A stretch of DNA of 64,000 nucleotides from IMG/VR virus record IMGVR_UViG_3300022699_000302, positions 96,001-160,000 of that record; one strand, 5' to 3'. Origin of the DNA: a virus. The notes under the pieces are model-generated. The model was not told the DNA's origin. It did no database searches and was given only the letters and a program-made list of their open reading frames with translations. The position numbers and the translations under genes were made by a program. This document shows, piece after piece, positions 1-64,000 of this stretch (its first letter is position 1; every line of letters begins with the position of its first letter).

Positions 1-1
1 C

Positions 2-256
2 ATTCTCTGGACCTGCAGAGAAGACGATTCCGGGAAGGAACGGAAGCATTATCTCGAGAAGGCGGTAGAGTTCCTTAAGGAAAACGGTGTCGGTCTTCGT
101 AGTGTCAACGAGAATCTGCAGGAAGACGATTTTCGTGAGCCGCCGGCGAAGTCTCGTAAAGTGTTCGCCAATGTCTACATCGACGATCGTAACTTCGGCG
201 GATTCCCTGGCTGGAAAGAAGTCGAGAAATGGATGGAAAAGGAGGGATGGCTGTAA
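2..256 (+). CDS. HAD-superfamily hydrolase, C-terminal part (5'-truncated by window edge)
   Basis: Frame 2 reads ILWTCRE...AVEFLKENG...VNEN...KVFANVYIDDRNFGGFPGW*, typical motifs of small phage/bacterial HAD-like hydrolases; not in ORF track. Confidence 0.75.
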   Translation: MLWTCREDDSGKERKHYLEKAVEFLKENGVGLRSVNENLQEDDFREPPAKSRKVFANVYIDDRNFGGFPGWKEVEKWMEKEGWL

Positions 257-438
257 TGTACTTTCATACGTACATCCACAACATCGAAGACTACAATGTT
301 GATCTTGACGACGCAGTGAAAGCATATGTCCGGAATCGTTGTCCCGATACTGTTCGTGGAGTCCAGGAAGCATTGAGCAACCTGAAAACGGCTATCGCCG
401 GACTCGAAGAATGGCTGGAGGAGCATCAGAGCGAATGA
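256..438 (+). CDS. hypothetical protein
   Basis: ATG overlaps the upstream TAA (TAATG coupling); 60 aa. Confidence 0.65.
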   Translation: MYFHTYIHNIEDYNVDLDDAVKAYVRNRCPDTVRGVQEALSNLKTAIAGLEEWLEEHQSE

Positions 439-445
439 GGTAGTA

Positions 446-820
446 ATGACAGAACGTTGGTCTCGCGACAAACTGATCTGGATTCTGCGCACGATTCACT
501 GTATCAATCAAGGGCATTACGAGGACCTGAACGACCGGCAGCGAAAAACTGTAGATCTTGATGTTCATAAGTTGATCGAGCAGTACGACATCATCCGTAA
601 AGACTATGAAGTGGCCTGCGCACTCATCATCGGCGCTTACCGAGTCAACCAGGTTATTGCTGATGCCTTGGAACAACTAGTTGATGCCAAGGATCACAAA
701 GATACGTTCGGGAAGACACCGGTATACGAAGAGAAGCGTGTTGCGGCCTGGAAAGCGGCCCGGCACGCTCTTCGTGTTCAGCGAGGGGAGATAATGGTTG
801 ATGGAGAAGAAATCGGATAA
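446..820 (+). CDS. hypothetical protein (helical)
   Basis: 124-aa ORF, GAGG RBS, operon-like spacing. Confidence 0.75.
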   Translation: MTERWSRDKLIWILRTIHCINQGHYEDLNDRQRKTVDLDVHKLIEQYDIIRKDYEVACALIIGAYRVNQVIADALEQLVDAKDHKDTFGKTPVYEEKRVAAWKAARHALRVQRGEIMVDGEEIG

Positions 821-965
821 TTTTGGTTCGGAACGATGCCCGTATTGTGGTCACAATACTCGGTTGATATGGGTGCACGGGCATGCTCAGTGCTCTATAT
901 GTGGGGTAAACACTCATCCGTGCTGTAGTGGAGAGACTGTTAGATGCCTACTAGATATGCCGTAA
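801..965 (+). CDS. small Cys/His-rich zinc-ribbon protein
   Basis: Hand-translated MEKKSDNFGSERCPYCGHNTRLIWVHGHAQCSICGVNTHPCCSGETVRCLLDMP*; CxxC, HGH, CxxC, CC; below ORF-track cutoff. Confidence 0.7.
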   Translation: MEKKSDNFGSERCPYCGHNTRLIWVHGHAQCSICGVNTHPCCSGETVRCLLDMP

Positions 966-985
966 AGATCTTCTGCGACTCTCTT

Positions 986-1019
986 GAAACCCGCTTAGTC
1001 AGCGGGTTTCTTCTTTTTT
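986..1019 (+). terminator. intrinsic terminator
   Basis: GAAACCCGCT-tagtc-AGCGGGTTTC followed by TTCTTTTTT. Confidence 0.8.
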
Positions 1020-1081
1020 AGCTCTATTCTGTTCTTGGGCCGGACGACTGGCTGGCCTGATTTGTTTACAGGAGCCTCGCT

Positions 1082-1354
1082 ATGCTTCTACCTGAAGCCA
1101 CAGTCGAACAAATTGCTGATGAGCTGGATCGTCGATCCACTATCTCTTTTGTCCTTGCGTACAGGGACCTGGAGACCGGTGTTATTCGCATGCGAGCTCA
1201 TGGCGACTCCGGCGAATCATTAGTCCTTACTGGCGAACTCCTAGAGTTCATTGAGGAGAACGTGAATGGCGAACTCGAAGACCAAAAAGAACGATTCCGG
1301 GAAATCAAGGAAAAGTACGAGGAAGAAGGCGAGGAAGAAGAGCCAGAAGACTAA
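1082..1354 (+). CDS. hypothetical acidic protein
   Basis: 90-aa ORF with GGAG RBS; acidic C-terminus. Confidence 0.7.
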   Translation: MLLPEATVEQIADELDRRSTISFVLAYRDLETGVIRMRAHGDSGESLVLTGELLEFIEENVNGELEDQKERFREIKEKYEEEGEEEEPED

Positions 1355-1622
1355 GTCAAAGATCGATCTACGTGAGTGGGGAAAGAAAGCAACCAAGGAT
1401 AAGAAGGGTCGCCGGCGTCAGAGCGAGACGTTGAACTACCCCGAAGTCTGTGCCGCCATCGAAGAGGTATTGACGATGATGTCGCACGGTGAGATCTCGA
1501 TTGCAGCTAATCAGCTACACGAGATGTTGGTTGAAGAGTACGACTACCCCCTCACTGAAGCGGCGATGATGAACTACATCTACGCCCATCACAAGGAGCT
1601 GTGGGACCGACGCAATGGCTAA
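1266..1622 (+). CDS. hypothetical basic/helical protein (start uncertain)
   Basis: Stop overlaps start of the next gene; 5' part overlaps the previous ORF. Confidence 0.55.
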   Translation: MANSKTKKNDSGKSRKSTRKKARKKSQKTKSKIDLREWGKKATKDKKGRRRQSETLNYPEVCAAIEEVLTMMSHGEISIAANQLHEMLVEEYDYPLTEAAMMNYIYAHHKELWDRRNG

Positions 1623-2781
1623 AAAGAAGAGGCAATCTAAAGGATTATCCAAGGCTGAGCTAGAGAGACTCGAGAAGGCAAAAGCAAAGGCACGAGAGAA
1701 GGCGAAAGAAAAAGACGCAGAGGCCCATGAAGCCCGCGAGGAGCTCAGACTCCGACGAGCCCATCGCAAGCAGCAGAACCAACTCAACGAGCATCGTAAA
1801 CGAGAGCGTAAGCATCTCGATGAGATTGAAAGACTGGAGTCGCTGCTTCAGGTGGCCTTGGATATGAGAGATGACGCCGAAGAATGGCGTCCGATCAAGA
1901 TAAAGACTAAAGAGAAAGGGACGGCACGAGAAGGAACAGCCGTTGTCTTGTTTAGCGATATCCACCCTGAAGAGATCGTGAAACCAGAGACGGTAGCAGG
2001 GCTCAATGAATTCAATCCAGATATCGCCGAAGAAAGGATCCACAGCCTTATAGAGGGCATCCGATGGAATCTCGAGACGGTTCGTCATAACAAGGGAAAA
2101 GCAGGCTACCGTGTTCGCGACTTGATGTTGTGTCTGCTGGGCGATCTAATCTCGAATACTATTCATGCCGACCTCAGTGAGTCCAATGCTTTAGGGCCGG
2201 CTGATGCAGTGAACTTCGTATTCGACCTTATCCAAACAGTGATCGACGCGCTGCTTGAAGACCCATACCTTGAGAACATCATTATCCCGTGTGTCATGGG
2301 CAATCACGATCGGATGACCAAGCGCAACCGACATCAGACCAAAGCCCAGACATCTCTTGCCACAATTATCTATGCTAATCTTCGCCGGCTCTATCGGGAC
2401 GAAGACCGGGTGACCTTTGACATTGCTCGGGGAAATCTTCTTTATGTCGACGTCTACGGCAAGATGATCCGAAACACTCACGGAGACGATATCCGGTATA
2501 ATGGTGGTGTGGGCGGCCTTACTATCCCGATGCGTAAAGCGCTTGATAGCTGGGATCGCTCGGTGTCAGCAGCAATCACAAACTGCGGTCACTGGCACCA
2601 GGTAATGGATGGAAAGGACTTCTGTGTCAACGGAAGCATCATTGGATACGGCCCTTTTGCTCAAGCGATTAAGGCACGATTTGAACCTGCTGCTCAGGTG
2701 TTCTATCTTATCGACCCTGATCGAGGTAAGAGATTCTTTACACCGATCCAAGTGCAGGACTGTCCGGGACACTGGAGTTAG
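1615..2781 (+). CDS. calcineurin-like metallophosphoesterase with N-terminal coiled coil
   Basis: Motifs SDIH, LGDLI, GNHDR, HGD, GHWH in canonical order. Confidence 0.85.
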   Translation: MAKKKRQSKGLSKAELERLEKAKAKAREKAKEKDAEAHEAREELRLRRAHRKQQNQLNEHRKRERKHLDEIERLESLLQVALDMRDDAEEWRPIKIKTKEKGTAREGTAVVLFSDIHPEEIVKPETVAGLNEFNPDIAEERIHSLIEGIRWNLETVRHNKGKAGYRVRDLMLCLLGDLISNTIHADLSESNALGPADAVNFVFDLIQTVIDALLEDPYLENIIIPCVMGNHDRMTKRNRHQTKAQTSLATIIYANLRRLYRDEDRVTFDIARGNLLYVDVYGKMIRNTHGDDIRYNGGVGGLTIPMRKALDSWDRSVSAAITNCGHWHQVMDGKDFCVNGSIIGYGPFAQAIKARFEPAAQVFYLIDPDRGKRFFTPIQVQDCPGHWS

Positions 2782-2798
2782 TCAGCTCTAGGAACGGA

Positions 2799-3056
2799 AT
2801 GTACTACTTGGTCACCGTCTACATGTATGACAACGATAACGAGACCTGGGGGGCTGGTAGTCGTGTTGAGGAGGCAGCTAGTGCTGAAGCCGCAAAAGCA
2901 ATCGTATCGGCATCTTTTCGAGATGCAGCTGACTCGCTAGACATTGACATAACGTCGGTTACGGCGAGAAAGCTGACAGAAGCGGAGACTGAGACTTATA
3001 TCAGGAAGTATAAGCCGCCCCCGGAAGACGACAGCGATTGGAATTTTTTCGACTAA
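2799..3056 (+). CDS. hypothetical protein
   Basis: 85-aa ORF with AGGA RBS, ends at a terminator. Confidence 0.7.
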   Translation: MYYLVTVYMYDNDNETWGAGSRVEEAASAEAAKAIVSASFRDAADSLDIDITSVTARKLTEAETETYIRKYKPPPEDDSDWNFFD

Positions 3057-3089
3057 AAAAGAAGGACCCATCGGGGTCCTTCTCTCTTT
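3055..3089. terminator. bidirectional intrinsic terminator between convergent gene blocks
   Basis: AAAAAA-GAAGGACCC-atcg-GGGTCCTTC-TCTCTTT. Confidence 0.85.
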
Positions 3090-3360
3090 ACTTCTCTTTG
3101 AAGTCAGTGGCATCGAAGCTGAAGGACGTTGTTTCTACCTCGTCCCCCTCTGCAACCACCTCAGCCTCGTCGACGCTGTCGAGCGAGTCATCGTAGAGAT
3201 AGGGTAAGTCGGGCAACCCTCCTATCTCAAACTCCTTCTCGATGAACTGAGCAGCTTGTTCAGCGTTGTAAGCCTTCACCGGGATACGGAAACATACCCG
3301 GAAATCTGCCCAGACTTCAAAGATCTTCTCTTCTTGACGGGTCCCATTTTCCTGTCCCAT
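3088..3360 (-). CDS. hypothetical acidic protein
   Basis: ORF 3088..3459; likely ATG at 3360 (MGQENG) after GGAG. Confidence 0.65.
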   Translation of the reverse strand: MGQENGTRQEEKIFEVWADFRVCFRIPVKAYNAEQAAQFIEKEFEIGGLPDLPYLYDDSLDSVDEAEVVAEGDEVETTSFSFDATDFKEK

Positions 3361-3652
3361 CTCGTCTCCCTGGCAACTGGGAGTTGTACGGAGCGTACGG
3401 GTAAGGCGTATGGTCGTCATCTTTGAGATTATCGCACTGACGGAATCCCAGAAAGTCAAAGACTCCCTGGATCGCGTGAGACAATATCATTGCGACGATG
3501 TAGATTGGAATGAAGGGGAATAGCACAGACAGGATCATGAGATCACTGGTTGAGTCCTCGTCTCCCCGTAGAAAGATAAGGAGTATGAGCGTAATCAAAA
3601 TCCCTGTGCTGTACCCCAACACGAGTTCAGGAGTGAGTAAGAGATCTGGCAT
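3317..3652 (-). CDS. hypothetical membrane protein (2 TM)
   Basis: Two hydrophobic segments; start coupled to upstream stop. Confidence 0.7.
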   Translation of the reverse strand: MPDLLLTPELVLGYSTGILITLILLIFLRGDEDSTSDLMILSVLFPFIPIYIVAMILSHAIQGVFDFLGFRQCDNLKDDDHTPYPYAPYNSQLPGRRDGTGKWDPSRREDL

Positions 3653-3882
3653 TAGTCCACCTCGATGCCGTTCTCTATCAGTTTAGCTTTACGCGCCTCT
3701 CTTTCGGCCTCGAGTTCCTCAACCAAGTCCGACCAGTCTTGTTCTCGCTCTAAACTTTTATTCAGCATATCCAAGACTGTGTTGGCCCGACGGTTCCACC
3801 AGAAAGTGGCAATGCCGGCACCGATCAGGAGAGCGGTCATGTACGAGCTGATAACGAGCAGAGCTACAATCGGGTCACTCAT
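3652..3882 (-). CDS. hypothetical membrane-anchored coiled-coil protein
   Basis: N-terminal TM helix then charged helix; GAGG RBS. Confidence 0.7.
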   Translation of the reverse strand: MSDPIVALLVISSYMTALLIGAGIATFWWNRRANTVLDMLNKSLEREQDWSDLVEELEAEREARKAKLIENGIEVD

Positions 3883-3891
3883 GATTTATCC

Positions 3892-4275
3892 TCAGTTGAA
3901 ATTCACTCCGTGTCTGGCCTCTCCGTAGATCCTTATGGCAACGTCATCCAGATTTCCTGGCTTCAGTTTTCCGCATTGAATCTTCAAGCGAAGGCATTTC
4001 GGATCGGTCTCATCGGTGAGTTTTTGTCGTATTAGCTCGCTGATGAGGATCGTAAACCGCTTGAAGGTGTAGTACTCCAGCAGTTGCCGATGATTGTAGA
4101 TTACGCCCTTTAACTGAAGAGCAGCAACCTCTCCGCTCCAAAGGAAAAGATCGTACATGCTGGGAGCGTAATCATGCATGTACTCGACGATCGACTCACT
4201 AGGGCCGACTTCGGACAGCAGCGTTATACACAATCTACTGACATCGTCTAATTGAACATTGGGTACATCACGCAC
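3892..4275 (-). CDS. hypothetical protein, paralog family A
   Basis: Shares (W)xx(A/S)GEVAALxxxGxIY motif with 4268..4627. Confidence 0.7.
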   Translation of the reverse strand: MRDVPNVQLDDVSRLCITLLSEVGPSESIVEYMHDYAPSMYDLFLWSGEVAALQLKGVIYNHRQLLEYYTFKRFTILISELIRQKLTDETDPKCLRLKIQCGKLKPGNLDDVAIRIYGEARHGVNFN

Positions 4276-4627
4276 CGATCCTCCTTGGCCATGTCGGCAC
4301 TTTGTTCATGTCAACAAATTCGAGGTAGGCATCAGCCATATCCACAAGTTCTTCGTTGTAGTCCGAGTCGACAGTGAAGAATCGTTTTGTAACAAGAATC
4401 TGTCGGAATAGATCGAGCTGATCGGCGCGGAATACCTTGTTCATGTCTTTGGTTTCGTAGATCTCCCCATAGGCTCGAAGAGCAGCTACCTCGCCGGCTT
4501 TGATCCAGGAGGTGTAGACGTTGGGGGTGAGATCACGCATAGCTTCAATAACGTCTGGTACTACTCCTTCTGCAAGGAGGTAGCATAAGACGAAGTCTAA
4601 ATGCTCCTCGTCAGTTTTCCCTGTCAT
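4268..4627 (-). CDS. hypothetical protein, paralog family A
   Basis: WIKAGEVAALRAYGEIY...FRADQLDLFRQIL. Confidence 0.7.
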   Translation of the reverse strand: MTGKTDEEHLDFVLCYLLAEGVVPDVIEAMRDLTPNVYTSWIKAGEVAALRAYGEIYETKDMNKVFRADQLDLFRQILVTKRFFTVDSDYNEELVDMADAYLEFVDMNKVPTWPRRIGA

Positions 4628-4949
4628 CAACTTTGAACCTCTTTCGGAAGGATAGTTGGTCCATAGCCATCACCTCGTTAGGTGTGGTGGTTTTGAACGG
4701 GATTACGTAGGACCCGTTGTCCGCTTCGTCGGAAGCATTAGCAATCTCGACTAGGATTCCGTCGACTCCTCGTTCAGCCCACACTTGCCCTCCAACCCTG
4801 AATGTAAGTGATACCATCAAGGCCTGGATAGGATCATCGGAACCGATGACTACTGGTAGGGGCGGTTCAGCAGAGGAAGGGGAGGTGCGCACTTTCTCCC
4901 CTTTCTTCCTGCTGAAGATCTTCTTGATCCAGTGAAATAGTCTTTTCAT
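4611..4949 (-). CDS. hypothetical protein
   Basis: 112-aa ORF coupled to neighbours. Confidence 0.65.
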   Translation of the reverse strand: MKRLFHWIKKIFSRKKGEKVRTSPSSAEPPLPVVIGSDDPIQALMVSLTFRVGGQVWAERGVDGILVEIANASDEADNGSYVIPFKTTTPNEVMAMDQLSFRKRFKVDDREN

Positions 4950-5434
4950 GAGCTGGGAAGCGGAATAGGCTCAGGAGCGCCCAAACCTACGTCACTGATT
5001 TCTCCTTTCTTCTCGGGACCGTCGTCTTCTTCGTCTTCTTCATCGTCATCATCACTCTCATCATTCCGAGAATCGAGGGGGCCCATGTCATGCAAGGCCT
5101 CCATCAGTTCCACTAGGATCTCGCTTTCCCACCCGCAAAGTATGAAGATAACCCCGTTATTGCTGAAATCAGCAAAGAAGAAATCAACTGTGTCCTCGTC
5201 AACACTGGTGGGGATTGCGGGTGTGAGATCCCCCATTTCGTCCAGCATGTTCACCAACCAAGTCGGGTCAAATCCTAATTCTTCATCTTCTTTGATGCAG
5301 AACTGGGAATAGACTTCACGAGGATTGATCGGTACCACCATCAAGAAAGTGAGAGTATCCCACTCCTCAAACCCCAATGTATCCAAAGCATCAAGGGCAG
5401 CATCAAGCGCCCGAGTCGTCGGTTTTATTGCCAT
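4946..5434 (-). CDS. hypothetical acidic protein
   Basis: 162-aa ORF, D/E-rich C-terminus. Confidence 0.7.
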   Translation of the reverse strand: MAIKPTTRALDAALDALDTLGFEEWDTLTFLMVVPINPREVYSQFCIKEDEELGFDPTWLVNMLDEMGDLTPAIPTSVDEDTVDFFFADFSNNGVIFILCGWESEILVELMEALHDMGPLDSRNDESDDDDEEDEEDDGPEKKGEISDVGLGAPEPIPLPSS

Positions 5435-6143
5435 GTGTGCGAACTTTCTTCTTGGAACGGACTTCCTTTACTACCTTGGCGCCTCTGATCGGCTGAACGT
5501 TGTACGGCTTGAACATCGTCGACCACTCGGATCCGCATTGTTTGCATTTCAGATCAGCAGTGGCGTGAGGTGGTCTGTTGGACAGGCGCCAGATAGCCCG
5601 TGGGAGAGCAACCTCGTGATGTTCCTGACAGAACGGACAGGTATGAATATCTTTCTGAAACCAGGTGGCGTCGAATTCAAGCTGAACCAGCATCGTGTTG
5701 CTCTCGTCTAGTTCAACGACAGGCAGTTCCGGTACTTTTGGGTTTCTCTTACGATATTCCCGGACCAACTGTCGGAGAGCGTTTGGACTATCAACGCACT
5801 CCTCGATATCGCTGAGACCGATTGAGGGGTAAGGATCGAACTGCTCAGGCGACTGCCATTCCGGACGATATACCATCCAGTACTCCGGACCCTGCCAGTC
5901 CTGATCGACTTCGATATTGAAGGGAAGATTGTGCTTCTTACAGAATTTTTCGTGCTCAGGAAATTGTCCCCAGCTTGCCAAAGGATCGAAGAGTTCGATG
6001 TGTTTACCGACACAGTCCTGCACAGATGCGGGTTGTTCCTCTATCCGGTACTTTTCCATCAGCTCGTCGAAATCTTTGGCCATCGTTGGAGTAAATACTC
6101 CACCGACGATCATCCGTGCTGCAGACGTATTACTCATTGGCAT
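5403..6143 (-). CDS. hypothetical protein with C-terminal zinc ribbon
   Basis: CPFC...CKQC pair near C-terminus; start approximate (ATG 6143 or 6137). Confidence 0.7.
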   Translation of the reverse strand: MPMSNTSAARMIVGGVFTPTMAKDFDELMEKYRIEEQPASVQDCVGKHIELFDPLASWGQFPEHEKFCKKHNLPFNIEVDQDWQGPEYWMVYRPEWQSPEQFDPYPSIGLSDIEECVDSPNALRQLVREYRKRNPKVPELPVVELDESNTMLVQLEFDATWFQKDIHTCPFCQEHHEVALPRAIWRLSNRPPHATADLKCKQCGSEWSTMFKPYNVQPIRGAKVVKEVRSKKKVRTHGNKTDDSGA

Positions 6144-6384
6144 CTTCTCCGTCGTTGGCGTCGTCATAATCCAGAACTCCGATGTCATCGAGATCAAACA
6201 CCGGAATCATCGGCGTATCGCCTACGAAATTATCGACGGAGTCGTCTGCACTGTCGGAGGGGTAATACTCCGAGATAGCGTCCCAATCGATTAGGATCAC
6301 TTGTCGATCTGTGTCTTGGCTGAATGCTTGTTGGACGACTCCTCCTGATACGACTATGACTACGGCATTATTTGGTACTAGCAT
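6130..6384 (-). CDS. hypothetical acidic protein
   Basis: VIVVSGGVVQ...VILIDWD pattern; ATG directly follows upstream TAA. Confidence 0.7.
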   Translation of the reverse strand: MLVPNNAVVIVVSGGVVQQAFSQDTDRQVILIDWDAISEYYPSDSADDSVDNFVGDTPMIPVFDLDDIGVLDYDDANDGEDANE

Positions 6385-6942
6385 TTAATCCTCCAATAGA
6401 TCAGCCACTAACCCCCCAAGAACAATGCTGGGGAGCTGAGTGTGCATGTAGCGGTAGTGTCTTTCGACTTCTTCCGCGTCCTCTTCAGTGAATTGATGTG
6501 AATAGTAGAGCATGTGCTGGAACTGTTCACGAGCTCGCCTGAAATCTTGAATTAAGTTTCGGGAATGGGAGATGTTCGGGGGAGAGTAGAACTCCCGGAT
6601 GGTCTCAATCTCCTGGATGTAGAGGATCTCTCGTTGAATCAAGAGTATCTCGAAGGACTCGTCCCGATCTAATTCAAACTTCATGTTGGATGAGAGAGAA
6701 TTGTAGATGTTCTGAGGACCCTGATAATGCAGGATTGCGGTCTCCTCCCCCGCCTGAGCCCAAAGATGCTGAAATCGCCACGCCGCTAAAAGCTTGTAGA
6801 ATCTTTCGGTTTTTGTGTCACGATTCCAGGGCATCTCGTGGCGTAGGCACACCAGCCTACCGGCTCGGTTCCTTATTTCTCCCGGCGACGTAGTTGAGTT
6901 CCTCAATGCTTCTTCGACGGTGTTCAGTGTCGGTGTGGTCAT
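6385..6942 (-). CDS. hypothetical protein, divergent member of paralog family A
   Basis: WAQAGEETAILHYQGPQNIYNS...F motif. Confidence 0.65.
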   Translation of the reverse strand: MTTPTLNTVEEALRNSTTSPGEIRNRAGRLVCLRHEMPWNRDTKTERFYKLLAAWRFQHLWAQAGEETAILHYQGPQNIYNSLSSNMKFELDRDESFEILLIQREILYIQEIETIREFYSPPNISHSRNLIQDFRRAREQFQHMLYYSHQFTEEDAEEVERHYRYMHTQLPSIVLGGLVADLLED

Positions 6943-7232
6943 ATCAGGATCCCCATTCCAGAAAAGGACTTCTGATCCAGCAGATCAGCATCAACCATCA
7001 ACTGCCGAAAAAAATTGAGGCGCTTAGCTGAGAATTGACTGTTAGCTTCAGCGCTCTTATAGATGTCGGGGATGACGATGGCGGCGTATTCACTCGCTAT
7101 CCGCCACTGCAGGTCGACGCCGGCCTCACTGAACATCTTCAGACCGTCACGATGGGCTCCGACCAGCATGTATTGAATTCCGTTATAGATACGGAGTTTT
7201 CGAGCATTGGAATACATAGAATCGGCGATCAC
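6939..7232 (-). CDS. hypothetical protein, paralog family A
   Basis: WRIASEYAAIVIPDIYKS...FSAKRLNFFRQLM. Confidence 0.7.
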   Translation of the reverse strand: MIADSMYSNARKLRIYNGIQYMLVGAHRDGLKMFSEAGVDLQWRIASEYAAIVIPDIYKSAEANSQFSAKRLNFFRQLMVDADLLDQKSFSGMGILI

Positions 7233-7540
7233 GATATGGGCACCTTTCGTACTTCGGGATTGAGGTAGGTTCCGGCAGTCATGGCGATGCCGATATACTC
7301 CTCGGGAGCGATCACGCCACGTTCCTCCAGAATGTCACGGAAAAACGAATACCTATTCCTTACGAAATTGACGTGAGTTCCGTGGGAGGTGTAGACAGTC
7401 TTACCGGCTTCCAGAGCAGCTTGCTCTGAGGCATACCTCCACTCTTCCTCTAAACCCAATTCTTCGAGAATGACGACTCCTCCTTTATCCAGTCGGGTAA
7501 AGAAGAAGTCGGCTAGTAACTGGCAAAATCTTGGTGTCAT
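7229..7540 (-). CDS. hypothetical protein, paralog family A
   Basis: WRYASEQAALEAGKTVY...FVRNRYSFFRDIL; ATG 7540 after AGGAGG. Confidence 0.7.
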   Translation of the reverse strand: MTPRFCQLLADFFFTRLDKGGVVILEELGLEEEWRYASEQAALEAGKTVYTSHGTHVNFVRNRYSFFRDILEERGVIAPEEYIGIAMTAGTYLNPEVRKVPIS

Positions 7541-7566
7541 CCACCCTCCTAAATAATCTCTCAAAT

Positions 7567-7575
7567 TCTTAGGCC
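7567..7575 (-). promoter_or_regulatory. GGCCTAAGA promoter-like motif, copy 1
   Basis: Intergenic, upstream of 7540 gene; recurs at 9028, 25701, 26298, 27392 (variant), 28841, 42729. Confidence 0.65.
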
Positions 7576-7576
7576 A

Positions 7577-8632
7577 CTACTTCTTCTGTTTGTTCTGAGT
7601 GGCAAGCGGTGTGTATCCAACCGGCTCGATGATGTGGGCGTGCTCGAACTTTCCGTGTGTGATGATGTAGGGCTTGGGAGCAGGTTGTTCGTAGTAGATC
7701 TCGAACCACACCCAATGGAGGTGTGCTAGGAAGAGCTTGGTGGCGTATCGCATTGCCCGGAGATCAAGACGCGCCGGCGGAAGCATCCCCTGGGAATACC
7801 ACTTGTAGGCTTCTGTGCTCTTGCTGTAGTTCTTAGTGGCTAGGGATTCCTCGGCTTGTTTTTGATATTTCTTCTCCTGGTTATTTTTCTCCTCGTACCT
7901 CTTCCGCCCTACGTAGATGTGTCCGTAGACACAATTGGGCCGAAAACTGTTTCTCTTGAATGACTCGCCGATCTTCCAGCACAGGTCCTTGAGATTTTGG
8001 TTGAAGGGCCGTCGTTTGATAGCCCTTTTCAGATTGGCCAGGGTGAACTTTTCTTTGTCGCCGTAAGACCGCATGGCGTCGATGATCGTCTGGGGCCGAC
8101 GGTTCATCTCTTCGGCTACTTGGTGGATTTGTTCGATCGTGACCGTTTTTGAGGTGATGCCAAGATCGGCGAGGAATGGGTCAACTTGCTTCTTTCCCAA
8201 CCACACGATTTTGGGGAGAAGCCCGGCATAGCTCCAGATATGCCCAGCCGTCGGCGCTTTAGCGATATCGATGTGAGCCAGAAGCCCTGCAGTGATCACA
8301 GGACCAATCCCCGTGATACTCATGCACCATTTGCCGACTTCTGTGTTTTTAGCGTAGACCTTCAAAACGGACGCCAAGATCTTCTCGATCCGCTCGGAGT
8401 TGGCCCCAAGAAAGTCGATCAGCTTATGGGGCTCGACTTTTCCCAGTGATCGACTTTGGTTTTTGAGGCGAATTCGATTGGCTTGGTGGATGTAGTAAGC
8501 ATCGACCAAGAACCGAGCTTCATTTGCGGTCATCTCAATCGCGGCAGCTTTTAAGTCAGTAGACAGCCGTGTCTTGATCAACTCCATAGTCAGGAGCTCA
8601 TCGACGTCCTGTTTTGCTTCTTTTTCCTGCAT
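7577..8632 (-). CDS. IS110/IS116/IS902-transposase-like protein (C-terminal Tnp domain only)
   Basis: SITGIGPVITAGLLAHIDIAKAPTAGHIWSYAGL matches the Transposase_20 pattern; no N-terminal DEDD RuvC domain recognised. Confidence 0.7.
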   Translation of the reverse strand: MQEKEAKQDVDELLTMELIKTRLSTDLKAAAIEMTANEARFLVDAYYIHQANRIRLKNQSRSLGKVEPHKLIDFLGANSERIEKILASVLKVYAKNTEVGKWCMSITGIGPVITAGLLAHIDIAKAPTAGHIWSYAGLLPKIVWLGKKQVDPFLADLGITSKTVTIEQIHQVAEEMNRRPQTIIDAMRSYGDKEKFTLANLKRAIKRRPFNQNLKDLCWKIGESFKRNSFRPNCVYGHIYVGRKRYEEKNNQEKKYQKQAEESLATKNYSKSTEAYKWYSQGMLPPARLDLRAMRYATKLFLAHLHWVWFEIYYEQPAPKPYIITHGKFEHAHIIEPVGYTPLATQNKQKK

Positions 8633-8644
8633 AATCTCTCCACT

Positions 8645-8670
8645 AAAAAGAGAGGCCCGAAGGCCTCTCT
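8645..8670 (-). terminator. intrinsic terminator (cUUCGg loop)
   Basis: Minus strand AGAGAGGCC-TTCG-GGCCTCTCT-TTTT. Confidence 0.8.
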
Positions 8671-8673
8671 TAC

Positions 8674-8985
8674 CTACAAATATGCCTCGATCGCCAGATG
8701 GCGAACGAAGTCCTCCAGGGCCCGTACTTCCTCTTCGAGCTCCTTTTGGCTCGAAGCGTGATGAAGGATCCTGACAGCCTCTGCCCGGACCGCAGGATCA
8801 GTCTCAATCCTCGGCAGCAAGTCAGGACATCCCAACGCCCTCACAAGAGGCGGTACGATATCTCCGTACAATGCATTGAAGCTTTTCTCAGGAGCATTGG
8901 GTGGGAGTTTCTTCAGCTTTTCCAATGCTCCGTCGATCAGGACTTCGTTCTTGAACAACTGATTGAGTGGGACTGCTTCTGACAT
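8674..8985 (-). CDS. hypothetical helical protein
   Basis: ATG 8985 after GGGGGA; between GGCCTAAGA motif and terminator. Confidence 0.7.
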   Translation of the reverse strand: MSEAVPLNQLFKNEVLIDGALEKLKKLPPNAPEKSFNALYGDIVPPLVRALGCPDLLPRIETDPAVRAEAVRILHHASSQKELEEEVRALEDFVRHLAIEAYL

Positions 8986-9027
8986 ACTTCTTCCCCCTAT
9001 GATGGAACCAAAAATCACTGCTCATTT

Positions 9028-9036
9028 TCTTAGGCC
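9028..9036 (-). promoter_or_regulatory. GGCCTAAGA promoter-like motif, copy 2
   Basis: At head of the leftward 3.1-9.0 kb block. Confidence 0.65.
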
Positions 9037-9080
9037 ACGAAGTCGGGGGAACTTGGCTGCGTTGGATGCGACCAAGAGGG

Positions 9081-9086
9081 TATACT
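9081..9086 (+). promoter_or_regulatory. -10-like box TATACT, 6 nt before ATG 9093 (possible leaderless mRNA)
   Basis: TATACT-GGGACT-ATG; same geometry at 21290. Confidence 0.45.
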
Positions 9087-9092
9087 GGGACT

Positions 9093-11456
9093 ATGAGCTT
9101 GTTCGACCGGATCAAGCATGCCGCTCAATTTGCCCCCGGACTGCCGGAGAAGGGCAAGTACCGTCAATTTCCCGAGATCAAGAAACCGACAGAGACGCAG
9201 TATGTAGCACAGCTCCATAAAGCAGAGAAAGCTGGTCCTCACTTCGATCTTCGCATTCAGATCCCCGGGACTGACGTCGGTTCGTCCTGGGCTGTACCTA
9301 AGGCGAAACTCCCGAAACCAGGACAGAAGGTCTTAGCAGTTCGACAGGGTGACCACACGGTCGACTACTTTAAATTCAAAGGGAAGATCCGATCGGGCTA
9401 CGGGAAAGGTTCGGTATCGCCGGCTCACCAAGGAAAGACTGAGATCATCGAGTCACGGCCAGATATGGTGCGTTTCGGTGTTTACGACAAGAAGTATCCT
9501 CAAGAGTTCTTGCTTCGCCAAACCAAGGGCAATCAATGGCTTTTGATGAATACGACACCGACTTCTAAAAAGGAGAAGCTGCCCCACTCCAAGCCAAAGT
9601 ATCGAGAGAAGAAGATTGATCAGCTCAACCCTGAATCATCGGACATCTGGCAGGCCAAGATCGACGGGGCCCATGCCTATATGGTTCTGGATAAAGGGAA
9701 ACGTCCCCGTATCTTTTCATATCGACGAGGGAAGAAAGCTCCTGGCGGGTTGATCGAGCATTCTCAAAAGCTCGTTGATTTGTGGAAAAACGTGCCTGGA
9801 GTGGATAAGCACACAGTTCTTCGAGGAGAGATCTGGGGACGTGCTCGAGGTCAGAGAAACAAGCCGTTATCCGTATCTCAGATCGGCGGGATCTTGAACT
9901 CGTCGACCTGGAAAGCCAGAGATAAGCAGAGAGAGATTGGAAAGCTTCAGTTCAGCCCCTTTGATATCGTAAAACATGAAGGCAGGAGCGTTGAGCGTAA
10001 GCCCTACCGAGAGAAGTATCCGTTGATTCGTCAAATCTCGGAACGCATGAAGCTGCCTCTTCCCGATACCGCTGAAACAGTTAGGGAGAAGAAGCGTCTG
10101 CTCCAGAAGATCGAGAAAGGCCGGCATCCCCAGACCAGAGAAGGAGTAGTGACCTGGGGAGATCGGGCCAGCAAGTACAAGCTCCGTCCCGACTTCGACG
10201 CTAAGATCACCGGTTTCTTCAAAGCGGAACCCGGGAGCAAATACGAAGACAGGGCGGTCGGTGGTTTCTATGTTGAACATAACGGCGCACGCAGTCGTGT
10301 AGGTACAGGTATTAGCGATAAGCTTCGTCGCGAGATGCACAAGGATCCGAATCGATTCAAAGGCATGGTGGCGACAGTGGCGGCGCAGGAGAAACTGCCC
10401 AGTGGAAAATTGAGGGCCCCCAGCTTCGTGAGATTTCATCTCGACAAAAACGATCCCGAGCGTCTGTCCCAAGTAAAGACAGCTCTCCATCCAGCGGCTG
10501 CCGGAGCCCTGGGAGGTGCCGGTCTTGGTGGCGCCATTGGATCGATTTCCGGCCTACTGAGTTCCGACAAGGACGAACCAAAATGGCGTAAAGCCCTTCG
10601 TCATGGAGCTATCGGAGCAGGAGTCGGAGGCGCTGGAGGCGCTCTCGCAGGATCAATGGTTCCGACCTACAAACCGAGATCAGAGATGGAATCGTTGCGG
10701 CACCTCGCCCAAAAAGGCTCTCCGGAGAAAATGTATACTCCGGAAGAGATCGAGGCGGTAAAGGGCCAGTTCGAAAAACTCAAAAAGATGATGCATCAGG
10801 AAGGCGTGGAAGCCGGTACTTTCCACAAGCGTCTTCCCATCCCGAAGAGTAAGTTGACCGAAAGGGATCTGACTGAAATTCTGGGATTCGAGCCGGTTCG
10901 GGTTGCTATTCCTGAATCTGGTCAGGACGTATTTACCTCGTATCGCCATCCCGAGCATACCTATCATGTCCACTCGCATCCGGGGCGGTGGTTGATGCAC
11001 ATGGATGAACACCCTGCCGCTACCATGATCGCTAAGGGGCGAAAAACTACAGCAGGCAAGGGTAAGGCGTATGCTGAGGGGATGCCTCATGTGTTAGGCG
11101 AAGGTGTTCCTGGAGCCCTTGCGTATATTCGAGGTAAACTCTTGCGAGGAAAAGGATTAGGTCGTCGGGTACTCAAAGAAATAAATCCCAAGGCTCGACG
11201 CACGCTTCGTAATCTGCCTGATTCTCCCTCTTATGTTATGCCTTCAGGACCTGAGCCGTCCGGCGGTTCTGTGATGCCGAAACTCAGTGCTCAACGGTTT
11301 AGCGATCGAAATGTGGTTCGTAAGATCTTATCGAATAAGTATCAAGACGATCCGTGGCGAGCGCAGCGGCCTGCTCGCATTCGTGCACCTAAGAAGAAAC
11401 TCGACAGTGGCCGAGAGAACATGACCAATAAACTCAAGAAACGTCTACTCCAGTAA
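9093..11456 (+). CDS. LigD-type 3'-phosphoesterase + ATP-dependent DNA ligase + Gly-rich and unknown C-terminal modules
   Basis: QLHKAEKAGPHFDLRI...SWAVPK (LigD PE), WQAKIDG (ligase KxDG motif I), EGVV...KYK, OB-fold GTG...LRAPSFVRFHLDK, then GAGLGGAIG repeats; track start 9066. Confidence 0.85.
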   Translation: MSLFDRIKHAAQFAPGLPEKGKYRQFPEIKKPTETQYVAQLHKAEKAGPHFDLRIQIPGTDVGSSWAVPKAKLPKPGQKVLAVRQGDHTVDYFKFKGKIRSGYGKGSVSPAHQGKTEIIESRPDMVRFGVYDKKYPQEFLLRQTKGNQWLLMNTTPTSKKEKLPHSKPKYREKKIDQLNPESSDIWQAKIDGAHAYMVLDKGKRPRIFSYRRGKKAPGGLIEHSQKLVDLWKNVPGVDKHTVLRGEIWGRARGQRNKPLSVSQIGGILNSSTWKARDKQREIGKLQFSPFDIVKHEGRSVERKPYREKYPLIRQISERMKLPLPDTAETVREKKRLLQKIEKGRHPQTREGVVTWGDRASKYKLRPDFDAKITGFFKAEPGSKYEDRAVGGFYVEHNGARSRVGTGISDKLRREMHKDPNRFKGMVATVAAQEKLPSGKLRAPSFVRFHLDKNDPERLSQVKTALHPAAAGALGGAGLGGAIGSISGLLSSDKDEPKWRKALRHGAIGAGVGGAGGALAGSMVPTYKPRSEMESLRHLAQKGSPEKMYTPEEIEAVKGQFEKLKKMMHQEGVEAGTFHKRLPIPKSKLTERDLTEILGFEPVRVAIPESGQDVFTSYRHPEHTYHVHSHPGRWLMHMDEHPAATMIAKGRKTTAGKGKAYAEGMPHVLGEGVPGALAYIRGKLLRGKGLGRRVLKEINPKARRTLRNLPDSPSYVMPSGPEPSGGSVMPKLSAQRFSDRNVVRKILSNKYQDDPWRAQRPARIRAPKKKLDSGRENMTNKLKKRLLQ

Positions 11457-11494
11457 TCACTACACTGACTGGGGGAAAGACTAAGGAGCTCCTG

Positions 11495-12331
11495 ATGGAA
11501 TACCCAGACCTGGAAATGACCAAGGTCGCCGCCGCTTACGCGGTTGAGTCACCGGATAACGTGGGCGATGCTATCGCTCACAGCTCGCTGGTAGCGGGCA
11601 TGCTGATGGGCCTGGCGAACGGCAAGAAAGAGGCGGGACAGCTCTCGCCGGAAGATCAGCGGATCATTGGCCTTGTTGCTTCGGTATGCCAAAAGACAGC
11701 CGAGATGGCTGATCAGCTGAACACAAAGACAGCTTCGATCGATATTGCTGATGCGGTGTCTCTCCTCGAGAACGACTTCTTTATCAGCATGATGTCGGAC
11801 AAAGTCGCCTACGCAAAAGAGGGCAATCTTCGTCTGCTCGATAAGCACTTCGACGCTACTGATCTTGAGTTCTGCGAGAAGGTCGCCGAGAAGTATGCCG
11901 GCCTGTTTGAGAAGCAAGCAAACGACGAAATGGAAGAGATCCAGTACGGCGAAGAGGCTAATGATGACGCAGATGTCGAGAACGGCATGGCGGAATCGTT
12001 AGAAGAAAAGAAGAAAAAGAAGCAACGCCAAGCCCTCGAGAACAACGAGGGTGAGCTCGAAGAGGGTGGAGACATGGATGAGTCCAACGGCGGTGTAGTA
12101 GGCGAAGACGCACTCGCTGAAGCTCTCCGTAGGGTTAATTCAACCACCTATAGTCCTATGGAAGAAGGCATGGACGCCATGGACGGTGAAGAGAACGAGA
12201 TGGCCGAGGTTGCCCGACTTCTCGAAGCTCTCAATTCAGGACAGCTTGGTGGAGCCGACGGGATGTCCAGCTCGGAAGGTATTGGCCCGATGCTGGCGTC
12301 GATGGGACATGCTGGCCGCATGATGCAATAG
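11495..12331 (+). CDS. acidic hypothetical protein with multiple K-x-A motifs (possible head-internal/scaffold protein)
   Basis: AAGGAG RBS; KVA, KTA, KTA, KVA, KVA, KYA, KQA; acidic tail. Confidence 0.6.
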   Translation: MEYPDLEMTKVAAAYAVESPDNVGDAIAHSSLVAGMLMGLANGKKEAGQLSPEDQRIIGLVASVCQKTAEMADQLNTKTASIDIADAVSLLENDFFISMMSDKVAYAKEGNLRLLDKHFDATDLEFCEKVAEKYAGLFEKQANDEMEEIQYGEEANDDADVENGMAESLEEKKKKKQRQALENNEGELEEGGDMDESNGGVVGEDALAEALRRVNSTTYSPMEEGMDAMDGEENEMAEVARLLEALNSGQLGGADGMSSSEGIGPMLASMGHAGRMMQ

Positions 12332-12616
12332 ATGAGAAAACTTGGTGGATCAGACGATATTCTTACGTATCTCCGCAAGGAGGCCCTTATCGGAAGAGGG
12401 GGACCTGGCGGACTAGGCGGAGTTCTTCCGCTGTTCGGCAAGGGTAAGGCCCCGAATCCTCTGAGTAAATCCCCTATGTCCCTGGGAGCTACGGGGACGA
12501 TGTCTTCGGCTCGAGGCGGACTGAAGATGCCTAATATTCCTAAGGCCAAGTCAAAGATGCAGGCCCCGACATCCGCAACGCCGACTGCACCCCAACCTCA
12601 GAACACAGGGGCATAA
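12332..12616 (+). CDS. small Gly/Pro-rich basic protein
   Basis: Begins directly after upstream TAG in the same frame; LRKEA motif. Confidence 0.6.
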   Translation: MRKLGGSDDILTYLRKEALIGRGGPGGLGGVLPLFGKGKAPNPLSKSPMSLGATGTMSSARGGLKMPNIPKAKSKMQAPTSATPTAPQPQNTGA

Positions 12617-13317
12617 TGAATTTTTCAAAGAGTGAGGAGCTCGACCTTTGGAAGAAGTCGAGGGCTGGGGACGCGAAGGCTACCCAAGCCCTTCTTCGCT
12701 CTGTGATGCCTCATGTCCATAAAAGAGTCAGCCGATATCGGGATGTTCCGATCCCCCAGCCTGCGCTTTATGGTGAGGCCACAAAGATGGCATTGTCCAG
12801 CCTGCAGAATTGGGACCCGGCTCGAGGAGCCCGTCTCGGTACTCATGTGGTCACTTCCCTTCAGCGAATGAATAGATTTGTCACACAAAACAAAAACGTA
12901 GCCCGCATCCCCGAGCATCGAGCAGTTAAGATTGGTGGTTTCCTCAACGTACGGAATGCGCTGGAAGCAGAGCTCGGTCGCCCGCCTTCTCCTGAAGAAC
13001 TTGCAGACGAACTGGCATGGCCAGTAAAAGAAGTACGGCATATCGCAGCTTCGATGAGGAAAGACCTGTCGGAGTCGGGTATGCCCGAGGCTGCGCTGCA
13101 GCACCATCGGGACCGTCAGAAAGAGACTTCTCAGTTTATCCGCTACAGTCTTACGCCGCCGGAGCGAAAGGTCTTCGACTCCTACTTCGGAAAAATCGGG
13201 AAGAAGACCGGGAAACCGCCCCCGGTTTCGTCTGTGGCGAAAAAAGTCGGCAAGAGCGAAGACTGGGTATATCGGGTCCGCCGGCGGTTAATCTCTGATA
13301 TCAAGAGGTATACCTAA
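12616..13317 (+). CDS. sigma70-family RNA polymerase sigma factor (regions 2, 3, 4)
   Basis: GDAKATQALL; WDPARGARLGTHV (region 2, cf. FDPxRGxKFSTY); LEAELGRPPSPEELADEL (region 3); LTPPERKVF...VAKKVGKSEDWV (region 4 HTH). Confidence 0.88.
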   Translation: MNFSKSEELDLWKKSRAGDAKATQALLRSVMPHVHKRVSRYRDVPIPQPALYGEATKMALSSLQNWDPARGARLGTHVVTSLQRMNRFVTQNKNVARIPEHRAVKIGGFLNVRNALEAELGRPPSPEELADELAWPVKEVRHIAASMRKDLSESGMPEAALQHHRDRQKETSQFIRYSLTPPERKVFDSYFGKIGKKTGKPPPVSSVAKKVGKSEDWVYRVRRRLISDIKRYT

Positions 13318-13529
13318 TGAGGCCAGAAACAGTTTTCCAACTAGTCAAGCACGGCCTTACCGCATTGAAGGTGCCGAAACCGGTAAGCCCTAAGCGCGTA
13401 TCGTCTGCTGTCCAGGATGTCCCATCGGTAACCGGCAATAAGACTACGGCGACCACTACTAAGTTGCAGACCACCAAGGGCTCACCGAAAAACCCCGGGA
13501 AGATGATCCTTCCTAAGGCGAACAAATAA
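13317..13529 (+). CDS. small basic hypothetical protein
   Basis: TAATG coupling to the sigma gene. Confidence 0.6.
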   Translation: MRPETVFQLVKHGLTALKVPKPVSPKRVSSAVQDVPSVTGNKTTATTTKLQTTKGSPKNPGKMILPKANK

Positions 13530-13542
13530 CCAGGAGAACAAG

Positions 13543-13854
13543 ATGAAAAAGTTGATGATTTTGACGATTGTGATGATTGCAGGCGTTAGCTTCACCGGTT
13601 GTAGCATGTGTCAAATCAACGAGGATTTGGCACAAGATGCTGTGGACACCTCGAAGCAGTCTCAAGCAGATATTGAGCTCGTAACTGGATGGTTAGACCA
13701 GACTCTGGAGGGGGACACCAGCTGGAATGAAGACGAGGACGGCCAGCCGATTTGGGAAGCTGAGCGCGACTCGATAAAGCTTAACTCGAAAGCCAATGTT
13801 GCGGCCTGCGAAGAGCTCCTGGCTAACGCTAAAGCTGCCAACAAAGACGACTAA
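13543..13854 (+). CDS. predicted lipoprotein
   Basis: MKK + hydrophobic core + FTG-C lipobox; AGGAG RBS. Confidence 0.75.
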   Translation: MKKLMILTIVMIAGVSFTGCSMCQINEDLAQDAVDTSKQSQADIELVTGWLDQTLEGDTSWNEDEDGQPIWEAERDSIKLNSKANVAACEELLANAKAANKDD

Positions 13855-13877
13855 TTGGTTGCATCGGATGCAGCCAA
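13855..13877. repeat. 23-bp imperfect palindrome, copy A
   Basis: TTGGTTGCAT-CGG-ATGCAGCCAA; related copies at 24467 and 42580. Confidence 0.8.
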
Positions 13878-13889
13878 CAAGGAGAAGTA

Positions 13890-14528
13890 ATGAGTGATCT
13901 CAAACCATTTGAAGACATCCTTGATAAGATTATCTCGGATGGTGAGGATGAGTTGAAGGACGCGGCCAAGGAAGTTCTTAAAATCGGTCGTGGTGCTTTC
14001 CAGGACTTCCTGAACGACATCAAGGATGACCTGACATCTGAGGATGCTAAGCGGTTGGCCGAACTCTATGCCGAGGCAGAGGCTAAGATTCTTGCCTACA
14101 ACTCGACCTCGGCTCGTCGTGTGATGAAGCGCCTCAATCTGATCTCGCGGACCTTTTACAACATCAATCGTAGTCAGAACGCAAAACGTGCCATCATCTC
14201 ATGGCGCCAAGCTCTCCGCATCCTGACCTCGCTGGTATCACGTCTTGGGTCTATCGGGGCGGAGGCGCTTAGCGGCCTTGCTGGTGAAGCCGTTAAGGCC
14301 GGATCTGATCTTGTCGACGAGGTCGCCGGCGAAGCCGAGAAAGCATTGTCTTCAAAGAAGACAAAAAAGGTCAAAAAGAAAAAGTCCCAGAAGAAAAAGA
14401 AGAAAAAGAAGAAGACCACTAGCACCACTACGAAGAAAATCGTCGAGGACGATGACGGAAAAGACGGTCCTATCACTGATGATCTGGTTATCGAGGACGA
14501 CGAGAGCGGTGACAAGGAGAGTAGCTAA
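13890..14528 (+). CDS. helical protein with poly-Lys and acidic C-terminal tail
   Basis: AAGGAG RBS; KKTKKVKKKKSQKKKKKKKK tract. Confidence 0.7.
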   Translation: MSDLKPFEDILDKIISDGEDELKDAAKEVLKIGRGAFQDFLNDIKDDLTSEDAKRLAELYAEAEAKILAYNSTSARRVMKRLNLISRTFYNINRSQNAKRAIISWRQALRILTSLVSRLGSIGAEALSGLAGEAVKAGSDLVDEVAGEAEKALSSKKTKKVKKKKSQKKKKKKKKTTSTTTKKIVEDDDGKDGPITDDLVIEDDESGDKESS

Positions 14529-14878
14529 TGAGTTCTGAAAAACCATTCTACAAGTCGCTGAAGTTTTGGTACTCAGTTGGTGGTGTGTGCGCTGTTGTGG
14601 TCGGTCACTTCCTTGGACTATCGGTCTATGAATTGATGCTGATCGCCGGTATTGCTGTGTCTTTGGTTGGCGGCCAGGCTTCGTCGGACTTTAAGAAGCA
14701 CGCTACAGCCATCGAGAAAGAGGCTCGTGAGCGTGAGATGGTAATGTCTCTAATCACGAGTCAGACGGGAGATCCTGTTACCATGCAGGACCTGAGTCCT
14801 GAAACTGCGAAGAAGATTCGCGAGTTCGTCGATGAGCTCAAGGGGTTGAATACCGTAATTTCCGATGAGGAGGACTAG
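14528..14878 (+). CDS. holin-like membrane protein
   Basis: KPFYKSLKFW then two TM segments and a charged C-terminus. Confidence 0.5.
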   Translation: MSSEKPFYKSLKFWYSVGGVCAVVVGHFLGLSVYELMLIAGIAVSLVGGQASSDFKKHATAIEKEAREREMVMSLITSQTGDPVTMQDLSPETAKKIREFVDELKGLNTVISDEED

Positions 14879-14880
14879 AC

Positions 14881-15084
14881 ATGGCGTCCGGACGCTTCAG
14901 GCAAAAGAACTTGGCCGAGGTATACGGCTTACCTCCGATGACTCCCATTCCGAAGTGGTTACAGAAAGAGGAGATCGAGAAAGCCGCTGCTCTGATCCGT
15001 GATAATCCTGACATGTCCTTCGACGATGCAATTTGTTATGTTCTGAAGGAACAAGTCGGGAAGGCTAAACGTGTCTCTGCCTAG
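14881..15084 (+). CDS. hypothetical protein
   Basis: 67-aa ORF within the operon. Confidence 0.6.
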   Translation: MASGRFRQKNLAEVYGLPPMTPIPKWLQKEEIEKAAALIRDNPDMSFDDAICYVLKEQVGKAKRVSA

Positions 15085-17017
15085 CACAACAGCCCTACGA
15101 GAAGCACTCAATGCCGTTGTAGACCCCAGTACGGACTGCGACGGCATTGTTGGTCCCGCTTTGCGCGTGGTAGGTATTCTGTTTTCGATGGAAGCGTCAT
15201 CGTCTCGATCACAGAACGAGTTGGCCGAGTTCATTGACGACACTAAATCCTCGATTGAGAATCTTAGTGAGAATCAGGACCTGAGAGAGCAGCTGTTCGG
15301 AGAGTTTGAGAAGCTTAATGCTCTGGACGAGGCGTATTCGAACCAGTCGATCCAATCAATTTTAGGGAGTAGCGACCCGTACTCACAGGCCGGTGTCTCG
15401 CCAGACTCGCTTTTGGTGAATCAGCAGACCGGTGGATTCGGGCTATTCGATCAGTCCTCGCTAATCAACAACCAGTTTTCTGACTTTACGTTGACCGGGT
15501 CACAGATTGATGCCCCCTCTGGGGGTACCGACTGTTCTGATCTCCTGGCCGGATCGTTTGGTAGTCCGACAGCGGCGGAGCTACCTACGACTACACGATC
15601 GTTTCGACGGGCTGCTTCCAGTTTGGCCGGGATCGGCATGTCGATAACCCAGAATCCGGGTCGGTTGCTTAGTTCTTCCATTACCGCAATGTCGACTTTG
15701 TTGACTACGCTGGGGCAGCGAAGAGCGACACTCGAGAACTGCAAAACACAGATATCCAATATTCGTGACCTGCTCGAACAACTCGACAGCAACGACTATG
15801 TAGTTCGAGTGAACCAGGTCATAACAGGAGCCAAGGTATACGTCACACAAGCAATTGAAGCTATTGAGCAGATTGTAGATGAGCTCACAGCGTCTGGAGA
15901 TGTCAATGAAGACCGGAAAGACGAACTGAAAGAGTTTCTTCTCGAGGCTCGCCGAGAACTGGATACTCCGCCTGTCCCCGCTGCAAACAACTTCTTTGTC
16001 TATCAAGCAGTATCTGCTCTTTTGGTGGTCCTGAACCAACTTGTCGAGTACCTGAAAAACCAGAACAATGCTGCAGTGCCGGTTATAACGAATCTAACGG
16101 AATTCCGTGCGTCCCTTGAGTCAAACATTACTGTCTCAAATCATTTCGGGTCGATGTTCTCGATTCTTCGGTGCCGGCTGCAAAAGCTTTCTGCTCAGAT
16201 GACGAGAGTTATTCAGAAGAGCAACCCCGTCATTGCGCATCTCAAGATGCAGGAGTGGAGGATTCTTCTGGAAGTTTATCGCAAGATGGTTGATCTAGCT
16301 GCGAAAGATCCGGCACCCCAGCTGGTTGGAGAATTTACTTCTTCATTCGGGGAGTCCCTTGGCGAATTCGAGGACAGTCTCTCCAGCCTAGCACCTGATT
16401 TTTCAGAAGAAGAGATTGACCAATCTCCCAGCAAGATCCGGGCTTTTATGGACGCGGCTCAGACAAAGCTAAAGACGGATCTGGATCAGTCAGTCATTGA
16501 CGCTTTAGCTGGAGATGCGATCGAGCAGATCGATAAGGACTTGGAAAATAGCACGATTATCGAGAACTTGATGGACGAGTTTATCGACAGTAATCCATCC
16601 CAACAGAAGGCTGCTGAAGCACTTAGTGTCGTTCTCGCATCTTCTGTTGAGCTCTTCCCTCTGTCTGACGCGTTGAGCCAGGGAGACTGGAAACAGTTTT
16701 TCACAGCAGATCCCCAAGACTTGGCGATTGAAGCTGTGACTGCTCGTCTGCTCGAGGCAGCGGCGAATTGTCGATGTGGTAGCCAGACGGATGCTGCAGC
16801 ACAGTCTGTGGCTCGCCGGCTTCGTCGAGAGGCCGATCGCCGCATCCAACAGGACCGGCTGAATCAACTTGATGAGCGGTATGTCTCCTCAACGAGCTCG
16901 GAAGTCACGAGGAGCGCTATACTGGAAATACGGGTGTTGAAGCAGAGATTGAGGTCTTTGCGAGCCCTGTTCCAGTCACCATGTTTTGGTGTGACGGAAC
17001 AAGTAACGCTTTTCTAG
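15071..17017 (+). CDS. large helical hypothetical protein (possibly virion/tail)
   Basis: 648-aa ORF, coiled-coil rich, just upstream of baseplate genes. Confidence 0.6.
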   Translation: MSLPSTTALREALNAVVDPSTDCDGIVGPALRVVGILFSMEASSSRSQNELAEFIDDTKSSIENLSENQDLREQLFGEFEKLNALDEAYSNQSIQSILGSSDPYSQAGVSPDSLLVNQQTGGFGLFDQSSLINNQFSDFTLTGSQIDAPSGGTDCSDLLAGSFGSPTAAELPTTTRSFRRAASSLAGIGMSITQNPGRLLSSSITAMSTLLTTLGQRRATLENCKTQISNIRDLLEQLDSNDYVVRVNQVITGAKVYVTQAIEAIEQIVDELTASGDVNEDRKDELKEFLLEARRELDTPPVPAANNFFVYQAVSALLVVLNQLVEYLKNQNNAAVPVITNLTEFRASLESNITVSNHFGSMFSILRCRLQKLSAQMTRVIQKSNPVIAHLKMQEWRILLEVYRKMVDLAAKDPAPQLVGEFTSSFGESLGEFEDSLSSLAPDFSEEEIDQSPSKIRAFMDAAQTKLKTDLDQSVIDALAGDAIEQIDKDLENSTIIENLMDEFIDSNPSQQKAAEALSVVLASSVELFPLSDALSQGDWKQFFTADPQDLAIEAVTARLLEAAANCRCGSQTDAAAQSVARRLRREADRRIQQDRLNQLDERYVSSTSSEVTRSAILEIRVLKQRLRSLRALFQSPCFGVTEQVTLF

Positions 17018-17024
17018 GTGCGTC

Positions 17025-17471
17025 ATGGCGTTTGACCTGCGCATTGTTAATCCCGCTAAAAGCGGGGACCCGCTGGAAGTTGGTCCCCGGGACGGGATTC
17101 TTTTGCCTCAGTTGATTGCTGATTGTGCGGCGCGTTTGGTAGAGGGAACCGAGAAGCTAGTCCAGCAGATAACACTAGAGATTCTCAATGATCCCCTTCC
17201 CGACGGAACAGGGTCTGGCCTCGCATCCGCCCTAAAAGCCGCACCTCCGGATGAAAGTGAGGCACGTCGTATCGCATCTGCAGGTGTTCGCCGGGTCAAG
17301 TCGAATATCTTAGCTCAGCAGCAAAACCTGCAGAATGGGGTCGATGAATCTGAGTTGTTACTAGATCTGCGTCTTCTCAGCTTTTCTATTAGCAGTAACT
17401 CGTTTGATCTCCGATTGGAGGTGGTGACGGTAGATGGGCGTGTGACGACTGAGATCGTCGAGGTAACGTAA
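17025..17471 (+). CDS. gp25/GPW-like baseplate wedge or sheath-initiator protein
   Basis: Size, EKLVQQITLEIL...GSGL pattern with beta-rich C-terminus, upstream of baseplate J. Confidence 0.55.
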   Translation: MAFDLRIVNPAKSGDPLEVGPRDGILLPQLIADCAARLVEGTEKLVQQITLEILNDPLPDGTGSGLASALKAAPPDESEARRIASAGVRRVKSNILAQQQNLQNGVDESELLLDLRLLSFSISSNSFDLRLEVVTVDGRVTTEIVEVT

Positions 17472-17719
17472 TGAGCTTCATCGATCAAGCAGTTGAGAAG
17501 CTTAGCGAGATACTCGGCGATCGAATCTCAGATCGTGACAACTTTGGTACTGGTGATTTATCTGCGTATGAATCAAAGAGTTATATCGGTATGCTCACTC
17601 CGTCGAGTGGTCCCCGGGAAAAGCTAGAAGAGATGTTGGCTCGTCACAAACGAATGAAGCCTTCAGGTGAGCGTGATCCCGCGACCACTTATGAGAACTT
17701 GAAGGATGAGGAAGAGTAA
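17471..17719 (+). CDS. hypothetical protein
   Basis: TAATG coupling. Confidence 0.65.
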   Translation: MSFIDQAVEKLSEILGDRISDRDNFGTGDLSAYESKSYIGMLTPSSGPREKLEEMLARHKRMKPSGERDPATTYENLKDEEE

Positions 17720-17891
17720 GAGATGGCTGTCACGGGTTCTATGTTTTTTAGGATTCCATGTCTGGCTATACCAGCAATTCAATACGATGAGCTGTGTAGA
17801 ATGCGGAGCTATAGCTAGATTGAACTACTTCGGTGAAATAGTATCTGTCAGGCCGAAGAGAAGAGGTCAGGATGAGCGAGAAGACATCTAG
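17706..17891 (+). CDS. small Cys/His hypothetical protein
   Basis: LCFLGFHVW...CVECG; overlaps neighbours. Confidence 0.45.
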   Translation: MRKSKRWLSRVLCFLGFHVWLYQQFNTMSCVECGAIARLNYFGEIVSVRPKRRGQDEREDI

Positions 17892-18444
17892 GAGTATCCC
17901 TCCTCACGTCGAAAAGATGATCGAGGAGCTTCAGGGAGGCCCGCAGGTTCAGCAGCACAAAGGGCTTCCGATGGGGGCACTGCGTCAGCTCCTGCGTATT
18001 CTCGGAATTCCTCTTGATCAGTTCCTGGACGATAACGGCAAGTCTCCGCATGACGAAGGTGATGAGACCACAATGAGCGATACAGCCCCAGAAGACCCTT
18101 ATTACCCCGTGTCCAGCGGGAATGACGAACAGTATTCAGCCACAGGTATTGATCCTCTTGCCAAGGGAGCGTCTGAGTACAAGCTCGAGCCTAAGAAGCC
18201 GAAAGGTAAGAAAGCGGAACCGGTGGCTCCCAGCAGCCTGTTGAAGAACGCAGACCAAATTCTTTTATCCCATTTCTTCGGCGGCGTTCTCGATGGCTTT
18301 TCGAAACACGGCTGGTACCCTGAAGTGGATCCGAACTTCCTTTTTGACTCTCTGGTCAATCACGCCGATGATGCAGTGGGATGCACGGAGAAAGAGATAC
18401 AGGAAGTCAAAATCGCCTTTGTGAAGAGTTGGAATCAGGAGTAA
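17872..18444 (+). CDS. hypothetical protein
   Basis: 190-aa ORF, GAGG RBS. Confidence 0.65.
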   Translation: MSEKTSRSIPPHVEKMIEELQGGPQVQQHKGLPMGALRQLLRILGIPLDQFLDDNGKSPHDEGDETTMSDTAPEDPYYPVSSGNDEQYSATGIDPLAKGASEYKLEPKKPKGKKAEPVAPSSLLKNADQILLSHFFGGVLDGFSKHGWYPEVDPNFLFDSLVNHADDAVGCTEKEIQEVKIAFVKSWNQE

Positions 18445-18447
18445 TGA

Positions 18448-20490
18448 ATGGCTGAGCTTCAAGTCTTTGAAGATCGGTTCAACCTCCCGATTGCGCCGTT
18501 CATTACGCAGATCCTGCGTGAGCGATTTCCTGATCTAGACTTCAGGAAAGGATCTGCTCTGTACCGTGCTGTGGTTGTTCCGGTTTCGGTGATCTTTCAG
18601 CCGTTCCGGGATCGGCTCTCGATTCTGCGGCGTAACCAGTCTCTTCGCTTCTATCAGTACATGCGACCGAGTGAGCTCGACAAGCTCGTCGCCAACTTCT
18701 TTATTTCTCGCCAACCGGCTTCCACAGCAGGAGGTACGGCGAGGGTTTATTTCGCTCAGCCCGACAATCGTACGGTTCCTGGTAATGCGGTATTTTCAAC
18801 AGCAGACGGACTGCAGTTCCGTCCGGTTACTGCGATCGCAGTGACCTCGGCAGAGATGAGCCTGAACCAGGAAGATGGGCTGTTCTTCGTAGATATCCCG
18901 GTCGTCGCTTTGGCTCCCGGCGAAGACTACGAGATTGAGGCGGAGTCTTTATCGACGGTCTCTAATGTTCCCAACGCGATTCGAGTAACAAATCGAGCAG
19001 CTTTTACCGGCGGTAGGGATGAAGAGAGTAATGTTGCTCTGGTCAATCGTACTAAAGACAGCCTGGCTACTCGTACGATCACCAGCCGCAATGCTATTAT
19101 CGCCACGCTGAATGAGAATTTCCCTGGTGTGATCATCTCTCAGGAGGTCATTGGCTACGGCGATTCCGAGATGACCCGAGACACCATCAAAGCTTTTGCC
19201 AGTTATGACGAGCTCTTTGGCACCTCGTATTGCCGGAAATTCAATGTCGCCTATGATCCCGAGACTCGTCAGATCTATACCGGGTCAGGCGCCCCTCCCT
19301 CTGGATATGTTCAGCGAGGGGCCGTTGTCGATGTGTCGAACTCATACGGAGAGCCCACTCCGAGCGGAGGAGAGCCTTATTTCTGGTACGAATTAGAAGT
19401 AGAGAGGGACGGCGAGATTGTCGTGCTGACAATTCAGCGCGGGGACACGATCAAACTTGTAACCGGCGATGCTGACGAAGGTCAGTACATCATTGATGAC
19501 ATCATCTACTCCGAGCCGTTCTCTACGGTGACCCCTCCGCCGGCCCCCGACCGTAATGAGGCAACTCACATCTTGATCCTCGGTGAATCTCTGACCGCAC
19601 CGCAAGGTCCTGGTGCCTTTGATCCCAGCCCCGGTAATGACGATCTAACCGAGTATTCCTATACGATTCAGACCGGCGTTCGGACTAGTGAGTTCCACAT
19701 CGGAGGTAAAGCTGATGTGTACATCCATACCACAGGAGTACTAGAAGACGAGATTTTGATCAGCGAGCTCTATGTCGATCCTAATGCGTTGGCGCCTAAT
19801 TTTTTCGACATTCCGGTGAGCTCGACACCGATCGATGTTCCGGTCGGGCCTCCTGGTGTGGCCCTCTACGAGAATGGTAAAGCGTTTTTGCTGCCGGTGA
19901 TCAATATCGTCAGGATCGAGCAGGTCGACCCATCTAATTCGGATCTGATCGTCAAGACGCTGGAACCCGAGACCGAGTACAAGTTGATCTACAACGATGT
20001 CGACTCGAGGTTTACTCCTAACGAGGACGCATTCATCCGCTTCATCGACAGCGACCCCGCAGGAGCTAATTTCGCTAATGCTCGTATGCGGGTGGTCTAT
20101 CAAACCAACACAGACATCGAGACTCTACAAGAATTCGTGAATCAGTCAGTGATCAAGGACACAACCAAAGACGTCCTGATTAGAGCGGCTCAGCAGGTTC
20201 AGCTCGACATTGAGTTGGCCTTTAGAGGGGACGCTACTCAGACAGCTGCTACTCGAGTCCTTGAGAATTACATCGAAGGGATCCCGCAAGGCGGTGAGGC
20301 CAACGTTAACGATATCGTTGCCGTCATGAATCTTTTCGGCGTAAATGATATTGAAATGCCCGTTACTTTGCGTAAGACTGTGTTCAATGCCGATGGTTCA
20401 ATCTCTACCGAGGAATCGACTGATCGACTCGAGGTCAATGAACTTCAGCGATTCATCCCGGTAGATGAGTTGTCGGTTACCAAACTCTAA
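18448..20490 (+). CDS. baseplate J-like (T4 gp6-type) wedge protein
   Basis: ELDKLVANFFISRQ, GGTARVYF, FSTADGLQF, VVALAPGEDYEI, FTGGRDEESN motifs. Confidence 0.8.
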   Translation: MAELQVFEDRFNLPIAPFITQILRERFPDLDFRKGSALYRAVVVPVSVIFQPFRDRLSILRRNQSLRFYQYMRPSELDKLVANFFISRQPASTAGGTARVYFAQPDNRTVPGNAVFSTADGLQFRPVTAIAVTSAEMSLNQEDGLFFVDIPVVALAPGEDYEIEAESLSTVSNVPNAIRVTNRAAFTGGRDEESNVALVNRTKDSLATRTITSRNAIIATLNENFPGVIISQEVIGYGDSEMTRDTIKAFASYDELFGTSYCRKFNVAYDPETRQIYTGSGAPPSGYVQRGAVVDVSNSYGEPTPSGGEPYFWYELEVERDGEIVVLTIQRGDTIKLVTGDADEGQYIIDDIIYSEPFSTVTPPPAPDRNEATHILILGESLTAPQGPGAFDPSPGNDDLTEYSYTIQTGVRTSEFHIGGKADVYIHTTGVLEDEILISELYVDPNALAPNFFDIPVSSTPIDVPVGPPGVALYENGKAFLLPVINIVRIEQVDPSNSDLIVKTLEPETEYKLIYNDVDSRFTPNEDAFIRFIDSDPAGANFANARMRVVYQTNTDIETLQEFVNQSVIKDTTKDVLIRAAQQVQLDIELAFRGDATQTAATRVLENYIEGIPQGGEANVNDIVAVMNLFGVNDIEMPVTLRKTVFNADGSISTEESTDRLEVNELQRFIPVDELSVTKL

Positions 20491-20499
20491 GGAGAATGC

Positions 20500-21231
20500 A
20501 TGTCGAAGTCTTACGCACAGGATTACACAGACGGGGGAGCCGCCAAGTCGTCAAACAAGAAGTCACGAAAGGATCTTCTTCCTTCCTACGTCAACGGAGG
20601 AGGGAAGTATGGGTCTGCTGAAGAGGAGCAGGCACCAGCTCGTTTCAAATCGATGGCGGAACAGACCGGAACCGATTCACCCTGGGAGAAGGACGTCGCT
20701 TACGACTCCGGGGCTGAGCAAGTCCCGTCCGAGCTTCCTAATGCTCACCTCGGCGAGAAGGAAGGCGAGATCCAGCCTCCGGGCTGGCAGCCCTATTCGT
20801 TCCTTCGCCAGAAGATCGAGGAGTTTCTCAACAATCCCAAGATCGAGCAGTTCGCCCAGATCAATCGACGAATTCATTTTGAGCAAACTGATATCCCGTC
20901 GATTCGTATTGCGGAAGCCAAGGCAGCTTTCGTCAAGCCTGACATCATTTTTGGCACAGAGATGGAGAAATCTCAGACGAAGATGATTATTAAGTTTGCC
21001 AAACCGTCCCCCGACACTACGCTGGAAGGTTTGGAGCGTATCCTTCAGACTCTTTTCAATTGGGACAAGGGGCGCGAGAAAGAGCCGGAGAACAGCTCAA
21101 CTTTCAACACGAAGAGAGAGAAGGGGATGGGGAATAACGCTCCGCCGGTTGATCCCCTGAACTATCAGCAACATCTCTATGTATTCGGGGCATTTGACAG
21201 ACCGGGTGAGGTTGTGGTAGCCTTCTCGTAG
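20500..21231 (+). CDS. hypothetical protein
   Basis: 243-aa ORF, AAGGAG RBS. Confidence 0.7.
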   Translation: MSKSYAQDYTDGGAAKSSNKKSRKDLLPSYVNGGGKYGSAEEEQAPARFKSMAEQTGTDSPWEKDVAYDSGAEQVPSELPNAHLGEKEGEIQPPGWQPYSFLRQKIEEFLNNPKIEQFAQINRRIHFEQTDIPSIRIAEAKAAFVKPDIIFGTEMEKSQTKMIIKFAKPSPDTTLEGLERILQTLFNWDKGREKEPENSSTFNTKREKGMGNNAPPVDPLNYQQHLYVFGAFDRPGEVVVAFS

Positions 21232-21261
21232 TATGCAGGTGCAGTTCTGTTCTTTGCCATG

Positions 21262-21295
21262 AGGGGGTCCCACGGGACCCCCTTCCTCGTATAAT
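21262..21295 (+). promoter_or_regulatory. GC hairpin (possible terminator) followed by TATAAT -10 box 6 nt before ATG 21302
   Basis: GGGGGTCC-cacg-GGACCCCC then TATAAT-GATCGC-ATG. Confidence 0.5.
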
Positions 21296-21301
21296 GATCG
21301 C

Positions 21302-23185
21302 ATGCCGAGACGTGGTCACATCGTTACTCCCGCCCAAGGCTGGTACTACCCCGAAGGGTATGAGGGGTCGTTAACTGGAGTTCTTCCCGAGCGACTCCAG
21401 GAAGTTGGGCCTTGCGGTCGGGGCGTTACTCCGCTTTCTCCTAATGACTTCAGTCCGGAATCCTTGATCCAGGTAATGGGTACGTTCTTCCGTGATCTGC
21501 CTCAAGCAGATGAAGAGGTTCTGCGCTCGTTACTCGAATCAATGATTCACGGGGCTACGCATGAGTACGTCCAGTTCGATCAGATCAATGATTCGAAAGA
21601 CGTGAACACTGTTCCTACTTTTGTTAGGAAGTTGTGGCTTCAGCGCGATCTGACTGATGGTAGGTATCTCGGAACACCGCACGCCCACCTCGATTTCGAG
21701 TATATAGCAGCTGGTGGCGAAACCTCGGTTGCGCTTCCGGCCGGCCAGTATCTTGCCGAAGGCTTCTATTTGCTTTATCTCGATCGTATCGGAGTCGATC
21801 CGGAAGCATCTGGAATTACCGTCGGCCAAGGAGCATTTAGCTCCGAGATTCAATTCACCACGCCTCTGGCCCCGAACACTGTCGTACGGCTACACTCGTT
21901 GAAACGAGGCACGCAGCCTTCGTTTACCGCGAGTGGGAATGACACTGTATTCAATTTTTCGCCGGCGGTGGATGTCGTTTCAGCTAAAGTCTTCATCAAC
22001 AACATCAATCTCGAAGAAGGCGTGGGCTGGGTTCTCAGAAGTCGTGAATTGGTGTTCACTGGAGGGTTAATAGGTAATGAGGTCATACGGGTGCAAGTCG
22101 GGGATCAGGTCCATACCGTATTGGGCACGGCGGGGCAAACCCGCGTCGCGTTGCCGTTCACTGTTGAAGATCCAGAGGCAGCGATTGTCACGATGGACAG
22201 GATCGACCTCCGGACAGGATGGGTCCTCGAACCGACAAGGCTAATTTTCTCAAACCCTCTCAGGAGCGGGTATACCGTTAGGGTTGAGGGGCCAGTGGTA
22301 GCCGCACACAACCATCAGTCCTACTCCGAAGAGACAACCGCCCTGAAACATACATTCGAGCTCCCCTCAGGGTTCGAGTTCGATATCAATGATGATAAGA
22401 CCTATAACACTGAACGCCCGATCTACATCTGGGTGGACCGTCAGCTCTTACAGACATCCGAGTACACATTTTTGTCTCGGTCCAAGGTCAAACTGAATGC
22501 GCCAATCCCTGCCAACAGTTTATTCGAGGCGAAGTGGGTTACCCGGAGTGATAGCGCACTGCACGGTCACCCGAATCTTCGAGAGACTCTTTCGGGGTCG
22601 AAGAACACCTTCAACCCCCCTGAAGAGATTCAGACCGATCGACCCGAGTATGTAGAGGTCGACGGCCTTCTAATGACTGAAGGTCTCGACTATGTCGTGA
22701 CTGGAGCCGGCACTGCAATCAAGTTTACGTCGAATCTCGGTGCTACCTCGAAGGTAGTGATCTACGGTCAAGCCAACTCGTACCTCTGGGAATTCGACTC
22801 GAACACAGGATCGCCCTGGGACTACGAGATCGTTGATATGGAGACGATCCAGAACGGCATCGATCATCCCAGCTTCGTGGCAGAGAAAGATGTCGACTGG
22901 TCGATCCCGGAACGAGGCATTCTTCGTACCAACTTCTTAATCCAGGATGGTTGGCTGAAAAATGCCGATGTTGATGAGGAGACGGCTTACAACAACTTCG
23001 GCATCCTTCTGGATTTCCAGGAAGATACCACTGCTGAATACGTAGCCCTTGTGCGGGCTTTGATGGCCGCGTATCTTGCTGGACCGAAATATTTCGTCAA
23101 AGAGAACTTCGCCCGTATTGTGCTGGGATCACCTTTTTCGGCAAAACCCGGCAAAGTCAAGTCGATTGAACTGGTGACCACCTAA
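21302..23185 (+). CDS. baseplate/tail structural protein with repeated beta-sandwich units
   Basis: Repeats of the type FTASGNDTVFNF...VFINNINLEEGVGW; baseplate context. Confidence 0.65.
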   Translation: MPRRGHIVTPAQGWYYPEGYEGSLTGVLPERLQEVGPCGRGVTPLSPNDFSPESLIQVMGTFFRDLPQADEEVLRSLLESMIHGATHEYVQFDQINDSKDVNTVPTFVRKLWLQRDLTDGRYLGTPHAHLDFEYIAAGGETSVALPAGQYLAEGFYLLYLDRIGVDPEASGITVGQGAFSSEIQFTTPLAPNTVVRLHSLKRGTQPSFTASGNDTVFNFSPAVDVVSAKVFINNINLEEGVGWVLRSRELVFTGGLIGNEVIRVQVGDQVHTVLGTAGQTRVALPFTVEDPEAAIVTMDRIDLRTGWVLEPTRLIFSNPLRSGYTVRVEGPVVAAHNHQSYSEETTALKHTFELPSGFEFDINDDKTYNTERPIYIWVDRQLLQTSEYTFLSRSKVKLNAPIPANSLFEAKWVTRSDSALHGHPNLRETLSGSKNTFNPPEEIQTDRPEYVEVDGLLMTEGLDYVVTGAGTAIKFTSNLGATSKVVIYGQANSYLWEFDSNTGSPWDYEIVDMETIQNGIDHPSFVAEKDVDWSIPERGILRTNFLIQDGWLKNADVDEETAYNNFGILLDFQEDTTAEYVALVRALMAAYLAGPKYFVKENFARIVLGSPFSAKPGKVKSIELVTT

Positions 23186-24444
23186 TGCCTGACCAGTACA
23201 AGATCATAATCGAAAACGCTGACGGAACCGAGTCGGAGTACCTGGTTCGGTCCGACCTCCCTCTTGGGGTTACAGCGGGTCAAGCTGTTGACAAGTTCAA
23301 ATCCTTGCTGGCCGGGGTCGATGTCTACGACGACGTCATCACGCCGAATTGGTATACCGAGTTTATCTGCTTTATCTGGGCTATTGCTCGTCTGAATCCT
23401 AAGTGGGAAGTCGGCCGTTTGCTTGGTGCCGGCATCACCACGTCGAAAGTCATGGTGGGCCATGGTTCAGTTGAGTCTGAGCTGCGAGGTGGCGCCCAGA
23501 TCGATCTTAGAGCGGCAGGGCCTGGTTCATCTGTTACGGTGAAGGGGTCGGTATTCACTTATAACGCGAATCCCACAACTCTGGCTCAATGGAGAACAGG
23601 GGAACAACTGGCGTTTGCAATCGAGGAATCGTTTCCTGATCTGCAAGCCATCTACCGCAACGGATTCTTGTTCCTCTATACACGAAGCTTTGGATTTACG
23701 AACCCTACTCTTCTGGCCGGCAGTTACACCGTAGCATCCACAGGGCTCGCCGGATTTACCCGTCTTGGCGGCGATGCCTTGATTCCTGCAGGACAATTCA
23801 ACATCGAAGCGTCACCGTCAGCACCACAGGCCTGGGCAGGAGCTCAGATCAAGATTACGATTGGAACAGCTTTCTTCCCGGATTACGAGTCGTTGCGGAA
23901 GAACGATACTATCAGGTTCCAGCTGTCCGGTGTTGACTATGAGACCAAGATCAGCCGGGTCGAGGTATCACTGCCGGCGATCGATATCTATCTTGATCTG
24001 ACCAATGATTTCCACGATCACGGCGTCGGACCCCTGGCCCACCCCATTGCATCCACGCTTCTCGATGAAGTCGAGATCACCTATCGCCGGCTCCCTCAAC
24101 TTGATGATAATCCTCTGTTCTTCATGGATGAGCCAATTAAGGAGCAGACCGACCGGTTTATCCAGGAGATCTACGATTACCTCAAGAATAACACCTTCGG
24201 AGTCAAGGTCGACTCGAATTGGCTGAAGGATCAGGAAAGGATCGATCAGTTAGTGCGGTTCCTCGATCGCGTGAGAGCTGTCGAGACCAACTGGATCATG
24301 TGCTCCGACCTCGAGGGAGTCGATGAGCTCGGGGTTCCTTTCTTTGTCGAGACAACACCGTCGTCGGGCGGCTCGTTCTTCGACACGCTTCCCGCGTACC
24401 TGATCGTCGATCAGACCTACCTCGATCAGCACTATTTGAGCTAA
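23185..24444 (+). CDS. baseplate/tail structural protein
   Basis: 419-aa ORF coupled to the previous gene. Confidence 0.6.
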   Translation: MPDQYKIIIENADGTESEYLVRSDLPLGVTAGQAVDKFKSLLAGVDVYDDVITPNWYTEFICFIWAIARLNPKWEVGRLLGAGITTSKVMVGHGSVESELRGGAQIDLRAAGPGSSVTVKGSVFTYNANPTTLAQWRTGEQLAFAIEESFPDLQAIYRNGFLFLYTRSFGFTNPTLLAGSYTVASTGLAGFTRLGGDALIPAGQFNIEASPSAPQAWAGAQIKITIGTAFFPDYESLRKNDTIRFQLSGVDYETKISRVEVSLPAIDIYLDLTNDFHDHGVGPLAHPIASTLLDEVEITYRRLPQLDDNPLFFMDEPIKEQTDRFIQEIYDYLKNNTFGVKVDSNWLKDQERIDQLVRFLDRVRAVETNWIMCSDLEGVDELGVPFFVETTPSSGGSFFDTLPAYLIVDQTYLDQHYLS

Positions 24445-24466
24445 AAAAGAAAGACTCCTAAAAAAG

Positions 24467-24489
24467 TTGGCTGCATTGGATGCAACCAA
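24467..24489. repeat. 23-bp imperfect palindrome, copy B (inverted relative to A)
   Basis: TTGGCTGCAT-TGG-ATGCAACCAA between convergent genes. Confidence 0.8.
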
Positions 24490-24498
24490 CTTTTGTGA

Positions 24499-24969
24499 TT
24501 ATGGAAGGGGTGGGGACCTTCCCCACCCCTCGGCCTCCATGGACTTCTGGACCTGGTTTTTCTTTACCGCCATGAAGGCCCATGATGTGACGGTGGTGGA
24601 GACGCAGAACATGATGAATCCTGCTACTAGCAGGAATCCTGCTCCTGCCTCCAACCATGCCGTGAGAAGGATCGACCCCAGAAAAGGCAGGCCGAAGATT
24701 AATGCCGCAAGGATAGCGCCGTCGAAGGCGCTGGGTTCGATGCGACGGTTATACTCGTCCCACCATTTCTTGGGGGTGATCCCGTCTCCGGGTTTTGACT
24801 CGAGCAACCCTGTCATTTTCTTCATCAGGGCTGCACCGAATCGATTCGCCTCAGCTTTGAAGCTGGGCTTTTTCTTCCCTTTCTTCTTCTTTTTCTTGGG
24901 TCGGGGCTCGGGCTCGGGGACGATACTCCCGTAGCCGTATGGGGTCCGACCCTTCATCGTCTTCTCCAT
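24499..24969 (-). CDS. membrane protein (2 TM) with Lys-rich N-terminus
   Basis: ATG 24969 after GGAGG; AILAALIFGLPFLG...FLLVAGFIMF. Confidence 0.65.
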   Translation of the reverse strand: MEKTMKGRTPYGYGSIVPEPEPRPKKKKKKGKKKPSFKAEANRFGAALMKKMTGLLESKPGDGITPKKWWDEYNRRIEPSAFDGAILAALIFGLPFLGSILLTAWLEAGAGFLLVAGFIMFCVSTTVTSWAFMAVKKNQVQKSMEAEGWGRSPPLP

Positions 24970-25636
24970 CGTCCTGCCCTCCGATGTAACGACTGGCAAT
25001 CGTGAAGACAACTGCGATCACCAGAAGGATCAGTACCGGAATCAATGCCCACGATTTTCCCAATGCTCCGGCACAACCATTGGAATCGTCGTCTCCTCCG
25101 CCTCCTCCGCTAGAGGAAGAGCCGTTGGTGCCCCATCCACGTACACCGGTGTAACCCGATGGGTGGATGATCAGAGTGTAGGTCCTGACCTCAGATGCTT
25201 CTGAGGCCCCGGCTCCGACCGCGACGGTGTCGTACCAAAACCATTCAACCTCAAAGGTGTATGCGCCTTCGGTTCCTGGTTGGGGTACACCTCCTACCGC
25301 CCCGGTTTGGTAGGGGTGATGGAGGTTGTTCGGTCCGCTGGGCGGGGGCGGATAGTTGGGATTGTCGTAAGGGGATGGTGGGTCGAGAGTGAGGCCTGAG
25401 GGTTGGGGGGATATCCACGTCGCAATCGCCCGGGAGAAATGCATGTTCCCCATGTACGTGGCTTGATACTGCTCGTCGACGGTGAACTGGTAGTTCCCGC
25501 GCATGGCGGAGTTGGTTACGTTGACCTCCGCGTGGATCTCGGATCCATCGGCGGGACCGAAGTCGGGCTTGTACTGGGTCTGTGCCGAGACCGCCCCGGC
25601 GAACAGCAGTAGTGTCACAAGTGTAAGGTATTTCAT
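24851..25636 (-). CDS. exported surface protein with C-terminal Gly-rich/Cys/TM anchor
   Basis: Signal peptide MKYLTLVTLLLFAGAVSA|Q; C-terminal SSSSGGGGGDDDSNGCAGALGKSW + TM helix; AGGAGG RBS. Confidence 0.7.
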   Translation of the reverse strand: MKYLTLVTLLLFAGAVSAQTQYKPDFGPADGSEIHAEVNVTNSAMRGNYQFTVDEQYQATYMGNMHFSRAIATWISPQPSGLTLDPPSPYDNPNYPPPPSGPNNLHHPYQTGAVGGVPQPGTEGAYTFEVEWFWYDTVAVGAGASEASEVRTYTLIIHPSGYTGVRGWGTNGSSSSGGGGGDDDSNGCAGALGKSWALIPVLILLVIAVVFTIASRYIGGQDDGEDDEGSDPIRLREYRPRARAPTQEKEEEREEKAQLQS

Positions 25637-25700
25637 GGCACCTCCTGGACTTGTAAGTGTTTGGGTTTGCAGAGGAGATACAACTATATCTCCTCTATAG

Positions 25701-25709
25701 TCTTAGGCC
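25701..25709 (-). promoter_or_regulatory. GGCCTAAGA promoter-like motif, copy 3
   Basis: Downstream of a terminator, upstream of 25636 gene, followed by GAGGAGATA/TATCTCCTC leader hairpin. Confidence 0.65.
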
Positions 25710-25734
25710 GAAATCGGAGGCTGGTTTTTGCAGT

Positions 25735-25760
25735 AAAAAAGAGGGGCCCCTTAGGCCCCT
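25735..25760 (-). terminator. intrinsic terminator
   Basis: Minus strand AGGGGCC-taagg-GGCCCCT-CTTTTTT. Confidence 0.75.
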
Positions 25761-25972
25761 TGATACCACATCAGCAGAGCCATAGCTCCTGCTAAGTAGC
25801 CGTGCAAGCCGAGAAGCACAAACACGAAACAGAGGACCCCGCCGAGAGTTGTCGGCTGGACCCGATTCTCCAGGCCGAGATGGTCGGCTAGGGCTTGTCC
25901 GCAGTCACCGTCGTACTCAACTTCAATCAGGTACGGCAGGTACCACGCGCGGATTCGACGTAGCCACTTCAT
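25751..25972 (-). CDS. small membrane protein
   Basis: C-terminal hydrophobic helices; GGGAG RBS. Confidence 0.6.
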   Translation of the reverse strand: MKWLRRIRAWYLPYLIEVEYDGDCGQALADHLGLENRVQPTTLGGVLCFVFVLLGLHGYLAGAMALLMWYQGA

Positions 25973-26280
25973 GCTCCCTCCTTTGGCCGGCCGATTTTTC
26001 CGATCAGCTTCAGTTTTTCTTTGGATTCAAAATTGCGCCATTCCGAGCTATGGATCTCGAGGCGCGTCAAAGACTGCATGTCGTAGATTACAATGGAGTC
26101 GCCAACATAGACCGGACCTCGCTCGATCAGAACAAGCTGAGGACAGATTAAACGGCGCCACCAAGGTCCCCGTGAATAGACCTCGCAGGTCCGGGGGAGA
26201 CCTGCAGACTCAAGTGTGATCTCTACGGTCAATATCCCCCCTCCTTCTAAAATTTGCGTTCCTCGGGATGAGGTGTTCAC
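25969..26280 (-). CDS. hypothetical protein
   Basis: 103-aa ORF downstream of motif copy 4. Confidence 0.55.
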   Translation of the reverse strand: MNTSSRGTQILEGGGILTVEITLESAGLPRTCEVYSRGPWWRRLICPQLVLIERGPVYVGDSIVIYDMQSLTRLEIHSSEWRNFESKEKLKLIGKIGRPKEGA

Positions 26281-26297
26281 GCTGTAATCTTCTACTG

Positions 26298-26306
26298 TCT
26301 TAGGCC
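26298..26306 (-). promoter_or_regulatory. GGCCTAAGA promoter-like motif, copy 4
   Basis: Intergenic, TTCGGCCTAAGAC. Confidence 0.65.
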
Positions 26307-26317
26307 GAACTTTTTGT

Positions 26318-26638
26318 CTATTCTCGTTTCAGCATTCCTCTCTGTTTGAGCCAATGAAAGATCGGTTCTGGGCGGTCTTCGTCTTTGTCCGCAGCTTCGC
26401 ATGCCAAGTCCCAGTCGTTGAATCGATGGATCCAGGTCTCGCAGTCCTGACAGTAGAATCCGTTGCTCCCTCCGATAGCGAAGTCATCTTGGCTCAGTGC
26501 TACCTCTGCATCCATACCGTCATGCAAGAGAACTTCACAGGCGATGTCAGCGTTGTAGCTTTCCATAAGATCCTTACCGCCACATTTCGGGCAGACGAAA
26601 GCTATTTCGTAGTTACAGTAGTCTTTGATTTTGGACAT
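26318..26638 (-). CDS. zinc-ribbon protein
   Basis: ATG 26638 after GAGGA; CPKC and CQDC pairs. Confidence 0.7.
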   Translation of the reverse strand: MSKIKDYCNYEIAFVCPKCGGKDLMESYNADIACEVLLHDGMDAEVALSQDDFAIGGSNGFYCQDCETWIHRFNDWDLACEAADKDEDRPEPIFHWLKQRGMLKRE

Positions 26639-26653
26639 GTTTCCTCGTTTCGT

Positions 26654-26687
26654 AAAAAGAAAGCAGGGGTCCCGAAGGACCCCTGCT
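26654..26687 (-). terminator. intrinsic terminator of the tRNA operon
   Basis: Minus strand AGCAGGGGTCC-TTCG-GGACCCCTGCT-TTCTTTTT. Confidence 0.85.
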
Positions 26688-26695
26688 AACAATGA

Positions 26696-26786
26696 TGGCA
26701 CAGCGGGGAGGACTCGAACCTCCAACCTTCCTACTAAGCGGACGGGCCCGCTTTTCAGATGCTCTACGCAATTGAGCTACCGCTGT
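26696..26786 (-). tRNA. tRNA-like gene with expanded, aberrant anticodon arm (91 nt, encoded CCA)
   Basis: Acceptor ACAGCGG/CCGCTGT, D stem GCTC/GAGC, T arm GGAGG-TTCGAGT-CCTCC, G73-CCA; 31-nt anticodon region contains an extra AAGCGG/CCGCTT hairpin. Confidence 0.7.
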
Positions 26787-26787
26787 G

Positions 26788-26863
26788 TGGTGCAGGGAGA
26801 AGGACTCGAACCTTCATTTCCGAGCTTAAGAGCTCGGGTCCTAACCAATTGGATGATCCCTGC
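26788..26863 (-). tRNA. tRNA with non-canonical anticodon loop (6 or 8 nt; Lys-CUU-like)
   Basis: Acceptor GCAGGGA/TCCCTGC, T arm GAAGG-TTCGAGT-CCTTC, A73-CCA; anticodon arm CCGAGC-TCTTAA-GCTCGG. Confidence 0.75.
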
Positions 26864-26864
26864 T

Positions 26865-26942
26865 TGGCGGTCCCGGCGGGATTCGAACCCACACCCTCCT
26901 GAGTTTAGAGCCCAGGCGCGCTGCCAGTCGCGCTTCGGGACC
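26865..26942 (-). tRNA. amber suppressor tRNA (anticodon CUA)
   Basis: GGTCCCG AA GCGC GACTGGCA GCGC G CCTGGG CT-CTA-AA CTCAGG AGGGT GTGGG TTCGAAT CCCGC CGGGACC G CCA. Confidence 0.88.
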
Positions 26943-26947
26943 GTGGT

Positions 26948-27340
26948 TTACGCAGCCTTCGCCGCCTCCTTTCGACTGAATTCCTTCAACGCCAGAGGAA
27001 GCGAAGACAAAAGTTTCGCGGTGTCTTCCCCAGGTTCGACAGCGACAGCCGTCAGCTCATTAGCCCAATCCGGCTCAAGCCACTTCGAGTGTCGGATACC
27101 CTGGGTCTGCAAGACATGACACAACAGATCCAGCGCCTGCTTGTGCTTCACAGAGAGCAAGCAGAGAAACTGGCTGTCGCGATGCCACGCAGTGGCTATG
27201 TCAGAGTTTTCGAAAGTGAATTGAGCGAGGGCGTGAGCAGACTGGGTTGCCTGCTGTCCAGGGCTGAGGTCCCTGCGAGTGACGATGTAGAGTTTATCAC
27301 CCGTTTGGTACTTCGGTTCTTCCTACGTGAAATCCATCAT
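26948..27340 (-). CDS. peptidyl-tRNA hydrolase, Pth2-type, with in-frame amber codon at 27323-27325
   Basis: GGAGG-AA-ATG ATG GAT TTC ACG TAG GAA...; read-through gives MMDFT*EEPKYQTGDKLYIVTRRDLSPGQQATQSAHA...LLSVK...EPDWANELTAVAVEP...LSSLPLAL, the Pth2 pattern; the track shows only the last 70 aa. Confidence 0.8.
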
Positions 27341-27359
27341 TTCCTCCGTGGTTAGTTCG

Positions 27360-27389
27360 GGTATACCCGATGATGAAAAGGCCTGTCAA
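27360..27389 (-). promoter_or_regulatory. sigma70-like promoter of the Pth2-tRNA operon
   Basis: Minus strand TTGACA-18 nt-TATACC. Confidence 0.55.
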
Positions 27390-27391
27390 CA

Positions 27392-27400
27392 CTTTAGGCC
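27392..27400 (-). promoter_or_regulatory. GGCCTAAAG, variant of the promoter-like motif, copy 5
   Basis: TTTCGGCCTAAAG immediately upstream of the TTGACA box. Confidence 0.55.
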
Positions 27401-27410
27401 GAAAAACTCG

Positions 27411-27459
27411 AAAAAGGAGGAGGTAGGAGGGGACTCCGGGGTTACGGGAAGTCCCCTCC
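27411..27459 (-). terminator. probable terminator after the VWA gene
   Basis: Minus strand GGAGGGGACT...AGTCCCCTCC hairpin, then TACCTCCTCCTTTTT. Confidence 0.55.
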
Positions 27460-27488
27460 CCAGCTAGCCAGAAAGGGGGCGAAAGGGA

Positions 27489-28253
27489 TTAGCTGTTTTC
27501 CTCACTGCTCTTGGATGATTTGGCCGAGTCGGGGCCTGTATCCCCGGTCTCGCTCGGGGTGACCGCGTTTTCGAATTTCTCGAGAGCGTCTTTATCGACT
27601 TTCGTGCCGGCCTCGAGGTAGTCAGCTGCGTTCGAAGCAATGAGGTTGCTCTTCAGCAGTCGTTTCTGCGGTCCGCCGGCGTTGGCGTAATTCACGACCG
27701 ACTTACCGAACGCATCCATAGTGCCCTTGACGTTCTTCGATTGGAGGTGGGCTACGTTGCCTCTGCTGAGACCAAGTCCTTTTGATTCGTCCCAGGTCGA
27801 GATGTCAGAGCCCAGGAATGCGATCGACCAGTTCTCGTCGCTCTCACGGTCCTCGATCATCTTTTTGATGACAGCGGGATCCTTGATCTCTTGGGAACTG
27901 TTTTCTTGCCCATCAGTCATGACAGCGATGATGGATGTGGCCTCACCGAGCTTGTACTTCTTCGCCGCTTCTTCGGTGGTGGTGATGGCCCGGTGGACTG
28001 CGTCGAGCAGAGCCGTCGATCCTCGCGTGGTGTAGTTCTCCATGTTGAGGTCGGCTGCACTACGGATCGGCTGATCTTTGACCAGCTCGATGTACTCGTT
28101 ATCGAAAAGGATGATCGTGAGACGAACATCTTTGTCCTGAGCCTCTTTTTCGAGGCTGGACTTGAAAGCGTTGACCGACTCGATCACGTCCATACGTTGG
28201 GGCTCCATAGAGCCGGAGCGGTCGACCACAAGTGTGACGTATAATCTTTCCAT
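27489..28253 (-). CDS. von Willebrand factor A domain protein
   Basis: MIDAS motif VVDRSGSM, GSTALLDA, VMTDGQENSS. Confidence 0.88.
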   Translation of the reverse strand: MERLYVTLVVDRSGSMEPQRMDVIESVNAFKSSLEKEAQDKDVRLTIILFDNEYIELVKDQPIRSAADLNMENYTTRGSTALLDAVHRAITTTEEAAKKYKLGEATSIIAVMTDGQENSSQEIKDPAVIKKMIEDRESDENWSIAFLGSDISTWDESKGLGLSRGNVAHLQSKNVKGTMDAFGKSVVNYANAGGPQKRLLKSNLIASNAADYLEAGTKVDKDALEKFENAVTPSETGDTGPDSAKSSKSSEENS

Positions 28254-28436
28254 GCGTATCTCCTGAATCAGACCAAGCCCTTAGCGGTAGAGGATACCGC
28301 ATTCGGGCTTGAATTTGGGGATTGGGAATGAACGATTGTTCATAACCAGTATAGAAGAGGGAAGGCGGGCGAGGTGGTAGTGGAATCCCGCCTTCCCCCA
28401 TTGGCCTCGCTGGGCGCGTACTCTACGAAACCTAAG

Positions 28437-28727
28437 TTACTTCACAACAGAAAATTCGGGTGCCGGAGTTCTTTTTATCTTGAGCCCAGACATGACTGAC
28501 CCGTAGTTCCAGATACGCCGGAGATTGGTCGGGTCAAGAGCCGCTCTTTTGCTTCTTCGCCACAGAAACCTGATGAAACGCGGGGCTAGTCGTCCCCAGG
28601 CCCGGAGGCCGATAGCCATGGACTCCGGGAGAACGGAAGCGACAGCACGATTGATTGGCGGAATAGCAAGAGCGGCAGCAACTACCACCGACACGAACGC
28701 TACAATACTCAACATGGGATCCCTCAT
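28437..28727 (-). CDS. small membrane-anchored protein
   Basis: N-terminal hydrophobic helix, basic C-terminus. Confidence 0.55.
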   Translation of the reverse strand: MRDPMLSIVAFVSVVVAAALAIPPINRAVASVLPESMAIGLRAWGRLAPRFIRFLWRRSKRAALDPTNLRRIWNYGSVMSGLKIKRTPAPEFSVVK

Positions 28728-28738
28728 TTCGTAGAATA

Positions 28739-28838
28739 AAAAAGTGGAGAGAGGCCCCAGCGGGCGGGCAGGAGGACCTCTCTCCGAGAGCTTTCGCTCT
28801 CATGGAGCCGTCTGTACCGTGAAAACGACTCTCATCAA
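28739..28838 (-). ncRNA. candidate small structured RNA or attenuator leader
   Basis: Follows motif copy 6; hairpins GAGTCGT/ACGGCTC, GAGAGC-GAAA-GCTCTC, GGAGAGAGG/CCTCTCTCC + TTTTTT. Confidence 0.4.
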
Positions 28839-28840
28839 TC

Positions 28841-28849
28841 TCTTAGGCC
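28841..28849 (-). promoter_or_regulatory. GGCCTAAGA promoter-like motif, copy 6
   Basis: TTTCGGCCTAAGAG, divergent from TACACT at 28896. Confidence 0.65.
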
Positions 28850-28921
28850 GAAAGTCTAGCCTATTTTGGTTGAGGAACTAAACTGATGTCTCGCCTACAC
28901 TGATCGTCAGGAGACATCTTT

Positions 28922-30496
28922 ATGGACCAGGTGTTTTTTACCCAGTACGAAGTCGTTGACTACAACGACATGAACCGGCTGCATCAATCTCCCCAGGACT
29001 ATCTGGAGAGCGTGGTCGAGGCCTTCATCAATGACACTGGTGGAGATGCCTTATTCGGTACCGCTGGGTTCTCCTCAGCAATCATCGCTGGACCTCAGAT
29101 CGAGATTTCAGTCAATGCTCAGAGCTACGCAGCAGCCTCGCGTATCGGGCGTGTCCCCGGCACGGTATCGGCTCATTCGTCTTCAGCGCCGGCGGACACC
29201 CAAAGGTTCTATATCTATCTCGATGTAGTTGAAACAGAGATCACCGACACACGAGATATCGCTAACCCTACCACAGGTATCCGTACCCCAACATCTGTAG
29301 TTGTTCGGAAGGAAATCTCGCATAACGTTGTAGTTGTGGAGGTTGATCAAGGCGACCCCGAAGCACCTCCCACGATCGGCTCGATTGGAGCCGGTGTTGA
29401 GCGGTTGGGCTATATCAAATTGGGGTACGTTGATTACAACGAAGTCGGGGCGTCGAATACTGATGTCTTCAACTCAGCCGGGATATTCTCGACGCCGGGT
29501 GCCGTTGCTTTTGATGATCTGTCCGATGTCTCTGCCGCCGCTCCTTCTACTGGGGATCTGGCTCAATTCGGTGGATCTGACTGGGCTAACGTCACGGTTC
29601 TTGATGCGATAGGCGAAGCCCTGAAGCAGGTCAACGATTTTCGTTTGTCGCCCGGCTTCAATACCCAGGTTCCTGCCGAGACTGGGACGTCAAACGCGGT
29701 TTACATGGTGCCGTACAAGGGCGACACGATCGCGTTGTATGACGGCACCAAATACGTTCTGGTCAGAGAATCCAACTTCGCGACGATAAGCCTGGCCGGT
29801 CATACGGCCGATATCCCTGTGGATGTATTTGCCTACATCGACGGGGGCGGAAATCTGGCTATGGAGCTGCAGGACTGGGCGTCAGCCATTGCTCGCAGCG
29901 TAGGCCTCGCTTTGACTGACGGAGTCTTCACTAAGTCTGGGGATCAAACCCGCAGGTACATTGGAACGTTCGTTCCAGACAGCGCTACCTCGTTGGATTA
30001 CGACTTCAACCGGAAGACCATCTACAACTACTACAATCGTATCCAGGTAAGAGCTCTAGTTACACATTCAAGTCTTTCTTACCTTATTCCTGACACTGGT
30101 GGGTCTTATCGACAAGTCAATGCCGATCCGAACAACAAAATCGAGATGATCATTGGGATCGATGAAGACATTATCGAGCTCTGGGGCCAGATGACGTTCA
30201 TCATGAGCGACAACGGGGGAGCTGGATCTGCTTCAGGGTCTATAGGAATTGGGTTCGAGTCCACTACTGTCAGCGATGCGTGGGCTTCCAATTTTGTTCA
30301 GGTGGTCAACGGAGCGAATTTCCAGAATATAGGGTTCATTGCCCGGACAGAGTATACGGGGAGAATCTCTGAAGGATTCCGGGTGTTCAACTGGCTTGAA
30401 CAGGCCTCTCTGTCTGGAGGCGGCACTGTGAATGCTTTTGCTGGGGGCGGTGCCACAAAAACTCCTATGGCTTTTACCGCTACACTTCTGATGTAA
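28922..30496 (+). CDS. tail fibre / tail-associated protein
   Basis: AGGAG RBS; FRLSPG...YMVPYKGDTIALYDG segment resembles phage fibre domains; structural context. Confidence 0.65.
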   Translation: MDQVFFTQYEVVDYNDMNRLHQSPQDYLESVVEAFINDTGGDALFGTAGFSSAIIAGPQIEISVNAQSYAAASRIGRVPGTVSAHSSSAPADTQRFYIYLDVVETEITDTRDIANPTTGIRTPTSVVVRKEISHNVVVVEVDQGDPEAPPTIGSIGAGVERLGYIKLGYVDYNEVGASNTDVFNSAGIFSTPGAVAFDDLSDVSAAAPSTGDLAQFGGSDWANVTVLDAIGEALKQVNDFRLSPGFNTQVPAETGTSNAVYMVPYKGDTIALYDGTKYVLVRESNFATISLAGHTADIPVDVFAYIDGGGNLAMELQDWASAIARSVGLALTDGVFTKSGDQTRRYIGTFVPDSATSLDYDFNRKTIYNYYNRIQVRALVTHSSLSYLIPDTGGSYRQVNADPNNKIEMIIGIDEDIIELWGQMTFIMSDNGGAGSASGSIGIGFESTTVSDAWASNFVQVVNGANFQNIGFIARTEYTGRISEGFRVFNWLEQASLSGGGTVNAFAGGGATKTPMAFTATLLM

Positions 30497-30503
30497 GGAA
30501 CCT

Positions 30504-31121
30504 GTGGCTAATAAAGAGCTTATATCCATTCCGGGATTCGAGGCCTCTGGCGAAATCCTTCTGACTTACCACGATGCTGATACTGGCGAGGTGGCAGCAG
30601 AGGAACTGCGTAATAACCTAGTGGTTGATGACGCGTTTAAGATCATCCCGGCGGTTCTCGGTCGCGACACCAACAAGCAGATCGAGTTCATCTCGATCGG
30701 GACCGGCGGTGACTACGCGGTTCAGCCTGTTGGCCCCCCGGTCGACACCGGTACCCGCAATCCGCCGGACGTGACTGACATTGGGAACCGGGTTGAAATT
30801 TTTCGGGCTCCGATTCGTGCTGTAGATCTCCCCGCTTTGAACGCAGTAAAGTTCCTTGCTGTGCTTGAATCGGGTGATGCCAACTCCTCGAATATCGACG
30901 AATTTGCCCTTCTCAGCAGCGATGGAACCTGTTTTTCCCATGAAGTAAATGAGGAAAACCCTGTTGCCCCGAATCGAGCGATCAAGTTCACGAAGAACAG
31001 TGGATTGATCGTCGTGGTTCAGTGGACTATCAGCTTCTTCCGTTGCTCGGGGTCGGCTACACCTATCATGGTCAGCGGAAGTGGAGGCTCTACTGTAACG
31101 ATTTCACCGCCGATTCCGTAA
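30504..31121 (+). CDS. tail-collar / fibre-attachment-like protein
   Basis: NNLVVD...FISIGTG...EIFR...IDEFALLSSDG...KFTKNSGLIVVVQWTISF pattern. Confidence 0.65.
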   Translation: MANKELISIPGFEASGEILLTYHDADTGEVAAEELRNNLVVDDAFKIIPAVLGRDTNKQIEFISIGTGGDYAVQPVGPPVDTGTRNPPDVTDIGNRVEIFRAPIRAVDLPALNAVKFLAVLESGDANSSNIDEFALLSSDGTCFSHEVNEENPVAPNRAIKFTKNSGLIVVVQWTISFFRCSGSATPIMVSGSGGSTVTISPPIP

Positions 31122-31123
31122 CC

Positions 31124-31702
31124 ATGCCTGATATTACAACATCAAGTCTTCCCCTCGGATATGTAGGCCTCTCCTACAGTCAGACTATTTCTGCCATTAA
31201 AGTGGTGGGAATTGATGTGCTACGGGACTCCAGTTCTATTTCTGACGGAGGAACAGACTCAACCGGAGATCACCCCGATATCAACCCTTTCACTCTTCTC
31301 TATTCTTTAGCGTCGGATAGCGAAGACGATCTCGAGATCTTTTCGGTTACTATTTCTGGAGAAGTTAACTGCCTGACGTCCATTACAACCAATCCTAGCG
31401 GATCTGTAATCGATCCTGGTAGTAATGTAAATCTTGAGATCGAGGTAACTTCGATAACTCCCGGGCCGTTTTCTTTTATCCTCACCATTAATAGCGATGC
31501 AGATGGTGCTGAAGCGTCTTATACGATAACTGTTACTGGAGTGTGGATTGAGATCGATTTTTACGGGATCCTGGACGGAGGTTCTGTTGGAAGCAGACCT
31601 GCTCAAGAGGCCGTAGACGCATTACAGGAAGAAGGAAGTATCGGGCTCCGCGATGCTAACGAAGCAGTTGGTGACGTAATCGAGGGCGGGAGTGTTTCGT
31701 AA
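31124..31702 (+). CDS. Ig-like domain virion protein
   Basis: ITTSSLPLGYVGLSYSQTI (putative-Ig start); ATG 31124. Confidence 0.6.
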   Translation: MPDITTSSLPLGYVGLSYSQTISAIKVVGIDVLRDSSSISDGGTDSTGDHPDINPFTLLYSLASDSEDDLEIFSVTISGEVNCLTSITTNPSGSVIDPGSNVNLEIEVTSITPGPFSFILTINSDADGAEASYTITVTGVWIEIDFYGILDGGSVGSRPAQEAVDALQEEGSIGLRDANEAVGDVIEGGSVS

Positions 31703-31926
31703 TGACGGTTTCTTGGAAACAAAATCCCTCTATTCTGGTAACTAACGTTGGATCCGGTTCTAGAGGTGCTAACGATCCGGTCTTAGCGGTGATCAGCGAA
31801 GGTGGTCATGTCGGGTCACGAGATGTGTTTTTGTCGTCTGATGAAATCGAGGCAGAGGGCTCTGTCGGCAGCAGAGACGCAGTTATCGTCTCAGAAGTTG
31901 TAGTACCCGGCGGAAGCGTAACCTAA
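31702..31926 (+). CDS. small structural protein
   Basis: EGGxVGSR repeats shared with the end of the upstream gene. Confidence 0.55.
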   Translation: MTVSWKQNPSILVTNVGSGSRGANDPVLAVISEGGHVGSRDVFLSSDEIEAEGSVGSRDAVIVSEVVVPGGSVT

Positions 31927-31935
31927 GGAACAAGA

Positions 31936-32892
31936 ATGAGTCTTACTGCGTTAGCGCACACTTTTCATACAACGGCCCACCCATCCGCGAACAATATCGA
32001 GGGCTGGCTCAATGAGCTCTATGACACGCTCAACGGCAATATGACCGGTTGGGATGTCGGGAGGGAACAGCCCGGCGGCACAACAGAAGCCGTGTACTTC
32101 ACGCCTAAGGCCGGCACACAGGCTGAATCTGACGGTTTGCGCGTAATTCTTGCCGGAGCCGATTCCGGCTCTCCGACCCCTCCTCTGGGTCTGAACGAGT
32201 CGGCTTGGACTACTGGGCGGCTGTATATCGGCTTAGCTTACAACGGCGGGGCCTTCAACTCTGCCGGCAACGGTTGGCATGATTCCGCTCCTTTTACCAG
32301 CGGCCAATTCAGCGGCTATTTTGCTGTTGCCGATGATGCACAAAACTCCGTATCAACGTTCGAGCTTGCTGAGTCTGCGGAATCCATCCATTTACAGGTG
32401 ACCGATGGAAGCGCTGTTGAGGGTGGAGGTATAGCCGGAGCACTGATCGATGCTGAGAGCACAGCTGCGAGCAACTCTATCAATGCAGACGGCCGCGTAT
32501 TCGCTGTTATGACTACGTATTACACCCAACCGCCGGATTATCATGAGTTTGGTGTTTCTGTTTCTGCGTGGACCCATGGCAGTGGTTCTGCATCTAAAGC
32601 CGTGTTCCTTGAAACTGATGGGGTAACATGGGACAGCTTATTTGTCGGACCCAGGATATCTTCATCGAATATTCCTGATCCACGACAGATCAGCAGTAGA
32701 CCCTGGATGCTCCCGATTTATGTTTGGGAGCAGGATTCGCCATACCATATCTTGGGCCGTCTACGTGAGATCTATCTCGGCCCTCGGGCGATCAACCGAG
32801 ACCAGTTGTATGACGATGCGGGCAACGCTATCGCCAGACTTTGGGCGAATAGTTTCGCCGACGCCAGTCATAGCATTGCAATCAAATTCTAA
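31936..32892 (+). CDS. tail-associated beta-rich protein, paralog B1
   Basis: Collinear similarity to 32902..33843 (ELYxTLNGxMTxWDV, EAVYFTPKAGT, REIYxGP). Confidence 0.7.
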   Translation: MSLTALAHTFHTTAHPSANNIEGWLNELYDTLNGNMTGWDVGREQPGGTTEAVYFTPKAGTQAESDGLRVILAGADSGSPTPPLGLNESAWTTGRLYIGLAYNGGAFNSAGNGWHDSAPFTSGQFSGYFAVADDAQNSVSTFELAESAESIHLQVTDGSAVEGGGIAGALIDAESTAASNSINADGRVFAVMTTYYTQPPDYHEFGVSVSAWTHGSGSASKAVFLETDGVTWDSLFVGPRISSSNIPDPRQISSRPWMLPIYVWEQDSPYHILGRLREIYLGPRAINRDQLYDDAGNAIARLWANSFADASHSIAIKF

Positions 32893-32901
32893 GGAACGAA
32901 A

Positions 32902-33843
32902 ATGGCACTTGCGGCTTTAGCTCACGAAGACTACATCACCGGAGTCCCTTCTGCGAATACCATTGAGGAGTTTCTTAATGAACTCTACAGCACGCTCAAC
33001 GGCAGCATGACGCACTGGGATGTAGCGAGGTATCAAAATGTTGGGGTAACAGAGGCTGTTTATTTTACCCCTAAGGCCGGCACAGAAGCCGATAATGCGG
33101 ATCTCCGTATTATTATCGCCGGTGTCGATTCTGGTGCGCCTACGCCTACTATGGGTCCCCATTCTTCGTTCTCGACGGGAAAATTGCTTTTTGGGTTGGT
33201 TGTTGACGGGGGCGTATTCAATGCATGGGATGACCCCGATCCGTTTACCTCTGGTAATTTCTCCGGTTATTTAGTCGGCGGTGAAACCGCTGTTTCTATC
33301 GACCATTTTCTGGTAGCTGAATCTGCTGGAACGATTCTTGTATGCCCCCAAGATACCGGCGGGCGCAGCAGGGGAGGTGGATGGTTGGGCGCCGCTTTCG
33401 ATGCGGAAAGCACGCATGCTGCTAATTCTTTTGACGGAGATGGTCGGATCTACGCAGCAATGACTGGCGGGTACGATAATTATTGGTCTATGTATGACCT
33501 TGGTTCCGACCTTGTTCCTTTCACACATAATACTAGTACCCAGGAACCTAAAGCTGTGTTTCTGGACACAGGCGGGACTTGGTCCTCGCTGTGCCTGATA
33601 GGCGAGATGCCGAACGGCAACGATACCGACATGAGGCAGATCGATGATTCTCCTTGGTTGATCCCTATCTACGCGGCACAGGACTACGGAGTTCTTCACC
33701 TGTTGGGCAGAGCTCGTGAAGTCTACGTTGGACCTAAAGCACTCACAGAAGATGAGGTTTTTGATAGTGGGGCAACAGCAGTCGCCCGTCTCTTATCTTA
33801 TGAATCGGGCGGTTCGCGTGTGTCGTTAGCCCTGAAGTACTAA
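32902..33843 (+). CDS. tail-associated beta-rich protein, paralog B2
   Basis: Tandem duplicate of 31936..32892. Confidence 0.7.
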   Translation: MALAALAHEDYITGVPSANTIEEFLNELYSTLNGSMTHWDVARYQNVGVTEAVYFTPKAGTEADNADLRIIIAGVDSGAPTPTMGPHSSFSTGKLLFGLVVDGGVFNAWDDPDPFTSGNFSGYLVGGETAVSIDHFLVAESAGTILVCPQDTGGRSRGGGWLGAAFDAESTHAANSFDGDGRIYAAMTGGYDNYWSMYDLGSDLVPFTHNTSTQEPKAVFLDTGGTWSSLCLIGEMPNGNDTDMRQIDDSPWLIPIYAAQDYGVLHLLGRAREVYVGPKALTEDEVFDSGATAVARLLSYESGGSRVSLALKY

Positions 33844-33850
33844 GGCCGGT

Positions 33851-34642
33851 ATGGCGTCCACGTATACATGGACTCTTCAGTCGGGATCGATTCCGCCAGG
33901 AACCTCGCTATCACTCGGTGAGACCGATCTTGATATCACTCTCACAGGAACACCTACGACGACTGGTGTTTTTAATTTTGTTGTTAGAATAACTAACAAC
34001 ATCTCGGGGGCCTTTGACGACCAAGCCTACTCAGTGACGATCATTCCGGCCCCTGCGGGTCCCCAAATTGTCACGTCATCACTCCCTAATGGGATTGATA
34101 ACATTCCTTATAACAGTCCTGTCTATGCGGTACCGGGAGTAGATTACGGCCCGTTTACGTGGTCGTTAGATGCTGGATCTTTGCCTTCCGGTCTTTCTCT
34201 GGATACTGCTGAGATTGATTTAGATACATCAGTTTCTGGTATCCCCACTACGCCAGGCTCCTATAACTTTACTGTGAAGATCGAAGATTCGGCTTCGGGA
34301 AGCGATACTCAGCCCTACCTGGTCCTGATCGGTAACGATCTCGGTATACTGAAGTACAGGGTGTCCTGGGCTCAGGGAGCCGGGGCAACCTGCCGACTCT
34401 ATGTATCGTTGATCACAGGAGGTGATCAGGATCCACCACTGGAGCTTGCGAATAGAGGTGATTGGGCACTTTATCAGAACGGCTTTGCTCTAGCCGGACA
34501 AGGGACGATGAACACAGACGGTGAGATCACGTTCCAGTGGACAGAGAATGCACATTTAGAAGGAAGACTTCAGGCTATTATTCTACCCACCGGATCCCTC
34601 GGCATTTGTACAAACTCCCTGGTTTATCCGGCAAACCCATGA
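33851..34642 (+). CDS. putative-Ig (He_PIG-like) repeat virion protein
   Basis: YTWTLQSGSIPPGTSL...LTGTPTTTGVFNFVV and FTWSLDAGSLPSGLSL...SGIPTTPGSYNFTV. Confidence 0.75.
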   Translation: MASTYTWTLQSGSIPPGTSLSLGETDLDITLTGTPTTTGVFNFVVRITNNISGAFDDQAYSVTIIPAPAGPQIVTSSLPNGIDNIPYNSPVYAVPGVDYGPFTWSLDAGSLPSGLSLDTAEIDLDTSVSGIPTTPGSYNFTVKIEDSASGSDTQPYLVLIGNDLGILKYRVSWAQGAGATCRLYVSLITGGDQDPPLELANRGDWALYQNGFALAGQGTMNTDGEITFQWTENAHLEGRLQAIILPTGSLGICTNSLVYPANP

Positions 34643-35301
34643 GAAAACTAAGCCTCGCTATTGTTGTAACAGCTTTGGCCGGCTGTTGCTCGCTCCCTCT
34701 TCCGCCACTACCTCATCCCGAACCACTAGATCTCGAACCCGACGTACAGATCGAGCACTTGGTTGCATCCGACGAAGCCAACGATCATCGCTTCTCGGTT
34801 CGAGTGAAATTTTACGAGTGGACCTCGTATGAACACGTAATCCAAGAAGTCCATCTTCCCGGAGGTTCAACTCTGGTGGAGGTATTTCGTACACCTAACG
34901 GGCGACTGGAAAGGTGTCAAAGCGATCACCATCGAACAGACTGGGGCCCCGGTCACATCTACACTGGAACGTATGTGCGTCGCATGTTCGTATATCCTGG
35001 TAAGGTAGAAGGTGTTGACTGGACGTCGAAGGGATTCGCTCAGCTACCCCAGAACAAGGACGGTAGTGTAACTACTACCATTGGAGACGGGTTCAACTCC
35101 AGCTATCAAGAGAACCATGAGACTCGGGGAAGAGTAGTTGAGGCCGATCGTTCAGCGGGTTTCTGGTGGACAATCATCTACGAAAACGGCACAGTTCGAG
35201 TGGTAATACCAGACCTTCACGAGTACTCCCCAGAAGAGGTCGAGGATGACACAGACGAGGATCTTTCAGTTCCACGCGCCCGAGACGGCGAGGCGGCATA
35301 A
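34639..35301 (+). CDS. predicted lipoprotein within the tail-fibre cluster
   Basis: MRKLSLAIVVTALAG-C lipobox; ATGA overlap with upstream stop. Confidence 0.75.
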   Translation: MRKLSLAIVVTALAGCCSLPLPPLPHPEPLDLEPDVQIEHLVASDEANDHRFSVRVKFYEWTSYEHVIQEVHLPGGSTLVEVFRTPNGRLERCQSDHHRTDWGPGHIYTGTYVRRMFVYPGKVEGVDWTSKGFAQLPQNKDGSVTTTIGDGFNSSYQENHETRGRVVEADRSAGFWWTIIYENGTVRVVIPDLHEYSPEEVEDDTDEDLSVPRARDGEAA

Positions 35302-37627
35302 CAAGAAAGTTAGCAAGGCTTTTGACGTCGGCGTTTACTCGGGGTACTTTCCTCGGGTCAATGCTGGTAACCCGTCTGAGATTGATCTGATTACTGGCTT
35401 GGACAGCGTTTCCGCTGCGATCCAGGAAGAAGGTGTTAGGATCGAAGAGGATGCTGATGTCTTGTCAGCAGTTACGATCTCCACCCCTCATCCCTCGTTG
35501 CCCCGCTATGACCTTGTTGTAGTTGAGTACCAGTACACCACAAACACTGCTGTTTCAGCGGTGTACAAAGTGATCCAAGGATCTGTGGCGCCGACCGCTT
35601 CAGATCCTATTCCTCTTCCCCAGGCCGGATCTTACCAGGTCCCGATCTGCTATGTCCTAGTAGACGCGGGACCTGGTCCGGTAGTCCTCGACCAAGAAGA
35701 CCTTCTTCCGGTTGTTCGAGGGCAAGATGTCGCCGCCGCTTCTGAAGTCGGATCTCTTAAGGCCCGTATCGATCCGACCGACACACGTCGGATCTACGTT
35801 CATGCTGGCCTGTTCTACGGCCAGGACGGTCAGACGATCGTCGATTTTAGGGGAGGATACTCCTCAGCTTCGGATCTTATCGATCCTGGCTTGGGCAGCA
35901 CAAACTACCAAGTTTTTGCGCTCAACGATGGTGGCGAAGTAGTCCATAGAGGGACCGCCTCAACTTTTGAGACGGTACCGAGTCTGGACAATGAATCGGT
36001 ACCGCTGGTGGTGGCTGAGGTACAGAATCCCGCCGGCACCCCTGAGATTAATCGTCTCCGTGATATTCGATCAGCTTTGGTCCGGCGTACAGTCGAGAAC
36101 GAGGAGATCGAAGAATATCGGGATATGCTGGACTCTACGACATTTACCGAGATGCTCGTGGAGCCCTTTACCGATGACGACAACATTGACTTCTCTACGT
36201 TGAGCGACGGTGGATTAGGTGCTGCTCTGGAAGTGTCGGTTGATACCTCAGACTCTTCTTTGACTTTTGAATTCGACGGCAGTGCTACAGCGGTCAGTGA
36301 CATCGAGATCGTTCTAGGGGACCTCTTAGCCGGTGCAGGTCTTAGCGCGATTGAAGATTTTTGTGTAGTGGCTCAGCATGATATCGGTGCGACAGTTCCG
36401 TCACTCCAATATGATCGAAGCTTTTCCAGCGCAGTAGCCGGGTTCACCGGTACCCCCCGGGATTTGGCCAACAACGCTACATCTACGGTAGAACAGACTG
36501 TCTCGACCCCGGCTAATTTCTTCCTGAAGTTGATCATCCCGGCGTCATTCTTCGTCGCGGGTCCGGCTCAGACCTACAAGATTAGCTCGGTCGGAGTTCT
36601 CACCAATACCGATCCGGAGACCGCGCGTCTGGACTCCGTTCTTGACGACGCCAATGAAGCATTCCAGCAGTCCTTGCGTAACGCTATCGGAAACCCGTTT
36701 CAGTTCTGGACCCATCCCAACGACACTGAATTCGCGGAGATGACGGATAACGACATCTTCTCGGACACGATTAGTACAGCCTCGGACGACATTACGAACT
36801 TTGTTAAACAGTTCGGACCTGACGGATGGATCACTCCCTGGACTTCTGGCATTTCGGTTACTCCGGTTGTTCGTAGGGTGCCGGCGGGATCGATCTCCCC
36901 AAGTGATATTGCCTCTTTCGACTTAGAGGTGGACCTTCCTCAATCTATTGGTTCTTCCGAAGACGCCCCTCTGGAATATCGAATTCCGTTCCACGAAATC
37001 GAGCGGGGAAAAGACTACTCGTTCGCCGTAGATGTCGACTCTAGTCTGCCCGATCAACTCGGCGTGCAGATCATTTTCTACAAGAAAACGTTTTCCGGCG
37101 CGGGGATCCTGGCTGTAGAGAATCAGACTGCCGCAGTGTTCAACACAACAGCGTCCCAGAGAATCCTTGTTTCAACTTCCGGGTCATTCCAGACTTCGGC
37201 CGAGACGTATGCTATTGGATTTCGGTTGGTCTTCCGTTCCTCGACTTCAGCGAATACTACGGTTCTGGCCGGAAGCCCCATGGCAACATCCGGAGGATTC
37301 ACCTCATCCTTGCCGTTTGTTCAGCCCGAGAACCCGCTGCTCAAGTCTCAAAGGTATACGTATTTGTCCCACATCCGTTACCTCGGATACGCGACGGAAG
37401 GGACTCGGGTCGGGACAAGAGTGCCGCATCCCACGATGTATTCGATGCTGGGCACTCTCCGCGCCAGTCTGGTCCAGACACCGAACGCACAGAACTCGTC
37501 AAATGTCGGAAATATCTCGGTATCAGCAGACGAGAACGAAGTGGAAATCTCTGGGGACGTTTCGAACTCCGGGCCGTTTGTCATCGATGCTTTGGTCCTG
37601 AACGAAGTACTTTACGAGAGAGTGTAA
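35246..37627 (+). CDS. large tail fibre / baseplate-attached protein
   Basis: 793 aa; PHPSLPRYDLVVVEY...VIQG...P...QVPICYVLV pattern common to fibre N-termini. Confidence 0.65.
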   Translation: MTQTRIFQFHAPETARRHNKKVSKAFDVGVYSGYFPRVNAGNPSEIDLITGLDSVSAAIQEEGVRIEEDADVLSAVTISTPHPSLPRYDLVVVEYQYTTNTAVSAVYKVIQGSVAPTASDPIPLPQAGSYQVPICYVLVDAGPGPVVLDQEDLLPVVRGQDVAAASEVGSLKARIDPTDTRRIYVHAGLFYGQDGQTIVDFRGGYSSASDLIDPGLGSTNYQVFALNDGGEVVHRGTASTFETVPSLDNESVPLVVAEVQNPAGTPEINRLRDIRSALVRRTVENEEIEEYRDMLDSTTFTEMLVEPFTDDDNIDFSTLSDGGLGAALEVSVDTSDSSLTFEFDGSATAVSDIEIVLGDLLAGAGLSAIEDFCVVAQHDIGATVPSLQYDRSFSSAVAGFTGTPRDLANNATSTVEQTVSTPANFFLKLIIPASFFVAGPAQTYKISSVGVLTNTDPETARLDSVLDDANEAFQQSLRNAIGNPFQFWTHPNDTEFAEMTDNDIFSDTISTASDDITNFVKQFGPDGWITPWTSGISVTPVVRRVPAGSISPSDIASFDLEVDLPQSIGSSEDAPLEYRIPFHEIERGKDYSFAVDVDSSLPDQLGVQIIFYKKTFSGAGILAVENQTAAVFNTTASQRILVSTSGSFQTSAETYAIGFRLVFRSSTSANTTVLAGSPMATSGGFTSSLPFVQPENPLLKSQRYTYLSHIRYLGYATEGTRVGTRVPHPTMYSMLGTLRASLVQTPNAQNSSNVGNISVSADENEVEISGDVSNSGPFVIDALVLNEVLYERV

Positions 37628-37628
37628 T

Positions 37629-38213
37629 ATGCCGTTTGTTGAAGAAATCCCAGGATCCTCGCAAAGAGCCTTTCGTAAAGACAAGGTTCCTCAGGAGAAG
37701 TTCAGGTTCGTCACCGCTACTTCGGGCCAACGGTTCACTGCCGAGTTCGGTACATCCGGCAGTACCGCCATCAACGCCGGTATTGGTACGATCACCCTTC
37801 CGTTCGAGTACTTTGTTGGACAGAAGCAGGTTCAGGTGTTCCTGATCACTCCCGGTACTGCGACCCGAACTCCGTTGATCAATGAGACCGATTATCTGCA
37901 GGCCATCGCCGATGGTGATGTTGCGACAGGCTTGGGTGGTTCTGGGTATGTCTTCAGAGAAATTACCAAAAATACTGTGGAGGTCGAGAACCTCGCTGGT
38001 GCCATCACTACCGAGATCTTCGAGGTCTTTGTGCCTCATACTTCAGTTCCCGGAGCTAATGAGAACCGTGTAGTGGTCAACGATCAGCCCGACGATATCG
38101 CGATTCAGCTGAAGGGCAACGGGGACGGTTTTGAGATGGTGGCTCCTGGCGGAATTGTCTACATCGTCTCAATCGGTGATGGCGGTGTGCTCAACGTAAG
38201 GCAGAAGCTCTAA
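37629..38213 (+). CDS. tail structural protein
   Basis: 194 aa beta-rich, coupled in the operon. Confidence 0.6.
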   Translation: MPFVEEIPGSSQRAFRKDKVPQEKFRFVTATSGQRFTAEFGTSGSTAINAGIGTITLPFEYFVGQKQVQVFLITPGTATRTPLINETDYLQAIADGDVATGLGGSGYVFREITKNTVEVENLAGAITTEIFEVFVPHTSVPGANENRVVVNDQPDDIAIQLKGNGDGFEMVAPGGIVYIVSIGDGGVLNVRQKL

Positions 38214-39394
38214 TGACCCAGACTCTGGACGGAAATTCCATCCCGAACCTCTTGATCAACGGAGGTTTTGAAGAAGAGACCCCAGACGGGCTCGACCCGG
38301 TTTGTTGGTCGATTCGGGACGCGAGGGCTACGTCCTCGATCACGCTAGCTGCTGAGGATAGCTGCCCCAATAATGTGTCCATGATCTCTAGTGGTGATTC
38401 CCAGGGTAATTTCTGGACGCGAGTGACCCAACCACAGCGCTACCCCGGCCTGCGTAATTTCATGAGGGTTGCCGTCAATAAAACCTCGACACCTGTTGAG
38501 ATGTTTTATGACCTGTTTTTGACACGGTTGGCTTCGACTATTGCTCGAGACACCTCGCCGCTTCCCGAGAATTACGACTACACCACGGCCACGACGACTG
38601 CTTTCTTCAATCAATATCGAGGACTTCCTGGGCGAACCGGTAATATCAATAACGCGGGTCCCGACCTTCTCGGCAAAGTCGTAACGATCGCTTTCTCGTA
38701 TTTCGTTGAAGAGGGTTCTGGCCAGATCGAGCTATTTCATGAGTTTGCCGATGAGTCTCTGGGTAACATCGAAGAATTCGGTCCTGACCCTACTGCCGCC
38801 ACCACTGGTAAAGTCGTGGTGAACAACGCGATTAAGTCTAATGCCTGGAAAAGGGTTGGTCAGGTTTTCCAAATCCCGTCGGCCCGAGCTGTCCATACAT
38901 TTCCCTCTGGTCCTTCTGTCTCACAAGAAGACACACTGAGAGGCTTGAATCTGCGGCTGACGCGAACTTCGGAATCTGATGCATTCATCGTATACATTAC
39001 AGCTGTAGCGATGGTCCACGGGGACTATGGGCTGCCTGACGGTGTGCCTTACAACGGCGATCTGTCCTATATCTTGGACCCCCGTAATATCGTCCGTCCT
39101 AGCTTTGGAGAAACACCCCCACCGGGGTTCCGGCCGTTTACTGATCTAGTAGGATCAGATGTCTTATTGCGGTTCCCTTCTGGAATCACAACGGATCCGA
39201 CGCCCCTGCAGCTTGATGGTGAAGAGACTCACATACACGAGCTCTCGGGAAGAGGCGGAGTATCGAGTAAGAAGAGAGCCGGCGGAAGCGGAGATGCTGG
39301 AGCCAGAACGAGAGAGCACGTAGACGAGCACGAAGTTTCTGAGGCACTGAATGCGCCGACTTCACGATCAGCGTATCTAACGATCAAACTGTAG
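38213..39394 (+). CDS. tail fibre paralog C1 (NGxF N-domain, collar and HxH tip)
   Basis: NLLINGGF; GETPPPGF; HIH...HVDEH; ends TIKL. Confidence 0.7.
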   Translation: MTQTLDGNSIPNLLINGGFEEETPDGLDPVCWSIRDARATSSITLAAEDSCPNNVSMISSGDSQGNFWTRVTQPQRYPGLRNFMRVAVNKTSTPVEMFYDLFLTRLASTIARDTSPLPENYDYTTATTTAFFNQYRGLPGRTGNINNAGPDLLGKVVTIAFSYFVEEGSGQIELFHEFADESLGNIEEFGPDPTAATTGKVVVNNAIKSNAWKRVGQVFQIPSARAVHTFPSGPSVSQEDTLRGLNLRLTRTSESDAFIVYITAVAMVHGDYGLPDGVPYNGDLSYILDPRNIVRPSFGETPPPGFRPFTDLVGSDVLLRFPSGITTDPTPLQLDGEETHIHELSGRGGVSSKKRAGGSGDAGARTREHVDEHEVSEALNAPTSRSAYLTIKL

Positions 39395-39396
39395 AT

Positions 39397-41547
39397 ATGG
39401 GTGTAATTCCCGACATTGTCTCTCAGCTCAACCTGGTCCGGAACGGGGACTTCAGGCACTATGTCAATACGGACACTTCGCCCGCCCCAGGAGCCACGGT
39501 GTGGCCTCCTCTAATCGCGCATTGGGAACTGTCTTTATCGGCAACCCCGCTTGCATCTACGGTGACGGATCAGGTCGTTGTGGGAGAACAGGAGCCCAAG
39601 AGGTACCTGGAGCTGCAGACCGGAGAAATCTTATCTCAGCGAATCATCTCAACAGACGTATTCCAGAGGCCGTCGGTACGGGAGAATGAGTGCTCTATTT
39701 CGAGTCTGGGCGTTGGTAACCAAATCACAGTGACAGCCACTGCTCCATTTTTCATCAATGATGAGCCGGCCCCCGCTCCCCTTTCTGCAATCTCGGTCTC
39801 CATGAATGTCGGCGATCTCGTCCAAGTCGCTAATTTCACTGATTCTGATGGATCGGGCACGTATCGGGTGGTCTCAGTGACTTCCGATACTGTGGCGATC
39901 CTCGAACCGGTTACTGTCCCTGACCCATCGGTCAATGCTGTTGGTCATGTCCTCAACGTGATCCGTACGCTCGATACCCACTTGATCGATCTGACCTTGG
40001 TCTACTCGATTCCGTCGGGCCAACCCGATACAGCTGTCACCCCCTCTATCGAGTTGATCCGTGAACTTCCCATGGCTGCTGACGCGGTCGGACCGATCAC
40101 AATCGCCGGCGGTAATACCTATGACTCTGTCATTAACCCTGGCGGCATCACCAAGCAAATGATTCATCGATTCGTTATCGAGCGTCCCCGGAAGCCTCGA
40201 TACATCAACCTCAAGTTGCGTGAAACAGGCTTGGGCAGCATCGATATCGGAGATGTGGGATTGTTCATCGGCAATTACCACATGCCGGTTACAACGACTT
40301 TTCCTGTGCCTTCCGGCACGGTTCAGGATGCAATGCCTGTTCCACCCGATCATTTGCATCTATTGACTGGTCGGGGGGACCTGATCCTCATGAGGGCGGG
40401 ATCCCAGGCGCCTGAAGGCTACAAGAAGCTCAAGGAAGAGATAGCCTTCCAGAACGCTGTAGTCACCATTACTTACGACGCTGTATCCGATCTTTCCGAG
40501 ATTACTGTTACGGACTGGCAAGTTCCTCCTGACCTTCTGTCGGGAACTTTCGAGATTGTATTCGAGGATAGTCCTGCGGCCCCTGGCAACCCCGGCCCCC
40601 TCGACATGTCGATTCGTATGTCGGACGTCGAGTTTTCCGATGGCCGAATTGGTGGGGCCGAGATCGACCTTGCCGGCTTAACTGCTGGTGAAACCGTTGA
40701 GATCGGATACCCGCCGTTCCCTAATACGGTGACTCTCACTGAAGGGATAGACTTCACCGATGCAGCGACCCTAGCAGCCGCGATCAATACGGATACGAAT
40801 CTGAGCCCTGTTATCGTAGCAACAGCCGTGGGCACAGTAGTAGAGATTAGAACTGTTACAGCTGGTTGGACTAATGCCCAGCTCGTTACAGAGGGTTATT
40901 CCGTGGCAGACACGGTTACCGGTGCTGACTGGGAAAAGATCGGCGGCGGTGCCTTATCTCCGGGGGGTCATCTCAACATCCCGACAGGTAACCCGACTTC
41001 AGCGTTGTTCAATGTCCGGGGAGACCACTCTCCTCGTTCCGGCTCATCGGCTCTAGTAGTAGCGACTGCCCCGCTTCTCTCTAACGCGTCTTCGCAGGCC
41101 GGCGACCTAGAAAAACCATCGAAGCGAGGTACTGATGCAGTGGCTCTCGCCGCTGATCAACTCGAGCTCGATACGGCAGGTGTGGAGCTCAATGATATCC
41201 TGACCTTCACAACGGAAGACGGGGACCCTTTAGCTCCCTCAGGTGGTCAGGGGCCGACATATCAGATCACATCTGTGAATATCGAGGAAAACGAGGTCGT
41301 AGTACAAGACATCACCGGGGGTTCTACTGATGTTACGGTGTATGCCACCACCGTGAACAACTATTATGTGATCGAAAAGTCATCAGCTAAGCACAGCCAC
41401 TACGGCAGCAAAGCTGACATTGATGAGCGAGAGCTAGACTCCGGTGGTGCGAATTCCAATACTGGTCGTGGTAACCACGGTCACGAATTCTACGCGGACG
41501 ACGCCATTCCGCCGTACCGTAAGTTCATCATCTGTGAGAAGTTGTAA
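39397..41547 (+). CDS. tail fibre paralog C2
   Basis: NLVRNGDF; GSQAPEGY; HSH...HGH; ends ICEKL. Confidence 0.7.
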   Translation: MGVIPDIVSQLNLVRNGDFRHYVNTDTSPAPGATVWPPLIAHWELSLSATPLASTVTDQVVVGEQEPKRYLELQTGEILSQRIISTDVFQRPSVRENECSISSLGVGNQITVTATAPFFINDEPAPAPLSAISVSMNVGDLVQVANFTDSDGSGTYRVVSVTSDTVAILEPVTVPDPSVNAVGHVLNVIRTLDTHLIDLTLVYSIPSGQPDTAVTPSIELIRELPMAADAVGPITIAGGNTYDSVINPGGITKQMIHRFVIERPRKPRYINLKLRETGLGSIDIGDVGLFIGNYHMPVTTTFPVPSGTVQDAMPVPPDHLHLLTGRGDLILMRAGSQAPEGYKKLKEEIAFQNAVVTITYDAVSDLSEITVTDWQVPPDLLSGTFEIVFEDSPAAPGNPGPLDMSIRMSDVEFSDGRIGGAEIDLAGLTAGETVEIGYPPFPNTVTLTEGIDFTDAATLAAAINTDTNLSPVIVATAVGTVVEIRTVTAGWTNAQLVTEGYSVADTVTGADWEKIGGGALSPGGHLNIPTGNPTSALFNVRGDHSPRSGSSALVVATAPLLSNASSQAGDLEKPSKRGTDAVALAADQLELDTAGVELNDILTFTTEDGDPLAPSGGQGPTYQITSVNIEENEVVVQDITGGSTDVTVYATTVNNYYVIEKSSAKHSHYGSKADIDERELDSGGANSNTGRGNHGHEFYADDAIPPYRKFIICEKL

Positions 41548-42563
41548 TGGCTCTGGGATCTTCAGCTGCGGGTGCGGGGCTCGGCCACGCGATCAACTGG
41601 CTGCGTAACGGCAGCCTGAACCGCATATTCCGGGGCGTCAGCTATACCACGTACGACGATGCACCAATTACCGATCAGCCTGCTAGTGATTACGCTTTCC
41701 AAGTCACAGATGACGGTGGTGCAGGGGTTTACGACCCCTTCCCCTCATTGACTCTCGACGTTGGTGGAGACGCACCAACCGAGTCTCTTATGGCGAACTG
41801 GAGCATTTCTGGTGCCCAGGGGCAATTTGTTACTGAACCTCGAGATCCCGTTTCAGGAGAACGAGTAACAGGATTTGCAGGTACTTCTCCAGTCCGGTTC
41901 ACTTTCCTTGAAACTGGAGAGGTTGTTCTCGAACAATCGATCGACCCTTTCTCTCATCTACTAGATCGAGCTGCAACTCTGTTCATGTTTTTGGGAAAAG
42001 ATGCGGGGTCGGTAAACGCTAAGCTACAGATCGATTACGGCACTCGAGTCGATGAGTCAATCAATGTCCCCAGCTCTGCGTACGGAGCCGGCGGGAATCT
42101 CCGACTCAATGTCACACCACCTTACGATGCAACTCAGTTTGTTGTGAAAGTCACCTTGAGCGGGAATTCGAACAACTCGTTGTATCTCGGTCAGATGGGC
42201 CTTTATCTCGGTAACTACAGCACAGTCCGCTTTGTCGACGATATTACAGAGCAGGGTCGACCTCGAGGTGAGTGTGCTTTCTATTGGGGGTATCCCGCAC
42301 CTCCCGGATATCGAACCATTTGTGAGGAAGACAATCTTCTCGTTTTCCATTCTACCGGAGATGCTCAAGTCGATGGTTTTGTCGAAGATCCCGTCGGAGG
42401 AGAGCGCGAACACAACCATGGTGGCCGCACTAAAGTGGCGGACTCGGCTGACAACCCTAAGAAGGACGGCAAATTCGTCTTAGCGAAGAACCACTACCAC
42501 TTTGTAGCACCTGCTGAGATGAATCCGCTCAACTTCAAGATCCTCATTGTCGAACGAATCTAG
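41547..42563 (+). CDS. tail fibre paralog C3
   Basis: NWLRNGSL; GYPAPPGY; HNH...HYH; ends IVERI. Confidence 0.7.
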   Translation: MALGSSAAGAGLGHAINWLRNGSLNRIFRGVSYTTYDDAPITDQPASDYAFQVTDDGGAGVYDPFPSLTLDVGGDAPTESLMANWSISGAQGQFVTEPRDPVSGERVTGFAGTSPVRFTFLETGEVVLEQSIDPFSHLLDRAATLFMFLGKDAGSVNAKLQIDYGTRVDESINVPSSAYGAGGNLRLNVTPPYDATQFVVKVTLSGNSNNSLYLGQMGLYLGNYSTVRFVDDITEQGRPRGECAFYWGYPAPPGYRTICEEDNLLVFHSTGDAQVDGFVEDPVGGEREHNHGGRTKVADSADNPKKDGKFVLAKNHYHFVAPAEMNPLNFKILIVERI

Positions 42564-42579
42564 CCTAAAAGAAAAGGAC

Positions 42580-42602
42580 TTGGTTGCATCGGATGAAACC
42601 AA
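42580..42602. repeat. 23-bp imperfect palindrome, copy C
   Basis: TTGGTTGCAT-CGG-ATGAAACCAA. Confidence 0.75.
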
Positions 42603-42604
42603 GT

Positions 42605-42633
42605 AAAAAAGGGGTGGGGCCCCGAAGGGCCCC
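42605..42633 (-). terminator. intrinsic terminator (TTCG loop)
   Basis: Minus strand GGGGCCC-TTCG-GGGCCCC-ACCCC-TTTTTT. Confidence 0.75.
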
Positions 42634-42728
42634 CGGTGCGGCAGCTATCGCTACCTGCTGCTCCTGATGATCGTTAGATCGGTCATCCCCCTTACGGAAT
42701 TGTCCCGCGAGATAATTTCCACTCATCT

Positions 42729-42737
42729 TCTTAGGCC
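42729..42737 (-). promoter_or_regulatory. GGCCTAAGA promoter-like motif, copy 7
   Basis: Heads a ~120-nt antisense unit inside the late region. Confidence 0.6.
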
Positions 42738-42776
42738 GCATCTATCGCCCATACTGGATGTACGGAGGATCAGCGG

Positions 42777-44093
42777 ATGGCGATGAAAGTTATAACTCGG
42801 TCCCTACCCCGAGCATATGTAGGTGAGCCCTACAGTGCTCGTCTTGATGTTGTGGACGGTGTCGAGCCATACACCTGGGCTCTGGACGGGGCGTCTGATC
42901 CCCTACCTACTGGACTGACGCTCAATGCCGATGGAACAATTACCGGCACGCCTACCGCCGCTCCCGATACCTATACCAACTTGATTTTCGAGGCTACGGA
43001 CGGAGTTCCCTCTACCGCAACGACCAACCCTCTCTCTATTGAAGTAGAGCCCGGTGTTTACAAGCGTGCCGGCGCTTACCTCATGGAGCCTAACGTCAAT
43101 GAAACGATTGATCGGGTTCAGGGCGACGGTGATCAGGTAAGTCGATTCGAGTTTATGCGCCATTTCCATCGCAGCCGCGATGTAGCTAGTGGTGAGCCTG
43201 ACTACTTGCAGGCTCTCCAGTTCCTTCACGACGGGAGTGACTTGCAAGCCACAGCACTCCCTTCAGGATTTACTGCCGGTCAGTCCATCAATGCAGCGTT
43301 GATCTACCTGGACGGCCTTATTACAACCATCGATCCGCCATTCACTGTCCTGCCTGATCCCAGTGGGGATACTACTGGAGCCACGGATGCTGCTGCACTT
43401 AACGCCGTTTGGGGAGACGCTTCCACTAAAGAGTGGTTAGTGATTCCTCCTAGTTGTGACGCCGCGAACCCCTACTACATCGACGCGGACATAACTAATG
43501 GAGGGATCAAAGGATTTATGCTGACTGCAGCTAACGTGAAGCAAGATTTTCATTTCCTCGACTCAATTTCTTCTCCGCATACCCCCGGTACTCCTCGGGA
43601 AATTCGGGAGATCAATCAGATGCATGGCGTGGGTATGGGATTAGGTGTTCGGCCCATGCCTTTCTCCACGATGATTGAAATCGTGAATTCAGTGGTGGAG
43701 ATTGAACAGTACGACCTTCTTCCCGGAGATATAGGATATATTCGAGAAAGCGAGATTCGCATTGCTGACGAGACGGCTCGCATCTCTTCGGCAGCATCGC
43801 AGGTTTCTCTGTTCGAAAACGATATCTTATTTACCGGGTCCGCCAATAACGCCCAGAATGCTCTGACGATGGGAGCAGTCGCTAATTCAACGGTGAGGAT
43901 CTCGAGTAATTGGATTAATGGGGACCTCGGAGGGTCCGCCACAATTTTTGATTTTTCCGCCGGTGTTGCAACAGCATTAGTGGCGGTAGGCCCTAATACA
44001 TTCAGGGATACGACAGGAACGGGTACTTACACCGCTGTCAATACGGCCGGATTTGCAGGCGGAACTGCTGTTAGCCCCCAGGCTACGATATAA
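42777..44093 (+). CDS. virion protein with N-terminal putative-Ig domain and beta-helix-like C-terminus
   Basis: ITRSLPRAYVGEPYSARL...PYTW...LPTGLTLNADGTITGTPT. Confidence 0.7.
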   Translation: MAMKVITRSLPRAYVGEPYSARLDVVDGVEPYTWALDGASDPLPTGLTLNADGTITGTPTAAPDTYTNLIFEATDGVPSTATTNPLSIEVEPGVYKRAGAYLMEPNVNETIDRVQGDGDQVSRFEFMRHFHRSRDVASGEPDYLQALQFLHDGSDLQATALPSGFTAGQSINAALIYLDGLITTIDPPFTVLPDPSGDTTGATDAAALNAVWGDASTKEWLVIPPSCDAANPYYIDADITNGGIKGFMLTAANVKQDFHFLDSISSPHTPGTPREIREINQMHGVGMGLGVRPMPFSTMIEIVNSVVEIEQYDLLPGDIGYIRESEIRIADETARISSAASQVSLFENDILFTGSANNAQNALTMGAVANSTVRISSNWINGDLGGSATIFDFSAGVATALVAVGPNTFRDTTGTGTYTAVNTAGFAGGTAVSPQATI

Positions 44094-44104
44094 GGGAGGC
44101 TATA

Positions 44105-44557
44105 ATGTTCTTGTTGGAAGCTATAGAGTCAGGGATCAGCACCGCCTGGCTATCTTTGATCCTGGGACCGTTCGGCGCTTTGGTGCTGTCTCTCTGGGTC
44201 GGATACGAACGTAAGAAGGAGATCAAACGCCTCCAGGATTTGTTAGGGGAAAGAGCTAAGACGCACGAAGAGTTTATGCTTTCTGTGATCGCAGAGAAAA
44301 GCGAATTGCTTGAGAAGCAGCTGAGGGCTGCCGAGAAAACTAGAGAAGCACTTGCCAGTTTTGCTCGTACGCTCGAGGCTCTCTCGCAGCACATGGAGAA
44401 ATCCAATGGGATTATGGCACAAGCTCATGGCGATCTTGACACGCTCAAGCTCCAATGGGCTCGTTTTGAAGGACGAGAAGAAGGGAAGCGAGGAAACACT
44501 GGACCCGGAGAACCGGGAACAGGAGACCAAAACGAGGAGAAAGGTCCTGGAGGATAA
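44105..44557 (+). CDS. membrane-anchored coiled-coil protein (holin- or spanin-like)
   Basis: N-terminal TM then long coiled coil; GGGAGG RBS. Confidence 0.55.
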   Translation: MFLLEAIESGISTAWLSLILGPFGALVLSLWVGYERKKEIKRLQDLLGERAKTHEEFMLSVIAEKSELLEKQLRAAEKTREALASFARTLEALSQHMEKSNGIMAQAHGDLDTLKLQWARFEGREEGKRGNTGPGEPGTGDQNEEKGPGG

Positions 44558-44693
44558 AGCCGCCGTTTGTCAGGCCGCTCTTACCGTGGAGCAAGCCAAG
44601 CTGGATGAGGAATTTTCTCGTGTCAGTCGACTGAGCGAAGAGATTGCTCGTTCTGCGTCTAAGAAGGTTTCTTAATGCACATCAGGTATTCCA

Positions 44694-44957
44694 ATGAGTT
44701 CACGGCCTCGTCGGCACATCATCCGCCGAATCAAGCGGTTATGGAGGATTTTCAAAGGACGCTGTCCTTACTGTGGTAAGGCTCTGAAGTGGCAACACCA
44801 CGACTTCAGGACTCATACCAAGATCTGTCCTGACCTACACTATGGTGTTCAAAATCTAGGAGACGGTCGGGTTATGATCCACGATAGAGAAGGCGATCCG
44901 ATCGAGCTATTATTTGACCGCAACTTCCGACTTCTGAAGAACGAAGAGAAAGACTAG
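44694..44957 (+). CDS. small zinc-binding protein
   Basis: CPYC...H...CPxxH. Confidence 0.6.
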   Translation: MSSRPRRHIIRRIKRLWRIFKGRCPYCGKALKWQHHDFRTHTKICPDLHYGVQNLGDGRVMIHDREGDPIELLFDRNFRLLKNEEKD

Positions 44958-45832
44958 TGGAACCGCCGACCATCGTATTGACTGCCGCTGATTCAGCCAC
45001 TGGGACTTTGACCTTTAGTCTGTCCCAGGACCCTCTGTTCCCCGCAGCAACCACTGAGATCTTTCTTATCGATCCTGTAACAGGATCTGTGGTCACCTCG
45101 TTTCCCGGGGAGACTCCGCCGACTGCGGTGCTGGGACCTGGCATTACAGTGACCGACCCCTATGTGATCTTGGCGGTAACCACGGACGCAGGTCCTCCGG
45201 TGACTACGTCCCCTCCGTCACGACCTGTGGATCTCAATCCGGAAGGTTGGGACGACACCTACAAGACTGTAGTTGTGACCGACTACATCAAAAACGCCAA
45301 AACCTATGAGCTGTGGCGAATCGATACTGGAGTCCCTTCTCTGATTTCGACATCACCGGTCCACTGGCTGGTCGACGATACGGTCTATGCTGACGAGCCT
45401 ACAGCTCAAAAGGTGCAGTACGAGATCCGTCCCATCGTCTTCGGGGATAATGCAGGCCAAGCCCGAGTTGTTCGTAGATTCCGCACCACTGCGCGGCTCT
45501 GTTTTGTGACCGGGTACGCCACAGGGCTCGATGGGAATCCCGATGCCGATCGAGAAATCTGGTTTGGGATCAAAAACTATGGTACCCGTAAGACCCTGAA
45601 GCCTCGTGAAATTCAGCCGTTCTATCAGAGTCGGCAGATCAGCAAGGAAGAGATTCGAGTCCACACCAATATTGACGGCGTGTTCGGGGCATATCTTATA
45701 CAAGAAGCCCTTGTAGAGATCGACATTCCGAATACCCACTTTCATGCAGAATTCGTGGTTCCGACCACGGCCACTGCAGACCTTGAGACGCTGCCCTTGG
45801 TGGCACGTCCGATTATCCCGCACTTGTCGTAA
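44957..45832 (+). CDS. beta-rich virion structural protein
   Basis: 291 aa Thr/Pro-rich; C-terminus resembles that of 45832..47181. Confidence 0.55.
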   Translation: MEPPTIVLTAADSATGTLTFSLSQDPLFPAATTEIFLIDPVTGSVVTSFPGETPPTAVLGPGITVTDPYVILAVTTDAGPPVTTSPPSRPVDLNPEGWDDTYKTVVVTDYIKNAKTYELWRIDTGVPSLISTSPVHWLVDDTVYADEPTAQKVQYEIRPIVFGDNAGQARVVRRFRTTARLCFVTGYATGLDGNPDADREIWFGIKNYGTRKTLKPREIQPFYQSRQISKEEIRVHTNIDGVFGAYLIQEALVEIDIPNTHFHAEFVVPTTATADLETLPLVARPIIPHLS

Positions 45833-47181
45833 TGCCTATTGCTGCTCCGATAATCTCGCTTATCACAGCTACGATCGATGAGATCTCGTGTACTCTCATG
45901 CCTCCTACCGATCCGACTTACGATCATACCGTAGCAGTAGCCACCGACTTGATCGATGGATCTACGGTAACCCTAGATCCTGCTCCCGACCCCTCGTTCA
46001 CTCTAACCGGATTGAACCAAAATCGGTCCTACGTAGTAGTAGCGTACGCTGTCGATACCTCTGGAGATTTCTCGGCGCCGTCCAACGTGGTATTTGGCAT
46101 CACCAATTACGAGGCCCCCGAGCCCGTACTGCCTGATCTCGAGATTACGTCAGTCGCTCAGGCTGGTCTCGGTGATGCCAGCCGAGTCTTGATAGCGTAT
46201 TCGCTGAAACGTCCGGTTAATCCTTTGACCTGCTTCAGAGGAGATCTGGTTCGATTCGAATACAGCTTCAACGGGACCTTTACCGATGCGGCACAGATGA
46301 CTCCGGATTGGGATCATACCCTGATGTCCGGTATTACAGATCTGGATTTCTGCCCGGATTCCCTGATTGCACCCCCTCAGCATTACTTTGTCTGGGACAT
46401 CACCAAAGATGTGCCGGATGATGAGATTCATACTTATGGTGTTCGTCTTCAAGGACGTTTGAAAGGCGTAAACACCCTAATCCGAAGTGACACCGTTGAC
46501 ATCGATAGGACAGCAGTTAAAGGCGTTGTCGGCACCGTCATTTCGGGTCAGACTTTGGACTACTCTATTTTCCTGTGGCAGGCTGGATCGCCGGTTACAG
46601 GTGCGACTCTTACGGTTGATACAATTCTGGATCCCGACCAGACCGACCGTTTAGGCGGCGCAGTGGTCCTCACAGAAGATCCCTCGGTTCCCGGAAAGTA
46701 CGACGGAAGCTTTACGGTTGATTCAGCTTGGCCGACAGGTCTTTGGCAGATCAACTATAACGCTACGTTGGGCGGCCCACCGGCTACCTTCACAATCGTG
46801 GATGTCGAGCACTTCTTCGCGATAACTTCAGCAGCCCAATCGATAGCCTCCTTGACCGACCCGGATCTTTGTCTGGTCTACGGTACTCTTTACTCGATCG
46901 AGCAAGGTACTCTGTCTGAATCGAATGTCAGTGCCGTCTATAAGAGGGAGCCGTCGCGATACGATAATGTAGGGACGATCTCTACCCAGGTTCAAACGGA
47001 TGACAACGGTTTCTTCGTTCTTCCTCTTCGTCGAGGAGTTGATGCAACCCTTCTGATTCCGGACCTGCAGTACGCAGAACTAATCAAGGTCCCGGATCAG
47101 CCGGCTGCTGAGTTCCGTTCTATCCAGGTCAATCAGCCGGCAGTCCTTCAGAGAGGTCCATTCGGTCATACTGTTCCGTAA
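45832..47181 (+). CDS. Fn3/Ig-like virion structural protein
   Basis: FTLTGLNQNRSYVVVAYAVDTSGDFSAPSN is an Fn3-like signature. Confidence 0.65.
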   Translation: MPIAAPIISLITATIDEISCTLMPPTDPTYDHTVAVATDLIDGSTVTLDPAPDPSFTLTGLNQNRSYVVVAYAVDTSGDFSAPSNVVFGITNYEAPEPVLPDLEITSVAQAGLGDASRVLIAYSLKRPVNPLTCFRGDLVRFEYSFNGTFTDAAQMTPDWDHTLMSGITDLDFCPDSLIAPPQHYFVWDITKDVPDDEIHTYGVRLQGRLKGVNTLIRSDTVDIDRTAVKGVVGTVISGQTLDYSIFLWQAGSPVTGATLTVDTILDPDQTDRLGGAVVLTEDPSVPGKYDGSFTVDSAWPTGLWQINYNATLGGPPATFTIVDVEHFFAITSAAQSIASLTDPDLCLVYGTLYSIEQGTLSESNVSAVYKREPSRYDNVGTISTQVQTDDNGFFVLPLRRGVDATLLIPDLQYAELIKVPDQPAAEFRSIQVNQPAVLQRGPFGHTVP

Positions 47182-48149
47182 TGCATAGGATTCGGAAAAC
47201 AGCTGCGCCACCTTCTGGAAAAGTGCCCCCGACTGCATTGACGGGGGCCCTGAAGGATCTATGGGGATGGGCTAATAAGGGCTTATTTCGTAGCGGAGGA
47301 CTCCCCGAAGCTGACCTACCCGGTTTGGGTAAATGGTTGAAGCAGCCCGGCCAAGCAGTCAAGCATTTTGCCAAAGGACAGCGCGGACACCTCAAGCGGT
47401 TGGCTGAGCCTGGAGGCGCACGAAAGGCCCTTCTTGATGTAACTCCTCTGACTGCTGCTGGTTTGGTGGCTCCTGAGCTTCTCGGCATGGGATTCATCAG
47501 GGGTATCAAAGATGCTCCTTCAGAACAAAAAGGTGAGCACATGGGCAGCGCAGCCGGCCGTCTCTTAGGTGGTCAGTTGATGATGCGTTCCGGTCTTCTC
47601 GGCGGATTAGCTGGAGGTGCTGTCGGCGATGTACTCGGCGGAGCAGCGGGACGCAGTATTGATAGAGCCCGTTCAATGTTCAAGGGCAAGCCTAAGCCCA
47701 AACCCAAAGAAGAGATACCTCCTCAGCGGAGATCCTACACCTATCCTCAGCCGTCTTTCCAGCCTCGAGGTTACTCGTTCGATGAAGATTTCTCAGGGTA
47801 CCAGTACGGACCTGGATATGCCAAGCATAGCTCTGAGTTTGGAAGTCCCGGATCTGCAGGTTTACCGGAAGTAGCCGGTACCGCCCCCTCTCTGGCTATG
47901 GGAGGGCCTGGTATGGATGAGGTAAGGAACCAGGGTCGATTCGTAGGAAGAAACGGACCTTATCGCAAAGTCGATGAGTTCACTCGTCTTGATAGCCCTG
48001 AGATGCAGCACATTTTCTACGCTGGTAATGGGCTCGGCAGTGGAGGAGGCCAGCCCTATGCAGACGGGGATGCCTACAAACACACCGGAATCTTGCGTGG
48101 ACTACTGAACCGGCTCAATAAAGAGGAACCTAATTTAGCGGAGAGGTAA
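47181..48149 (+). CDS. Gly-rich protein with K-x-A/S motifs (possible ejection/internal head protein)
   Basis: RKTAA, AKHSS; GLLGGLAGGAVG glycine zipper. Confidence 0.55.
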   Translation: MHRIRKTAAPPSGKVPPTALTGALKDLWGWANKGLFRSGGLPEADLPGLGKWLKQPGQAVKHFAKGQRGHLKRLAEPGGARKALLDVTPLTAAGLVAPELLGMGFIRGIKDAPSEQKGEHMGSAAGRLLGGQLMMRSGLLGGLAGGAVGDVLGGAAGRSIDRARSMFKGKPKPKPKEEIPPQRRSYTYPQPSFQPRGYSFDEDFSGYQYGPGYAKHSSEFGSPGSAGLPEVAGTAPSLAMGGPGMDEVRNQGRFVGRNGPYRKVDEFTRLDSPEMQHIFYAGNGLGSGGGQPYADGDAYKHTGILRGLLNRLNKEEPNLAER

Positions 48150-49159
48150 TGCCATTCGAGTCAGAGGCACAACGCCGGTACATGTATGCTAAGCATCCCG
48201 AGATTGCAAAGCGGTGGGAGAAGCATACGCCTAAGGGGAAGGACCTGCCGGAGAAGAAAGAAGGCGGACTGGCCCGGTTAGACCGGCTGACTTCTGCAGC
48301 AAGAAAAAAGGGTGTTACGCCTCGTCAGCTCGGGGGAAAGACTCCTCAACAGGCAGGCATTAAGGATCCCAAGACAGTAAACCTAGCCAAAAAGGTCAAA
48401 TCGGAGGGACTGAAGCAGAGAGCTTCGGAAACACGCCGGGGAGGCCTTATGGCAATGGAAGAAAAACGCCGTAAGTATCGAGGAAAAGGCAAGGTAGCTA
48501 TGAATGAAGATCAGCGAATCGACGCCATTCTTGGCGATATTGACCCGATCGAAGAGGTTGTGCTCAAGAGTGAAGACGACAAGATCGCCGACATCCTCGA
48601 GAAAGAGGGTGCCGGTCTTCGCCGTTTGACCCGACAGCTTGAGGGTATTTCGAAGCGGCAGGCTCGTGGTGCTCCTACTGAGAAGCTCACTGAAGACGCC
48701 GCCCGTACCTTCCAAAAGGTAAAGCATAAGGGTAAGGGCCGAGTCGGTGTGTCGGGCGAGCGTGGTACTCAGGAAGCCTACAAGAAAATCAAGAAGCTGC
48801 AGAAGACGAGTGCTGATGAAGACGAAACACTTCGGAAGGAAGGTCTTGGCGCTGACATGGCCGGTGAAGGTGGTGCTGCTGGCGGTCCTCCTCCTGCTGC
48901 TATGGGCGCTATGCCTGGGCCTGGTGCTACTGACGTAGCAGCTCCAGTTGAGGAAATGCAAGATCCGATTGAATCGGAGAACGAGCAGCTCAAGAAGATG
49001 ATCGAAAACATGAAGCTCAAGCAGGAGCTCAAAGAGCTGAATTCAGCCGTGACCGGTGTGTCCGGCGAAGCATCTGGCGAGATGGTGGGTATGCCTCCGG
49101 CGCCGGACGAAGTAAAAGAAGACCCCATGCAAGCTATGAGGGAAACGCTGACTGAGTAG
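48149..49159 (+). CDS. low-complexity protein with K-x-A motifs (possible head assembly/internal protein)
   Basis: Basic N-terminus MPFESEAQRRYMYAKHPEIAKRWEK; KVA, KIA, KEGA, KTSA, KEG; C-terminal coiled coil. Confidence 0.55.
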   Translation: MPFESEAQRRYMYAKHPEIAKRWEKHTPKGKDLPEKKEGGLARLDRLTSAARKKGVTPRQLGGKTPQQAGIKDPKTVNLAKKVKSEGLKQRASETRRGGLMAMEEKRRKYRGKGKVAMNEDQRIDAILGDIDPIEEVVLKSEDDKIADILEKEGAGLRRLTRQLEGISKRQARGAPTEKLTEDAARTFQKVKHKGKGRVGVSGERGTQEAYKKIKKLQKTSADEDETLRKEGLGADMAGEGGAAGGPPPAAMGAMPGPGATDVAAPVEEMQDPIESENEQLKKMIENMKLKQELKELNSAVTGVSGEASGEMVGMPPAPDEVKEDPMQAMRETLTE

Positions 49160-49172
49160 TAAGGACACCAAC

Positions 49173-50345
49173 ATGCTGAAACTGGCCGGAACCATTCTCG
49201 ATTTCACCGATGATCCGGACTTCGTGAACGATCGGGAGAAGATGGCGCTGATCGAGGGGAAATTGATCTCTTTCGATAAGCATGCTGATCTACCTAATGA
49301 TGCGTTTGCTCTTTTGGTCCGAGGCAACACCGGTCTGTTCCGCCGGTACCCTGTTTACTCCAAAGTTGCGACGAAACTGTCGGCGCAGTACTTCGATGAG
49401 TGGAGCCAGAACCTCCATCCTTCGTTGGCTGAGGCTGCGGCTGTCGGGATCAAAGAGGCTTGCCGGCATTTCGGCGTAGCTATCCCGGATTCGGTCAGTG
49501 ACCTGGCCGGTACCAAGACCGCTTCGGCGGATCGCGTGGTGGATGCTCGTCGTGTCCCCTCATCGGACCAGGTAGTCTATGAGGACAAGAAGGCGGCTGT
49601 TGAGACTATGCTGCACCGCTATGAGTCTCGTATCAACGACATGAATCTCTCGGAACGTTGCAACCGGGCTACGGTGCTCCACGAGATGGGACAGAAAGTT
49701 GGTATGCAGCTCCCTTCAACTGTAACCGACTATTCGGAGAAAAACGGATCCGGCCCGCTCCTGCGCCTGGCCATTCAGCAACGCGAGAATTTCGCAAAAG
49801 ATGCTGGTCAGAAGTTTGCCACCATCGAGCTTCGTAAGCTCCTGAAAGACGACAATCCCCAGCGAGTGGTTGAGAAGCTCTCAGTCTGGGACGAGAAGTA
49901 CCGAGTCGAAAAGTTGGGGTATTACCAAGGCGGTCGGGTCATCGACCCGTACCGTGCGGTCTACGGGGGCCAGAAAGAAGCGATGGCTCCGATGGGGAAT
50001 CCGGAAGAGGACCTTCGGACCTACGCCCTCCAATCCATTGTCGCTCAATACGACGATGAGCTCTCCCGCGTTCTGTCCCGTAAAGGCATGGAACAGTTCC
50101 GGTCTGATCCGATCCAGTTCTATAAAGACACTTCGCCGGCGATGCGACGCTATCTTGACTCAATGGTGGACGCCCTGACTCGTCGGGCCGGCGATGCCAC
50201 CAAGAAAGACGACAGTCTGGTCAACGTTGAGCGTAAGAACTTTGAGGAGAAGCATCTGAATCGTCCTCGCTCGCACGAGGGACGAGAATATGATAGGGTC
50301 TCGCATTCATATGCAGTTCCTATCAAGTCAAAGGCGACTAAATAA
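49173..50345 (+). CDS. hypothetical phage protein (head region)
   Basis: AAGGA RBS; MLKLAG, KTAS motifs. Confidence 0.6.
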   Translation: MLKLAGTILDFTDDPDFVNDREKMALIEGKLISFDKHADLPNDAFALLVRGNTGLFRRYPVYSKVATKLSAQYFDEWSQNLHPSLAEAAAVGIKEACRHFGVAIPDSVSDLAGTKTASADRVVDARRVPSSDQVVYEDKKAAVETMLHRYESRINDMNLSERCNRATVLHEMGQKVGMQLPSTVTDYSEKNGSGPLLRLAIQQRENFAKDAGQKFATIELRKLLKDDNPQRVVEKLSVWDEKYRVEKLGYYQGGRVIDPYRAVYGGQKEAMAPMGNPEEDLRTYALQSIVAQYDDELSRVLSRKGMEQFRSDPIQFYKDTSPAMRRYLDSMVDALTRRAGDATKKDDSLVNVERKNFEEKHLNRPRSHEGREYDRVSHSYAVPIKSKATK

Positions 50346-50965
50346 TGATCTCGCATAAGGTCCTGAAGGCAGACGCTAACCCTCTGGACCTCGATGCTGC
50401 CCTCAAGAAAGAAGTGCCCGGCTACCCCGGGGAGCCTGGCAGCTCCGAGGTAGTTACATATTTCGTAGCGTCAGCTTTTGGTGAGCTGGAAAAAGAACCT
50501 GATGAGAGGGTACTCGAGAAAGCTCGAGCCCTACAAACTTGTCACATCAGTAAAGCACCCTGGAACGATGCGATCGTCTTCGAGAAGGTAGTTCTCGCTC
50601 TCAGCGGGTTTGAGCCGGATCATCAGATGATCGAGGCTGCTTCGCCCGCTGAAATCGCAGCGGGTGTTTGCGTGATGAACAGACTCAAGCCCAAAAATAA
50701 GTTCGACCGTGAGGTCATCTATTACATCCGTGGTATCATGCATGACTGGGGTATCGTGTGTTATCCCGAGTGTCTGGAGTTTGCCCAGGAAGACTATACC
50801 AACCCCGAATTGAAAGAGTTGTGCGAACGTGTCGGTAAGTCGAATGAGTACAAAAAGGTCCACCAAGAAGGCATGACGTACGAACCAAAAGAGGACGAGC
50901 CGCTTTCAATTCAATTGAACAAGCTGTCCTTGATACAGGATTACGTCAATTCGGTGTTGAAATGA
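50345..50965 (+). CDS. hypothetical protein
   Basis: 206 aa, TAATG coupling. Confidence 0.7.
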   Translation: MISHKVLKADANPLDLDAALKKEVPGYPGEPGSSEVVTYFVASAFGELEKEPDERVLEKARALQTCHISKAPWNDAIVFEKVVLALSGFEPDHQMIEAASPAEIAAGVCVMNRLKPKNKFDREVIYYIRGIMHDWGIVCYPECLEFAQEDYTNPELKELCERVGKSNEYKKVHQEGMTYEPKEDEPLSIQLNKLSLIQDYVNSVLK

Positions 50966-51216
50966 ATAAGCTCTCAAACCCTACAAGTAAGACGTTAGAG
51001 ATGTTACACCATCCAGCGGTACAATTGCCTCTTTACGGGGCCCTCGCTGGAGGAGATATTGCTGCAGGTATCAAGGAACGCAAAGAAGGCGGATCAGGGT
51101 TTTGGCCTTTTGCAGGTGCCGCTGCTCTGGGTATGATGGGGGCTCCTTACGCAATCGAGACAGCCCAGAAAGTTCCTGGACTCGCGTCCAAGCTCAAAGG
51201 GCTACTGAGCAGGTAA
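50962..51216 (+). CDS. small Gly/Ala-rich hydrophobic protein
   Basis: LYGALAGG...FAGAAALGMMGA. Confidence 0.6.
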   Translation: MNKLSNPTSKTLEMLHHPAVQLPLYGALAGGDIAAGIKERKEGGSGFWPFAGAAALGMMGAPYAIETAQKVPGLASKLKGLLSR

Positions 51217-51219
51217 ACC

Positions 51220-53196
51220 ATGGCTGGACAAGGCGGACTACTCACCGACAAGACGACTCTTACCGAGCCAGGTAAGCAGTATCCTCACTCATTCTTTGGG
51301 ATCTCCGATAAGTTCATCCCGACTACCGCGAAGGAGATGTACCGCTGGGCGCAGTACATCTTCATGATCAACCCGATCTTCGCTCAGATCATCAACAAGT
51401 TATCGGGGTACGTCACTACCGACCTTGTCTATGATACCGATAGCGGCAAAGCGACTGAGAAGTGGAAGAACATGCTGGACCAGCAGCTCCACTACAAGCG
51501 CTTCGAGAAGCGGATGCTTCTTGACCTGTTCACCTACGGTAACGCATTCGCCCGGTTTATCTGGCCCCACGAAAAGTACCTGACCTGCAGGAAGTGCAAG
51601 AACGAACAGCTCCTCCGAAACTCGGACTGGAAGTTCAATCGGTTCACCTTCTACGGCAAGTGCAAGAGGTGCGACTACAACGGGCCGATGGACGTCAAAG
51701 AAAAGCAAGTCAAGAACCGTCGTCGAATCAAGCTGATCCGGATCGACCCCCGTTTGATCCAGCCGATCTATGAGCCGGTGACCAAGACTTACGTCTACAC
51801 TTATACCGTCCCCAAACAGGTTGCTGCTGTTCTTCGTTCCTCAACGGCCCGACCGCATCACATCAAGCTTTTTGTAGAGGAGCTGCCCCTGGCCGTTATC
51901 GACGCGGTCAAGAACAACGCGTTAGTCAAGTTCGACAAAGACTCAATCTATCACATGAAGTCGGATTCGATCAGCCAGGACGACGAGTCTCTGGGTTCGA
52001 TCCCGTTCCTTCCGATCTTCAAGATCATCTGGCTCTATCATACGATCTGGCGCGCTCAGGAAGCTGTTTCGCTGGAACGAATCATCCCGTGGACAGCTCT
52101 GAGTCCTCGAGCTTCAGCTACCCAGGACCCGATCGGACAGATCAATCTGGGTGAGTGGCGCGAAAACCTGCAGGAATTCGTCAAGCGCTGGCGCCGTGAC
52201 CCCAACTTCGTTGGGATGATGCCGTACCCCATGGACGTCATCAATCTTCGCGGCGAAGGCAAAGCGCTGGATAACTGGAACGGTCTGACCCACCTCCGTG
52301 ATGTCATGGCCGGCGGCATGGGCGTTCCCCCGAGTTTCTTGTTCGGTGGCTCAGTCTATTCCGGCGCTAACGTTGAACTCCGTGTGCTCGAGAACGACAT
52401 GCGGAACTACGTTTTGATGCTGGAGGACATGCTCCGCAATTTCGTTGTACCCAAACTGACGACGTTCGCTTCTCTGCCGAAGATCGATATTCGCCACGAA
52501 AACTTCAAGATGGCGGACGACATCCAGCAGAAAAGCTTGATCACATCGCTACGTCAGGAAGGTGTTATCTCCGAGGAGACTCTGGTTACCGAGCTCGGAT
52601 TCGACTATGAAGATGAGCAGAACAAGACTCGAGAGGAGATGCGAGAGAAGGCTTCTCAGCAGCTCCAGCAGCTCCGTGAACAGCAGGAACTGCAGATGGA
52701 GTTCCTCAAGAAACAGAACGATGAACAGCTCCGCATGATGCAGGTCCAGATGCAGATGCAGATGCAGGCCCAGCAGGAGCAAATGCAAGCCCAGCAGCAA
52801 GCCCAGGCCGAGCAGATGATGATGCAGCAACAGATGGGCATGGATCCGGCTATGCAGGAGGAACCAGATGCAGTGCCTCCTGGCACCATGGGGGGTCAGG
52901 CCCCGATGGACGTTGCTCCGGTTCAGGCGCCTACCCCGGGAGGTGCTGATGTCATGGCTCAACAGGCTCAGCAGCTTTCTATGACTCCGGAGTTGATCGA
53001 TCAGCAAGCTCGAGCTTTCCTGCAGACCACAACTCCGAAACAGCGAGATATCCTCCTCAGTAACATGGAGAAGACCAATCCGGAGATGGCCCGCAAGATC
53101 CGGCAGCGGATGCAGCAGATCAAGAAAGAAATTGAAAGCTTGAAGAAGCCCAACCCGGACCAGAAACCGTCTACCAGCAAGACACCGTCGCTGTAA
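51220..53196 (+). CDS. portal protein (putative) with Cys4 insertion and Gln/Met-rich tail
   Basis: Size and context; GVPPSFLFGG...YSGANVELRVLEN and LVTELGFDYEDE portal-like segments; CRKC...CKRC insert. Confidence 0.65.
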   Translation: MAGQGGLLTDKTTLTEPGKQYPHSFFGISDKFIPTTAKEMYRWAQYIFMINPIFAQIINKLSGYVTTDLVYDTDSGKATEKWKNMLDQQLHYKRFEKRMLLDLFTYGNAFARFIWPHEKYLTCRKCKNEQLLRNSDWKFNRFTFYGKCKRCDYNGPMDVKEKQVKNRRRIKLIRIDPRLIQPIYEPVTKTYVYTYTVPKQVAAVLRSSTARPHHIKLFVEELPLAVIDAVKNNALVKFDKDSIYHMKSDSISQDDESLGSIPFLPIFKIIWLYHTIWRAQEAVSLERIIPWTALSPRASATQDPIGQINLGEWRENLQEFVKRWRRDPNFVGMMPYPMDVINLRGEGKALDNWNGLTHLRDVMAGGMGVPPSFLFGGSVYSGANVELRVLENDMRNYVLMLEDMLRNFVVPKLTTFASLPKIDIRHENFKMADDIQQKSLITSLRQEGVISEETLVTELGFDYEDEQNKTREEMREKASQQLQQLREQQELQMEFLKKQNDEQLRMMQVQMQMQMQAQQEQMQAQQQAQAEQMMMQQQMGMDPAMQEEPDAVPPGTMGGQAPMDVAPVQAPTPGGADVMAQQAQQLSMTPELIDQQARAFLQTTTPKQRDILLSNMEKTNPEMARKIRQRMQQIKKEIESLKKPNPDQKPSTSKTPSL

Positions 53197-53465
53197 TGGC
53201 TAATCGGCGAAAAGCTACCGACAACGACGTCCAGAAGTTTCTGGATGGCCCCGAGGCATCTACAATGTCTTCGGAAGGCGTCACGTACTTTGAGATTCTC
53301 GATATGAACAACGAGGAGGATCAGCTGCTATACCATGCTATCCTCAACGACACTGACAGGTTCGTGATCCACATGGAAAAGCTGACCTGGGATAAAAATC
53401 AAGGTGTCACCCTCGGAATGAAGATCGCGCTCAAGTACACCGACCGTCATGCCGATCCGGAGTAG
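53196..53465 (+). CDS. hypothetical protein directly upstream of RNAP
   Basis: 89 aa; ends TAG-ATG-TAG-ATG in frame with RNAP. Confidence 0.7.
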   Translation: MANRRKATDNDVQKFLDGPEASTMSSEGVTYFEILDMNNEEDQLLYHAILNDTDRFVIHMEKLTWDKNQGVTLGMKIALKYTDRHADPE

Positions 53466-53471
53466 ATGTAG

Positions 53472-56400
53472 ATGCTTTCGATTGAAGAGCAATTCCAGAG
53501 CCTTCTGGACAACGTCAAAGGCCAGGTATCCGACTTTTTCCCTATTGAGGGTCGGAAGCGCATTTTGAGGGCCAAGAACATTCGTATGGACAAAGCCGAT
53601 CCTGGCCGGATGTTGGCCTGGAACCAGATCCAAAAAGCTAAAGACAACGAGGGGTCTTTCCTCTCTATGGTTCGAGGAGATCTCGAGCTGGTCGACAAGA
53701 ATACCGGCAAGGTTGTTGAGAACAAGAAAAACCAGGTCTTAGCTCACGTCCCCCACATGACGGGCCTCAACTCGTTTGTGGTCAATGGTAAAGACCTGCA
53801 GGTCATCAACCAGCTCCGACGACGCCCCGGTATCTACCCGTCTTACACCTCGGACGACAACGTCCAATCGCGTATTACGTCGACCGGCGCTAATTACGAC
53901 GTCATTCTGAATCGTAAGACCGGTGAGTACCTGATGAAGGTGGGGACCTCGAACCTCAAATTGGTTCCTTTCCTTAAAGATCTCGGCGTACCCGAGAAGA
54001 AGATTATCCGGGCAATCGGCAAGGACGCCTACGATCAGAACATCAATGTCTCGAGTAATCGTGACGAGCTCAAGCGCTTTTGGGACAAGGTTCGTTCAAA
54101 ACCGGCCCCTGAGGATCGGAAGGAGCTCATCAAGGAGGTCAATAACTTCCTTGAGTCGAAGCCTTTGGATGCGGACGTTACCCAAACTACTATCGACACG
54201 CCTCATAAGAATATCTCAGCTAACGCTATTGTTGATGCTACTCGAGCAGTTCGAGAAGTAGCTAACGGCAAGCGTCTCCCCGCTGACATGGAGTCTCTGG
54301 TCTTCAAGTCGATCCACTCTGTAGAAGATTTTGTCGGGGATCGGCTTAAGAAGTCAATTCCCGGGATCAAGGCTCGAATGAAGTTCCAGGTCGACGAAAA
54401 GTCCAAGATTAAGGATATGTTCGGTCCGATGCTTCTATCCAAGCCGATCCTGTCGGAGTTCACGATGTCGGAGTTCACTCGCTACTCCGACCAGAACAAC
54501 CCACTTGATGTCCTTGGTACATCCCAGGGTGTGACAGTCATGGGCGAAGGCGGCATTTCTACGGTCCACCAGGTTCCCGAGGATGTGCGTAATATTCACC
54601 CCACCCATCTAGGGTTCATCGACCCTCTGCATACTGCGGAGGACATCAAGATCGGTCTTTCCAACCACCTCACTGAGGGTGTGTTGAAGCGCGGTAATCA
54701 GATGTATCGTCGCGTCTGGGATGCCAAGAAAAAGAAGATGACGGTTAAGAGTCCGGTTGAGCTTTCTCGATCTGTAGTAGCATTCCCGGATCAATTCAAA
54801 CCCGATGATCCCAAGAGGCCGAAGGCTTTCAAGCCGATCAATAAGACGGTGATGGCCATCAATAAAGGGACATTCGATAAGGTATCGTCCCGAAAAGTCG
54901 ACTACGTATTGCCGACTACTCAGTCTCCTTTCAGTTTCGTAACCAACGCTGTTCCGTTCATGCATTCCAACAGCGGTGCGCGAATGTTGATGGCCGGCCG
55001 CCACCTCGAACAAGCGGTTTCCCTGACGGACCGTGAAGCCCCACTGGTTCAGAGCGAGTATCACGGAGTCCCTTACGACAAGGCTATCGGGAACGCGATG
55101 CTGACCGCTGCGGATAAACCTGGAGTAGTCACAAAGGTCAAACCAGGCGTAATCAGCATTCGTCACGAAGGCGAGAGGAAGTCGACCAAGTACGAGATTC
55201 CCGACCATTATCCGCTGAACTCAGAGACTTACATGACTGAGACCCCACTTGTCAAAGTTGGAGACAAGGTCAAGAAGGGCCAGCGCCTTACCGAATCGAA
55301 TTTCTCGAAAAACGGAGATCTGGCTCTTGGTAAGAACTTGACCACTGCTTTCATACCGTGGAAGGGTCACAACTTTGAAGACGGTATTGTGATCTCTGAA
55401 AATGCGGCTCAGAAGCTGACTTCGGAACACAAACACGAAATGCGGGTCGAAAAAGACCGCAACGTGAAGATCGGTAAGAAGTATCTATTCGCTCAGTTTC
55501 CCGACATGAAAGAGCATTGGGATTCTGATCGAAAAGATGATCTTCCTAAGCCCGGAGACACCATCAAGCCGGGTCAAATCATTATTCCTGCGATCCAGGA
55601 ACAAAAGCTTGGTCCGCAAACCGAATACAGTCGGATCCACAAAGCGCTGCACAAACCCTACAAAGATGCTTCGGTACGGTGGAGAGAGCTGACTGACGGT
55701 AAGGTTGTCCGTGTCGTCAAGAACCCGAATTTCGTCAAGGTATTCGTGAAGACGAAGGAGCCGATGCAGGTCGGCGATAAGCTGTCGTCGCGGGCGGGTT
55801 CGAAAGGGATTGTTACCAAGATCGTCCCCGATAATGAGATGCCTCGTAACGAGGAAGGGGAGGTCGTAGATGTCCTATTCAACCCCTATGGTCTGCCGGG
55901 ACGAATGAACCCGGGTCTGATGTTTGAAGCCTCCATGGGTAAGGTCTCCAAGAAGACCGGTAAACCCACGGTGGTTCAGAACTTCAATAATGTCGACAGC
56001 CAGGTCAAGTGGGTCAAAAGCCAGCTGAAGAAGCACGGTCTCAAAGACACTGAAACAATTGACGACCCCACGCATAACAGGCAACACAAGAACATCCTTT
56101 CCGGACCGGTACACTGGCTCAAGCTCAAGCACCAGGTTCGTAATAAGCTGTCAGCCCGTGGCCACGCCGATGGATACACCATTGATGGACGCCCAGCCAA
56201 GGGTGGGGTCGATGAAGAGGACATCTCTACATCGGCCCAGTCCATCGGCCCTCTCGAGCTCTATTCATTGATGGCCGGGGGTCATACCGAGTTCTTGAAG
56301 GACGCTTCTGGGATCAAGTCGAACCAGAATGTGGATTTCTGGAATGCGTATCAAACCGGTCAGCCCACCCCGGAGCCTGTGGTACCTACAGTCCTGGATC

Positions 56401-59400
56401 GATTCCACTCTTATTTGGAAGGTGCCGGCATCCGTCTCACCAACCGAGACGACACATTGCAGGCTACTCCTTTTACCGACAAGGAGATCCTGAAGCGATC
56501 AAAGGGTCGTATCACGGAACCAGGTGTAGTCCGCACGTCAGGGTTTGACCTGGTCGAGGAAAAGAACGGGTTGTTCGATAAGAAGATCACCGGAGGCTTG
56601 CAGGGCGGACCGGATAAATGGTCTCACATTGAACTGGCCGAACGCATCCTCCACCCGCTTTACGAGAAGCCGGTTCAGGCGGTCACGGGTCTAAAAAAGA
56701 AGGAGTTGGACGGCCTTCTCTCCGGTAAAAAGTTCGTCGATAAGGATGGCAACTTGGTTTCGTCCGATGCAACCAATAATCTAACCGGAGGCGAAGGAGT
56801 CCATCGTCTCCTGTCTAAGATCGACGTCCAAAAGGAACTGAGGTCGTCTCGAGCCCGGTTGGCTACTGCGAACAAGACTGAAAAGCCCAAGTTGTTGAAG
56901 AAGATCAAGTACTTGTCGTCTCTTGATCGGATGAAGTTGAATCCGGCTGAGGCATTCACCAACAAGTATCTTCCGGTGGTCCCTCCGACAGCCCGTCCAA
57001 TTTATGCGATGGATGACGGAAACCTCAATGTAGCCGACCCCAACCACGGTTATCGAGAGGTCCTGTTTATCAATCGTGCTCTCGAGGATCTGAAGAAGCA
57101 CAAGATCGGTAACGAGACTCTAGCGCCGGTCCGGGCAGGGCTCTACAAAGCTACAGCAGGCCTGGTGGGCCTCACCACTCCACTGACCCGAAACGCCAAC
57201 TTCAAGGGGTTCATCTCTACAATCGCGGGTCAACAAAATAAGACCGGTCTATTCCAGTCCAAGGTGGTCAAGCGCACCCAGGACTTATCAGGTCGCTCGA
57301 CCTTGATCGTGGATCCGAAACTCCACATGGATCACATCGGGATTCCGAAGCCGATGGCGAAGAAAGTATTCGCTCCTATGGCTATTCGGAAGATGGTGGT
57401 GTCATACGGCCTGAACCCTGTTGATGCACGAGATGAGCTGCAGAAGCTGACTCCTCGAGCCGAGAAGGCTCTTCAAGACACCATGGCGGAGCGCCCGGTG
57501 ATCCTCAACCGTGCCCCGTCGCTCCACAAGTTCTCGACGGTTTCTGCTATCGGTAAGCTGGTCGACGGCCAGGCTATCCAGATCAACCCCCTGACAGTGG
57601 GAGGCCTAAACGCAGACTTTGATGGAGACACTGCCGCCCTTCACATACCGGTATCAGAGAAGGCCCGTATCGAGTCTTGGAAGAAGCTTCCCTCAAAGAC
57701 TTTGATCTCCCCGAAAGATCTGAAGGTCATCCACGCACCCTCAAAGGAAGCGCTGTTCGGGTTGTACTACATGACTAAGCCAGTAAAAGGAAAAGCGACT
57801 CCGGTTAAAGATGCTCAGGACGTTTTGAAGCAGCTCAAAGAGCGAAAGATCGACGTCAATTCCCCGATCAAGTACAAAGGGAAAACGTGGACTCCTGGCC
57901 ACTTCATGATCAACTCAGTACTGCCGGATAAGTACAAGATTAACCACGAACCATTCACCGGCGGCAAGATCAAATCAGTGATTAATGATATGGCCCGATC
58001 TCATCCCAAGCAGGTCGGTGATGTGATCACGAAGCTCAAGGACTTTGGGTTTGATCACGCTTCGAAGCTAGGCTTCTCGGTAGGTCTGGATGACCTCGAT
58101 AATCCCCAGATCGACAAACTCAACAAGTCGATTCTTCCGAAGATCATGCAGCGGGCTAAGAAGAAGGATCCCGTCGAAGCGATCATTTGGGGGTCCGATA
58201 AAGCCGAAAAGGCAATGGACAAACTCAAAGACAACCGGTTCGCTGAACTGACTTACCTCAGCGGAGCCGGAGGCAAGTATAAGGGCAACGTACAGCAAAT
58301 GGTCATGGCCCCGATTGGAGTAAAAGACACTAAGGGAGCTGCCGTACCGATTCCGATTACTCGAGGTTATGCTCGAGGAATGGATATGGGTTCCTATTGG
58401 GCAACTCTTCCCGGCATGCGTAAAGGCCTGGCGGATCGTGCAATCTCAACAGCAGACACCGGTGCTTTTGCTAAAGAACTGAACAATACTACTATTGGTT
58501 TGAGGATCGGTGGAGAGGATTGCAAGACCACGAACGGGATTGAGCTGCCCGTCAACCACAGCGATCTAGCCGGTCGATTCATTGCTGACGGTTCATTCAA
58601 AGGAAAGTTAGCGTCCCCTGATATCTTGAAGCAAATGCGAGGCAAGGGGGTGAAAACCGTCAAGGTCCGCTCGCCGGCCACCTGTGCACTCAAAACCGGA
58701 GTTTGTGCGAAGTGCATGGGAACCAACGAATCGGGCAGTCTCTACAACAAGGGATTTCATATCGGAGCTTTGGTCGGAACAACGATCTCCGAGCCCCTGA
58801 CCCAGATGGTGATGCGCACGTTCCATACCGGAGCGAAGATTGGTGGTGGCGAGGTTGGCTATCGGAGGATCAATCAGATCTTCAACATGCCGAAGAATAT
58901 TCGTGGCAAGGCCCCCTTGTCGACTCAGGCCGGTAAAGTCGAAGATATCCTTGAGACTGATCGTGGTGGCTGGGAAGTCACTGTTGGAGGAGCAAAACAT
59001 TTCGTACCGACTGAGCTTAAGTTGAGAGTGAAGAAAGGACAGAAAATCAAGGCCGGTGACCAGCTGTCCCAACACGGTGTCGTTCATCCTCGCGAGCTCG
59101 CGAATTACAAGGGGATCGATAAAGCTCGAGATCTCCTTCTGACCGACATCGAGAAAGAAATGAAGGCTTCGGGTCAGAATGTTCGCCGGCGTATCTACGA
59201 AGCGGCCGTGAGGCCTCTTATCGACAAAGCGTTAGTAACTAACCCTGGTGATGCCGAAGCGAAATATCATGTACAACCCGGAGATGTGGTCTCTTCTAAC
59301 CACATCCCTGAGATGAACAAGGGACTCAAACGTCCTCTGCAGGCCGAACCTCACTTGATGTCGATCAAGGAAGTTCCCTTCACGAGAGAAGACTTTATCG

Positions 59401-59576
59401 GCCCGCTGATGTTCCAGAGGATCCCGAGAACTCTAACTAGAGCTCCGGCATATGGGACGAAGACCAAACTCAAGGGAATGGACTCTCACCCTGTTGTCGA
59501 GTATGTATATAACAAGATGGCAGGCGAAGAACCGAAGTACCCCGTGATCATCTGGGATGACGATGTGGCCGAATAG
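53472..59576 (+). CDS. rpoBC: DNA-directed RNA polymerase, fused beta-beta' single polypeptide
   Basis: beta motifs QLRRRPG, HPTHLGFIDP, GARMLMAGRHLEQAV, GHNFEDGIVISE, GDKLSSRAGSKG, NPYGLPGRMN, QSIGPLE; beta' motifs LPVVPPTARP, DLSGRS, LNRAPSLH, NADFDGD, TADTG, RSPATC...CAKC, SEPLTQMVMRTFHTG. Confidence 0.95.
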   Translation: MLSIEEQFQSLLDNVKGQVSDFFPIEGRKRILRAKNIRMDKADPGRMLAWNQIQKAKDNEGSFLSMVRGDLELVDKNTGKVVENKKNQVLAHVPHMTGLNSFVVNGKDLQVINQLRRRPGIYPSYTSDDNVQSRITSTGANYDVILNRKTGEYLMKVGTSNLKLVPFLKDLGVPEKKIIRAIGKDAYDQNINVSSNRDELKRFWDKVRSKPAPEDRKELIKEVNNFLESKPLDADVTQTTIDTPHKNISANAIVDATRAVREVANGKRLPADMESLVFKSIHSVEDFVGDRLKKSIPGIKARMKFQVDEKSKIKDMFGPMLLSKPILSEFTMSEFTRYSDQNNPLDVLGTSQGVTVMGEGGISTVHQVPEDVRNIHPTHLGFIDPLHTAEDIKIGLSNHLTEGVLKRGNQMYRRVWDAKKKKMTVKSPVELSRSVVAFPDQFKPDDPKRPKAFKPINKTVMAINKGTFDKVSSRKVDYVLPTTQSPFSFVTNAVPFMHSNSGARMLMAGRHLEQAVSLTDREAPLVQSEYHGVPYDKAIGNAMLTAADKPGVVTKVKPGVISIRHEGERKSTKYEIPDHYPLNSETYMTETPLVKVGDKVKKGQRLTESNFSKNGDLALGKNLTTAFIPWKGHNFEDGIVISENAAQKLTSEHKHEMRVEKDRNVKIGKKYLFAQFPDMKEHWDSDRKDDLPKPGDTIKPGQIIIPAIQEQKLGPQTEYSRIHKALHKPYKDASVRWRELTDGKVVRVVKNPNFVKVFVKTKEPMQVGDKLSSRAGSKGIVTKIVPDNEMPRNEEGEVVDVLFNPYGLPGRMNPGLMFEASMGKVSKKTGKPTVVQNFNNVDSQVKWVKSQLKKHGLKDTETIDDPTHNRQHKNILSGPVHWLKLKHQVRNKLSARGHADGYTIDGRPAKGGVDEEDISTSAQSIGPLELYSLMAGGHTEFLKDASGIKSNQNVDFWNAYQTGQPTPEPVVPTVLDRFHSYLEGAGIRLTNRDDTLQATPFTDKEILKRSKGRITEPGVVRTSGFDLVEEKNGLFDKKITGGLQGGPDKWSHIELAERILHPLYEKPVQAVTGLKKKELDGLLSGKKFVDKDGNLVSSDATNNLTGGEGVHRLLSKIDVQKELRSSRARLATANKTEKPKLLKKIKYLSSLDRMKLNPAEAFTNKYLPVVPPTARPIYAMDDGNLNVADPNHGYREVLFINRALEDLKKHKIGNETLAPVRAGLYKATAGLVGLTTPLTRNANFKGFISTIAGQQNKTGLFQSKVVKRTQDLSGRSTLIVDPKLHMDHIGIPKPMAKKVFAPMAIRKMVVSYGLNPVDARDELQKLTPRAEKALQDTMAERPVILNRAPSLHKFSTVSAIGKLVDGQAIQINPLTVGGLNADFDGDTAALHIPVSEKARIESWKKLPSKTLISPKDLKVIHAPSKEALFGLYYMTKPVKGKATPVKDAQDVLKQLKERKIDVNSPIKYKGKTWTPGHFMINSVLPDKYKINHEPFTGGKIKSVINDMARSHPKQVGDVITKLKDFGFDHASKLGFSVGLDDLDNPQIDKLNKSILPKIMQRAKKKDPVEAIIWGSDKAEKAMDKLKDNRFAELTYLSGAGGKYKGNVQQMVMAPIGVKDTKGAAVPIPITRGYARGMDMGSYWATLPGMRKGLADRAISTADTGAFAKELNNTTIGLRIGGEDCKTTNGIELPVNHSDLAGRFIADGSFKGKLASPDILKQMRGKGVKTVKVRSPATCALKTGVCAKCMGTNESGSLYNKGFHIGALVGTTISEPLTQMVMRTFHTGAKIGGGEVGYRRINQIFNMPKNIRGKAPLSTQAGKVEDILETDRGGWEVTVGGAKHFVPTELKLRVKKGQKIKAGDQLSQHGVVHPRELANYKGIDKARDLLLTDIEKEMKASGQNVRRRIYEAAVRPLIDKALVTNPGDAEAKYHVQPGDVVSSNHIPEMNKGLKRPLQAEPHLMSIKEVPFTREDFIGPLMFQRIPRTLTRAPAYGTKTKLKGMDSHPVVEYVYNKMAGEEPKYPVIIWDDDVAE

Positions 59577-59595
59577 CCCGGCAACCAACCAAAGC

Positions 59596-60735
59596 ATGCA
59601 GTTCGATACCGGAACGGTCATCGAGTATGTACGAGATCGGGACGTTCATCAAGTCCGTCTGGATCGGGGGTTGGTTATCGAAGCTCGCGCTCTCGATCTC
59701 GGCGTTCTCCGCGCTATCCGTAGGGATCAGAAAGTAGTTGTGTTCCGGGCCCCCACAATGCAGTGGGCTATCCTTGGGTCACTTCCTGTTCCCAATAAGC
59801 ATGTATCAGGCGATCCTGAGATCGATGACCTCTACGCCCGGCAACCGGATTCCGCCCCCGAGGGGGAGGCCACGTACCGTCTTCCCGGGCGAGAGGTTCT
59901 CGGTCCTGACGATAAAGAGATTGAAGCCAGATCAGATACATCTTTCGCCAGGATGCTCCTATTCTCTGCTGGTGGTGTTGTATCTGAAGCGGGGAAATTC
60001 TGCTTCCGCTATATGAACGGTATCCGTCGGCGCATTACTGAATTTTGCTATCACTTTCTGGTCAAGATTCCCGGTATTACCGTCTCAGCTAAAACTGATG
60101 ACGAGAACAAAACAGCTCAGACATCGATTTCGATCAAGCCGTCATTGACCCAGGGAGTTTCGGAAACGAACAACCTCAAACTCGTGATGGGGGCGGATGC
60201 CATTAATGCTGCAGACACTGCGCCCAACGTCACTCAGAAAGGGCAGGGCGGCGAGCTTGAATCCGCGTCATCCGGTAACCCCGGGATTGGTCTTGAGCTG
60301 GGCGAATTCATAAAAATGTTGGCGTCGGCTCAAAGCGGCAAGGTCCGCGTAGCCGTCGGAGAGGCCAACAGCGTCGAAATCGACACGACACAGCTCCTAG
60401 CACAGATTACTGAAGCACAGATTCAGATGTCCTCAGAAGGTATTACACTGCAAACCGGGGAAGAAACCATCACGCTCGGCCTATCTGAGCTACTTTTGAC
60501 TGTGTCAGCACTTACAATGACTATAACGGGTGCAGCCAATATTACGGCTAGCACGATTGCGTTGAACGGGACGACTACGATCGAGAATTATCGATTCCTG
60601 GTTGATCTCATCAATAAGTTGAACGAGGAGTGGGTAACTGTCTTCAACGGGCACATCCATACCGCCGGACCGATTCCGACGACTGGACCCAGCGGAGCCT
60701 TCACTCCCATTGTACCGACCGGAGCTGGAACATAA
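59596..60735 (+). CDS. baseplate central spike (gpV/gp5-like)
   Basis: N-terminal OB-fold pattern, beta-helix repeats (QIQMSSEGITLQ), C-terminal FNGHIH metal-binding apex. Confidence 0.75.
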   Translation: MQFDTGTVIEYVRDRDVHQVRLDRGLVIEARALDLGVLRAIRRDQKVVVFRAPTMQWAILGSLPVPNKHVSGDPEIDDLYARQPDSAPEGEATYRLPGREVLGPDDKEIEARSDTSFARMLLFSAGGVVSEAGKFCFRYMNGIRRRITEFCYHFLVKIPGITVSAKTDDENKTAQTSISIKPSLTQGVSETNNLKLVMGADAINAADTAPNVTQKGQGGELESASSGNPGIGLELGEFIKMLASAQSGKVRVAVGEANSVEIDTTQLLAQITEAQIQMSSEGITLQTGEETITLGLSELLLTVSALTMTITGAANITASTIALNGTTTIENYRFLVDLINKLNEEWVTVFNGHIHTAGPIPTTGPSGAFTPIVPTGAGT

Positions 60736-60737
60736 CG

Positions 60738-62483
60738 ATGAACGACCTCTTTCTTGACCTACCCGCAGAACAGTTCGAGAAGGGTGCCGATACTCGCCTC
60801 CCCGCTGATATGTCTCAGTGGGATCATGCAATTCTGAATTCTTTGGCGGAGCAGCATCCCTACATCCCTCTCGAAGATTATCGACTGGTGATGAATGCCA
60901 AAGATGCCGAGATGCGTAATGCTGTCGGCAATATCGTAATCAAAGAAGGTGTTCAGATCCCTGTCCTTGTTGAGCAGGGAAGGCTCAAGCCGTTCGATAT
61001 GTTCCTCAAGGAAGGCAAGTACTACACGATGAACTCGGACGAGCTTCGTCAGGTACTGCACTCTCCTTCATTTGGTGAGCCCATTCCTCCGGGACAGGGT
61101 GAAATCGCTGACGTCTTCCTGACTCATACTCGCCCCCCGTTCGACGGCAAATACACTTTTGCCGCGATGATCGGAGACAAGGCTTCCTACGAGGATGCTT
61201 TTACCACGGTCTACAACAAGGAAGGCGAAGAGTACCTCGAGAATGACCCAATACTTCAGGACATCCTAGGGGAAGCCGGTAGTTTCCCGGTCGAGGGAAT
61301 TGAGTATCAAGCCAAAACAGCTTCGATCGTGAAGTCTGCTGCTGTTCCGATTCAGACCGATGAATTTGAGCCGATCGACAAGACCGGATCTTTCAAAGTT
61401 CAGGGCCAGAACGGCAAAATCTATCGCGGATGGCACTTCTCAACTATCGATAAGGGAAACCTGTTTGTTCCGTTTTCCAAGCACGCTTATGATTATCGGT
61501 TCGGCAAAGAGGCCGAGACGCCGATGGGCGGTATCGAGGAGACTACTGGCAAGCTTCCCGATGATGAAGTCGGTCACCATGGAGCTTGGGTCTGGACGGA
61601 TAAATACGGCGGTTTGCGCTCTACCTCTCCTGTGGAGATTGAAAGGGATTTTGGTAAAGACAAATACGCCGTGAAGAACTCTTTCGGTTCACAACTTTTG
61701 ATCCAGAAAGATGCTAGTTTTCAGGACGGTACGAAAGTCGGGTCCGACATTTTCTTGCCGGAGAGCGCGACATTCATGCGTCTCAACCCCAAGTCCTTGA
61801 AGATTCGGGAAGCGGAGAAGCGTAGTGCTCTGTTCGAAGATCCGTTCATGTCGGTTCTTAAGGTCGATGACGGGCAGTACCGGGTCGAGCTGCAGGATCG
61901 TTACAAAGAAGCCTTGGATACTGAGCTGCCGGAAAGTCTTACCGAGAAGCAGGCCGCGAAATTCCTCAGTGAGTTCTATGAGCCGGAATCAGTGAAAACG
62001 GTTCTTGCCTCTTGCAAGCGTCGTAGTGCTGTATTCCTCAAGGCTCCGATGGTGGAGAAGCGTGCGGGTGTTGATGAGAAAAAGCTGGCTAAAACAATCG
62101 AGGAGATAACGCCTCGTATCCAGAAAAATGCCCGCGTTGCTCTGAAGGCCACCATGCAGATCCGTAATGTTCCTGATCTGTCAGATCTCAAGCTGTTTGA
62201 CTTCAGCAAAGCTGCGGCAGATTTTGCCGATGAGGAGATGCCCAATACTTTGGACACTGCTCTGGGCTTGAATATCTTGACGGATGAGAACATCTTGAAG
62301 TATGTTGAGTTTATTGACTTGCTGGACTCGGCCCGGCAAGTTTGTCTGAAGCTCTTGTTAGCTTCTCGTCTTGGTCTTCCGATCGATGACGGCGCCGCTC
62401 GCTCCGCTGCATACGCTCTTGATGCAGTGATTTCCGACCTCCGCCGCCTCCGGACCGTGTACGCCGAGGAGTCGGTGGTGTAG
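60738..62483 (+). CDS. hypothetical phage protein with K-x-A motifs
   Basis: 581 aa from ATG 60738; EKGA, KTAS, KSAA, EKRS, EKRA, KAAA. Confidence 0.6.
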   Translation: MNDLFLDLPAEQFEKGADTRLPADMSQWDHAILNSLAEQHPYIPLEDYRLVMNAKDAEMRNAVGNIVIKEGVQIPVLVEQGRLKPFDMFLKEGKYYTMNSDELRQVLHSPSFGEPIPPGQGEIADVFLTHTRPPFDGKYTFAAMIGDKASYEDAFTTVYNKEGEEYLENDPILQDILGEAGSFPVEGIEYQAKTASIVKSAAVPIQTDEFEPIDKTGSFKVQGQNGKIYRGWHFSTIDKGNLFVPFSKHAYDYRFGKEAETPMGGIEETTGKLPDDEVGHHGAWVWTDKYGGLRSTSPVEIERDFGKDKYAVKNSFGSQLLIQKDASFQDGTKVGSDIFLPESATFMRLNPKSLKIREAEKRSALFEDPFMSVLKVDDGQYRVELQDRYKEALDTELPESLTEKQAAKFLSEFYEPESVKTVLASCKRRSAVFLKAPMVEKRAGVDEKKLAKTIEEITPRIQKNARVALKATMQIRNVPDLSDLKLFDFSKAAADFADEEMPNTLDTALGLNILTDENILKYVEFIDLLDSARQVCLKLLLASRLGLPIDDGAARSAAYALDAVISDLRRLRTVYAEESVV

Positions 62484-62485
62484 GA

Positions 62486-63631
62486 ATGTCAGTGAAGTGG
62501 TTGTCGCGACAGGCCATCCTGTCCGATTACAATCTCGCTGAAGACAGTCTCGATCATCTCACCGACCTTGAACTCTTCATTCCTGAAGAGAATAAGGTTG
62601 TCAGAGGTGTTCGCCACTTCCGTATTGATCCGCTCCAGGAAGATATCCTTCAACTAGGTGCCTTGCACTACTCCTCGATGAAAAACGGAAAGCGTCCCCT
62701 CTTTCCGTATCAGAAGATCTTGGTGTTCTATCTGTTGACCATAGGGCCCAAGCAGACCTACGACATCTTGCGGAATCGTTTGTTCATCACGTCGGAGCGT
62801 CCTACCCAGACCTACCTCAAGAATTGGCTGACAGAGATGGTGAAGAGGGCCCCTGATAAGATTAAAGCATGGATCAAAGGGGAACAGACTGAGCCGGATG
62901 ACAATAACCGAATGCTGGTCGATAACTTGCTTGTTTTGCTGGACATCGAAGATCTTTTCGAAGATCCCGATTTGGCGGATCTTCCTTTGATCTACGGAAA
63001 CGGGGTCGTTCGCAGATCAATCGAGTCCATGCTGGTGACTGATGCTCAGTACGCTCAGATCCGAAAGGTGCTGGAGAGGGTTCACGAGCTCGACATCACG
63101 CTTGAAGATCTGAAGCTGTACCATCGATTCTATTTCGAGTACGACTTGCTGACTCCTGAGGAATTGATCAAGCATGTCGAGACGTACGGGGCGACCCAGT
63201 ACACCGCGCTCATCAAGAAGAGCTATAATAAGTCGTTCAATGAGTATGTCCGAGAAAGGCGGTTACCTTTTCTGGTTGAAACTTCAGACATGCTTGATGA
63301 CATGATTTCTATTGAGCAGCATCATTACCAGAAATACGCCACTGCCGGAGTAAGTGTCGAAGACTCGAGGAAGCGTACCATTGCGATCAATAACACGCTT
63401 TCTCTGATTGAGGCGAAGAAAGCAGTTCAGGTTGATGATGGTGTTTCCGAAATGGACCGCTTAATGCTCGAGTTTGAGGAAGCCCCGCCTCAAGAAATGA
63501 AACTACTCAAACGAGAAGACATGAACCCGGGCGAAATCGATAGCAAGGAAGTGGTCCAAGGCGCCGGCATGTGGACCTCGGCCGAGGAGATCGAGGATGG
63601 TATCAAACGCGACAGCGGAACCGGCTCCTAA
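62486..63631 (+). CDS. hypothetical protein, possible terminase small subunit
   Basis: Helical 381 aa, overlaps the start of terminase large subunit; function by position only. Confidence 0.4.
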   Translation: MSVKWLSRQAILSDYNLAEDSLDHLTDLELFIPEENKVVRGVRHFRIDPLQEDILQLGALHYSSMKNGKRPLFPYQKILVFYLLTIGPKQTYDILRNRLFITSERPTQTYLKNWLTEMVKRAPDKIKAWIKGEQTEPDDNNRMLVDNLLVLLDIEDLFEDPDLADLPLIYGNGVVRRSIESMLVTDAQYAQIRKVLERVHELDITLEDLKLYHRFYFEYDLLTPEELIKHVETYGATQYTALIKKSYNKSFNEYVRERRLPFLVETSDMLDDMISIEQHHYQKYATAGVSVEDSRKRTIAINNTLSLIEAKKAVQVDDGVSEMDRLMLEFEEAPPQEMKLLKREDMNPGEIDSKEVVQGAGMWTSAEEIEDGIKRDSGTGS

Positions 63632-64000
63632 AAAGGTCTATCGGTCCGACGCCTTCCCAGTCATCATTCACATCCGAGAAGGGCTCAAGTACAACATTAC
63701 GGATCGACCCTACATGAAGGAGATCCTCGAGCACCGGTCTGAATACACCACCTGGAAGTGTGGTCGTCAGGTCGGTAAGTCGGTCAACCTCGGTGGCGAC
63801 TCTGCTATTGAAGGGGCCATACATCCCGGCTTAGGGCAACTCTACGTGGCCCCTCGCGGTGAGCAGTCCCAGACATTTAGCCGAATGGTCTTTGCTCCGA
63901 TGTGCAAGTACAGCCCGTTCCTTCAGAAGTTTATACCGAAAGGGAAAGACGCGGTCTGGCAGATCGGTACTCGAGAGTTTACCAACGGCTCTTATTTTTA
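63597..64000 (+). CDS. terL: terminase large subunit, N-terminal ATPase (3'-truncated)
   Basis: Hand translation: DRPYMKEI...KCGRQVGKS (Walker A)...LYVAPRGEQSQTFS...REFTNGSYF. Confidence 0.88.
   Translation, partial: MVSNATAEPAPKKVYRSDAFPVIIHIREGLKYNITDRPYMKEILEHRSEYTTWKCGRQVGKSVNLGGDSAIEGAIHPGLGQLYVAPRGEQSQTFSRMVFAPMCKYSPFLQKFIPKGKDAVWQIGTREFTNGSYF

What the first reader, a model, noticed from the sequence alone, without database searches (positions are those of the whole stretch)
26654..27400. Amber-gated Pth2 gene followed by its own amber-suppressor tRNA in one operon
Seen: a promoter region (GGCCTAAAG plus TTGACA-18-TATACC), a GGAGG RBS, then ATG ATG GAT TTC ACG TAG (27323-27325). The same frame continues for 124 codons into a complete Pth2-type domain (KLYIVTRRDLSPGQQATQSAHA...EPD...ELTAVA..P...LPLAL). 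No ATG/GTG/TTG occurs between the TAG and 27160, so the domain cannot be made without read-through. After a 5-bp gap past its stop comes a CUA-anticodon tRNA, then two more odd tRNAs and a strong terminator. Known: Pth2 recycles peptidyl-tRNA; very short ORFs (lambda bar minigenes) cause peptidyl-tRNA drop-off; phage suppressor tRNAs are usually linked to genome-wide recoding, which is absent here. Inference: a self-contained translational switch. Hydrolase is made only when the suppressor is charged and outcompetes RF1, and the M(M)DFT-stop minigene may sense termination or peptidyl-tRNA stress. I do not know of this architecture being described.
Basis: partly seen in the sequence, partly recalled or inferred. 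Interest (0 to 1): 0.92.

Follow-up and report, generated by a model that had tools for sequence, protein, structure and literature searches.

The report
Amber-gated phage Pth2 gene with suppressor tRNA
A 194-kb phage with the normal genetic code has a UAG stop as the sixth codon of a small tRNA-hydrolase-like gene and encodes a UAG-reading tRNA 5 bases after that gene; distant phages, some lab-grown, share this layout, so the enzyme is probably made only when the phage's own tRNA overrides the stop.

Summary
On the minus strand the order is: a promoter-like motif, GGAGG, ATG ATG GAT TTC ACG TAG (27323-27325), 124 in-frame codons of a Pth2-fold protein with no start codon for 54 codons, a 5-nt gap, a tRNA with anticodon CUA, two aberrant tRNA-like genes, and a strong terminator. 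These are the only tRNAs in the 194-kb genome.

The genome uses the standard code. TAG ends about a quarter of its genes, and I found no other TAG-interrupted gene.

The decisive evidence is comparative. In 18 diverged lineages of phage Pth2-like genes, a start codon plus 0-5 codons ends in an in-frame TAG just before the domain. These include Mycobacterium phages Bxz1 and Phabba, Serratia phage BF and Tenacibaculum phage pT24. The stop is never TAA or TGA, and the next base is always a purine. Every lineage I could check also encodes a CUA-type tRNA.

The most likely reading is a natural suppressor-tRNA AND-gate (a coherent feed-forward loop) on a peptidyl-tRNA-hydrolase-like enzyme. Why the enzyme is gated remains inferred, and nothing here is experimental.

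I found no published description. Earlier notes of this scan report the same design in many other genomes.

The parts
27360..27389 (-). Promoter-like element: TTGACA, 18 nt, TATACC
   Evidence: Read from the sequence. Both hexamers are conserved in L009, L011 and L012. The consensus scan did not call it. It is unique in the genome.
27343..27347 (-). Shine-Dalgarno GGAGG, 2 and 5 nt before the two ATGs
   Evidence: ACGGAGG is invariant in four relatives.
27323..27340 (-). Leader mini-ORF ATG ATG GAT TTC ACG TAG (M(M)DFT-stop). The amber codon is at 27323-27325 and is followed by G.
   Evidence: TTCACGTAGG is invariant in L009, L011 and L012. Equivalent leaders ending in TAG occur in 17 other lineages.
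26948..27322 (-). Pth2-like hydrolase coding sequence after the TAG (124 codons plus TAA). It has no in-frame ATG/GTG/TTG for 54 codons.
   Evidence: Pfam PF01981. AF2 pLDDT 90.5 and Foldseek matches to Pth2/Bit1. ORF list.
26865..26942 (-). tRNA with anticodon CUA (amber suppressor type). It has a 7-nt loop CUCUAAA, a 6-bp anticodon stem, A8, discriminator G and an encoded CCA.
   Evidence: ARAGORN and Rfam, 48.7 bits; folds.
26788..26863 (-). tRNA-like gene 2. The anticodon arm reads as 5 bp plus an 8-nt loop CUCUUAAG (ARAGORN 'ctta', Lys|Stop), or as a 7-bp stem closed by the tetraloop CUUA. CCA is encoded.
26696..26786 (-). tRNA-like gene 3. The acceptor end has A1-U72 and G73 and the T arm is normal, but a 31-nt irregular hairpin stands where the 17-nt anticodon arm should be. 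CCA is encoded.
   Evidence: Rfam 46.2 bits, with 27 nt where the model has 13; folds.
26652..26687 (-). Intrinsic terminator that closes the operon
   Evidence: 11-bp stem, 8 GC pairs, tail TTCTTTTT.

Best explanation
This is a one-promoter operon in which the mRNA of a Pth2-like hydrolase carries a UAG 5-6 codons after its start, and the same transcript carries a tRNA with anticodon CUA. Ribosomes start at the SD-served ATG, make M(M)DFT and reach the UAG. Either RF1 ends the leader, or the short peptidyl-tRNA drops off, or the phage tRNA inserts a residue and the ribosome goes on to make the hydrolase. Output therefore depends on both the mRNA and processed, charged suppressor tRNA competing with RF1. 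That is a coherent feed-forward AND-gate, which delays and sharpens expression and blocks leaky synthesis. The TAG lies in the unconserved, unstructured N-terminal extension, so the identity of the inserted residue does not matter; the codon is there as a gate. The likely purpose (inferred) is to tie a peptidyl-tRNA-hydrolase-type activity to the state in which UAG is being read through. In that state, competition and stalling at UAG, and read-through to mRNA ends, would raise the load of abandoned peptidyl-tRNA. Shown here: the anatomy, the fold, the standard code, and conservation of the TAG together with a CUA tRNA. Inferred: that the tRNA is expressed and charged, that read-through occurs, what the enzyme's substrate is, and the physiological purpose.
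For: (1) The anatomy is as listed under parts. (2) No in-frame start codon follows for 54 codons after the TAG, and the first beta-strand of the fold begins 10 codons after it, so a start further down would lose the fold. (3) A start codon plus 0-5 codons ending in an in-frame TAG directly before the Pth2 domain occurs in 18 lineages at 27-76% protein identity. They are: the window; L009/L010; L011/L012; L001; L002; L004; L007; L008; L013; L017; L018; LR756500; LR756501; LR756504; Tenacibaculum phage pT24; Serratia phage BF, where the gene is unannotated; and Mycobacterium phages of the Bxz1 group and Phabba. (4) The leader stop is TAG in every lineage, never TAA or TGA. The next base is a purine in every lineage, a context known to favour amber suppression in E. 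coli (own knowledge: Bossi; Miller and Albertini). (5) A CUA-type tRNA is present in every leader lineage that could be checked. It often lies within 5-60 nt of the gene end (window, L004, L017), and it lies elsewhere in the genome in BF and LR756504. (6) On a tree the leader state is clustered: 3 changes against a shuffled mean of 7.1, with 0 of 500 shuffles as low. It persists across branches longer than 1 change per site. (7) The three tRNA-like genes after pth2 are the only ones in the 194-kb genome. (8) The SD spacing fits the ATG rather than the codon after the TAG in most lineages. In the cluster C mycobacteriophages, TTGACA-N17-TACTGT ends 6 nt before ATG TAG, which suggests a leaderless AUG-UAG transcript. 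(9) A synthetic circuit with the same topology removes leaky expression (PMC7969014, listed).
Against: Nothing is experimental: expression, processing, charging and read-through are all untested. TAG ends 50 of 190 confident genes in this genome. Those stops show no avoidance of a purine at +4 and no surplus of back-up stops, so a strong general suppressor would extend many phage proteins; suppression must be weak, timed or tolerated. The tRNA has a 6-bp anticodon stem and A8, so its decoding efficiency is uncertain. Some relatives have CUA tRNAs next to pth2 without a leader TAG (L022, L024), and others have UUA tRNAs (L021, L028), so the gate is not obligatory for the pairing. In 13 of the 17 leaders tallied (one per lineage; L011/L012 shares L009's context), the codon after TAG is RTN, and it is GTG in the mycobacteriophages. 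That leaves room for some re-initiation in those lineages. The active-site loops differ from solved Pth2: GKGK becomes G-QQ, and DAG..T becomes EPD with a 4-residue deletion. The substrate may therefore not be ordinary peptidyl-tRNA.
Confidence: 0.65

Rival explanations
1. Termination followed by re-initiation. The mini-ORF is translated and ends at the TAG, and the ribosome restarts at the adjacent codon without any suppressor. The tRNA-CUA would serve another purpose.
For: The codon after the TAG is ATT, ATA, GTG, GTT or GTA in 13 of the 17 leaders tallied. In Bxz1 and Phabba it is GTG, and that codon is the annotated start.
Against: In this window and its three closest relatives the next codons are GAA or GGG, and no start-like codon follows before the fold begins. 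Coupling would work with any stop, yet every leader ends in TAG, the codon matched by the co-encoded tRNA. BF and L008 have AAT and AAC after the TAG.
Confidence: 0.1
2. A leader minigene acting as a regulator without the phage tRNA. The 2-6 codon ORF behaves like a lambda bar minigene (peptidyl-tRNA drop-off, tRNA sequestration) or simply keeps expression very low. The hydrolase would arise only from rare host near-cognate read-through.
For: Leader lengths of 1-6 codons fall in the range where drop-off is frequent (own knowledge of minigene work). The downstream gene belongs to the family that clears such products.
Against: This does not explain why the stop is always TAG, or why a CUA tRNA is always present, often a few bases away. 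The leader peptide is not conserved between lineages.
Confidence: 0.1
3. A broken gene or an assembly error: a nonsense mutation in a decaying pth2.
For: By itself, one in-frame stop near the start looks like a lesion. Reads could not be inspected.
Against: The same early TAG occurs in 18 diverged lineages, including many independently sequenced cultured phages. The rest of the gene is intact, with a confident fold.
Confidence: 0.03
4. Part of a genome-wide or block-wise change of genetic code (TAG read as an amino acid in many genes).
For: LR756501 has a second TAG inside the Pth2 domain. Lak phages, which are recoded, also carry homologues.
Against: In this genome, density and gene length do not improve with TAG read as sense. 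TAG ends about a quarter of the genes. None of 10 TAG-joined ORF pairs has a Pfam domain spanning the TAG. A scan for other start-proximal TAG leaders found only this gene, plus one ATG TAG ATG case that has its own start.
Confidence: 0.03

Closest known systems
Stop-codon recoding in phages with phage-encoded suppressor tRNAs (TAG read as Gln, 'code 15'; bioRxiv 10.1101/2021.08.26.457843; PMC9523058)
   Same: A phage tRNA-CUA decodes in-frame TAG in phage genes inside a standard-code host. Expression depends on the suppressor, which has been proposed as a timing device.
   Different: Here a single gene is affected. The TAG sits at codon 2-7 of an unconserved leader, not at coding positions across late genes, and the genome still uses TAG as an ordinary stop. 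The paper does not mention a hydrolase.
prfB (RF2) autoregulation through an early in-frame UGA (own knowledge)
   Same: A stop codon early in a translation-factor gene makes output depend on the competition at that stop.
   Different: prfB escapes by a +1 frameshift and senses its own product. Here the escape is by a dedicated tRNA, and there is no evidence that the product acts on the gate.
Synthetic suppressor-tRNA feed-forward loop (PMC7969014)
   Same: It has the same topology: one input drives both an amber-interrupted gene and its suppressor tRNA, which gives an AND-gate with low leak.
   Different: It is engineered in E. coli. The present case is natural, ancient and tied to one protein family.
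Lambda bar minigenes and peptidyl-tRNA drop-off (own knowledge)
   Same: Very short ORFs of 2-6 codons, whose products are substrates of peptidyl-tRNA hydrolase.
   Different: bar minigenes are not followed in frame by a gene and are not paired with a suppressor tRNA.
Archaeal and eukaryotic Pth2 (PF01981; PDB 2zv3, 3erj, 1q7s, 1xty)
   Same: The same fold, and the conserved Q..HA and TA(V/I)A..P motifs.
   Different: The Lys-rich GKGK loop is G-QQ and the DAG..T loop is EPD with a 4-residue deletion. The clade was found only in phage contigs, not in 185,579 bacterial and archaeal genomes searched by its motif.

Membership tests
PTH2 peptidyl-tRNA hydrolase (PF01981) | Profile match above the curated cut-off | tested here: met
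   32 bits against 23, E=1.5e-7, residues 16-106.
PTH2 peptidyl-tRNA hydrolase (PF01981) | Pth2 alpha/beta fold | tested here: met
   AF2 pLDDT 90.5. Foldseek top 13 hits are all Pth2/Bit1, TM 0.64-0.70, probability 1.0.
PTH2 peptidyl-tRNA hydrolase (PF01981) | Active-site loop residues of solved Pth2 (the Lys of the GKGK loop and the Asp of DAG; their catalytic role is recalled from memory, not checked in a paper) | tested here: inconclusive
   In the HMM alignment to 2zv3, 1rzw and 24bt, Lys aligns with an invariant Gln, Asp aligns with an invariant Glu, and there is a 4-residue deletion.
PTH2 peptidyl-tRNA hydrolase (PF01981) | Hydrolysis of peptidyl-tRNA | not testable with these tools
   Needs an enzyme assay.
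Amber suppressor tRNA | Cloverleaf with a 7-nt anticodon loop, U33, anticodon CUA and purine 37 | tested here: met
   Loop CUCUAAA. Rfam 48.7 bits, and ARAGORN calls the CUA anticodon.
Amber suppressor tRNA | Canonical 5-bp anticodon stem and U8 | tested here: not met
   6-bp stem and A8. A similar tRNA occurs in L024, and a 6-bp stem in L004.
Amber suppressor tRNA | Expressed, processed, aminoacylated and active in read-through | not testable with these tools
Genome-wide stop-codon recoding (code 15 type) | Low coding density under the standard code that is rescued by reading TAG as sense, with many TAG-interrupted genes | tested here: not met
   Density 0.870 against 0.871. TAG ends 63 of 235 genes. 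No other interrupted gene found.
Programmed stop-codon read-through | The in-frame stop is conserved in homologues and the downstream ORF lacks its own start | tested here: met
   18 lineages. No start for 54 codons in this window.
Programmed stop-codon read-through | Detection of the read-through product | not testable with these tools
   Needs proteomics or a reporter.

The most novel reading that the evidence does not exclude
The module could be a self-tuning controller of the decoding state. In this reading the Pth2-like enzyme, whose active site is remodelled, acts on the suppressor tRNA's own acylated or peptidyl forms. Read-through of UAG would then feed back on the suppressor, either positively (a bistable switch into an amber-reading state) or negatively (a rheostat that keeps read-through low enough to spare the phage's own TAG stops). 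That would explain why standard-code phages keep suppressor tRNAs, and it may be the seed from which full TAG recoding evolves.
Probability: 0.2. Interest if true: 0.9.

Novelty: new variant of a known kind. Interest (0 to 1): 0.8.

Why it matters
Suppressor tRNAs in phages that keep the standard code have had no known target. Here they have a conserved one: a single, early UAG in a tRNA-hydrolase-like gene that usually lies beside them. If the gate works as read, it is a natural tRNA-operated translational AND-gate, of the kind synthetic biologists built independently. It also links stop-codon suppression to the clearing of abandoned peptidyl-tRNA. It can be tested at once in cultured systems (Bxz1-group mycobacteriophages, Serratia phage BF, Tenacibaculum phage pT24), where the gene is at present mis-started or unannotated. 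It may also show the first step on the path to full TAG recoding.

Tried and rejected
- Exact search of viral contigs for the tRNA-CUA anticodon arm: no match.
- Motif-based scan of 185,579 bacterial and archaeal genomes: no relative.
- DNA search of the phage collection with the locus: no match.
- Other amber-gated genes in this genome: candidates from a start-proximal stop scan all lie inside other genes or have their own start. Pfam on 10 TAG-joined ORF pairs shows no domain across a TAG.
- Adaptation of natural TAG stops to a suppressor: none seen. The +4 base is a purine in 56%, as for TAA, and there is no excess of nearby back-up stops.
- Initiator-tRNA idea (UAG as a start read by an amber initiator): rejected. 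The tRNA has G1-C72 and C11-G24, and the SD serves the ATG.
- A read-through-stimulating mRNA structure: RNAalifold gives only a weak SD/leader hairpin (ACGGAG with UUCACGU) made of invariant pairs, so there is no covariation to judge it by.
- L005/L006: I first misread these as GTG-TAG in another frame. The DNA shows an ordinary GGAGGA-6 nt-GTG start.
- GGCCTAAAG as a phage promoter motif: only two copies in the genome, not supported.
- Literature: eight searches found no description of an amber-gated pth2. Borges et al. mention no hydrolase.

Full report
**What is there**

The window is bases 96001-160000 of a single 194,114-bp phage contig. The minus strand between 27389 and 26652 holds a compact unit with the following parts.

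- A TTGACA-18 nt-TATACC motif.
- GGAGG, then ATG ATG GAT TTC ACG TAG, with the amber codon at 27323-27325.
- 124 further in-frame codons ending at TAA 26950-26948.
- A 5-nt gap, then three tRNA-like genes, each ending in an encoded CCA.
- A terminator with an 11-bp stem.

The first ATG, GTG or TTG in the frame after the TAG is 54 codons downstream. The first strand of the fold begins at codon 10 after the TAG. Without read-through, therefore, no functional domain can be made from a canonical start.

**The protein**

The post-TAG sequence matches Pfam PTH2 above its cut-off. It folds with pLDDT 90.5. Its only significant structural neighbours are archaeal Pth2 and human Bit1.

A profile alignment to solved Pth2 shows that the Q..HA and TA(V/I)A..P motifs are kept. 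The Lys-rich GKGK loop is G-QQ, and the DAG..T loop is EPD with a 4-residue deletion. I therefore call the protein Pth2-like and leave its substrate open.

The family is large: 4,544 cluster representatives at E<=1e-3. By its motif it was found only on phage contigs and not in bacterial or archaeal genomes.

**The tRNAs**

- tRNA 1 has a normal cloverleaf and the loop CUCUAAA (anticodon CUA), but a 6-bp anticodon stem and A8.
- tRNA-like gene 2 has either an 8-nt loop (CUCUUAAG; ARAGORN 'ctta') or a 7-bp stem closed by a CUUA tetraloop.
- tRNA-like gene 3 has an acceptor end with A1-U72 and G73, but a 31-nt irregular hairpin in place of the anticodon arm.

These three are the only tRNA genes in the genome.

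**The genetic code**

- A simple gene caller gives 87% coding density under the standard code, with no gain if any stop is read as sense.
- Predicted genes end TAA 126, TAG 63, TGA 45.
- A scan for other start-proximal stops followed by long ORFs, together with Pfam on ten TAG-joined ORF pairs, found no second amber-interrupted gene.
- Natural TAG stops show no context bias and no excess of back-up stops.

The phage is not recoded. It also shows no sign of having adapted to a strong general suppressor.

**Relatives**

I used translated searches that do not depend on gene calls and read the DNA upstream of each hit.

A start codon followed by 0-5 codons and an in-frame TAG lies directly before the domain in each of these lineages:

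| Lineage | Leader |
|---|---|
| Window | MMDFT* |
| L009/L010 and L011/L012 | MKFT* |
| L001 | MTPI* |
| L002 | MK* |
| L004 | MT* |
| L007 | MENV* |
| L008 | ML* |
| L013 | MT* |
| L017 | MS* |
| L018 | MK* |
| LR756501 | MS* |
| LR756500 | MK* |
| LR756504 | MT* |
| Tenacibaculum phage pT24 | MK* (annotated from an internal start) |
| Serratia phage BF | MTH* (gene not annotated) |
| Mycobacterium phages Bxz1, IkeLoa, Cane17, HyRo | ATG TAG GTG |
| Mycobacterium phage Phabba | GTG TAG GTG |

- The leader stop is TAG in every case.
- The next base is always A or G.
- The leader peptides are unrelated between lineages.
- The SD is placed for the ATG.
- In the mycobacteriophages, a TTGACA-N17-TACTGT motif ends 6 nt before the ATG, so the mRNA may be leaderless and begin AUG UAG.

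A CUA-type tRNA is present in every leader lineage where enough DNA is available. It is often immediately downstream. In BF and LR756504 it lies elsewhere in the genome.

Eight lineages lack the leader: L005/6, L021, L022, L023, L024, L028, RAS14 and Aeromonas CC2. Four of them form one clade. On the tree the leader state needs only three changes, against a shuffled mean of 7.1. Some of these lineages still have CUA tRNAs (L022, L024) or UUA tRNAs (L021, L028) beside the gene. The link between this protein family and suppressor tRNAs is therefore wider than the gate itself.

**Mechanism**

The best-supported reading is that the phage tRNA reads the early UAG, so hydrolase synthesis requires both the mRNA and active suppressor tRNA competing with RF1. 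Because both come from one promoter, this is a coherent feed-forward AND-gate, the design used synthetically to remove leak (PMC7969014).

Two points argue that the codon is a gate and not a coding position. It sits in an unconserved, low-confidence N-terminal stretch, and the stop is always TAG with a purine after it.

The purpose is inferred. Amber suppression should raise the load of abandoned peptidyl-tRNA through stalling and drop-off at UAG and read-through to mRNA ends. A hydrolase made in step with suppression would clear that load. Feedback on the suppressor itself is an open and more novel possibility.

**Rivals**

- Re-initiation at the codon after the TAG could contribute where that codon is GTG, ATT or ATA. 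It cannot work in this window, where the codon is GAA, and it does not explain why the stop is always TAG.
- A pure minigene regulator does not explain the tRNA.
- A pseudogene or assembly error is excluded by conservation.
- Genome-wide recoding is excluded here.

**Novelty**

Eight literature searches and one paper reading found no description of this design. Earlier notes of this scan report the same architecture in many other genomes, and one later check priced the bold reading low for lack of experiments and because TAG is a common stop. I tested that point here and keep it as the main evidence against a strong suppressor.

I rate the finding a new variant of a known kind: programmed stop read-through by a phage suppressor tRNA. 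Interest is high because it is conserved, sits in well-studied cultured phages, and is directly testable.

Noticed in passing
window 53463-53474 and 53472-59576 (+): A 2034-aa gene encodes a fused beta/beta' multisubunit RNA polymerase (Rpb2 domains followed by Rpb1 domains in one polypeptide). It is preceded by TAG ATG TAG ATG, so an 89-aa ORF (53196-53465), a start-stop ATG-TAG and the polymerase are all in one frame, separated only by two TAGs. Amber read-through would fuse them. This may be chance.
   Followed up: partly
window 26788-26863 and 26696-26786 (-): Two tRNA-like genes have good acceptor, D and T arms and an encoded CCA, but non-decoding anticodon arms. One is an 8-nt loop or a closed CUUA tetraloop; the other is a 31-nt irregular hairpin. 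They have no nucleotide homologues in the nearest relatives. They might be decoys, acceptor-end substrates or processing signals.
   Followed up: partly
L009 2904-3630 and L010 2904-3500: In the closest relatives, pth2 is followed by a run of at least seven structured tRNA-like RNAs, each ending in CCA. Several carry large insertions or tetraloop-closed arms. Only then comes the CUA tRNA. ARAGORN misses almost all of them.
   Followed up: no
leaders of the 18 lineages (for example L017 353-358, L030 2986-2991, L014 1486-1491): The codon right after the leader TAG is ATT, ATA, GTG, GTT or GTA (Ile or Val) in 13 of the 17 leaders tallied, although its distance to the first strand varies. This could reflect suppression context or a residual re-initiation codon.
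   Followed up: partly
L029 (LR756501) 3094-3096: The 735-kb phage has a second in-frame TAG inside the Pth2 domain (EFP*IYEQW), again followed by ATT. This suggests wider TAG reading in that genome.
   Followed up: no
window 27326-27349 (-): The SD region ACGGAG can pair with the leader codons UUCACGU. All positions are invariant in four relatives, so the hairpin can be neither supported nor rejected.
   Followed up: partly
L015 (Serratia phage BF) 1474-1812; L032 (Tenacibaculum phage pT24) 2965-3918: Public annotations miss or truncate the gene. BF has no CDS over the Pth2-like ORF, and pT24 starts it at an internal codon of a 314-aa fusion protein.
   Followed up: yes
window 27489-28253 (-) and 26318-26638 (-): The neighbours of the operon are a von Willebrand factor A domain protein (PF00092, E=2.3e-7) upstream and a 106-aa Cys-rich protein with no family downstream.
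   Followed up: partly
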